Below, piece after piece: positions 1 through 54,249 of a stretch of DNA of 54,249 bases. Position numbers and translations under genes: made by a program. The stretch is from the NCBI GenBank assembly GCA_963575745.1, contig CAUYUJ010000256.1, positions 62,001-116,249 of the forward strand. The letters run 5' to 3'. The DNA comes from Prorocentrum cordatum (Eukaryota). How positions within the stretch are numbered: position 1 is the stretch's first letter; every line of letters begins with the position of its first letter. Under the pieces are notes generated by a model. That model was not told the DNA's origin. It did not search any database and saw only the letters and a program-made list of their open reading frames with translations.

Positions 1-205
1 CTCCTCCTCCTCCTCCTCCTCCTCCTCCTCCCTCCTCCTCCTCCTCTCCTCCTCCCTCCTCCCTCCTCCCTCCTCCCTCCCTCCTCTCCTCCTCCTCCTC
101 CTCCTCCTCCTCCTCCTCCTCCTCCTCCTCCTCCTCCTCCTCCTCCTCCTTCCCTTCCCCTCTCCCTCCCTCCCTCTTCCCCTCTCCCTCCCTCCCTCCT
201 TCCTT
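1..205. repeat. (CCT)n/(CCCT)n polypyrimidine microsatellite
   Basis: Directly visible. Confidence 0.95.
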
Positions 206-796
206 CGCGCCCTTCGGACGTTGCGTGCCCGTGGGGGACCGCGCCCTGCCCCTCCCCGCCAGATACACGGACGGAGGAGGTCCAACCACTCGCCTGCGAC
301 TCCTATGATTGCCGCGGGCCGCGGCGTGGGCTGCCCGGTTTGCGGGTGGCCCCCCCCACGACGGCCCTCTGTGGAGACGCCCGTCGGGGGGCTGGCGATG
401 CCATGCCAGCGGCCCGCCGAAGCGGCACCACCCGGCACGGACTGCCTGCCCCAGCCGCCGCCGCGCCCGCGGTGCGCCCACGCTGCTGGCGCGCCCTGGC
501 GGGCGCCCGCCGCTGGCGCTCGGGTCACGGCGGCTGCGGGCGGCCCCACTGCCCTGGCGGCCCGGCGAGCTCCACGACAGCGCCCAGCTCCCGCGCCTCC
601 CACCCCGCGTGCGCAGCCTCCGCCGGATCTCCCGCCGATAAGCCAGTCGGCACGGCCGAGGATACTGGCGCTCCTCTGACAGTGCACCGCCCTGCGTGCG
701 CCGCTGCGCCGTCCCCTGGACAGGTGAACGGCTGTCTCTAGACCGTCCTGCACACGCGACACACGGGGATCTGGCCCACGCAATCCGTCCTGAGCG

Positions 797-1294
797 CCTC
801 CTCCTCCTCCTCCTCCTCCTCCTCCTCCTCCTCCTCCTCCTCCTCCTCCTCTTCTCCTACCTCCTCCTCCTCCTCCTCCTCCTCCTCCTCCCTCCATCCA
901 TCCATCCTCCCTCCCTCCCTCCCCACCACCATCTTCCCTCCCCCTCCTCCCTCCTCCCTTCCTCCCTCCCTCCCTCCCTCCTTCCGCCCTCTTCCGCCCC
1001 TCTTCCCTCCCTCATGTCCCCTCCCTCCCTCCCTCCCCCTCCCTCCACCCTCCCTCCCTCCCTTCCTCCCTCACCTCCCTCCTCCTCCTCCTCCTCCTCC
1101 TCCTCCTCCTCCCTCCCTCCCTCCCTCCCTCCTCCCTCCCTCCCTCCTCCTCCCTCCATGCCTCCTCCCGCCCTCCCACTCTCCCTCCTCCCTCCTCCCC
1201 TCCTCCTTCCTCCCTCCTCCCTCCCTCCTCCTCCTCCTCCGCCTCCTCCTCCTTTTCCTCCTTCTCCTCCTCCTCCTCCTCCTCCTCCTCCTCC
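797..1294. repeat. (CCT)n-rich tract upstream of the SL retrocopy
   Basis: Directly visible; runs straight into the SL. Confidence 0.95.
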
Positions 1295-1316
1295 TCCGTA
1301 GCCATTTTGGCTCAAG
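1295..1316 (+). other. Genomic copy of the dinoflagellate spliced leader (DinoSL), a retroposition mark
   Basis: TCCGTAGCCATTTTGGCTCAAG matches the DinoSL consensus DCCGTAGCCATTTTGGCTCAAG at 22/22. It lies 48 nt upstream of the ATG at 1365 and directly after a (CCT)n tract. Confidence 0.97.
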
Positions 1317-1364
1317 GTTGGCTCCTCTGCGCGGCCGCAGCCGTTTCGCGGCCCGCCATAGAGG

Positions 1365-3056
1365 ATGCCCCCAGCGCAGCTGCGCGCCTTGGTGCGGGAC
1401 GGTGCGGAGCGAACGCACCGACGAGGCTGGGCGAGACTCTGCGCGGACAACGCCATCCGCAAGCTTCAGGACGAGGTCCAGAAGCTGAGGGAGGAGAACG
1501 TGCAGTGCCAGGCCCAGCTGAGAGAGGCGAAGGCTGAGGCGGAGGCACAGCACACACGGAGACTGCGCGCCGACGCCGAGCCCTTCGTGACCTGCGACAC
1601 GATGTGGAAGTTTGTGAAGCCGATCGTCGAGCCGGCAGCCGAAGAGCCGTGGTGGGGCTGGCAGTGGATGCAAGCCTACGCGGAGGAGGACTGCGCGAGT
1701 GGAACGGACGGACAGTGGCAGCCTCCAGCGAGTGTGCGCGGGAGCGACGGGCAGTGGCAGCCTCAAGTCGATGGTGGAAGTACATGCGAGAAGGACGGAC
1801 AGTGGCAGCATCAAGAAGGAGCGTGCGAGAAAGACGAGCTGTGGCAGCTACAGGCGGTCGAGCAGTGGCAGGCTTGCGAGAAGTGGGAGGCGAAGATGGA
1901 GCCCGACACTATAAAGCAAAACGTGACCACCTACAGCGCCGCAATCAGGACGTGCGAGAAGTGTGAAAAGGGAAAGCAGTGGCAGCTTCATGAAGGTTTG
2001 AGTGTGGCGGTTGACTCAAGCGAGAGGCGCGAGGAGAAGTTGGAGCCCAGCACACTAGCCCATGAGGCTTGCGAGAAGCGTGAGGCGACGTTGGAGCCCG
2101 ACTTACTAGCCCACGAGGCGTGCGAGAAGTGGGAGGCGAAGTTGGAGCCTGAACCACTAGCCCACGAGGCTTGCGAGAAGAGTGAGGCGACGTTGGAGCC
2201 TGTCCCACTAGCCCACGAGGCTTGCGAGAAGCGTGTGGTGAAGTTGGAGCCCTTTGCTTGTTGTTTCTCGTATCTCCTCGTTGCCACTGCTGGATCCGCT
2301 GTGTACGAAAAGGTCAGTGCAACGTGCGTGCGAGAAGATGTGAAGGAGGAGTCAAAGGTCGAGCCCAATGCCGTCAGCTACAGACCAGATGACGACTCTG
2401 ATTGTGATAGAGTGTTTCAATTTTCGCAGGATCACGACGAGGTGGAAGATATGATCAATAAGGCGAAGTTGGAGCCAGACCCACTAGCCCACGAGGCTTG
2501 CGAGAAGCGGGCGGCGGTGTTGGAGCCATTTGCTTGTGTTTCCTCGTCTTCCCTCGTCGCCACGGCTGGGTCTGCAATGAGTGAATTGGTGTGTGAAACG
2601 CGCGTGCGTGAAGTTGGGAAGGAGGAGTCAAATGTCGAGCCTGATGCCGTCAGCTACAGTCCAGCTGACGTCGCCGGTTTTCCTGGTGATGATGATGTTG
2701 CTCTCTTTCCTAGCGACGCCTCCCAGTCTTTCGACGCCGACTCCGAAGTGCAGTACCACTTCGACGACGACTGCGAGCAGATAGAATCATTCGCAAACCC
2801 GCACGGCGTGGACGAGTCGCGAGACATATATGGGGAGCTCTGCAGTGACATGGCCGACCTGGTGTTGTTGCGCCGTCCTGCGGCGATGCGGGCCTACCTC
2901 CGTGAGAATTTCGTGCTCAACGGAACTACCGACGTCGACTTCGAGGTAGACTTCGACGCGGTATGCACCGAGCTTGCCGCCCTCGCCATGGGTGTGCGGC
3001 TGGATGAAATGGAACACCTTCTCCGTGAGCGGTTTGCTCCTGCCGTGCAGGCGTAA
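1365..3056 (+). CDS. Intronless 563-aa retrogene: N-terminal coiled-coil-like segment, degenerate PPR motif and PPR-derived tandem repeats
   Basis: Uninterrupted ATG-to-TAA ORF of non-microsatellite sequence downstream of the SL. WEAKMEP..NVTTYSAAIRTCEK..GKQWQ resembles dinoflagellate PPR motifs. It has 51-bp (17-aa) repeats with TTGGAGCC at 2040, 2091, 2142, 2193 and 2244, plus an internal duplication at offset 276 bp. Confidence 0.85.
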   Translation: MPPAQLRALVRDGAERTHRRGWARLCADNAIRKLQDEVQKLREENVQCQAQLREAKAEAEAQHTRRLRADAEPFVTCDTMWKFVKPIVEPAAEEPWWGWQWMQAYAEEDCASGTDGQWQPPASVRGSDGQWQPQVDGGSTCEKDGQWQHQEGACEKDELWQLQAVEQWQACEKWEAKMEPDTIKQNVTTYSAAIRTCEKCEKGKQWQLHEGLSVAVDSSERREEKLEPSTLAHEACEKREATLEPDLLAHEACEKWEAKLEPEPLAHEACEKSEATLEPVPLAHEACEKRVVKLEPFACCFSYLLVATAGSAVYEKVSATCVREDVKEESKVEPNAVSYRPDDDSDCDRVFQFSQDHDEVEDMINKAKLEPDPLAHEACEKRAAVLEPFACVSSSSLVATAGSAMSELVCETRVREVGKEESNVEPDAVSYSPADVAGFPGDDDVALFPSDASQSFDADSEVQYHFDDDCEQIESFANPHGVDESRDIYGELCSDMADLVLLRRPAAMRAYLRENFVLNGTTDVDFEVDFDAVCTELAALAMGVRLDEMEHLLRERFAPAVQA

Positions 3057-3247
3057 CCAGCCCAATCTGTTGGAGAGTGGAGGGTGTCTTACTACTTCGT
3101 GTACGGGTCCTTCGGGCAGTTCTGCGTTCTGTACTTGGGTTCCCGTACTGGTTCGTGTTCGCCTCCTTCTTGTTCGTCGTGTTCCCCGACAAGTTCAGAG
3201 GGTGGCCGTTCTATGGATTTCGCTATGCGATTGGTCTCATCTCATCA

Positions 3248-3832
3248 CCTCCTCCTCCTCCTCCTCCTCCTCCTCCTCCTCTTCCTCCCCCTCCTCCCCC
3301 TCCTCCTCCTCCTCCTCCTCCTCCTCCTCCTCCTCCCCCTCCCCCTCCCTCCTCCTCCTTCCTCCTCCTCCTCCTCCTCCTCCTCCTCCTCCTCCTCCTC
3401 CTCCTCCTCCTCCTCCTCCTCTCCTCCTCCGCCTCCGCTCCGCCTCCGCCTCCTCCTCCTCCTCCTCCTCCTCCTCCTCCTCCTCCTCCTGCCCTCTCCT
3501 CCTCATCCTCCTCCCCAATCCTCACTCCTCCCTCCTCCCGCCTCCCTCCTCCCTCCTCGCTCCTCACGCCTCCCTCCTCCTCCCTCCCTCTTCCCTCCTC
3601 CTGCATCCCCTGCCTCCCTCTCATCATCCCTCCCTCCCTCCCTCCCTCCTCTCTCCCTCCCACCCTCCCTCCCTCCTCCATCCCGCCTCCTCCGCCTCCG
3701 CCTCCTCTTCCTCCTCTTCCTCCCCCTCCTCCTCCTCCTTCTCCTCCTCCTCTTCCTCCTCCTCCGTCTCTGCTTCTCCTCCTCCTCCTCCGCCTCCTCC
3801 TCCTCCTCCTCCTCCTCCTCCGCCTCCTCCTC
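3248..3832. repeat. (CCT)n-rich tract downstream of the SL retrocopy
   Basis: Directly visible; begins after GGTCTCATCTCATCA. Confidence 0.95.
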
Positions 3833-4273
3833 ATCCATCATTCGGCTGCTTGTCCGAGATCTGGTTGGGCCAGGCTGGCTTGCCGCACGCGCGAGCGGGC
3901 GCGATTGCCGCCACGGGCGCTTCGCTCGCCCAGAGGCTTGCCCCAGAAAGAGATGTGAACCCAGCCTCGGCATTCCTGGACCCAAGATCGATGCATACGC
4001 CTTTCTGGCTCGGCCAAGGAGGCATCTGCACCGATCCTGGGCCCAGGACGAGCCTGGTCAGTATCGGTGCATGTGCACACTTCTCGTCGCCCGACCAGGG
4101 GGGGGGAGAAGGAGGAAGCACGACCACAGAACTTCACCTGACGCGGCCTCGATCGCTGAGCGAATCAAAACGTCGCCAGGCAAATGCCAGGAAGGGGCGC
4201 GGCGGGGGGCCGAGGGCGCAGGGGCGCAGCCAACCCCGATGCGCAACACGCAGCCCGAGCGTGTTAACACAGA

Positions 4274-5594
4274 TCTTTCCATGGAGAGTGGTGAGCATAC
4301 CTGAGAACGAGTCGGACCTGCGGCCGACTTCAGTAGGCTCAATTGTGATGCGGTGTTGGTTGAGTGCTCCGCCGATGGCCTTACCACAACCGTGTGATAC
4401 GCAATGGGCTGGGAAGCGGGGAGTGAGTGTGGCACATGCGATCTCTCAATGACTTGCCGACTGTACCCAAGCTGATGCAGGTGTGGAACTGGACTTGTCT
4501 CGTGCCTGCGACAACATCAATCAAGAAATTGGGGAAGCTGCGTTGTTGGCCACAAGTACTCCTGACAGGATGGTGTACACGGCCTTTGCAGCGCGGACTG
4601 GATCTCGGTCTCTAAGTGTGGGTAGTGAATATGCTGCTCCTGTTCTTCCTCAACGTGGGTTGCCACAAGGTGACTCGATTGCGACAGCAGCGATGGCATG
4701 TACTCGTACTCCGTGGAGGCCGTTCTGAGGACAGGCGTACATGGATGACAGGAGCCTCACAGGTGCTACGAGAGAACAACTACAGGACGACCTCGACATG
4801 ACGGCAACCTTCGACAGGGATTGCGGCTTCGTGAAGAACCAGGCGAAGAGGCAAGTCTGGACCCGAGAAGATGATCCACCAGCTCTTGTGGAACATTTGG
4901 GATTCCGAGGTAGGCCTGTTGATCATGATTATCCTATCTTGCCTCGATTGGGGTGGGGGAAGGTGTTCCAAGCAGTTGCGACTTTGAACAGCATTCCAGG
5001 AGGCGCAGATGCTAGAGAAAGATAGGCTGTCAATTACATCAGACCGTTGTGGTATTGGGCTTCACCGGTACTGGCACTGGTTCCTGAGAAGGTGGCGACA
5101 CTACTACACAAGGCCGTGATTCGGTCTTCGTCGAAGTGGTGGTGTAGACACAGGTGGTGGGCTCAGAGAATACACCTGCATCCTCGGTATGGAGGCGCTT
5201 TGTATGCACTGACGACGGCGGTCCATGAGAACTTAGTTGGTCAGAGTTTGCTCAGTGGCTGCACATGCAGAAGTGTTTGGACAAAGTCGTGTGAGGTGTT
5301 CGCCACAGCAGGGTTGTCATTTGGAAGCTCAGCCCGACGTTGATCATAGAGATCTGGATGCAGTCCGTTGGAGTTTCCTGCCAGGCACTTATCGGTTCTG
5401 GACGAGGCGCCCTCACCAGGAACGGTATCGAGGCCGACTCGAGCATGGACTGCGCACAATTGCTAGGGTACGATGTTTCCAACAAGGACAGACAAGATGC
5501 AGGTGTGATACCAGAGATTGATCCGCACATCTTATCTTGTCTTGTATGTCAGAAGTTCATGAAGAAGTTTCCAAAGGCCGAAAGGAAGCTGCTC

Positions 5595-5635
<41 letters not shown>

Positions 5636-6015
5636 AGTTCTGGTGGTGTGGCCTCAGAGGCGCGGAGGCAATATGGCAACACATGTTCTTTTTGCCGTGC
5701 GGACTGGCCTTCATTTCGCCATGTATGGGCTGAGTGCCCAGAGTTTTCTCGATCAAGAAATGAATATCTCACAAGTATGGGCCTCCTGCCAATTTCTGGA
5801 CTTCGGTCCCAAAGGTGACTGCTAAGAGTGGCTGGGTGACACTTGGACAAGCAGATTCTCTCAACCAGCGTGATGTGATGATGCAGGCCGCCTGTGGGTT
5901 GGCCCTCGAGATCTTGCAGCTGAAGCCAGACCAGCGTTTACATCCAATGGAGTAGACATCCAGTACTGGGGCTACCTCATAGTCACGATGCGCCCAGACA
6001 CCCTCTTCTTCTTCT
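4274..6015 (+). mobile_element. 5'-truncated, degenerate non-LTR retrotransposon (LINE) with a (TCT)4 tail
   Basis: RT motifs are collinear in frame +1: WRVVSIP..LRPTSVGS, ELDLSRACDNI, RGLPQGD, YMDD (4738-4749), GFVKNQAK, EHLG. A C-x2-C-x8-H-x4-C knuckle lies at 5684-5737 and TCTTCTTCTTCT at 6004-6015. The two flanks rejoin into the repeat seen intact from 47701. Confidence 0.9.
4282..5955 (+). pseudogene. Reverse transcriptase / zinc-knuckle ORF remnant of the LINE
   Basis: In-frame stops at 4450-4452, 4726-4728 and 5023-5025, frameshifts after ~5240, and a (TA)n expansion at 5598-5628. The last segment VTAKSGWVT...HPME ends at TAG 5955. Confidence 0.88.
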
Positions 6016-7224
6016 GAGCTCAACACGCAGATTGGAAACGCAGGTCTTGCGCGATACGTTCGCCAAGACGTGGGCCAAAATGTGCCCAGGCAACAGGGAG
6101 CGTGTTAACACGGACGTCTTGAGCACGGCACCTCTTGCGTTTCAAAACGAGCGTGCCAGGGAAGCTAAGCACAGGGAGTCGGCGGCAGTGCGAGGGCTCC
6201 TCCTCCTGCCATTCCTCCTCCTCCTCCTCCTCCTCCTCCTCCTCCTCCTCCTCCTCCTCATCGATCTCCTCCTCCTCGCTCTCTTCCTCCTCGACCTCCT
6301 CCTCCTCCTCGACCTCCTCCTCCTCCCCCCCCTCCTCCTCCTCCTCCTCCTCCTCCTGATCGTCCTCCTCCTCGACCTCCTCCTCCTCCTCCCCCTCCTC
6401 CTCCTCCTCCTCCTCCCCCTCCTCCTCGACCTCCCCGCCGCGGTTGGACTCGGCTCGGTGGGGGGGCCCTACCCCGAGGCCTGGGCCGGCCGGTGGCGGC
6501 CGTCTCGGGGCATGGCCCGTGGGCCAGGCTCTGTTCTCTAGACCTGCGCGGAGCGCAGACCGCCCTCGCCGGGCGCGCCAGCAGCTGCCGTGGCATGCTG
6601 GACCCCTGGACCTCCTCGACATCCCTCTCCACCTCCTCCTGAGCCTCCTCCTCCTCCTCCTCCTCCCTCCCTTCCCTCCCTCCTCCCTCCCTCCTCCCTC
6701 CCCTCCCTCCCACCTCCCTCCTCCCTCCTCCCTCCTCCCTCCCTCCCTCCCTTTCTCTCCTTCTACCTCCCTCCCTCATCACCATCAAGCGCATGTCCTT
6801 CAAAATCAAGGCCCGCCGCAAGAAAGCACGCGTCGCCGTCGCTTGCGTACGCTATCCACCCGTGTCGCACACCCCGATCGGCCTGGAACGCCTTCTTCGC
6901 CGTGGTCGCCTTGTTCACACCTGCATTGACCTTTTCGGGAGCCCCTCCCTACCGCGTAACTAAGCGCGTATGCCAACAGGGCCCCCACCCCTCATCTGAC
7001 TTCCAGAAAAAGGTCGAGGAGAAGGAGGTGAATCTCGACACGTACGGCTCGCTCTAGAAGCACTGGATCGAAACATGTTGACACGAGATCGTTTTCCCCA
7101 GCCATCCTCTGGTCGTGAGTCCTCGTTGCGAAGAGACAGCGCCCCACGTCTCACTCCTCCTTCCTCCTGATGCCTCGTCCCCCGCATCCCTCCTTCCATC
7201 CTTGCCTCTGCCCTGCGTATGTGC

Positions 7225-7900
7225 ATGCCGGCACGCCCCTCACATGTCTCGGGACCACGAGGAAGCTTCAACCAATGTCCCAATGCCACCGTTCGCATGC
7301 GTCTCCCATCCATTACGGCACGCCCGTCACAAGGTCCGTGGCCCCACAAGGAGGAGATCCTCCCAACACCCCAGCGCCACCGTTCGCACGCGTCTCCGCC
7401 GCCCATTGCGGCGCACCTGTCACACGATTCGTGGCCCCTATCAGAAGCTCCAACCATGGCCCTGGTGCCATCGTTCACGTGACTGTCCCCCGCATATTGC
7501 GGCACACCCCTCACACGTTTCGTGGCCACTATCGGAAGCTCCACCAATGGCCCTGGTCCCACCGTTCACATGCGTCTCCCCTGCCCATTACGGAACACCC
7601 CTCACGCGGCTCGTGGCCCCTACCGGGAGCTCCACTCAAGGCACCAGTGCCTCCGTTCACATGCGTCTCCCCTGGCCATTCAGGCGCACCCTTTACACGG
7701 ATCGTGGCCCCTATCGTGAACTCCACCCAAGGCACCAGTGCCACCGTTCGCATTCGCCTCCCCCGCCCACTACGGTACACCCCACACACGGTTCGTGTCG
7801 TGGCCCCATAGGAAGCTCCACCCAAGGTCCCAGCGACACCATTCGCACGCGGGCCCCCCCACCCATTACGGCACACCCATCATACGCGTCGTGGCCCCCC
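7225..7900. repeat. 91-bp tandem minisatellite, about 7 diverged copies
   Basis: CCACCGTTC-like anchor at 7286, 7377, 7468, 7559, 7650, 7741 and 7836. Confidence 0.92.
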
Positions 7901-8374
7901 ATTTTATCCCATCTGCCTTGCGATACTGGCAGCTGCATGTGGTTGGGTCCTTCGCCCGGATAGTTTGATTCCCCCCCGTAACGACTGCTACCAGGAGGGA
8001 GGTCGGGCCTGCGAGCGCCACAGCATGCGTGTGAGCACCAGGACACGTATGTCATCACCAAAGCACTTCAGTGAACACCGCGCCATGCCTGTGGGTGGAA
8101 CGGCACCCCCACCGCGCACGCTCGGTCCCGTTACGGCCGTTACGGGGCGGGGGAGGGGCGGGGAGGGGCCACCCTCCGTAACGGAAATTACTGGCTCCTG
8201 AATAAATCAATGAGCTGTTTGCCTCCGCCTGCTTCCGCCCGCCTTCCGCAGGAAGAGCCGCCGACAGCCTTTACTTCCGCCAACTTCCGCGGGCCTTCGG
8301 TCGAAGAAGCGAAGACACATTCTCGAACCACCGAACCCGAGACCCTTTCTGGAGCGCCCCACGTACACTGGGAG

Positions 8375-8885
8375 GGAGGAGGGAGGAGGTAGGAGGCAGG
8401 AGTTAGGAGGAAGCAAGAAGGGGGAGGGAGGAAGGACGAGGACGACGAGGTAGAGGAGGAGGAGGAGGAGCAGGAGGAGGAGGAGGAGAAGGCGGAGGAA
8501 GGAGGGAGGAGGAGGAGGGGAGGAGAGAGGAGGAGGAGGAGGAGGAGGAGGAGGAGGAGGAGGAGAAGGAGGAAGGAGGAGGAGGAGGAGGAGGAAGGGA
8601 GGAGAGGAGGAGGGATGGGAGAGAAGGTGGGGGGAGGGGAGGAGGTGGAGGAGGAGTGGAGGGGGAGGGGGAGGGGGGGGAGGAGGTGGAGGAGGAGGGA
8701 GGAGGAGGAGGGAGTAGGAGAGGAGGAGGAGGAGGAGGAGGAGAGGAGGAGGTCGAGGAGGAGGATGAGGAGGAGGAGGAGGAATGGCAGGAGGAGGAGG
8801 AGGAGGAGGGGGAGGAGGAAGAGGAGGAAGAGGAGGAGGAGGAGGAGCAGAAGAAGGAGGAGGAGGAGGAGGAAGAGGAGGAGGA
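8375..8885. repeat. (GAG)n-rich microsatellite
   Basis: Directly visible. Confidence 0.95.
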
Positions 8886-10228
8886 CACGAATCCCTTTTT
8901 TGATTTCACATGTCTGCGTCGTCGCAGCGCGCGGCAGCATCAATCCGCACGCGCGTCCGGGCGAGACCCGGGCACGGAATCCCGAATTCGCCTGATGCTG
9001 GAGGGGTGGGAGGCATGGAGGCGGCCGCGGGGAACGCGGGGAACACTCACGCAGCAGGGCTGCGGCGAGCGGGCGGGGGCGTCTGGGCTGAAGGGCAGCC
9101 CCTGGCAGCCGTCGCGGGGCGACATCGCGAGGCACCCTGGGGTGGGCCAGCAACCGCAATGCGGGCGAAGCCCAGCAAGCGGGGAGGGGGAGCAGCGGGC
9201 GACCAGAGAACCGGGGCGCCCGGCGGGGGGTGGAGGCAGCCGCGAGAGGACCGGGGGCGGGCCAGGGGCGCGGCGCGCCCGGCGTTGCAGCAGCTGCGAG
9301 AGCGGCCCTGGGCAGAGAGCAACGGGCGGACCAGAAGCGAAGCCGCTGGGCGGCTGGGCAGCAAGCCGCGGGTGCATGGTGCAGGGGCAAAGGCAACTGC
9401 TGGAGAAACGAACGCCATCCCGAAGCCGGCGCACGGCATCACAGCTGTGGAGTAGGCGGTGCCAAATGCAAGTGACGCACGGGTGGGGCCCACGAGGGGG
9501 AGGAAAGGGACGGTCCCGTCGGGGGCTGTCCGAGGGGGCGCCGAGGAAGGCGGCCACCGGGGGGGCAGGGGAAGATGGTGGCACCCCGCACGCACAAAGA
9601 GGCTGTGCCGCGTGCCAGGTAGCACGGGCAGGGCATGGGGCGGGGAGGCAACAGGAAGTAGTGAGCCGCAACGGCGGTGAAAACCCAAGCGGGGCAGCAC
9701 AAGCTGCAGACGGGGGCGAGATCCCGTGTAAAGTGCTGGGGCTGCGGGAATAAGCGCCAGCAGGAAACGGCCCAGCCAGCGCGCTGCTCGCCAGGCGAGG
9801 GGCGGGGGGGGCCGAGAGTGGCGACTGCCGTGGAGGGGCAGAGCCGCGGGGCGGGCGGGAGGCGACCGCCGGCGGCGGGACCAGGCAACACGGGAAGCCC
9901 CCAGCTGGTGCGCAGACTGGTGGAAGAAAGGTGCGGGAGCCTCCTGGGCTTCCAGGCACACCGCGGTCATCAACGTAGCCAGGTAGGCACCTATCTGGTG
10001 CGCAGACTGGTGGAACATGCACGCGGGTCACCTGTATTGGGCGACCACGCACCGTCATGGGTGCTGAGGCGACGAGTGCCCGTCAAGCGTCCCGCTGTCC
10101 ACCGGGCCTCCAACAACCTAGAGCCCCCGCAATCGAGACTGGTCTCCTGCAGGCCCAGTCGCCTCACTGTGCTGCTTGCCTCCCTGCCCTTTGCTAACTG
10201 TCTGGCGCTGGCGGCTGTAATGCTGCCG

Positions 10229-10916
10229 TCAGACCGTGCCCCAGTGAACGACCCGTCGCCGAATGCTGCAGAGGAGGCGGGTGTCGTAGCCGACCCTAGC
10301 CAGCTCAGCCATGAAGCCCTCGCAGCACTCCTCCTGGACTTTGGGGTTGTAAGTACCTCTGCCATGGCCCTTCCCATTGCGCTGGCTACAGGTATTGATT
10401 TCATATACACACACAAAAAAAAGAAGAGAAGAGGAGGCGGAGGAGGAGGAGGAGAAGGAGATGGAGGAGAAGAAGGAGGAGGACGGAGGAGGACGAGATG
10501 GGTAGGAGGTAGGGACGAGTCAGCACCTTTTTCTCTCCCCCGTTGTAGAGGCCGAGGAGGCCAGCCGCGGCGATCAGCGCCGCGGTGAGGAGGCCACTCT
10601 GCCTGAGGGCGCAGCGCGCGGGACAGAAGGGGCCCATCCGCTGCTGCTGCTGCTGCTGCTGCTCCTGCTCCTCCTCCTCCTCCTCCTCCGCCTCCTCCTC
10701 CTCCTTCTCCTCCTCCCCCTCCTCCTCCGACTCTTCCTTCGACTCCGACTGCGAATGCGACTCCGACCTCCTCCCCGTCTCCCTTCCCCTCCTCCGCCTC
10801 ATCCCGTTCTTCTTCTCCTCGTCCTTCAGCCCCCCTCCTCTGCCTCCTCCTTATCATCATCACCACCACTTCACCAACACCACCATCATCACCATCATCA
10901 CCACAAACATAATGGA

Positions 10917-10975
<59 letters not shown>

Positions 10976-11206
10976 CCACCACCATCATCAGCACCATCAT
11001 CAGCATCAGCATCATCATCATCATCAGCATCATCATCATCGTCATCATCATTATCATCATCATGATCATCATCATCAGCATCAGCATCAGCATCATCATC
11101 GTCATCATCAAACACAGCATCATCATAATCATAATCATCATCATCATCAGCATCAGCATCAGCATCAGCATCAGCATCAGCATCATCATCATCATCATCA
11201 TCATCC

Positions 11207-11239
<33 letters not shown>

Positions 11240-11419
11240 GCAGCTGCATCATCAGCACCATCATCAGCATCATCGTCATCACCATCATCATCATCAGCAG
11301 CATCATCAGCAGCATATCAGCATCAGCAGCATCAGCAGCATCATCAGCAGCTGCATCGTATTCAGCATCATCGTCAACATCAGCATCAGCATCAGCATCA
11401 GCATCAGCATCAGCATCAG

Positions 11420-11451
<32 letters not shown>

Positions 11452-11616
11452 CCACTTCACCAACACCACCAGCATCACCATCAACACCACAAACATAATG
11501 GACATCATCATCATCAGCATCATCATCATCACCATCATCAGCATCATGATCAGCATCAGCATCAGCATCAGCATCATCATCATCATCATCATCAGCATCA
11601 GCATTATCATCGTCAT

Positions 11617-11665
<49 letters not shown>

Positions 11666-14461
11666 GGCATCATCATCATCATCAGCAGCAGCAGCATCAT
11701 CAGCACCATCATCAGCATCATCGTCATCACCATCATCATCATCAGCAGCATCATCAGCAGCATATCAGCATCAGCAGCATCAGCAGCATCATCAGCAGCT
11801 GCATCGTATTCAGCATCATCGTCAACATCAGCATCATAATCAGCATCACCATCACCATCATTATCATCATCATCATCATCATCATCACCATCGTCGTCGT
11901 CAGCATCATCATCATCAGCATCAACATCAACAGCAGCATCATCATCATCAGCAGCATCAGCATCATGATCCTCAGCAGCAATATGATCAGGAGCAGTGTC
12001 ATCGTCGCAGCAGCATCATGCATCAGCATCGGCTTCGGCATCATCACCATCATCATCGTCGATGTCGTCGTCGTCGCCATCAACGTCAGCAGCATCGTCA
12101 TCAGCATCATCATCAGCAGCATCAGCATCACCATTCGCGTCAGCATCAGCAGCATTACCATAGCCACCATCATCACACATATCAGTGTCGTCGCCAGCAT
12201 AGTCATCGTCATCATCACCAACATGTTCATCAACATCCTCGACGTCGTCATCACCATCAGCATTATCATCACCACCACCATCATCATAATTACCCTCATC
12301 AGCATCGCCATCATCATCAGCATAATCAGCATAATCAGCATCGTCATCATCAGCATCATATCAGCATCATCAGCATCATTATCTGCATCAATGCAATCGT
12401 CATGTTCAAAATCATTATCATCACCATAAACAGCTGCATTGTCATCATCAGCAGCAGCATCATCACCATCATCATAATCAGCATCATCATCATCAGCAGC
12501 ATCATCAGTATCAATACCATTATCGTTGTCGCCAACATCGTCATCAACTTCAATTGACATTATTAGCATCCTGAATTGGAAACGGAAGAGAATGAGGAGG
12601 AATAATAGGAGGAGGTCAAGAGAAGATCGAGAGGGTTGGGGAGTACTACGTCGAATGGATGGAAGTATCGCGGCCCATCAACATACGTATGTATACATAC
12701 AAATCTTTATACATCTATATATGTGTATATATACACACCACGCGTCAGCTAACCCTGCTGAGCCCCCACCCCGCTGGACAACCTTCCCCCCCGCTTTTCC
12801 TCGCTACGCATACCGCGATTCCCAGGATCCTTCCCGGTTTGCGTTCTGAGCAGAATTTCGGCGCGAATCCAGCCGTGGCGACGAGGGCCTCCCAGGAGGC
12901 CCAAAAAGGGCGAAAACAAGAGAAAGGGTAGCCGCATCCATTAGGGGAACAAAAAGTGGCATAAACACAAAAACTCGGAGGTCCGCGCGGATTTCGCGGA
13001 TCGCCGCTGGACCCCCCTCCCTGGCGCGCGGAGCGCGCCAGGGGCGGCGCCGGAGGCACCGCCGGGGGGCACCAGCGCCAATCCGATAAATCCGCGCGGA
13101 CCTCCGAGTTTTTCTGCTCCTGTCAAGGACTGTTCCCCTGAGGCCAGCGCTGGGCTCCCAGGGGAGCTGCTTGGGTGCCACCGGAGCCGCCCCGGCAGTG
13201 CCCTGACCTATCCATATACCTGGTTCTCCTCTGGCTTCCCCCGTCGTGGGGCGTGGTGCGCTTTCCCCTCGCACGGGCGACTGGTCGGAGTCCGCCAGGA
13301 CGAGGGCGGCCAGGAAGACCACCGCGGCCCCGGCCACGGGCGCGCGGCCGGAGGAGCACAGCGCCAGGAGCCTCTTCTCGGGAGCGCCACACGAGGAGGG
13401 GTGTGCCAGCCACGCGAAGGGGGGGTGGGGGGAGGGGGGAGGGCTTCTTAGAAGCACCCCTGCTTCTTAGAAGGCGCGGGCCTTATCTATAGATGGGGAG
13501 GGGTGGAGAGGAGCCCAGGCCTCCGACGCCGTGACTTTTTTTCGCAACGTCGACCCTCAGAGGTCTGGGCCCCTTCCCTGGGACCGGCGTTTCATCCTGC
13601 ACCGTTTCCTGACGGCACCGAGGACCGGCAAGGGCCCCCGGAGGCCGAACATGGCGCGAAAACTCTCCCGCCACGGTCTTCTCGCAACGCGAGGGGGTCT
13701 GGGAGGGGAGGGGAGGGGAGCCCAGAACGACCCCCCTCGCGCCGTCGCAGTCAGAGCACGACGGGCGGCGCACAGCTGTATATGCTCGGACCGCGGCCCT
13801 CGCCGGGCCCAAGGGGCCGTCCACGAAAACGGCTCGGGGTGAAGCCCTGGGTCCCGGGGACTCGAGACCTCGGGGGGGGTCGGCGCCGGCGAACAAGCGG
13901 CACGGCGGCGGGGACCGCTGGGGCTGGGGGGGGAGCGAGAGCGGGGTGGAGGCGGCGCGGGGGGCGGGAAGGGGGGCGGCGGAGGAGGAGGGGGAGGGGA
14001 GGCGGAGGAGGAGGGAGGGCGAGGAGGAGAGGGGGGGAGGAGGGCGGAAGAGGAGGGGGGAGGTTGCGGGGGAGGACGACAGGGGGACGGAGCAGGAGGA
14101 GGAGGAGGAGGAGGAGGAGGAGGGGGGAGGAAGAGGAGAGGCAGGGGGAGGGCGGGGAGGGCGAGGAGGAGAAGGGGGAAGGAGGTCAGGAGAGCAGGAG
14201 AAGGAGCGCGCGTCGCGCGGCAGGGTGGGAGGCGGGTAGGAAGAAGAGAAGGGGGGGATTGGGAGAAAGACGAAGGCTACAAGCCTGGCACTTGGAGCCC
14301 ACCCCACTGCAAACATGGTGAGAAAGTGGGAGCACGAGAGGCGGAAAATGAAGAGAAGGAGGACGATGATATCGAGAAAGACGAGGAGGGAGGAGGAAGC
14401 CAAGGAGCAGGACGAGGAGGAGGAGGAGGAGCCTCTTAGGAACGAGGGACTCCATCGCCAT
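10229..14461 (-). CDS. Putative multi-exon gene, or the 3' part of the gene at 20133-27410; small hydrophobic/membrane protein of unknown function
   Basis: Hand-built exons 14461-14433, 13371-13138 (may contain a short intron), 10602-10538 and 10356-10229 give MAMESLVPKR|LLALCSSGRAPVAGAAVVFLAALVL...WEPSAGLR|QSGLLTAALIAAAGLLGLYNGG|TYNPKVQEECCEGFMAELARVGYD..*. Acceptors are AG|G and GC3 is high, but one junction needs a GG donor. Confidence 0.4.
10853..12570. repeat. (CAT)n/(CAG)n degenerate microsatellite with an internal duplication
   Basis: Unique anchors recur: ACCACTTCACCAACACC...CATAATGGAC at ~10865 and 11451, and GCTGCATCGTATTCAGC at ~11350 and ~11797. Confidence 0.93.
12943..13139. mobile_element. 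197-bp MITE (AGGGGAACA...TGTTCCCCT), copy 1
   Basis: Same length and termini as 39774-39970, with the interior in the opposite orientation. The right TIR is partly diverged. Confidence 0.85.
13523..13702 (+). repeat. Dispersed repeat, also at ~36245-36423 and inverted at ~42640-42705
   Basis: Shared CGTCGACCC.CAGAGGTCTGG, CCCCGGAGGCCGAACATGGCG and CGAGGGGGTCTGGG blocks. Confidence 0.75.
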
Positions 14462-14699
14462 GGGCGCACAGTGCGCGGAGGGGAAGCTTGTCGGGTGTTC
14501 AAACGCTAGGCAGCTAGCAAATAGCCAGTGGGTGTTCAAACTGATTATAGCTGACGGACTTGAGCCCTGCACGGCCGCGGTCGACGATGGACGACGGCCA
14601 GGAATCTGCACGGGTTGTCCTGGCCGAAGGTTCGGACTGGCGGCGAGCGAGGAGGGTGGGAAGTGAGACGGAGGAGGCATTCTCAGAACGCGGCGGTAC

Positions 14700-14838
14700 A
14701 TCTCCGAAGCCCTCGCACCTTCTGGAAAGATGTGTGTGATGTGTGTTCGGGGAAGGCTTAGAAAACTTCTCAGAAGGATGGGGGGACTTCCGAGCCATTC
14801 GAGCCTTCTGAGATGGCCCGCTCCTTCTCACTTCCCCC
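14700..14838 (-). repeat. Dispersed repeat, inverted relative to ~19921-20045
   Basis: GGGGAAGTGAGAAGG.GCGGGCC.TCTCAGAAGGCTCG..GGAAGTCCCCC..CCTTCTGAGAA occurs at both loci on opposite strands. Confidence 0.75.
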
Positions 14839-15714
14839 CGGGCTCGCCGTCCGAGTTCAGGGCACTGCAGAAGGGGACTCTGATGGAACAGGACACTGGC
14901 AAGCCCGAGAAAGCTGCAGCCATGGGCCAAATGAACACATCCGCCCCTCGTTCTCTCCAGCTGGCATCTTCAGCGCCCCGGTGTACAATTCGGGGGGAGC
15001 GAAAGGGGGGGATAGCAAAGGGTAGAGTAGAGCATCAGCCCACGTAGCTGAATTCCCCAGCGCCGGGAGGCGCTCATTTATCGAGGAATGGGCCCGGCTG
15101 CGGGGCCGAAACCAGCTGCATGCAGCAGATTTCGTACCCCCCCCCCTTTCCCTGTCCCCTCCTTCCGTTAGTGGCCCGAGCAGTGCCCTGGCGCCAGGGG
15201 CCGCGGGAGGCGCCCCCAGCTTCCAGGCTTCAGTCCAGGGCCACTTCTGCCAAGAGCCTGGTCTTGTGGACGCCCGAAACGGAAGAGGAAGACACGGGCA
15301 CGATGTCGAACAGCAGAAGTAAAACCGATAGCGGCCGCTTTGGGGCAGGCGGCTTGCTGCCTCAAGTGGACAGGACCCGTGGTGACGCCAGCAGCAAGTC
15401 CTGATCAAGTGGTCGAGAACTGCTGTCAGTCTTCGCACCCTTCCAAAATCAATCAGAATCGAATCGGCAAATGGGATATAATCGAAATGTGCATCATGTC
15501 GGGTTGTATGTAACGGAATCGAAGTCGAATCGGATCGGCTGCGCCAAGATACACAACACCACCATGCAAAAATCGGCCAGCACCATATCGTCGGAATATC
15601 GCGATCGGATCGGCTCGAGCCGGACAACATCCACATCGAATCGGACCGATCGGTTCAAAATGGACCCTAAATTCTTTCCATACCCATGTCGGCCGTATCG
15701 ATAGAGGCCCCCAT

Positions 15715-15922
15715 GATGGGGTCGGAGCAGATGGAGTCGGAGGATCGCGCCGCATCGGCGATACATCGCCGATGCATCGGCGATGCATCGGCGATGCACT
15801 GGCGCTGCATCATCGACGTGGGCGATGCATCGGCGACGTCGACGTGAAGGACATCGGGCTCCACATCGAGCCGCATCGGCGATGCGGCGCTATCCTCCGA
15901 CCCCGTCTACCCCGACCCCATC
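15715..15922. mobile_element. Palindromic MITE-like element with ~43-bp TIRs and internal GCATCGGCGAT repeats
   Basis: Left GATGGGGTCGGAGCAGATGGAGTCGGAGGATCGCGCCGCATCG versus the reverse complement of the right end shows 5 mismatches. Relatives lie at 36654-36751 and ~48860-48990. Confidence 0.8.
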
Positions 15923-16579
15923 TACAAGCCTCGTCGAAAATAATACATTGAAACGCTGTCCAATATCGAAGCGCTCAATAGCTCGGGCACTTGTCAGAAA
16001 TCGCGCTCTTCAATGCCGTGAGGGGTACTGCCGGGCACTTCGGACACCCCTGCTCTCCTGGGCCGACTATACCTCGCGCCAGCACTGCACTAGCGCCGAC
16101 CATGCCAGCACCGAAAACCAAAACCGCCAATGTATGTTCGACGAGTCTTGTAGTAGGCTTATGTTGTTCATATCGTCCTTAAGGACCACATCCCAGAAAT
16201 ACGTTCGAGCGCCCAGAAAAGTATCGAAGCAGTGTCGAACAAGTATCGCCTCCCAGGGCCCGACGCGTGACAATCCTCCAGTTTCGGTACTTCCCTGGTG
16301 CTCGAAATGGTTTCTGGTGGTCAAGAATAAAGTAGGCAGCAACATCAGAATAGGAGGCCTGCAGTGAAGAAAAAGGTCTTCTTATTGTTATGATTAGTAT
16401 GATTGTTGTTATTATTATTATTATTATTAGTATTCCTTTTCTTATTCTTCTTTGGGGTTGGAACATCATAGCAGGGGGCCCAGAACCGCAAGCTGGGTGC
16501 TCCAGCGCCCCGCCGGCACGGCAACACGTGGCGCGCCAGGAGCGAGCGGCCGCCTGCGGGCCGGGCTGCCCCTTGCGCC

Positions 16580-16743
16580 GGGTGCTGCTAGAGGTGCCCC
16601 TGGCCCAAGGTGCCCCCAGCTTCTCGCTGCACGTCTGGGCCCCTGGGGCCCTCTGGGCCTCGTGAGGGGTGCTCCGGAGGCCGTCTGGGCCACCCCGAGA
16701 ACCCTGGGGGCACCTCGGGCCAGGAGCACTTCTAGCAACACCC
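16580..16743. repeat. Inverted repeat with 40-bp arms (16580-16619 and 16704-16743)
   Basis: 36/40 complementary. Confidence 0.85.
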
Positions 16744-16845
16744 TGTTGCGAGGCCCCAGTGGCCAAGAGGCGCCGGCGCCGCTTGCCGAGAGAGGCGAGC
16801 GTTGGGTCGGGCAAGTCCTCCCAGAGGCGGATCTTAAGAACATGC

Positions 16846-18890
16846 TTTTCCCAAGCCTCCTGCGTTGGGTTCTCGTTTTGACTAGAGCACTGCGGTCTCC
16901 ATCCTCCTCCTCTTCCTCCTCCTCCTTCCTCCTCCCCCCCGCCTCCCTTCTCCTCTTTCCCTGGGTGGCTGCGGTCTGCGAATCGGTTGCCACTTTCGAA
17001 GGCTGCTGGGGGGGACCAGCATAATGGGTACCCGCCGCGGACTCAGATTAGACCGGCCATCCCTGTGGGGCTGCGATCCGCGAAACTACCGCCACTTTCG
17101 AGGGCTGCTGGGGAGACCAGCATAGTGAGCACCTACCGCAAACCCAGATTAGGCCTCACCATCCCTGGGGGTCTACGGTCTGCGAAACTGTCACCACTTT
17201 CAAGGGCTGCTGGGGGGACCAACGTAGCGGCTAGCCGCTGCGGACTCGTATTAAATCTCGCCATCCCTGGGGGGGTGCAATCTGCGAAACTGTCGCCACG
17301 TTCGGGGGCTGCTGGGGGGGCCAGCGGGGTGGAACCCACGCAGATTCAAACTAGACCTCGCCATCCGTGGGGGGCCGCGATTTGCGAGATTGTCGCCACT
17401 TTCGAGGGCTGCTGGGGGGGCCAGCGGAGTGGAATCCACGCAGATTCAGATTAGACCTCGTCATCCGTGGGGGGCTGCGATTTGCGAAACTGTCGCCACT
17501 TTCAAGGGCTGCTCGGGGGTTCAACGGAGTGGTGTTCCACGCGGATTCAAATTAAACTTCGCCATCCCTGCGGGGCTGCCATCTTCGAAACTGTCGCCAC
17601 TTTCGAGGGCTGCTGGGGGGGCCAGCGGAGTGACGTCTCACGCAAACTCAAATTCGACCTCGCCATCTCCGGGGGCGCTGTGATCTGCGAAACTGTCACC
17701 ACTGTCGGGGGCTCATGGGGGGTCCAGCGGAGTGACGTCCTACGCGGACTCAGATTACATTTCGCCATCCTTGAGAGGATGTGATCCGCGAAAGTGTCAC
17801 CATTTTCGCAGGCAGCTGGGGGTCCAGCGGAGCGACGTCCCACGCAGATTCATTTCTGACCTCGCCATCTTCGGGGGGCTGCGATCTGCGAAACTGTCGC
17901 CACGTTCGGGGGCTGCTGGGGCCAGCGGAGTGACGTCCTACGACTCAAATTAAACCCCGGCATCCGGGGGGCCGCGATATCCGAAACTGTCGCCACTTTC
18001 AAGGGCTGATGGGGAGGGGGTCCAGCGGAGCGACGTCCCAAGCAGACTCGTATTAGACCTCGCCATCCCTGGGGGGCTGAGATTTGCGAAACTGTCGCCA
18101 CTTTCAAAGGCTGCTGGGGGGTCTAGCGGTGTGACGTCCGACACACACTCTGATTGGACCTCGCCGTCCATATGCGGCTGGGGTATGAGAAATTGTCGCC
18201 ACTTTCGAGGGCTGCTGGGGGGGGCCATCGGAGTGGGGCCCCACGCAGATTCGTACTAGACTTCGCCATCCCTGTGGGGGTGCGATCTGCGAAATTGCAG
18301 CCACGTTCGGGGGCTGCTTGGGGTCCAGCGGAGTGAGGTACCACGCAGACACAAATCAGACCTCGCCATTCCTGTGGGGCTGCGTTTCGCGAAACAGTCG
18401 CCACTTTCGAGGGCTGCTGGGGGGCCAGCGAAATGAGGTCCCAGGCAAACTCGGACTAAACCTCGCCATCCCTGCGGGGCTGCGATTTGCGAAACTGTCG
18501 CCTCTTTCGAGGGCTGCTGGGGGGCTCCAGCGGAGTGACGTCCTACGCGGATTCAAATTCGACCTCGCCATCCCTGGGGGGCCGCGATCCGCGAAACAGT
18601 CGCCACGTTCGAAGGCTGCTGGGGGGTCCACCAGAATGACGTCCTACGAGGATTCAAATTGAACCTCGCCGTCCCTGGGGAGCTGCGAACTGCGAAACTG
18701 CCCCCACTTTCGAGGGCTGCTGGGGGGGCCAGCGGAGTGAGCCCTGGGGGGGGTGCGATCTGCGAAACGGTGGCCATTTTCAAGGGCTGCTGGGGTCCAG
18801 CTGAGTGGTTTCGAACTAGAGCTCGCCATCCCTGTGGGGTACGATATGCGAAACTGTCGTCACTTTCATGGGCTGCTGGGGGGGACCCGC
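16846..18890 (-). repeat. ~101-bp satellite array (about 19 copies, ~16960-18890) with purine-rich linker and conserved terminal module (16846-16893)
   Basis: GCCACTTTCG-like anchor at 16989, 17091, 17193, 17295, 17395, 17495, 17596 and onward. Same architecture as 52315-53760 on the other strand. Confidence 0.93.
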
Positions 18891-20949
18891 GGGGCGCTGT
18901 CGCAAGCCGCCCGCAGACCTGCCGGCGCGCCTTCGACTGCTTAGCTCCCGCACTGCGCAGCGCAGGACGGAAGCATGGAAGCTGGCGGGCGAGCCAGGCA
19001 ACGTTCGTCTCTTGCACTGACAATAGCAAGGCTAATCATTTTGCCGAGGGCCGCGGCGTCATGGCGCAGGCAGCGTTGCATCTTCAACGTACTACCGACG
19101 AAAGCAGCACTCTTCGGTCTCCTCCCGTCAGTTTCGTCGTCGTCCTCTGCCCTCTGCCACCTTCCCTCTGCTGCTGCCGCGCTGACGGTTCGGCCTCTCA
19201 CGCGCCTGTTTCATGCCCTTCGTTCCCGCCTCCATGTCCTCCTCAAGCCTGGGCCTTCGCTCTTCGTCCTTTTGTTGTTGTCCTGTGAATCGTGCCACGT
19301 GGACGCACCTTATGCAGCTTGCGCAACATATAACGGCGCCTGCACAGAAGGACATGTCCGACTCAAGGCGGGAGCTCGAGAGCGTTGTGTGGACCCGGGC
19401 GCGCATCATCGAGGAGCACCGCGCTCCCCGAGGCAAAGAGCTCAGGCTGCGCTGGGCACTTTTACGTCGCGGCGCGGCAGATGCAATCCGCTCGCGCGAG
19501 TAGTAACACCGGGCTACAGAGTCGCGAGTTGGCCCGCGTACAAGAGGGGAAGAGGAGGGAAGAGAGGGCGGCCGCGGAGGAAGGGAACTTGACGCGGGGG
19601 CACTCTTTGGGCACGGGACTGTGCTGGACACGGGTTGGGCACTTTTTGGTCGGCAGCCACTTGGATCCAAGTAGCGGGAGGGCAACGGTGGGACGCAACG
19701 ACACAGGATAAGGCGCGGACAAGACACGGGTTGGACACGGATGGCCAGTTCCGGAGACCCTGACGCCCCGCCCACCCACCCAAAAAATGGCACCTCTAAG
19801 GGACGCATGTTTTGCTCCCGCCGGCCGCGCCGCCCTCGTTTTGCTTCCGCCGGCCCGCCCCCGAGGTTCACTTGCGAGGATGGGGGGGAGGGGGGGGCGG
19901 AAGTTGGCGACGAGCGCGGCGGGGAAGTGAGAAGGGGCGGGCCTTCTCAGAAGGCTCGGAAGTCCCCCAACCTTCTGAGAAATCGCCTAAGCGTTCTTCG
20001 AAGACACGGGAAACCTCTCAAAGGCGCGAGGGCTTCTGAGAAGCACAGACGCCCTCTGTGAAGGCCCTCTCCTTCTCGCTGCCCCCCCCTTCGCTCGCCG
20101 CCGACTTGATGCCCCCGGGGCACGGTCACAGCCCCCAGAGGCCGACGTCGAGGGGAGAAGCCGCGGGCCGACAAGCATCGCATCGTCGGAGGCCTGGGCC
20201 TCCTCCTCCTCCTCCTCCGCCTCCTCCTCTGCCTCCTCCGCTTCCTCATCCACCTCCGCCTCCTCCTCTTCCTCCTCCTTGTCCTCCTCCTCCTCATCAT
20301 CATTATCCTCCTCCTCCTCCTCCTCGTCCTCCTCGCTCCCCGCCGACCGAGGGTTACGGCCACTCCCACCTCAAGGACTTTTCACAAAGGGGCGGCAAGG
20401 CCAGTCGGTCGAGCTGGCGAGACACGTCGTCGCCGTTGGCGAGTCGGTCGGGCGGGCGGGACACGTCGCCGTCGTCATGTCGCCTGCTGGCGCCAAGGAA
20501 GGGTTTGAACACCCACTTCGGACTTTTGAGGTGGGGGGTTCGGCCCCCCCCCGAGGAGGAGGAGGAGGAGGAGGAGGAGGAGGCGGAGGAGGAGGGAGGG
20601 AGGGAGGGAGGAGGGAGGGAGGGAGGGAGGAGGGAGGAGGGAGGAGGAGGAGGAGGAGGAGGAGGAGGAGGAGGAGGAGGAGGAGGAGGAGGAGAAGGAG
20701 GAGGAGGAGGTGGTGCGCGCCGTGAAAACCACCACACGACACACCTCCCCCAACCCCGGCCCGAAGGCCTCAGAATTTGCCACCCCTCCCCACAGGGGGG
20801 GGGGGCTCGGGGAGCACTGAAGAAGCACACGTGGAACCCGCCCCCCGCCCCCCCTTGCCTTTATCCCAGCGTGCTCAGAATGATGCGCCCCATCTCTCTT
20901 CTCTCGCGGCGCGGAGCCCTCTTGAGGTGGAGACCACTTCCCCCCTGGG

Positions 20950-21110
20950 CCAGGAGAGGAATAGACACACACACAGACACAATGAATCGTCGACTTCCAG
21001 GAAAAGATCGGAAAATATGGGAAGTGTGGGGGGGGGTGGAAGACAAAAACCCAGAGAACATAGGACGATATGGGGAATCCTGTTATTTGTGTGGTGTGTT
21101 CCTGGGCTTT
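20950..21110 (+). repeat. Dispersed repeat, inverted relative of 46026-46465
   Basis: Shared CACAGACACAATGAATCGTCGACTT.CAGGAA and TATGGGGA.TCCTGT blocks. Confidence 0.75.
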
Positions 21111-21749
21111 TTGAGATGCGCCAGGCTCGCATCCCGAAGCATGTCTGGACGGCCCCAACGCCTGGTCAGGGCCCTGGCAGGCCGGAGACTACGGTGGGAA
21201 CTGTTGGATGGCGTGTCGCCGCGGCGGCCCCGGCGACACGCTGTGCCTGCCCTGCGGGCAGATGTAGCGCGTCGCTCCCCTCCGCGGAGACGGAGGCAGG
21301 GAGTGGCTCGGGACGCGGACGCTCGGGGGCCAGGGATTGGATTGGGACGCGCAGAGACATCAACTACCACTACGCGTCCCCCTTGGAGGCGCGCGTCTAA
21401 CCCGAACATACAGCATGGCAATCTTGTACTAGATCGTTTTCCGAGCGGTGTGGCCAGAAAGAGCCCGCCGCGACGCATACATCATATGATTTCTCGGTGC
21501 GCGCGTCGCCCCTGGGGGTGCGACGCACACAGAATATCAGTATCTCTGGGCAACGCCGGTGCATGGCGTGCCGCACCGAGCCGCGGTGGGCAAGAACTGG
21601 CGGAGCGACACACGATACCGAAGTTCCCGACCGCATCCCTTGGAGGCGGCCAGGGGGTCTGGTCTGAACTGGCAGGGAGCTCAGAGAATCGGTCAGGAGA
21701 GGCGGAGGACGCCACGTCCGCTCAAAATCGGCCCCCGGACCCCTGCACG

Positions 21750-22102
21750 GAGGAGGAGGAGCAGGAGGAGGAGGAGGAGGAGGAGGAGGAGAGGGGAGGA
21801 GGGAGGAGGGAGGAGAGGAGGGAAGAAGGAGGGGGGAGGAGTAGGGGGGGGGAGGAGGAGGGAGGAGGAGGAGGAGGAGGAGGAGAGGAGGAAGGAGGAG
21901 GAGGGGAGGAGGAGGAGGGAGAGGAGGGAGTGGGGAGGAGGAGGAGGAGAGGAGGGGGGGAGGAGGAGGAGGGGGAGGAGGGGGGGGGAGGAGGAGAGGA
22001 GGAGGAGGAGGGAGGAGGAGGAGGAGGAGGAGGAAGAGGAGGAGGGAGGGAGGAAGAGGAGGAGGAGGAGGAGGAGGAGGAGGAAGAGGAGGAGGAGGAG
22101 GA
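21750..22102. repeat. (GAG)n-rich microsatellite
   Basis: Directly visible. Confidence 0.95.
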
Positions 22103-22284
22103 GCATCCCTGCTCCGTTTCTTGACGGTCCCAGGGCGCGAACACGGCCCCCAGGGACCGAACATGGCACACCGGAAAACACCACACAGACAAAAACTGTC
22201 CGAGCCCACAGCCTCGAACCTCGACCCCGCACCCCTGTCCTGTTGTCGAGAAAACATTCGCGACGAGACAAGGTCCAGATTTCG

Positions 22285-22522
22285 CCGACAGCGACGACGA
22301 CGACAACGACAACGATGACGACGGCGCCGACGACGACGACAACGGCGCCGACGACGACAAGAACGACGCCGACGCCGATGCCGACGCCGACGACAACGAG
22401 GATTACGCCACCGACGCCGACAACGACGAGGACGTCGACGCCGACGACGACGATGACGACGACGCCGACGACGACGACACCGACGACGACAATTACGCCG
22501 CCGACGACGACGACGACGACGA

Positions 22523-22553
<31 letters not shown>

Positions 22554-22837
22554 CGACGACGACGACGCCGACGACGCCGACGACGACGACGACGACGACG
22601 ACGCAGACGCCGACGCAGACGCCGACGACGACGCCGACGACGACGACGACGCCGATTACGCCGACGACGCCGACGCCGACGACGACGACGGCGACGACGA
22701 CAAGGACGACGACGACGCCGACGACGACGACGACAACGACGACGATGGAACAACGCCGCAAACGACGACGACGACGCCGACGCCGATTACGCCGACAACG
22801 ACGACGCCGATTACGCCGACGACGCCGACGCCGACGC

Positions 22838-22868
<31 letters not shown>

Positions 22869-22962
22869 AAGGACGACGACGACGCCGACTCCGACGCCGA
22901 CGATGACGCCGACGCAGACGCCGACGCCGACGCCGACGCCGACGTCGCCGACGCCGACGTCA

Positions 22963-22994
<32 letters not shown>

Positions 22995-23164
22995 ACCGAC
23001 AACGACGACGACGAACGACGACGCCGACGCCGACGCCGACGGCCGACGCCAACGCCGACGCCGACGCCGATGCCGACACCGACACCGACGAACACGACGA
23101 CAACGACGACGACGACGATGACGACGACGCCGACGACGACGACGACGACGACGACGCCGACGCT

Positions 23165-23203
<39 letters not shown>

Positions 23204-23398
23204 AACGACGATGCCGACAACGACGACGCCGACGAACACGATGAACACGACGACGACGCCGACGCCGACGTTGACGCCGACGCCAGCGCCGACGACGACG
23301 ACGACGACGCCGACGCCGACGCATACGCCGACGCCGACGCCGACGCCGACGCCGCCGCCGACGCCGCCGCCGCCGACGACGACGACGACGACGACGCA

Positions 23399-23441
<43 letters not shown>

Positions 23442-23445
23442 CCAC

Positions 23446-23489
<44 letters not shown>

Positions 23490-23515
23490 ACGACGATGAC
23501 GACGACGACCACGAC
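22285..23515. repeat. (GAC)n/(GACGCC)n compound microsatellite
   Basis: Directly visible. Confidence 0.95.
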
Positions 23516-24214
23516 TGTCCGCCCCGCCCAATCGGCTGGTCCTGAACGGGACGGCCGCTTCCACGCCGCTGGCGACCGCCGCGGGGTTGATGACCGGCGC
23601 ACCCTCGGGCGCGCCTCTGCAGCGTGGTACAGGGAGAAGAAAGATAACGAGGTCCTTCTCCGCCTCCGTCCTCCGTCCTCCGTCCTCCGTCCTCCGTCCT
23701 CCTCCTCCTCCTCCTCCTCCTCGCCCCGCAACTTGTTGCATCACAGGCGTCACCCACCAGGGTCGCAAGCGTTCCAGTCCAGTCCAGTCTAATCAAGTCC
23801 AGTCCAGTCCAGTCCAGTCCTCCTCCTCTTCCTTCTCCGCCCGCCCGCCCTCCCGCCCGCCCTCCCTCCCTCCCTCTCCTCCCTCCCTCCCTCCCTCCCT
23901 CCCTCTCGCCCTCCTTACCTCCCCCTCGTCCTCTCCCTCTCCCTCTCGGGCCTCTCCGTCTTCCGTCTTCCGTCCTTCGTCCTCCCTCCTCCGTCCATCC
24001 TCCATCCTCCCTCCTCCCCCTTTCCTCCTACCCATCTTCCCTCCTCCTTCCCCCCTCCTTCCTCCGACCCCTCCTCCACAATTACACCATCTGAATACTA
24101 CTCTCCTCTCTCCTTTGATGACGTCTGAAAGATATCTGGCCCCCTCCGTGTACTGTTTGTTTACACGCCATATTCCCAGGAAACGGGTTGTCGCTTGAGC
24201 TTGTGTTCAACATG

Positions 24215-25002
24215 TTGCTCCCGCTGCAGCGCTCGCCCCACTTCTGCGCCTCTGGTTGTTCCAAATCGTGCTCCCGCTGCAGCGCGGGCGTTTTCGGTCC
24301 TTCAAGATAGGCCCAAAAATCCAGAAAATGCCCCTACGAAAAAACATCGAGAGTGATTATCCATTCGGTGTCGATTTGTTTTTTGGGGGATCGCAGAAGC
24401 CCCCCCACTTTGGGGCGTCGCCACGCCATAATATGTCAAGCTACGCGTCCTCCGAATCGTGCTCCCGCTGCAGCGCTGGCCTCAGTTCCGCGCTTCCGCT
24501 CGTTCCGAATCGTGCTCCCGCTGCAGCGCTGGCGTCATTATTTCCAGCGCCATGCCACGGCATGGTTTTCGATCCTTCCACATAGGCCCCCAAATCTAGA
24601 AAATGCCCCCCCGAAGAAACCATCGAGAGTGATTACACATTCGGTGCCGATTCGTTGATTTTATGGGCCGAAGAAGCCCCCTCCCACCTTGAAGCGTCGC
24701 CACGCCATGCTATGTCAGGCTAGGCGTCAACCGAAAAATGCTCCCGCTGCAGCGCTGGCCTCATTTCCGCGCTTCCGCTCGTTCCGAATCGTGCTCCCGC
24801 TGCAACGCTGGCGTCATTATTTCCAGCGCCATGCCACAGCATGGTTTCCGGTCCTTCCAGATAGGCCCCAAAATCTAGAAACTGCTCCACGAAAAAAACA
24901 TCGGAAGTGATTACACATTCGGTGTCCATTCGCTGATTTCTGGGGTCGCAGAAGCCCTCCCCCTATTTGGGGCGTCGCCACGCCATGCTATGTCAGGTTA
25001 CG
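24215..25002. repeat. ~277-bp tandem repeat, about 3 copies
   Basis: GTGATTA(C/T)(A/C)CATTCGGTG at 24353, 24629 and 24908; GCTCCCGCTGCA occurs twice per unit. Confidence 0.9.
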
Positions 25003-25171
25003 CTTTGATCTTCAACACCATGCTATGCCACGTAATGCTATGCCCTGCTACGACATCCGACTGTGCGAATAGAGAGGAGATCTACACCCTGGTAAGGGAT
25101 GGGAGGGAAGGTTAGGACGTCAGATATGACGTGAGCGCACTTAGCTTGCCTCCTCCTCCTCCTCCTCCTCC

Positions 25172-25202
<31 letters not shown>

Positions 25203-26264
25203 CGTCCTCTTCCGCCTCCACTTCCTCCTCCTCTTCCTCCTCCTCTTCCTCGTCCTCCCTCTTCTCCCTCTCCTCCTGCCTCTTGTTATTCTCCTCCCCC
25301 TCCTCCTCCTCCTTCTCCTCCTACTCCTCCTACTCCTCCTACTCCTCCTACTCCTACTCCTCCTCCTCCTCCTCCTTCTCCTCCTCCTCCTCCTCCTCCT
25401 CCTCTTCCTTCTCTTGCTCCTCTCCTCTCGCTCCTGCTCCTCTCCTCGCCCTCCTCCACCTCCTCCTCCTCCTCCTCCTCCTCCTCCTCCTCCTCCTCCG
25501 TATCCTCCTCCCTCATTTCTCCGACGGGGTCTAGGGGAGGACGCTGCAGAGAGGGTGGCAGCACGAGCCCCTGGGTCCTGGGTCCGCCCCGCCTTCGCGC
25601 GGGCGAGAGGGCTCTGGCGAGAGCCCTCGTGAGACCAGTGACTCTGTCGGCCTCGCCGCCATGTGGCATTTTTGGGGCACGAGCGTGGTGCTCGGCAAGC
25701 GCGCGCCACACTCGCTCCCCTCTGAGCCTCCGCTTCCCCTGCGCTGTCTGTGGCGGAGGGGTGCGCTGTTCTGCGCTGTCGCCTGGGGCCGGGCGGCCTG
25801 AAACAAAACCAAGCGAAAACCCGCATCCTGGGAATTCTGTATGAAAAAACCCGTGCGCGGAGGGGGGCCGAATTTTTCCAGGAAGAGGAGAAGGAGGAGG
25901 AGAAGGAGGAGAAGGAGGAGGGGAGGAGGAGGAGGAGGAGGGGAGGAGGAGGAGGAGGAGGAGGAGGAGGAGGAGGGGGAGGAGGAGGAGAAGGGAGCGG
26001 CGAGGAAGAAAAGGGACGATTGGGGAGATCTGCAGGCGCGCGGCCCAGGGCCACGAGGTCGAAGGCCGACAGCGGCCAGTCCGAGTCCTCCAGGAAGTCC
26101 ATCGCCGAGTACTGGCCCAGCATGGTGGCCGCCTCGGGGGCACCCGCAAGGAGAGGCGAGGGACGGGCCGGGGAGATGACGATGACGACGAAGAGGACGA
26201 AGAGGACGACGAGGACGGCGAGGACGACGACGACGAGAACGACGAGAACGAGGACGAGGACGAG

Positions 26265-26314
<50 letters not shown>

Positions 26315-26834
26315 CCTCGGCGACCACTGCCCACGACGGCCCTCGGAGGGGCCTCGAAGGGCCCTCGGAGACCCTCGGCGCCCACGGCCTGCCCTCACCC
26401 TCGGGGGGCCCTCGGAGGGCCCAAACGGCGGCCCTCGCGGGCGCCTCGCGTGTGGGGCCCTCCTCCGAGCGCGCGGGCGCTGAGGCGGCCGCGGTGCCCA
26501 GGAGCCAGGCGCCGGCGCAGGGTTCCTCGCAGTCCCCGGAGCCGCCGCAGCCCGCGGCGCCCGCCAGCTCCGCCGCCGCGCCGCCGCCGGCGTCGCGGCT
26601 GGGCGGCCCGTCTCGCCTGCGTCGGCGCGGGGCCCGGAGCTCCGCACGCCGTGCGGGGGAGGATCCCGAGGACCCGTCCTGTTGCCACTTTTGTGCGGCC
26701 TCTGGGGGGCCCTCGCCGGTCGCCGGGCCCCGGGACCGTGCAGGAACCGCCCGGGATGAACGGCTGGCCCCAGGGAAGGGGTCGGGACTTCTGGGGACCC
26801 CGAGCTGGAAAAATCAAGGCATCGGATTTCTGGG

Positions 26835-31394
<4,560 letters not shown>

Positions 31395-31459
31395 CCCTAA
31401 TAGAATCCGGTTAGAGGTGTATCCACTCCTAATAGACTCCTGTTAGATGTATCATCACC

Positions 31460-32118
31460 CATACCGTCACCATCGTCATCACCGCCATCATACTGATCAC
31501 CATCGTCATCACCAGCATCATAGTGATCATCATCGTCACCACCATCATCAGAATGATCATCATCGTCACCACCATCACCACATTCACCATCATCGTCGCC
31601 ATCGCACCATCATCGCCAATAACATCATCATCATGGCCGTCATCCAGGTAAGCATCACCATCGTAGTCAGCATCATCATCATCGTCGTCCCAAGTACCAC
31701 CATCATCACCATCAGCAGCATCGTAGTCAGCACCATCATTATCGCCGTCTCCAGTACCACCATCATCATCATCATCATCATTATCATCATCATCATCAGC
31801 ATCAGCATTATCATCATCATCAGCATCATCATTGTCGTCGTCACCAGTATCACCATCATCACCATCATCATCACCACCTTCATAGTCAGCATCAACATAC
31901 GCAACACCATCATCATGGTCAGCATCTGCACCATGTCAGCATCATCATCGTCATAGTCAGCATCATCATAGTCACCGACAGCATCATCACCATCATCATC
32001 AGCATCAGCATCGCCATAGTCATCATGTGCATCATCATTTATCAGCACTAACATTATCGCCACCATCATATTCATCATCGACGTCAACAACATCAACATC
32101 GTCATTATCAGCATCATC

Positions 32119-32149
<31 letters not shown>

Positions 32150-32200
32150 TCATCATCATTATCATCATTACGATTACCATCATTATCGTTAGTATCATCG
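31460..32200. repeat. Degenerate (CAT)n microsatellite
   Basis: Directly visible. Confidence 0.9.
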
Positions 32201-32757
32201 ACTCCCCCTCCCTCCCCCTGGAGGGCACAGAACACGGATGACGGGAGAGAACGGGGGGAGAGGAGGGGGAGGAGGACGAGAAGGAGGCAGAGGGGGGAGA
32301 AGAGGGGGAGCAGATCGAGGAGGAGGCAGAGGGGAGAGGGAGGAGAATTGAGGACAAGGAGGGCGATCGCACTCAGCACTGCGAACACAAGAATACTCAT
32401 CAAACGTATGTGCATCATCGTCATTCCCATCATCCTCATCATTGCCCTCCCCATTCTTATCATCATCGTATAGATGATCGTCATACTCCTCCTCATCCTC
32501 TCCATCCTTATCTTCGTCATCCTCCGCCGCATCATCATCCTCCTCATCATCATCCTCCCTCTCCCCAATCATCATCTTCAGCCTAGTCATCCTCCCCATC
32601 CGTCCCATTCCGTAGGACGCCCTAGGGATTCCTGAGGATTCCCTAAGGAGTCCCTAGGGATTCCCAAAGATGCCTAAGGATTCCCCGCGGTGCGGTGCGT
32701 TGCGGTGCGCGCGCCCCCCCCCCTCCCCAGGGGGGGCCTCTGAAACACGGTGTCGTT

Positions 32758-32791
<34 letters not shown>

Positions 32792-32821
32792 ACAGCAGCA
32801 ACATCAACCGCAACAGCATCA

Positions 32822-32853
<32 letters not shown>

Positions 32854-33242
32854 GATACCGGCAACAACAACAACAACAACAACAGCAGCAGCAACAACAA
32901 CAATAACAGCAATAACAACACCAGCACCACCACCAACAACACCACCACCAACAACAACAACAGCAACATCAACAACACTAACATAAACAACAACAACAAC
33001 AACAACCACAACAACAACAACAAGAACAACAACAACAAACACACACCTCCTCCTCCTCCTCCTCTTTTTTGTTCTTCTTCTTATCATTAATGTTATGATT
33101 ATTATTATTATTATCATTCCTCCTCCTCCTGTTCCTCCTCCTCCTCCTCTTCCTCCTCCTCCTCCTCCTCCTTCCTCCTCCTCCTCCTCCTCCTCTTCCT
33201 CCTCCTCCTCCTCCTCCTCCTCCTTCTCCTCCTCCTCCTCTC
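32758..33242. repeat. (AAC)n, (ATT)n and (CCT)n microsatellites
   Basis: Directly visible. Confidence 0.9.
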
Positions 33243-33814
33243 TTATCCTTCCTTATTAGAATTTACTCTTACTCTCCCCTTTGGCCGGCCAATAGGGGTT
33301 CCATCCGGGCCCTCCCATCCTAACTATAAAAAACCGATAAAGAAAGTCCTCGTCTTTTCTCTCAGCATGACCTTCCTTGTCGTCGACGATGCGAAATGCA
33401 TAGCAAGAGTAAGACGCAGCGCACATCGCGCGCTGCCGTCAATCCGGGCCCTCCCATCCGACCTTTAAAACATCGATGCAAAGTCGTCGTTTTCTCTCAC
33501 CATGGCCATAATTATCGTCGACGATGCGACATGGGTAGCAGGAGTGGGACGCGGCGCACATCGCGCGCGGACGTCTTGGGCAACCCCAAGCGGGAGGGGC
33601 CATCCTACCTTTCAAAAACCATACGAAATCGGAATGTTTCTTCTCAGTGGCGATTTTCTTGTCGTTGGCTTTGCGTGGCAGGAAGGGGGCGCGGTGCACA
33701 TCGCGCGCGACAGGGCGAAATGTCGCTCTCGCTTCGGCGCCGCGCGCATGTTTTCTGAAAGTTGCCCTCCCGCTAAGGCGCAGCGAACATTTTGCGCTCG
33801 TCAATTCATCGAGC

Positions 33815-34098
33815 GCCTAGGGCTCCCTGGGGCCTCCCAGGGTCTCCTTGGACATCCTGGGGCTTCCCGGGGCTTCCCCAGGGCCTAGTGGATCCTCCTG
33901 GAGCCTCCTGAGGCATGTTGGGGCTTCCTGGGATTCCCCGGGGGCTTCCTGACACTTCCTATGGCTTCCTGAAGCCTCCTGGAATTACCTGGGGCTTCCT
34001 GGGCCCTCCTGAAGCCTCCTGGGGCTTCCTGGGAGTCGCCGGGGCTTCTCCTGAGGCCTCCTGGGGCCTCCTAAGGCTTCCTGGGGCCTCCTAAGGCT
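33815..34098. repeat. ~10-bp minisatellite (GGGGCTTCCT-like)
   Basis: Directly visible degenerate tandem units. Confidence 0.85.
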
Positions 34099-34232
34099 CG
34101 TGCTGAAATGCCAGCGCAGTCTTTGAGACGCGCCAGAGATTTCTTATCGGTTACCGCCATCGCGGCTGCATCAGCTATGGCAAACCACCTTGCCGATCTG
34201 ATTTCGGTGCCCAGTTGCGCCAGCACTGTTTC

Positions 34233-37200
34233 TTATGTTGTGGGAGGGCGGGTGGGAATGGGCATGCCATGCTTGACTCGCTCGAGCTGGCTAGCTTGAC
34301 TCATACTCTTACTCCTGCTCTTGGCTTCCCTTGGATCATCCGGGCTTTGCTCGACGCCTGCCGGGAACAGGTCGAGAATCGGACGCGGGAGGGGGAGGGG
34401 ACAAGGGGAACGAGGCCCACGTCTCATTCAGATCCCCACCACCCCTGACCTGAGCTGCCACGATACACCACACGCAACCCGTAGCGCGTTGGCACGGAGC
34501 TTAACACGGAAAGCCAAGACGTACGACTGGCGCGGCCCGTTCGCGAACACGGAGGCCAACACGTTGAGCCAGCACGCAGCATGTCAACACGGACGTCTTG
34601 AATACGTACGTAATGCGTTTCAACACGGGCGTACTAGGGCAGATACGCCCCTGACGTGCTACGCGCGGCGTCAGGGGGGGGGGGGGCGCACACCCGCCCT
34701 CCCATCATAGCGGAGGGTGCGAAGGCCCTGTGTGGGACGGTGTGCGTAAGGAGGGACACCATGGGTCCCCCACAATGCGCACGGCCAACAACATGGGGGA
34801 GGCACCATGCGCCTCCCCGACAACGCTGCGTCAGGCGCAGCATATGTTGTTTGTATACGTTTGTTGACTACAGAGTTCGCTCACTCCTCATTCTCCTCCT
34901 CCTCCTCCTCCTCCTCCCTCCTCCTCGTCCTCCTCCTCCTGCTCCTGCCCCTCCACCTTCCCCTCCCCCTCCTTCCCTCCTCCCCTCGTCGCCCCCGTCC
35001 CCTTCCCCCCACTCTCGCTCCTCCTCCTGCTGCTGCTGCTGCTGCCCCTCCTCCCCCCTCCGCTTGCCTGCTCCATGGGCCACAGAGGGCCAGCTGGGGA
35101 GGCCCGCCAGAAGACCCCTGGGAGGACCCTCCGCGCGGCCCGCGCGGACCCCCGGGCGAGGCCCGCAAACAAACGCGGGCCTCCTCCTCCTCCTCCTCCT
35201 TCTTCCTCCTTATTCCTCGACCGTACTCCGCCAGCGGTCTCCTTTCCGCCGCAGGGCCCCCCCGATCAGACGCGGAAGGCTTTATCTAAAAGATGTATAG
35301 GACTCAGCGCCCCTCGCAGCTCGCCCAGGGGTCGCCCCATGCCGCGGGACATACGGGAAAGACGCTGGACGCCCGCCGGGGGCTGCGCTCTCTTCTCGGG
35401 GCCTCCGTCTGGCGGGGGGGGCATAGGCGCTAACGTGGGCAACAAATGGCTTCCTCCTCCTCCTCCTCCTCCTCCTCCTCCTCCTCCTCCTCCTCCTCCT
35501 CCTCCTCCTCCTCCTCCTCCTCCTCCTCCTCCCCGCAAAACAAAAAAACAACAATAAAAACGCAGCCTCGGACCCTCCGCGGTGGCGACCAGGCAGGCGC
35601 GCGCGAGCGCGAGGAGGGCAGCCAGCAGGCCGTAGTGGCAGTAGTCCACCTCTCTGGCGACACGCAAGAGCGATTATTGGCAAGAGCGACTTGTGGCGAT
35701 AGGCAACAAAAGTATCCCAAGCTCTTTGGGAGGGGACCTGAGTTAGAAGGAGCAAACACATTATGGATAGGGGTCTGCTCTGCAGATGTAGCAGCGCAAG
35801 CCGCCCAGATGTCTGATCCCTGATGCAAGAACGGGGACCTCAGGTAGGCTACTTCTTCATCGTGCTATTCGGGTTAGGGGTTCTGTTGTTCTCGATGACT
35901 CGGTGCGCGAGACCCAGGGACCCCGCCGGGCGCGCAAGTCACTCTTGCCGCATCGCGTTCGGCGCTCGGGGGGCCCTCTCTGGGCCGCTATTTTCTTCGT
36001 ACCCCCCGCGAGCATTCTGCGCTCCTCTCCCGCCGCCGCTCGCCCCGCCAGCCTGGCCCGAGCCCCGCCCGCAGAGCCGGCCCAAAGGGCTGCGAAGCCG
36101 CGCGGGGCCCCGTGCCCGCGCGTGCCTGCCCGCGCGGGCGCCGCCGGCCGGCCCAGCAGCAGCAGCCACGCCCCCCCCCCCCCCTCCTGCCGCCGCCGCC
36201 GCCGCCGGGTGCCCCTCCGGCGAGAGGCCACACTTCCCGGACCCCCGACGTCGTGATCTGCGCACAGCGTCGACCCCCCAGAGGTCTGGCCCCCTTCCTC
36301 GGGACCTGCTCCTCGTCCCGAGCCGTTGTTCGAGGCCCGAGGCCATGCAGTGAGGGTCCCCGGAGGCCGAACATGGCGAACAACCTCCCGTCGTGATTTC
36401 TGCACTGCTCGAGGGGGTCTGGGCCTGCAGCCGCCGCCGCCGCCGCCGAAGGTCACTCCGGCGAGAAGGCCACTATTGCATGTAAGCCCACCTCTGCGCT
36501 GCTCGGGTGCTCGCTCGCCGGCACGGCATCATCGGCGAGCCGCCAAGACTCTCGGCGCTAGGACTGCCCATATTGTTTCGACCGGAGGCCTGTCTCGCTC
36601 TCCGCCCCAGGGGGCAAGGGCTACCGGGCCCCGGGACCATTGAAGGCCTCCTGGATGAGGTCGGCGTAGGTGGGGTCGGGGGATCGCGCCGCATCGCCGA
36701 TGCATCGGCGATGCGGCGCGAACCTCCGACCCCATCCGCTCGAACCCCGTCTGGGAGGCCTAGACGTGAAGAACGGATCTCGAGCGAAAAATGCCCCCAG
36801 GGAAGGTGTCGGGACCTCTGGGGCCCCGGGTTGAACAACTCACCTCGGCGGATGTCGAGGTTTTCGCTCGCTGGCACGGCCATGGGCGCGCTGCGCGTGC
36901 GACAATGTGCACGCGCGTGTGTCCCAGCCTACGTGATCGCCATGCATCCTTTTACTCGGAATTTCCATCCATCCCAGCACTGGGCCCCACCGCCGCTGGC
37001 CCGCTGACGCAAGAGCCGCCGCGGACTCGCCGGCGGGGCTGGCCGCGCCGCTCGCTCGGGGAGCGATCCGTCCCCCCTGAGCACCTCGCTCCGTCCGCCC
37101 CTTTTTCGGCTGCGCCTTCCCCCTCTCCTCCTCTTGCATGGTAGCACAATTCGCTCTAACAGCATCCCCGTTTAGGCCTCTCCGCTAGCGCAAACGACCC

Positions 37201-40200
37201 CTGCCTCGCCGCCGACGCAAAAAAGTGTGTCCCAGCCTGCCCCAGATGTTTCTGCTGCCCCCGATCGTCGCCACGGGACAGCAAAACAAGGTATCTCCAC
37301 GAGCTCTGGGACCGAGACCCGCAACGCCCCGCGGCGTGAAACAGGAGAAGCGCCTGGCCAACTGCCAAACTGTACACTTCACACAAAAAAGGAGGGGGAG
37401 GAGGAGGAGGAGGAGGAGGAGGAGGAGGAGGAGGACCAGTGTAAACCCAAGAGTCATCAACGATGTTGGAATTGACCCTCCCCCCAAGCTCCCTCTACAT
37501 AGGCCCTTACAGCGGTTTATTTCCATTGAAGGAGCTGCCTCGTTGGACCGACCGTTTGAAGACCCTGAAGCATGCCAGAACATGGTTTTCGGGATCTCAG
37601 CGCCACGGATCAACCTGGCTGTTGCGTCTTGAGAACCCAGAAACATGCCAGAACGCCATTCCTAGGACTTGAACACCACGAACCAACATAACTGTTGCAC
37701 CCGCATGCTCCAAAAACCCTTCCAAAACAATATTTCTGGTGCGCTGATCATTGGAATCAGTGAAACTCTTGCAAATGTTGAAAGCGAATGCGCGCGGCAC
37801 TAAGGCGAGAACCACATTTTGAAAAGGAGCCGCCCTCAATCCGCGAACAGCTTGCAAATGTTGAATTGAAAAAGTGTGCGCGGCGCTAAAGCGAGAACCA
37901 CATTTTGAAAACGACCCGCCCTCAATCCGCGACACTCTTGCAAGCTTTGAATACGAACATGAGCGACGCCAGGCCGAGAGCAACATGTTGAAAACTACCT
38001 GCCCTCAATCCGTGAAACTCATGCAATGTTGCAGAATGTCCGCAGCACATAAGCGAGAACCACAATTTGAAAACGACCCGCCCTCAACACGTGACCTCTT
38101 GCAAGCTTTGAATACGAATGTGCGCGGCGCTAAGGTGAGAACAACATGTTGAAAACGACCTGCCCTCAATCCAGGAAACTGTTGTAATGTTTGAAGCGAA
38201 TGTGCGCCGCGCTGAAGCGAGAGCCTCAGTTTGAAAATCACCCGCCTTCAATCCGTGAGACTCTCGCAAATGTTTAAAACGAATGTGCGCCGCGCTAAAG
38301 CGAGAGCCACATTTAAAAAAAAACGACCCGCATTCCATCTGCGAAGCTGTTACTACTTGTAAGCTTCAGAATCATGAACGGTGAGGAAGTCTCGAACGAA
38401 ACGCCTGGCCCGCCTTAAAAACTTGCCTCGGGGTGCGACAGGGAAAAGTTATGTATGAGGAAAAGGCAATGAGGAGGGGAGGAGGAGGAGGAGGAGGAGG
38501 AGGAGGAGGAGGAAGGGGAGGAGGAGGAGGAGGAGGAGGAGGAGGAGGAGGAGGAAGAGGAGGATGAGGAAGGGGAAGAGGAGGAAGAGGAGGAAGAGGA
38601 GGAGGAGGAGGCGGAGGAGGAGAAGGAGGCCGCCCAAAGTTTGCGCAACGTCAAGAAAGGAGGAGGGAAAGGAAGAGGAGGAGGAGGAGGAGGAGGAGGA
38701 GGAGGAGGAGGAAGGCCAGACAAAGGCCCAGCCTGCCCAGAGTGCCGTGTGCCGCCCGCGCGCTGCCGCGACATTCGTCGCCACCTCACGGCACCTTGAT
38801 GCCCTGGACGCCTCAGCAGCTCGGCTTCGGAGCACCCGTGGTGCACCGCAGAATATCATGCGAGCCAGGCTCGGGAGCCTAGGTGGTATCTGCCCGCCAG
38901 CTCGGCGATGTGCGCCCACATCCACAACTTTCTGGCTGTGTGTGTGTGTGTTCGCGCGTGCAGTCGTCATGCATACATGCACGCATACGAAAGCACGTGC
39001 AGATGCGCATGAAGGTGCTCGTGCTTGCATTGTGGGGGAGCGTCATCGTCTGCTGAGACGTCGTGGCGATTTGCCATCGGGTCCTTCCCATGAGAGCCCA
39101 GGCTGACATGCACATGGCGGGCTCCGGAAACCCAGAACCAAAAAATGTTGACATATCATGGGGACGCATCTGTTACGTCCGCTGGCTTCCGCCCAGAGGA
39201 GCCGCCCTCGTTCTCCTTCCGCCAGCTTCCGCCGACCTTCCGCCACCTTCCGCCGAGGAATAGATGCCAACTCTGTCGACCCTCGAAGGCGAGGCGCTTC
39301 CTGGAAAACCTCATGTGATGTCTGTTGCGGCAAGAGGCAGGACGCGGGGGCAATGTTTCGAACACTGCAGTGCGCGAAGTAGCCATGCCCGAAGAAAACA
39401 AAAGCGCCGCAGTGCTGAACCAGAACTGCTAGAGGCGGAACGCCGACGGAAACAGCACATCCTCCCACCCTTTGACGCGTCGACCTCCCCCCTCACTCTG
39501 TCCTCCCGTCATCCTTTCCCGCTGGCGCCAAGACACCCTCAAACGCCACCCCACGCTTGGCCGAATGTGGCATCAGACCAAGGAGGCCCCAGCAGCCCCA
39601 AGGCATCAGGGCCCGCCGAGACGGCCCGCACGACCCCCCCAAAGAGATGGAGCCACGGGAGGCACGAGAGGCTGCCCGGCGGGCACCCAGCGGGCGCTCC
39701 ACGGGCACCCGACGAGCCCTCGCGAGCTCTTGGCAGGCTCGCCACAGACGCAACCCACTTAGATCATCTCATAAGGGGAACAAAAAGTGGCATAAACATA
39801 AAAACTCGGAGGTCCGCGCGGATTTCTCGGATCGGCGTCGGGGCTCCCCGGCGGCACCTCCGGCGCCGCCCCTGGCGCGCTCCGCGCGCCAGGGAGGGGG
39901 GTCCAGCGCCGATCCGAGAAATCCGCGCGGACCTCCGAGTTCTTATGTTTACGTCACTTTTTGTTCCCCTACCTCGGGCTGCTCGCACTGTTTCTGCCTC
40001 CGTGCCCCAAAAAGCCCAGACCACGGCCGCGAACTCTTGCCTTGGCGTGTCGCGGCGGCAGCCCCGGCGACACGCTGCGCCCGTCTAGCGGGCTCCGCTC
40101 CGCGCCGCGGGAGGCTGGGCACGGCTCGGGACGCTGCTGCGTGGGGACTCGGAAGCGGTTGGCGTGTCGCGCCGGAGGGTGGTGGGCCAGGACCGGCGAG

Positions 40201-43200
40201 GCGACACGCTGGGTCAAAATTCCTGGCCGTGGCCGCTGTGAGCAATGACGGTCTGAGCGTGGCCCTGCACAGGACCAAGAGGGACCTACACCTGCTGCCT
40301 CTGCTGCTGCTGCTGCTGCTGCTGCTCCTCCTCCTCCTCCTCCTCATCAGTACTCGTGTTCCGCCTGGCATGCTGACCACACACGAGTCGAGTCCCAAGG
40401 GGCATTCTCTGGGGTTTCTTTCTTCCCTCTCCGTCTCCTCTTTTCCGCCCTCCTTTCACTCCATCCCCTTTCCGCCCTCTCCGTTGCTCTGTCAACCCAC
40501 CCCTCTGCTCCCCCATCCCCTCCATCCATGAGTATGCTTCTTCTCAGCTTTCGGCTTCTTAGTATATTGATTATTATTGTTGTTCGCCTTCATCGCTTTA
40601 TCATTGAACTCCTATCTCCTCTCTGCCCCTCCCCGAATCATCCCCCCTTCCCTTCCCCGTACGCCTCCCGCCCCATCCTCATCCACATCCCACGCCCTGA
40701 CCACCACCATCACCACCGACCCGCCTCCACTAGCCCGGTCTCGACCCAGAACCCAAGCGGAAGCCCCCTCCGGGCTTGGCCGGGGGCGGGGGTAGGGGGG
40801 CCGCCCCCGCCGAGAGCACGGCCCGAAGCAGGCCTGCGGAGGCTTGGTGGAGGCGTCGGGCCCACGGCCGATGAAACACTGTCCCCGGACCCCTCCAGGG
40901 GCAGGTGCACCCTGAGCAGCTCTTCCAGCCGCATCCAGCCGCGTCGGCGAGAACAACCTCCGAAAGGAAGACGTCGTCGCCGGCGGCCACGACGGCGGCG
41001 GCGGCGACAACGACTCCCGACTCCAGCGAGGCAGCCTCCCGACCCCCAGGGGAGGAGGAGGAGGAGGAGGAGGAGGAGGAGGAGGAGGAGGAGGAGGAGG
41101 AGGAGGAGGAGGAGGAGTAGGAGGAGGAGGAGGAGGAGAGGAAGGAGGAGAGGAGGAGGAGAAGGAGGAGGAGAAGGAGGAGGAGGAGGAGAAGGAGGAG
41201 GAGGAGAAGAAGATAGAGAGGAAGAGGAACGAACGAGAGCCAGAGCCATGCGCGCCCCGCTGGGGAGCCCGCCCGTGCCCATCAGGGCACGGCGTGGAGG
41301 CCGCAGCCTCGACAAGGAAGAACATGAATTCATGCATATGGCGCGTATGCCAACTCACGTGATGACCACAGCTCAGAGTTACCAGGGGCCTGGATCCATC
41401 GTGGGTCATTCGTGTTGTGGTGCTTGAGCGCCGCGGGTGGATGGAGAAGCAGGAGGAGGAGGAGGAGGAGGAGGAGGAGGAGGAGGAGGAGGAGGAGGAG
41501 GAGGAGGAGGAGGAGGAGGAGGAGGAGGAGAGAGAGATGAGAGAGAGAAAGAGAGAGAGATGGAGGAGGAGCAAAGAGAGAGGAGAGAGAGGGAGGAGGA
41601 TGAGGAGGCGGGGGAGGAGGAGGAGGAGAGGAGGAGAGGGAGGAGGAGGAGGAGGAGGAGGAGGGAGAAGGAGGAGGAGGAGGAGGAGTAGGAGAAGGAG
41701 GAGGAGGAGAAGGAGGAGGAGGAGGAGAAGGAGGAGGAGAAGGAGGAGGAGGAGGAGGAGGATGGGGGGAGAAGGGAGATGAGGAGGAGGAGGAGGAGGA
41801 GGAGGAGGAGGAGGAGGAGGAGGAGGGGGAGGAGGAGGAGGAGAAGGAGAGGGGAGATAGGAGGTGGAGGAGGGAGGGAGATTGGGGGACGAGCAGGAAA
41901 GAGGAAGGGGTGACGGAGGAAAGGCGATGCTCGAAAGAGCCCCCACGTCACTTTACCGAAGGTGACGACCGAGACTCTCCGGCGGCGGCCACCCTCGACA
42001 GCATGGCGAGCTCGGCCTCGCCGGACATCACCTGGCGGCTCGCGCGCTCAAAGCGCAGTGGCACCCCCGGGAGCGCGCCACCCGCAACCTTCGGCGGCCT
42101 CCGGAGGCCATCGCCTGCCTTCGGAGGCCCTCGGCGGCCTCTGGAGACCTCTGGCGGCTTCCGGCGAGGCGGCCTCTGGCGCGGGGGAAATCCCAGGAGG
42201 GGGGTGGTGGTCCGGGGAGGGGAAGAGGAGGAAGATGGTTCCATTGGTGGGTGCTGCCGCGGACCACGTCATCCCCCAGTCGTCCCGCTGCTCCCCTTCC
42301 TTCGATGCGTGGGCCCCGGAGGTCCGGACCACTTTCCTGTGGCGCTTCTCTTTTTCTCGTCCCGAGCCGCTATTTGACGCTCCCGAGGCCTGGCGAGGGA
42401 TCCCGGAGGCCGACACGGCCCAAAACCGCCCGCTCCAATTCTTTCGGAGCGTCGGATCTCTAGGAATTCGACCGTTCTGCTGCTCCGTGCGCCTGTGCTT
42501 CACGCAAGGACGGGGAGCGGGGCCGGTCGTCTCGACGGGCCAGCTGACGCCGCGAGCCTCCACTTCTGCAGCCACCCTTAGGAAAACAATTGGGAGATCG
42601 AGATTCGAGGCGCGTTGGCCGCGATTCGCAGTTCCTATAGACCCCCTCGCGTCGTGAGGAAGTCACGACGGGAGTTGTTCTTCCGCTTTCTCGGCCTCCA
42701 GGGGGACTGGCCAGGCCGACGCTGTGAAAAGAACACGGCGCCGGGGGCCTGGGCTGTGGGGGGCCTCCGGAGGCTTCTCGTCGCCACGGCTTGTTTTTTT
42801 TTCCAGCAGCACCAAAAGTGGGGAGCGCTCGACCACCAGGGCGTGACGAGCACGGCAGCGTGAAGCGGACGCCCGCCGAAGTCGCCCACGACGGGCTCCG
42901 CGTCGGGATTCTGGCACGAGCGCACGCGCCCCGGGAGAGACCCGGGGCAACCGGGCCCAGGGGAGATACGAGCGACACGGGCAGGCGACAGGAGGCGCGC
43001 GCCCTCGCTGGCGAGGGAAGGTCATCGCGGCCAAGGAGGTCTGGGCGGGCACCCAAAGGGTGGTCAGAGGCGCCGCGCAAAGCTGGGGAACCTCACCAGC
43101 CTCGAACGTATCCCTGTCCCTAAGATTGACACGCCAAAAGGCCATGACAATCTCAGGGATGCGCCCTGAAAAACCTAGGGAATCCCTCAGATTGGCGTTG

Positions 43201-44689
43201 TGCTGAGGCGATGCCCAGTTTAGGGGTAGGGAGATGTTCCAGGCTGGTAAGAACCAGCTGTGGGCGCAGCGCAGGCTGCGCGGTGGCCTCAAGGCGCGCC
43301 GAGGGGCCTCCCCGCGCGGCGCGGCCCGTCGCCGCACGGCCTTCTGGGGCCCTGTGGAGGCCTCACGGCTGCCCGAGGCCGCACCCGAGTCCTGGAGGCC
43401 GCACAACCCGCGCCCCCGCGGACTCGCCACACGGTGGTCTTCGGCACCGCCTGATCCCAGGGCTTTGCCCTCTCTCGGCCTTGACGTGAGGCCCCGCCTT
43501 CTTTTGCCACCCCCCCTCTGCTATGTAAAGCTGTGCGCGGCCCGCTTAGCTTCTAGCGGAAGAGGCTCGCTCTCGACCCGCAGATCAAAAAAGTGTATGC
43601 GGAGGTCAACGGCCAGAGGGTCGAACCTGCCGTGAGACCCGCAGGTAGAGGACGAGGCGAGGGAGAGAAGGCGGTCCTTTCCCCCCCCGGGCCGAGGCGG
43701 GTCGGGCGCAGCGCCGGGACCAAGACCTGAGCCGAGCGGATATGCAGGATGGATGGACAGAAAGAGGAGAAGAGCGATCCTCACACACAGTCTGAGGGGG
43801 GGAGGGCCCCGAGAGTCGGCCCGAAGGGCGCAGGCCGGTCGCCCCGGGGGGCGCCTGGTGGAAGAACGCGGTGGCGTGAGCCAGCGACTCCCCCTCCACG
43901 GTCCGCGCCAGCGCCTGCGCCTGCACCTCCAGGCGCCCATCGATGTCCTCATCCACCGTCTACTCAAATGAATGTTGCTGATTATCCTCCTCCGCCTCCC
44001 CCTCTTCCTCCTCCTCATACGATTATCAATATTATTAGTTGCTGTAAGATTCTTCTTGATGTTGCTATCATTATTAGTACTCGTATCAGTAGGGCTGAAT
44101 GTCTTATAGCTATTATTTCTAAGATGCCAGTATTCATCATCATGTCCCTCCTCATCCTACAGCCCATCCGGATAGCCCTCCTTCTCATCCACAATTCTCC
44201 TGGCCTGCCCCCGCTCCCCACACACTCCTGCGTACTCCTGCCTCCCGTGGCAGCTCCCGCCCGGCACTGCTGCTCAGCACACACACACACATCCTCCTGC
44301 AGCATGCAGCAGCCACGCTCACGCAGGACGGCAGCACGTCGCCCTCCTCCCCGTCGTGCCTTTCGGTCGCCCTCGCCGCCCACGTCCACCGTTGGTCGGC
44401 TCCTGGTGCCCCCTCCGGGCTCCCCCGTCGGAGGTCGCCACCGTTCGCGATCTCGCTCTACCGGATGTGTTGCGAGGCCCGTCTTCCATGCCCTTCGGGC
44501 CCCTTCGGTTCCCTCACTCGGCCGTGCCATGTGCGGCTCCTTGTCGTTCAGAGCTCTGCGTCGATTTGCTCCAGGCAGCTGCGCCCCGCGCAAACACTCC
44601 CGTCTTCGGCTATGTATTTCGCTGTCAGAGCTTGGAGCACTCTCTCTCTCTCTCTTTCTCTCGTTCTCCCCCTCTCTCTCTCTCTCGTT

Positions 44690-44724
<35 letters not shown>

Positions 44725-47700
44725 ATCTTTGTATACATATATATATATATGACCACGCAACACACCTCGTGGCAAGCCTGCGTGCGGCTGGGCCTTCATC
44801 CTACTCCCTCCCCTTCCTCGTTCCGCAGTTCCTACTCCGCCTCCTCCGAAGATTCCGCATCCTCCTCCACCTCGACGGCTGGCTCAGCAAATCCACTCCC
44901 AGGTATGTTCAGGCTGAATCCACGCTTGGGCGTGACAGCAGACCCACCTGTTTGTTCCACTGGATACTCCTACACTTCACTGATCAGGGTAACTCGCCTT
45001 GAATCGTTTCCGCATGGGCTAGGGGGGATAACTATGCGAAGCGTCAAGATCTGCGTGTTGCTGTGATGGTTTCTCTGGAGAGTAGGTTCCCAAGGCTGGC
45101 ACCCTTGCGAAGCCACGACATGCATGGAGAAGGAGGGTGAGTAGGAGGAGAAGGAGGATGAGGAGAGAAGGAGGAGGGTGAGTAGGAGGAGGAGGAACAA
45201 CAGCAGCAGCAAAATGACCACATGATTTGCCTTTTTCCGGGAGGCGGCGGATTTGCGGACGCGGCGTCAGCCCGATGAATCGAAGGCCAGAAAGCACGGA
45301 ACAATATCTGCGGAGAACAGTTCTCGTGTTGGGAGGAAGGGGATGGGACGCATCTGGATGCAATGAACGATACCTTCGGCCGCCTGCGGGTAAGGACATC
45401 CTCATTTCTCCCAATCCCATCCTCCCAACCCGATACCCATAGGGCCGGAAAAAGTATGGAGAAACATACGGTCGAAAGGCGTGGAAAGTAGATTGGGTGT
45501 CCGCCCACCCCCTTGGGAGGACGGGAAAGGTGAAGCCACTCGGTCATTGGAGCAGGAAGGCGCTCAGAGTCAGAGTGGAATGGAATATGGGAATCCGAGA
45601 ACTCCTGATTTCGACGACCGACGGGTACCTGTCTTCCTGCAGAACACTAGGAACAACGAAAAGCGGCATTAGCACCACCAGGGCGAGGAGATGCGAGGAG
45701 GGAGGGGCTTCTCCCCGGTGGTGTGGCCTCCCCCTCCTCGCTCGAGATGTCCCAGGCCTCCAGCTCGGGGAGGCATCGTGGGCCTCCTTTGTGGAGGTGG
45801 CCCCCCTTGTGGTGTTGGTGTCGCTCCTCCAGGGCTCCCAACTTCGCGCGTCGCGCTCCGCGAAGCGCGAAAAACTTCGCGCCCTCGTGGGAGCCCTTGC
45901 TCCTCCTCCCTCCGATTAGCACGGGCCCTTCGAGGGCCGCGGCACATCGGTGAGGTGCCCCGTTTGCTCCTTCGTTGCCCCGTTAGGAGGAGGAGGAGGA
46001 GGAGGAGAAGAAGGAGGAGGACGAGGACCTTCGACGCGGCCATCACGAAGGGGCCCAAGGACACACAAATAGATACACACGAATCACAGGACTCCCCATA
46101 GTTTCCCATGTTTTCTGGATTTCCCTCTTCCTCCCCACTTCCCCCCTGCCGACCTTCGACGCAGCCATCAAAAAGGGAGCGCAAGGACACACAAATGAAT
46201 TCACACGAATCACAGGACTCCCCATAGTTTCCCAGATTTTCTGGATTTTCCTCTTCCTCCCCACTTCCCCCCTTCTGACCTTCGACGCAGCCGTCACGAA
46301 GGGGCCCAAGGACACACAAATAGATACACACGAATCACAGGACTCCCCATAGTCTCCCATATTTTCTGGACTTTCCTCTTCCTCCCCACTTCTCCCATCT
46401 GTTCCCACATGTTCCTGAAAGTCGACGATTCATTGTGTCTGTGCTTCTTTTTCCCCTCCTGGCATAACAATGGAGACCAGTCCACAAGAAACCTTCCACA
46501 AGGAACCCAACCCTGAGACCCCAGGACGTCCATGCATTTTTGGCGCGGGAACGTCGCGCCTTCCACGGCAAATCCCCATCGAATCCCAGGAGAAACCCAG
46601 GGCACCCTGGGGGCAAGCAGGGTATTTCTTGGCATGGGCCCCCACTGTAAATCGCAACGTGGACTTCAGGAGGTATCCACCCTTCCGTGGCACCTCAGAG
46701 CCTCCCATACCATGTTGCCGGCTTTTGCGGATCGACGCCAATCGACGCCAGTCGACGCTGAATCGACACTGAATCGACGCTAAATCGACGCTAATCAACG
46801 CAAGCCGACGCTAAGTCGGCGCTATCCCATTGACTCCCAAACGCTAGTCGGCGCCAGTCCACGCTAAAGACGGAGTTATGAGGGTACGCAAGGCTCCCAT
46901 GATTTGCTACCGAACCACCCCTTCCCCCGCACCGACTTCGAATCCCGAGGCATTTGTTGATGGTTCCGTTGGGCGCCACAAGAGACCCCGGGGGCAGAAA
47001 ATGGCCAGAAACCGTCATGTCGCGTTTTCGTCGCGACGCGAGGGGCGCCAGGGTGTCCCTTCCAGCATCGACCTCCAGACATGTCCTTGGCTTAGCTGCC
47101 CCGATACGCAACACGCAACACGTATCGTATTGATACGGAACTCAACACGTAGGCCGAAACCGTAGGTCCGACGCGATACATGTAGTCCAAGACGTGGAGC
47201 CGACACGCAACGTATTGACACGGACGTCTTCAACACGGGACGTGTTGCGATTCAAAACGGGCATATCGAGGCACCCATCGTACGTAAGGACCACATCCCA
47301 AAAATAATCTCGAGCACCCGGGAAAGTGTCGAAAGAGTGGCGAAACAGTGCCGAAACCGTGTCGGACGAGCGTCTCCCAGGGCCCGACACGTGAAAACCC
47401 TCGAGTCTCGGTATTTGTTGGTGCTCGAAATTCTTTCTGGTGATCAAGGATACAGTATGTTTGTGGATGCCATGACAATGCATACTCTAACAATCCGATC
47501 ATTGATCTAAAAGTGTGCTTCAAATGTGTAAAACATGTTCTTAACATGTCTCAAACATGTATTTTACATGTTTAGAACATGCTTGAAGCATTGTTTTGAC
47601 ATCTGGAATTTATTCAGCAGCACGCGTCCTCTCCATTAACCGACTTCCACAAACGCAGGTTGGAACATCATAACTCCAGACATGTCCTGGGCTTAGCTGC

Positions 47701-49982
47701 CCCGATACGCAACACGCAACACGTAGCGTATTGATACGGAGCTCAACACGTAGACTGAACACGTAGGTCCGACGCGACACACTCGCCAAAACGTGGGCCA
47801 GTTCGTGGAGCCAACACGTAACGTATTGACACGGACGTCTTGAACACGGCACGTGTTGCGTTTCAAAACGGGCGTATCGAGGAACCCATCATACGTAAGG
47901 ACCACATCCCAGAAAGAATCTCGAGCACCCGGGAAAGTGTCGAGAGAGTGGCGAAACAGTGCCGAAACCGTGTCGGACGAACGTCTCCCAGGGCCCGACA
48001 CGTGAAAACCCTCGAGTCTCGGTACTTTTTTGGTGCTCGGCATTCTTTCTGGTGGTCAAGGATACACTATGTTTGTGAATGCCATGACAATGCATACTCT
48101 AACAATCCGATCATTGATCTAAAAGTGTGTTTAACATGGGTCACACATGTTCTAAAACTATTTCAAACCTGTTGTTTAATGTTTAGGACATGCTTGAAAC
48201 ATGTTGTTGACATCGGGAAACTATTTAGCAGCACGCTTCCTCTCCAAAACCCTAAACCCTAAAACCTAAACCCTAAACCCTAGACCCTACGACTTCCACA
48301 ACAGTAAGTTGGAGCCTCATGACTCCAGACATGTCCTGGGGTGCGTTTTGGCCAGCACTCCGATGCGGCTCCACCCGCCGCGGCGACGAGGGGCCTCGCG
48401 GACGGAGGCCCCCTCCCCAAAAAAAGAGGAGCAGCGCGCTGGCACGCGGAGCCTCGAAGCTCTGGCAGCGTGGCCTGGTCACCAGAGCGTCAGATTACAC
48501 ATGTCAGAAATTTGAGAAGGACCGACCGTCCCGGCATTCCTATAGCCTTACCACGAAATATTCTTAGAACCCAAAAATGTTCTAAGAACAAAAACAATGC
48601 TCTTTGAACATAAACCCGATGTGCTAAAACAAAACAGACTCCGCCAGAAATGTTCTAAGAACATTTCGTGGAAGCCACACACGGTTCTTAGAACATTGTT
48701 TGGTGGGGCTATAGGCGAGCCAGGACGCTTCGGCACTGCTTGAAAAATACAATTTCGTCACAGCTCTTCTTGCCTGCAGTCTTCACGTTTGTGTGCACAG
48801 GCAGCGATGGCAGAACGTTCCACACAGAGAGCGGAGGTCCCCCACATGGGCTCCGAGCAGCTGGGGTCAGAGGATCGCCCCGAATCGCACCTGCATCGCC
48901 CGAGCATCGGCGATGCATCGGCGACGTCGGTGGTGCATCGGCGACGTAGCCGTGGAGAGAATCGGGCTCCACGTCAAGCCGCATCGTCCCCGGTTGTAGA
49001 TGAAGCAACAGCAGCATGAGCATAAACAGTCGGAAGTCTGCGCGGATTTCTTGCATTGGCGCTGGAGACGCCGCCAGGGGGGCCCAGCGTCGATCGAGAG
49101 AAATCCGCGCGGAGCTCTGAAAGCTTTATGTCTACGAAGCTGTTTGTTCTTCGACTGGAGCGAGGCCTTCATCCTCCTCCTCCTTCTCCTCCTCCTCCTC
49201 CTCCTCTTCCTCCCTCCTCCCTCCCCTCCTCCTCCTCCGCCTCCCTCTCCCTCTCCTCCTCCTCCTCCTCCTCCGCCTCCTCCTCCTTCTCCTCCTCGTC
49301 CTCCTCCTCCTCCTGGGCGATCCCCCCCCTCTCCCTCGCCCCCCCCCCTCCCCCCTGGGCCCCCCCCTGGCTGCCCCCCGCTGGCGCCAGCAGGTCGCCG
49401 TCGAGAGGCTTACCCTCGCTCTGAGCGAGGGTCAGCCGCAGCCTGTGGGAGGGGGGGCCCTCCGCGTGTTTGGTTCGGTGCCCCTCCCTCTCGCCCTGCC
49501 GGCCGCCCTCCTCCCCCCAGCCTTCCCCTGCGCCCCCTCCCCAACCTCGTCCTCCTCCTCCTCCTCCTTCCCATCCTCGTCATCCTCGTCGTCCTCCTCC
49601 TCCTTGTCCTCCTCCTTGTCCTCCGCCTCCTCCTCGTCCTCCTCCTTCCCCTTATCGTCCTCCTCCTTGTCCAGCCTCCTTCCCCTCCTCTTCCCCACGT
49701 CCTGCCTCCTTCCCCTCCTCGTCCTCCTTCACCTCCTCTTCCCCACGGCCTCTCCCCTCCCTCCCTGCCTCCCCTGCCCTCCGTTCGTCGCCACTCCTCC
49801 CACGCACCCCGTGTACCACGTCCCTGCCGACGTGGGAGCAATAGAAGCAGTGGAGCAGAGGAGGAGGAGGAGGAGGAGGAGGGGTAGGAACAGGATGATG
49901 ATGATGCTGCTGCTGCTGATGATGGTGATGATGTTGATGACGCTGCTGATGATGATGACGATGATGATGATGATGCTGCTGC

Positions 49983-50053
<71 letters not shown>

Positions 50054-50093
50054 CTGTTGCTGATGATGGTGCTGCTGCTGTTGCTGCTGATAC

Positions 50094-50181
<88 letters not shown>

Positions 50182-51010
50182 AATGATGATGATGATGATC
50201 CTCGTGAGTCCAAAGATCCGCCACCGTGCCTTTAGCACGAAGTGGAGTGGCCCAGGCTCATCAGTAATCAGTGCTGAAGGGATTCACTTCAAGATGCCTG
50301 AAAGGCCCCGACCGCTGGTTTCCCGAACACTCCTGGGAAGCCCAAGGCGGCCCAGGCAGGTCCCCCACACGGTCCATGAGTGCCGCGAGACGGCCCAGGG
50401 AGCGCCCCAACACCCGCCCCAAGACGCTGAAGATGGCCTCCAAACGGCTCCTGGTCCTCCTCCCTCCCTGGGCACTGGCGCCGGCCTGGCCCACTCGGGA
50501 CGGAAGCCGACCGACGCCTCGCAGTTGAGGTGGTCTCGCAGGCGCCCTGGCGTGAGGGCGTCGTCCAGCTGGCTGGAGGCGGAGGGGGGGGGGGCAGAGG
50601 GGCAGACCTCGAGCTAACTTCGCGCCATGTCTGACATCCTCTCCCGCCCACGCCTCCAGACCCATTGCGCTGATGTGTCTTTTGTTGTCCGCCGACAGGG
50701 GCGGAGGAGCCGACATGGAACAGGTGGCAGCTGATAGTCCACGGGCAGAAGTCTCCTTCTGAAGGTCCCGCAGCAGCAGACACGGGGGGGGCGATTGGGC
50801 GCTTCTCGAACGCGTCGCTTTCGCGTCCTGTAAACTGAACACCACTCGTGTTGCAAAAGGAGAGGGAGGAGGCGGAGGAGGAGGAGGAAGAGGAGAAGGC
50901 CAGGAAGAGGAGCAGAAGGCGAAGGAGGTGAAGGAGGAGGGCCAGAGTAAAACCAGGATGCAGCAAACATGCTGCAAAGGCCTGTCCCAAGTATCCCTCT
51001 CCATGAAGTC
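34233..51010 (-). CDS. Putative multi-exon gene (16 or more exons, 5' end unresolved), unknown protein
   Basis: Exons 51010-50954, 50827-50693, 50568-50518, 50437-50313, 49442-49388, 48474-48453, 48394-48336, 45826-45679, 44947-44841, 43959-43855, 42031-41980, 40957-40891, 40285-40223, 38878-38785, 35649-35574 and 34357-34233 join in frame with AG acceptors and GT/GC/GA donors, ending in TAA. Example: TVDEDIDGRLEVQAQALARTVEGESLAHATAFFHQ|VMSGEAELAMLSRVAAAG|CSRRRGWMRLEELLRVHLPLEG|SLLVLCRA..|..|VDYCHYGLLAALLALARACLVATAEG|VEQSP..*. Extra exons are possible (~44290-44457 and above 51060). No domain recognised. Confidence 0.6.
36654..36751. mobile_element. Near-perfect ~98-bp palindrome, internally deleted relative of the MITE at 15715
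   Basis: Centre CGCGCCGCATCGCCGATGCATCGGCGATGCGGCGCG is self-complementary; the arms match the TIRs at 15715-15922. Confidence 0.8.
37760..38340. repeat. ~82-bp tandem repeat, about 7 copies
   Basis: CTCAATCC-like anchor at 37835, 37921, 38004, 38083, 38165 and 38247. Confidence 0.9.
39774..39970. mobile_element. 197-bp MITE with ~64-bp TIRs, copy 2 (intact)
   Basis: AGGGGAACAAAAAGTGGCATAAACATAAAAACTCGGAGGTCCGCGCGGATTTCTCGGATCGGCG recurs inverted with 3 mismatches. A degenerate relative lies at ~49000-49155. Confidence 0.92.
41451..41880. repeat. (GAG)n-rich microsatellite
   Basis: Directly visible. Confidence 0.95.
46026..46465. repeat. ~126-bp tandem repeat (3 copies) plus unique end of a dispersed family
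   Basis: GACCTTCGACGC at ~46027, 46151 and 46277. Confidence 0.9.
47073..48340 (+). repeat. Two tandem copies (601 and 649 bp) of a dispersed ~600-bp repeat
   Basis: CTCCAGACATGTCCT at 47073, 47674 and 48323. Fragments of the family lie at 4235-4273 plus 6016-6175, ~16180-16328 and ~34460-34640. Confidence 0.9.
48247..48289 (-). repeat. Interstitial telomeric repeat (TTTAGGG)6
   Basis: AAACCCT x6, two units with single mismatches; TTTAGGG is the telomere type known from dinoflagellates. Confidence 0.88.
49893..50200. repeat. (GAT)n microsatellite
   Basis: Directly visible. Confidence 0.95.
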
Positions 51011-52314
51011 CTACAGCCATCCATCAATCACTACGAAGACCGTCCCCCCCTGACAAAAAACTAGCGTTCCATGGTTCCACCGTCAATGTTGCACTGTTGC
51101 ATCGTGATGCATTTATGGCCATGACTTCCCAGGAAGCTCTCAAGCGAAAACCAACGATTGAAAAGGAACCGCTCTCCACGTGTGCCACCCCCGCGAAAGC
51201 TCACACTCTGGATGATGTGCTTGAGGAAGTCGCAAGCGAAGGCTTGCATTTGAAGTGAGAAGCAGTGCAACTGTCGGAAATGCTTAAGACGAGTGTCCAC
51301 GACGCCAGGACAGAAGCCACCCCCGCTTGTCAGGGAAGACGGGAGTGGGAGGTGTTGCCCCTCACCCGTACGGGATAAGGGGATCAGTAAAAGTACCGGG
51401 TGTAGTAACTGGAGAGAAAAGGGGCGCGACTGAGACAGGGACCACGGGCCAGGTGCGAACAGAGGACAAGGCAGACAGCTCGAGCGAACGAGCGCCCCTC
51501 ATGATGCTCGCCGCGCAAGGGGCGCAGCGCAGCGGACCAGCTGCAGGAAGTCCTGCCGCGCTGCCGCGCGAGACCCCACGCAAAACGACCACGACGCAGG
51601 ACGTCCGCGCCCGAGCGGAGGTAGCCGGGGCGGCCGCGCGAGATCGCCGAGCCCCGGTCTGGCCACTGGGCGACTCTTGGAGCCCCGCCCAGGGCGCCCC
51701 CACGACCCCCCCCCCCCCCTCCTCCTCTTCCTCCTTCTCCTCCTCCTCCTACTTACTCCTCCTCCCTCCGCCCTCCTCCCTCCTCCCCTCCTCCCTCCTC
51801 CCTCCTCCTCCTCCCTCCTCCATCCCCTCCCTCCTACCCCTCCCTTCCCTCCTACCTCCTCCCTCCTCCCTCCTCCCTCCTCCCTCCCTCCTCTCCTCCA
51901 CCTCGCCTCATCCTCCTCCCTCCTCCTCCTCCTCCTCCTCCTCCGCCCTCCTCCTCCTCCTCCTCCTCCTCCTCTCCTGATCCCCCTCTCCTCCTGCCTC
52001 TCCTCCTCCTCCTTTCATCCTCCTCATCTATCCTCCTTTTCCTCCTCCTCCTCCTCCTCCTCCTAACAACTCCATGAGGTGCCCAGGGCGTCGGACGCCA
52101 AGGCGATGCTCTGCAGCGTGGTGGTGCACATATGTACAGACATGTTATATCTGTACATTTGTACACACATCTGAACGGAGGCAGACGGAGAGCGGAAGAG
52201 AGAGAGAGAGGCAAACTTACCCTGTGACGTACCCAACCCATTTGTATCAATGGAAACGAGGAGTTGGCCGAAACTTGTATGGACAATCAACTTGATGTGT
52301 AAGCTACTTGGAGG

Positions 52315-53760
52315 CGTCACTGTGCTGGGCCCCGCAAGCAGGCTTCGAACGTGGCGACAGCATCACAGGATTCGGCAACCCCAAGGGATGGCGAGGTCAA
52401 TTTGAAGATGGTGTGGCGTCACTGTGCTGGGCCCCCCAGCAGCCGCGAAAGTGGCGACAGTTTCAACAGATCGCAGCCGGCAGGGATGGGCGAGGCCCAT
52501 TCAATCCGCCTGTGGGTACCCACTGGGCTGGGCCCCCCAGCATGGCCTCGAAAGTGGCGACAGTTTCACTAGACGCAGCCCCCCAGGGATGGCGGTAGGG
52601 TCCCATTTGAATCCGCCGTGGTGCACACCTGTGCTGGGCCCCCCAGCAGCCCTCGAAGTGGCGACAGTTTCACAGATCGCAGCCCCCCAGGGATGGCGAG
52701 GTTCCATTTGAGTCCGCCATAAGTACCCACTGTGCTGGGCCCCCCAGCAGCCCTCGAAAGTGGTGACAGATTCGCAGATCGCAGCCCCCCAGGGATGGCG
52801 AGGGCACATTTGAGTCCGCCGTGGGTACCCACTGCGCTGGGCCCCCCAGCAGCCCTCGAAAGTGGCGACAGTTTCGCAGATCGCAGCCCCCCAGGGATGG
52901 CGAGGGCCCATTGAATCCGCCGTGGGGCATCACTGTGTGGGCCCCCAGCAGCCCTCGAAAGTGGCGGGACAGTTTCACAGATCGCAGGCCCCCCCGGGAT
53001 GGCGAGGTCCCCATTGAGTCCGCCGCGCAGCGACCCGCGGCGTGCACACTGTGCTGGCCCCCTCCAGCAGGACCCTCAAAAAGTGGCCGACAGTTTCACC
53101 CGCTCGCCTCCCCCACGGGATGGCGAATGGTTCCTTTGGAGGTCCGCGCGGTGCAGACTGTGCTGGGCCCCCAGCAGCCCTCGAAAGTGGCGACAGTTAA
53201 CCAGATCGCAGCGCCCCAGGGATGGCGAGGTCCCCATTTGAGGTCGCCGCGGGGCAAGACTGTGCTGGGCCCCACAGCAGCCCTCGAAAGTGGCGACAAT
53301 TTCACAGATCGCAGCCCCCCAGGGATGGCGAGGTCTAATCTGAGTCTGCGGTGAGTACCCTCCTGTGCTGTGCCCCTCAGCAGCCCTCGAAAGTGGCGAC
53401 AGTTTCACAGATCGCAGCCCCCCAGGGATGGCGAGGTCCCATTTGAGTCCGCCGCGGGTGCCACTGTGCTGGGCCCCCCAGCAGCCCTCGAAAGTGGCGA
53501 CAGTTTCACAGATCGCAGCCCCCCAGGGATAGCGAGGTCCCATTTGAGTCCGCCGCGGGTGCACACTGCGCTGGGCCCCCCAGCAGCCCTCGAAAGTGGC
53601 GACAGTTTCACAGATCGCAGCCCCCCAGCTGACACGCAGCGACGAGCGAGGCAAAAGGCAGGGGGGAAGAGAGGGACGGGAGGGGGTGGGAAGGAGACGC
53701 GCGAGCAGTGCTCTATTCAAAACGAGAACCCAACGCAGGAGGGTTGGGAACAAAAAAAAA
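52315..53760 (+). repeat. ~102-bp satellite array (about 13 copies) with purine-rich linker, conserved 46-bp module and A9 tail
   Basis: Reverse complement of the array at 16960-18890. Module 53705-53750 matches the reverse complement of 16848-16893 at 44/46; A-run at 53752-53760. Confidence 0.93.
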
Positions 53761-54249
53761 TGCCTACACCTCTGAATTAACACCGTCCGCAATAGCAACA
53801 CTGCCACATCTGACGGGTTGATGAACGGCCGATCTTGTACTTGACCGCCGCGGGCGTGGGCGACGGTCAAGCAATTGCCTGGCCATTCTGAGGTCCGTGG
53901 CGGCAACTGGTGGCCTTATGTACGGGTGGAATTCGATGAGCCATTTGCGCAAAGGACGTAGAAGTCTAGTGAGGTGCCAGCTGAATACGCCTGCCACACG
54001 TGTGCGCGGCCAGTTCTCTTCACACTAAACACACAAACACAAACACGGACGTACATACACATGCACACATGCCATGGTTCATCCTTGATCGCAATCCTTT
54101 CAGCTCAGTGCGATATCGGCGTCCTGGCACTGGGATCGCACTTGAATCGCACAGCGGACCCACGGATGATCGAGGAAGCAGGCAGTCGCCATCTTCCTCT
54201 CTCTCCTATCTCTCTCTCTCTCTTTCTGTATTTCTTTATTTCTTTTTCT

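What the first reader, a model, noticed from the sequence alone, without database searches (positions are those of the whole stretch)
1295..3247. Full-length SL-headed retrocopy inside (CCT)n with no poly(A): candidate microsatellite-associated mobile gene
Seen: a perfect 22-nt SL, 48-nt leader, intact intronless ORF and ~190-nt trailer ending ...GATTGGTCTCATCTCATCA. It has (CCT)n on both sides, no A-tail, and faces opposite to the intron-rich gene models nearby. Known: DinoSL is added to mRNA by trans-splicing, and genomic SL copies mark mRNA recycling. Inference: an unmutated SL with microsatellite-only junctions suggests a recent full-length insertion primed in (CCT)n or ending in a short-repeat tail. 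It may be a non-autonomous SL-capped retroelement family rather than an ordinary retrogene.
Basis: partly seen in the sequence, partly recalled or inferred. Interest (0 to 1): 0.78.

Follow-up and report, generated by a model that had tools for sequence, protein, structure and literature searches.

The report
Spliced-leader retrogene inside CCT microsatellite
A reverse-transcribed copy of a dinoflagellate messenger RNA, still carrying its spliced leader but no poly(A) tail, sits inside a CCT simple repeat; the same layout recurs in other dinoflagellate DNA and hints at which jumping-gene machinery makes such gene copies.

Summary
A perfect 22-nt DinoSL (1295-1316) is the only one in the window. 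It is followed by a 48-nt leader, an intact 563-codon ORF (1365-3056) and a 191-nt trailer with no A-run longer than 2. (CCT)n-type tracts flank it at 797-1297 and 3248-3836. It is a processed retrocopy of a trans-spliced mRNA for a lineage-specific protein with PPR-like repeats.

I found no second copy in the window, in the scan's index or in three public collections. The whole genome was not available, so the 'non-autonomous family' reading is unsupported but not excluded.

The layout itself recurs. A metagenome scan found 27 GC-rich contigs where a pyrimidine microsatellite runs straight into the SL. In the four contigs that show both ends, the same repeat follows the cargo and there is no poly(A). 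Three of the 27 are SL-headed LINEs with an APE-type endonuclease, and a relative of one also carries a reverse transcriptase. In an unselected sample, 4 of 11 retrocopy-like SL sites abut a microsatellite.

Best reading: insertion into the repeat by LINE-type target-primed reverse transcription. The orientation rule and the enrichment are unproven.

This scan noted the same pattern earlier on other DNA of this genome. The retrogene papers I searched do not mention it.

The parts
797..1294 (+). Upstream flank: composite pyrimidine microsatellite of (CCT)n with (CCCT)n blocks. The last ~39 nt are pure (CCT)n and run in phase into the SL.
   Evidence: TRF period 3, 155.7 copies, 78% matches; sequence read; tract map.
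1295..1316 (+). DNA-encoded dinoflagellate spliced leader, 22 of 22 matches to DCCGTAGCCATTTTGGCTCAAG with D = T. The first 3 nt (TCC) are shared with the repeat.
   Evidence: Consensus as printed in PMC5585692 (passage).
1317..1364 (+). 48-nt leader (5' UTR). It holds two possible decayed SL relics: TTGGCTC at 1319-1325 and a 13-of-22 match at 1334-1355.
   Evidence: Each feature has P of about 0.01-0.02 against random 48-nt pieces of the window or shuffles. Suggestive only.
1365..3056 (+). Intact intronless ORF of 563 aa plus stop. It has an N-terminal coiled-coil-like stretch, DGQWQ repeats, 17-aa 'CEK..LEP..LAHEA' repeats and a unique C-terminal domain of about 120 aa.
   Evidence: No Pfam family reaches its cut-off. 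Relatives.
2020..2252 (+). Internal 51-bp tandem repeat (4.6 copies) that encodes the 17-aa units. A further 210-219-bp duplication links 2185-2403 with 2461-2679.
3057..3247 (+). 191-nt trailer (3' UTR) ending ...GGTCTCATCTCATCA. It has no poly(A) and no unusually stable 3' structure.
   Evidence: longest A run 2; z = -0.09 for the last 100 nt. A ~96% relative in run X2 shares 2804-3145.
3248..3836 (+). Downstream flank: (CCT)n, pure for the first ~34 nt, then mixed (CCT)n/(CCCT)n, mirroring the upstream tract.
   Evidence: TRF period 3, 188.7 copies, 79% matches.

Best explanation
This is a young processed retrocopy (retrogene) of a trans-spliced mRNA. The mRNA encodes a lineage-specific protein with degenerate PPR-like repeats. 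The copy is integrated into a pre-existing composite (CCT)n/(CCCT)n tract, with its sense strand on the pyrimidine strand.

Shown:
- The DNA-encoded SL, which can only come from a mature mRNA.
- The intact intronless ORF.
- The lack of poly(A).
- The repeat on both sides.
- Recurrence of this layout in unrelated dinoflagellate DNA.
- SL-headed APE/RT LINEs in the same position next to (CCT)n.

Inferred:
- A LINE that is associated with (CCT)n nicked the purine (AGG)n strand.
- That 3' end primed reverse transcription on the mRNA inside or at the end of its 3' UTR, at a CU-rich patch, and not on the poly(A) tail. So no A-tail was copied, and the repeat takes the place of a tail.
- The 5' end was joined through microhomology between the first bases of the SL (TCC) and the repeat.
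- The (CCT)n tract plus the AG inside the SL (1300-1301) then offers a ready trans-splice acceptor.

The cargo is, as far as can be seen, a single host-gene copy and not a repeated element.
For: - SL: perfect and unique in the window.
- ORF and trailer: intact ORF; no A run longer than 2.
- Flanks: CCT arrays on both sides.
- Copy number: no other copy in the window.
- Constraint among relatives: 17 of the 38 listed coding differences to contigs of other runs are synonymous, against 22% expected (P = 0.001). That call listed 40 of 96 differences; the other two listed ones lie in the 3' UTR.
- Expression of a close relative: a 97%-identical 190-aa fragment is in a transcriptome-derived protein set.
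- Recurrence: of 32 metagenome loci with a pyrimidine run abutting the SL, 27 are GC-rich microsatellite contexts. L151, L135, L139 and L129 show the 3' end, and in all 4 the same repeat follows the cargo with no A run of 8 or more.
- Machinery: L132, L145 and L148 carry Exo_endo_phos above the Pfam cut-off directly behind the SL. L122 is 87% identical to L145 in DNA. A 53%-identical relative of L145 (P0044, 1604 aa) carries RVT_1 plus Exo_endo_phos.
- 5' junction: the repeat is in phase with the SL's TCC in 8 of 13 distinct (CCT)n loci (P = 0.035) and in this window.
- Unselected sample: 4 of 11 retrocopy-like SL sites in MAG contigs abut a microsatellite.
- Precedent: APE-type LINEs that target microsatellites are established in animals (PMC3812793, passages).
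Against: - No RT or EN gene lies in this window: 0 of 121 ORFs hit Pfam.
- No LINE 3' end was seen anywhere, so a (CCT)n tail or target preference of the LINE is inferred from its 5' context only.
- The metagenome pattern required a pyrimidine run upstream. It cannot show enrichment or an orientation rule.
- In the unselected sample the repeats were (TG)n-like, (TCA)n, (AG)n-type and (GACA)n. One is in purine orientation. None reappears within 1.4-3 kb downstream. This fits a general affinity for repeats, or for their edges, at least as well as a (CCT)n-specific enzyme.
- If simple repeats make up 25% of the source genomes, 4 of 11 is not significant (P = 0.29).
- No parent gene with introns was found, so intron loss is not shown.
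- The native mRNA 3' end is unknown, so 'primed inside the 3' UTR' is untested.
Confidence: 0.6

Rival explanations
1. One reading: the unit SL, cargo and repeat tail is a non-autonomous retroelement family. Copies that sit in (CCT)n are transcribed into the downstream repeat. The resulting (CCU)n 3' tail base-pairs with nicked (AGG)n targets, so they are copied again and again.
For: - The leader holds two possible decayed SL relics, as expected after repeated rounds of recycling. Relic identities of 50-63% are reported for third relics in PMC3229502 (passage).
- L128 and L135 are 97% identical cargos that both lie behind (CCT)n, with different junction phase and different upstream repeat length.
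- Several diverged variants of this gene appear in run X2.
Against: - No second copy of 1317-3247 was found in the window, the scan's index or the genome and viral collections.
- It has no similarity to the 32 metagenome loci.
- Unique parts of the ORF have depth 2.6-4.2 in DNA run X1, near the lowest values in that table. The tool warns that depth is not copy number.
- Cargos in this layout are mostly unrelated host genes such as SART-1, DnaJ and Z-alpha.
- Relics are common in ordinary dinoflagellate retrogenes.
Confidence: 0.12
2. LINE-independent capture: a free cDNA of the mRNA was ligated into a double-strand break. The break arose in a fragile polypurine/polypyrimidine mirror repeat, and microhomology end joining trimmed off the A-tail.
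For: - No TSD or poly(A) is visible.
- There is microhomology at the 5' junction.
- In the unselected sample, SL copies abut repeats of four different motifs, one in purine orientation, with nothing matching downstream. A motif-specific endonuclease does not predict this.
- No RT or EN lies in the window.
Against: - End joining usually truncates inserts. Here the complete SL is kept, as it is in all 27 GC-rich metagenome loci, although that scan required an intact SL.
- SL-headed LINEs occupy the same position next to the same repeats, which points to their own insertion route.
- The fragility of such repeats in dinoflagellates is recalled general knowledge and was not tested.
Confidence: 0.17
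3. An ordinary L1-style retrocopy that landed in an abundant repeat by chance. Its short A-tail was later lost by microsatellite slippage or replaced by repeat expansion.
For: - (CCT)n/(AGG)n tracts cover 6.1% of the window by a strict criterion, so a chance hit is not rare.
Against: - The 22-nt SL and the ORF are unmutated, and the repeat immediately beside both ends is pure. This leaves little time for tail erosion.
- The same tail-less layout occurs in 4 of 4 other loci where both ends are seen.
Confidence: 0.08
4. An assembly artefact: a cDNA-like or chimeric read was joined into a repeat tract.
For: - Both junctions lie in simple sequence.
- No laid contig bridges them with 31 or more unique letters on both sides.
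Against: - Independent metagenome assemblies show the same architecture.
- A run guessed to be DNA holds 372- and 766-nt contigs of the ORF at 99.2% and 98.6% identity.
Confidence: 0.03

Closest known systems
DinoSL-tagged retrogenes ('recycled processed cDNAs') of dinoflagellates. Slamovits and Keeling 2008 is recalled and was seen only as cited in PMC3229502 and PMC5585692. Song et al. 2017 is PMC5585692; Song et al. 2018 is PMC6050394; the 2025 Open Biology survey is PMC12014239.
   Same: The DNA-encoded SL sits directly ahead of the 5' UTR of an intronless ORF. Possible decayed relics lie behind the full SL. The AG inside the SL is available for re-trans-splicing.
   Different: Searched by term, these papers have 0 occurrences of 'microsatellite' (PMC5585692, PMC6050394 and PMC12014239) and 0 of 'target site'. 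PMC12014239 also has 0 of 'simple repeat' and 'insertion site'. They call the machinery presumed LINEs with direct evidence lacking (passages). Here the copy lies inside a (CCT)n tract, carries the full 22-nt SL and has no poly(A).
Microsatellite-specific APE-type non-LTR retrotransposons of animals: Kibi (TC)n, Koshi (TTC)n, Waldo (ACAY)n, Mino (AC)n, Dong (TAA)n (PMC3812793, passages).
   Same: The insertion is inside a simple repeat with the repeat on both sides and no poly(A). Related environmental loci show APE/RT LINEs in that same context behind (CCT)n and (CT)n.
   Different: The element here encodes no EN or RT; it is a host mRNA copy. The dinoflagellate LINEs begin with a trans-spliced leader. 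Neither their clade nor their target specificity has been established.
L1-mediated processed pseudogenes and retrogenes of mammals (general knowledge; mentioned in PMC5585692 and PMC12014239 passages).
   Same: A host mRNA is copied in trans by a retrotransposon's enzymes. The copy is intronless and full length from the 5' end of the mRNA.
   Different: There is no poly(A) tail, no recognisable target-site duplication and no A/T-rich target. The insertion lies in a GC-rich pyrimidine repeat.
SINE-like non-autonomous elements that share a repeat-ending 3' tail with a partner LINE ('stringent' LINE/SINE pairs; recalled, not read here).
   Same: The element would depend on a LINE's enzymes and end in the LINE's kind of short-repeat tail.
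   Different: No multi-copy family was found, no 3' sequence shared with a LINE could be tested, and no conserved 3' hairpin was found. The cargo is a 1.7-kb protein-coding mRNA.

Membership tests
DinoSL-tagged retrogene (processed retrocopy) | DNA-encoded DinoSL (full or relic) directly upstream of the 5' UTR | tested here: met
   22 of 22 matches at 1295-1316; unique in the window.
DinoSL-tagged retrogene (processed retrocopy) | Intronless coding region compared with an intron-bearing or SL-less parent gene | not testable with these tools
   The ORF is uninterrupted. No parent locus could be found: no genome is held and there were no related loci.
DinoSL-tagged retrogene (processed retrocopy) | Not an SL RNA gene, in which the SL exon is followed by a short GU-intron | tested here: met
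   GT follows the SL at 1317-1318, but a 48-nt leader and a 563-aa ORF come next. Six SL RNA-like sites in MAG contigs share the continuation GTAC, which is absent here. No Rfam family was found in the window.
L1-type processed pseudogene | 3' poly(A) tract | tested here: not met
   The longest A run in 3057-3300 is 2.
L1-type processed pseudogene | Target-site duplication flanking the insert | tested here: inconclusive
   Both flanks are (CCT)n, so any duplication is invisible.
Microsatellite-specific APE-type LINE | Encodes an endonuclease and a reverse transcriptase | tested here: not met
   The ORF has no Pfam family above its cut-off. The element is cargo, not a LINE.
Microsatellite-specific APE-type LINE (as the machinery used) | Insertions lie inside one repeat motif, in a fixed orientation, with the repeat in place of poly(A) | tested here: inconclusive
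   Location and tail are met here and in L151, L135, L139 and L129. LINEs are seen behind (CCT)n and (CT)n. Orientation and specificity are untestable because the scan pattern fixed the orientation, and the unselected sample shows other motifs.
Non-autonomous retroelement family (SINE-like) | Many copies sharing both termini | tested here: inconclusive
   There are 0 further copies in the window, the scan's index, the 32 metagenome loci and the genome and viral collections. The organism's own genome could not be searched.
Non-autonomous retroelement family (SINE-like) | 3' end shared with, or recognised by, a partner LINE | not testable with these tools
   No LINE 3' end was obtained; the L145 ORF is still open where the held sequence ends. 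No common 3' hairpin was found.
PPR protein (for the cargo) | Pfam PPR repeats above the cut-off | tested here: not met
   The ORF has no PPR hit. Weak relatives P0008, P0013, P0014, P0020, P0022 and P0025 are strong PPR proteins, so the 17-aa units look PPR-derived but degenerate.

The most novel reading that the evidence does not exclude
In GC-rich dinoflagellates, the long-sought retroposition machinery is a set of spliced-leader-capped APE/RT LINEs that insert into pyrimidine microsatellites. A host mRNA that once lands in (CCT)n is then transcribed into the repeat and gains a (CCU)n tail that pairs with nicked (AGG)n targets. It thereby becomes a preferred template. Ordinary genes would in this way be converted into self-propagating units with an SL head and a repeat tail, and this locus would be one such unit.
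Probability: 0.15. Interest if true: 0.8.

Novelty: new variant of a known kind. Interest (0 to 1): 0.55.

Why it matters
About a fifth of dinoflagellate genes are reported to be retrogenes (PMC5585692 and PMC6050394 passages). Yet the papers I read say the enzymes and insertion sites are unknown, with direct evidence lacking.

Clean copies like this one have a full SL, no poly(A) and a repeat on both sides. Together with SL-headed APE/RT LINEs in the same position, they give a concrete and testable hypothesis for the machinery and its targets. They also suggest why such copies are expressed on arrival: a polypyrimidine tract followed by the SL's own AG forms a ready trans-splice acceptor.

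If the link is only a general affinity of cDNA for repeats, the locus is an ordinary, well-preserved retrogene.

Tried and rejected
- **Sequencing runs:** no RNA holder is listed. Laying four runs gave only short contigs.
- **'Empty site' joints:** the many joints 1298>3246 have sides of about 20 nt of pure (CCT)n, so they are not empty sites. No listed contig bridges either junction. The mRNA 3' end could not be read.
- **Copy number from depth:** this is only a hint, because the tool warns against it.
- **Scan's index by sequence:** I queried the ORF, the trailer and the L145 LINE protein and got 0 windows each. Nothing was noted near this place.
- **Related loci for the ORF:** none in genome contigs or viral contigs.
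- **Pfam on neighbours:** 0 of 121 other long ORFs of the window hit. 0 of 26 ORFs flanking or within metagenome loci hit, so no RT was found next to the repeats.
- **Shared 3' hairpin:** rejected. The z-scores are -0.09 (window), -3.1, -4.0, -0.6 and -1.4.
- **SL hits in IMG/VR:** useless as a control, because 124 of 132 are AT-rich giant-virus contexts.
- **SL RNA gene reading:** rejected.
- **Structure and complex prediction:** not run. They would not bear on the insertion question.
Full report
**Observation.** The window holds one spliced leader. TCCGTAGCCATTTTGGCTCAAG lies at 1295-1316 on the + strand. It is the only match to the 21-nt core at up to 3 mismatches, with none in 100 shuffles. 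It is also the only match to the 22-mer at up to 6 mismatches on either strand. It matches the DinoSL consensus printed in PMC5585692 (passage).

The rest of the unit follows in order:
- a 48-nt leader (1317-1364);
- an ATG-to-stop ORF of 563 codons (1365-3056), which is about 1e-8 likely by chance at this composition;
- a 191-nt trailer ending GATTGGTCTCATCTCATCA (3057-3247), whose longest A run is 2.

TRF finds period-3 CCT arrays at 797-1297 and 3248-3836. Both are composite. Pure (CCT)n lies next to the insert and (CCCT)n-rich stretches lie farther out on either side. This looks like one old tract split by the insert.

The SL's first three bases (TCC) continue the repeat in phase, so the 5' boundary is ambiguous by up to 3 nt. 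None of 121 other long ORFs of the window hits Pfam, and no gene models were at hand.

**What the cargo is.** No Pfam family reaches its cut-off for the ORF. The ORF has several parts:
- a coiled-coil-like N-terminus;
- DGQWQ repeats;
- 17-aa 'CEK..LEP..LAHEA' units encoded by a 51-bp tandem repeat;
- a duplicated unit of about 70 aa;
- a unique C-terminal domain.

The word-indexed protein search gave 4 weak relatives at 31-36% identity. The exhaustive search gave 39 proteins at E of 0.001 or better:
- a 190-aa fragment 97% identical to residues 178-367, from a transcriptome-derived EukProt record;
- a 67% match to the N-terminus;
- a 48% match to the C-terminal domain;
- otherwise repeat-only hits, of which 6 of the 11 proteins I scanned are strong PPR proteins.

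So this is a lineage-specific gene whose repeats look like degenerate PPR motifs. Its function is unknown.

Contigs of other runs carry close relatives:
- 99.2% and 98.6% identity over 372 and 766 nt in X1;
- about 96% over 2804-3145 in X2, which includes part of the 3' UTR and a 10-nt insertion.

Of the 40 differences that call listed (56 more were not shown), 38 are coding and 17 of these are synonymous, against 22% expected (P = 0.001). The gene family therefore evolves under constraint.

**Is it a retrocopy?** The SL is added to mRNAs after transcription, and its presence in DNA marks re-integration of an mRNA (PMC5585692, PMC6050394, PMC3229502 passages). That is the decisive argument.

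It is not an SL RNA gene. Six SL RNA-like sites found in MAG contigs all continue with GTAC. This locus continues into a leader and a long ORF, and Rfam finds nothing in the window.

The leader may hold two decayed relics: TTGGCTC at 1319-1325 and a 13-of-22 match at 1334-1355. Each has P of about 0.01-0.02. This is in the range of identities reported for old relics (50-63%, PMC3229502). It suggests, but does not prove, that the gene lineage was recycled before.

A parent with introns could not be sought. No genome is held, and there are no related loci in the genome or viral collections.

**Is it a family?** I found no second copy in any of these places:
- the window, where blastn returned only the self-hit and internal repeats;
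- the scan's index, queried with the ORF and the trailer;
- the 32 metagenome loci;
- the two collections above.

Unique parts of the ORF have depth 2.6-4.2 in run X1, which is low, but the tool warns that depth is not copy number. The reading 'a repeated non-autonomous element rather than an ordinary retrogene' is thus unsupported. It remains open because the organism's genome could not be searched.

**Is the microsatellite context meaningful?** In this window alone it is not. (CCT)n/(AGG)n tracts make up 6.1% of the window (24 tracts).

I therefore scanned public metagenome contigs for twelve pyrimidines, then D, then the SL core. This gave 32 loci. Five are AT-rich, with a T-rich run (mostly poly-T) ahead of the SL; four of these have D = A. 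The other 27 are GC-rich (26 distinct, since L130 and L140 are one locus). In these a microsatellite runs straight into TCCG of the SL. By my reading of those tables:
- 13 distinct loci have (CCT)n-type repeats;
- 7 have (CT)n;
- the rest have (CTTTCT)n, (CCCT)n or irregular runs.

Cargos are mostly unrelated and include SART-1, DnaJ and Z-alpha genes.

Four loci show the 3' end: L151, L135, L139 and L129. In all four the cargo is followed by the same kind of repeat, and none has an A run of 8 or more. The junctions are:

| Locus | 3' junction |
|---|---|
| L151 | ...GCTCCATCCATCC\|CCT |
| L135 | ...AATCCTCTCT\|CCT |
| L139 | ...GTCGCGT\|CCT |
| L129 | ...CAGTTG\|CCT |
| This window | ...TCTCATCTCATCA\|CCT |

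Three of the five junctions have a CU-rich patch before the pure repeat.

L132, L145 and L148 carry an APE-type endonuclease domain above the Pfam cut-off directly behind the SL. L122 is 87% identical to L145 in DNA. A 53%-identical relative of L145 carries RVT_1 plus Exo_endo_phos, and two further relatives are annotated in a dinoflagellate genome. So SL-headed LINEs occupy the very position that this retrocopy occupies.

The repeat is in phase with the SL's TCC in 8 of 13 distinct (CCT)n loci (P = 0.035) and in 5 of 6 pure (CT)n loci (P = 0.11). This hints at microhomology at the 5' joint.

**Limits of that evidence.** The pattern demanded a pyrimidine run upstream, so it cannot show enrichment or an orientation rule.

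As an unselected sample I took all exact SL cores in prokaryote MAG contigs, where dinoflagellate DNA occurs as contamination. There are 20 unique sites. They break down as follows:
- 6 are SL RNA-like;
- 2 have too little upstream sequence;
- 1 is ambiguous;
- 11 are retrocopy-like.

Of these 11, four abut a microsatellite: L152 (TG/GTGCGTGT)n, L155 (TCA)n, L165 (AGAGAGAC)n and L167 (GACA)n. That is an excess if repeats cover 6-10% of the genomes (P = 0.003-0.019), but not if they cover 25% (P = 0.29). Polarella is reported to have about 25% simple repeats (PMC7245778 passage).

The motifs differ, one is in purine orientation, and none reappears within 1.4-3 kb downstream. This fits a general affinity of SL copies for repeats or their edges. 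It also fits several repeat-specific LINE families. I cannot tell which.

**Mechanism.** The best-supported account is LINE-type target-primed reverse transcription inside the repeat, in three inferred steps:
1. The purine strand is nicked.
2. Its end primes on the mRNA at or inside the 3' UTR and not on the A-tail.
3. The 5' end is joined by SL/repeat microhomology.

What is shown:
- the retrocopy;
- the missing tail;
- the flanks;
- recurrence of the layout;
- the co-located LINEs.

What is inferred:
- which strand is nicked;
- where priming occurs;
- the identity of the enzyme.

The rivals are these:
- capture of free cDNA at a break in a fragile repeat;
- a chance landing with later loss of the tail;
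- the family model;
- an assembly artefact.

Microsatellite-specific APE LINEs are known in animals, such as Kibi, Koshi, Waldo, Mino and Dong (PMC3812793). The principle therefore has precedent. A spliced-leader head and trans-mobilised host mRNAs would be the new elements.

**What is in print.** I searched the library seven times:
- for dinoflagellate retrogenes, LINEs and repeats;
- for microsatellite-specific LINEs;
- for viruses and the leader.

I read passages, not whole texts, of PMC6050394, PMC5585692, PMC12014239, PMC8045281, PMC7245778, PMC3229502 and PMC3812793. Term counts were as follows:

| Paper | Terms with 0 occurrences |
|---|---|
| PMC5585692 | microsatellite, target site |
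| PMC6050394 | microsatellite; target site |
| PMC12014239 | microsatellite; target site, simple repeat, insertion site |
| PMC8045281 | microsatellite |
| PMC7245778 | microsatellite |

In the passages I saw from PMC8045281 and PMC7245778, simple repeats are discussed only as genome content. Slamovits and Keeling 2008 is not held and is recalled. Supplements were not opened.

**Earlier notes of this scan.** One search shows that the scan already reported, on other pieces of this genome:
- microsatellite, SL, cargo, microsatellite inserts;
- SL-capped LINEs inside (TCC)n;
- one retrocopy with poly(A) and a 16-bp duplication.

I re-derived the first two kinds of observation on public DNA. I could not check them in this genome.

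**Verdict.** The locus is a well-preserved DinoSL retrogene of a known kind. Its variant layout, inside (CCT)n and without poly(A), recurs and points to LINE-type, repeat-associated insertion. The 'mobile gene family' claim is not supported.

Noticed in passing
L001-L119 (IMG/VR contigs, mostly giant-virus MAG bins); also L120, L124, L133, L149: The exact DinoSL core occurs at 134 unique sites in these loci. Of the 132 sites with at least 60 nt upstream, 124 are AT-rich. In those 124, positions -50 to -47 are A in 98-100%. TTGA[AT]A or ATGA[AT]A starts at -46 to -44 in 105 of 124. The SL's first base is A in 124 of 124. An ATG follows after a median of 47 nt, with an ORF of at least 100 aa in 73%. 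This looks like a mimivirus-type early promoter box (AAAATTGA, recalled) at a fixed distance ahead of a DNA-encoded host spliced leader on many genes. That would mean giant viruses of dinoflagellates hard-code the host leader. In one search, none of the 12 listed papers holds 'DinoSL' together with 'Mimiviridae' or 'AAAATTGA'. In one search, the listed preprint on a dinoflagellate giant virus has 0 occurrences of 'spliced leader'.
   Followed up: partly
L160, around 3001-3021 (- strand): A bare SL core sits between two copies of the 19-nt sequence TTTTGCTTGCAGGCGTGAG. This looks like an insertion of the leader alone with a target-site duplication.
   Followed up: no
L128 and L135: These two cargos are 97% identical and encode an ORF of about 340 aa with no Pfam family. 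Both lie directly behind (CCT)n but differ in junction phase and upstream repeat length (19 nt against at least 32 nt). They are either two insertions of one cargo or one locus with repeat-length variation.
   Followed up: partly
window, whole length: The window has 24 (CCT)n/(AGG)n tracts: 13 on the pyrimidine strand and 11 on the purine strand, covering 6.1% of the window. Polarity switches along the window. The tracts at 27140-27233 and 29474-29546 open with the same AGGAAAGGAGGAGG... sequence, so they may be a duplication.
   Followed up: no
P0005: The 97%-identical fragment of this dinoflagellate-type ORF is filed in EukProt under a green-alga transcriptome label. This suggests cross-contamination of that transcriptome.
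   Followed up: no
L126 and L141; L163: L126 and L141 share a long ORF (at least 1074 aa, no Pfam hit) behind (CT)n, and in L126 the SL is followed by a perfect 15-nt relic. L163 shows an SL followed by two perfect relics. Both are textbook repeated recycling.
   Followed up: no
L137, last ~30 nt: The contig ends in what looks like a sequencing-adapter sequence (recalled), so that end is an artefact.
   Followed up: no
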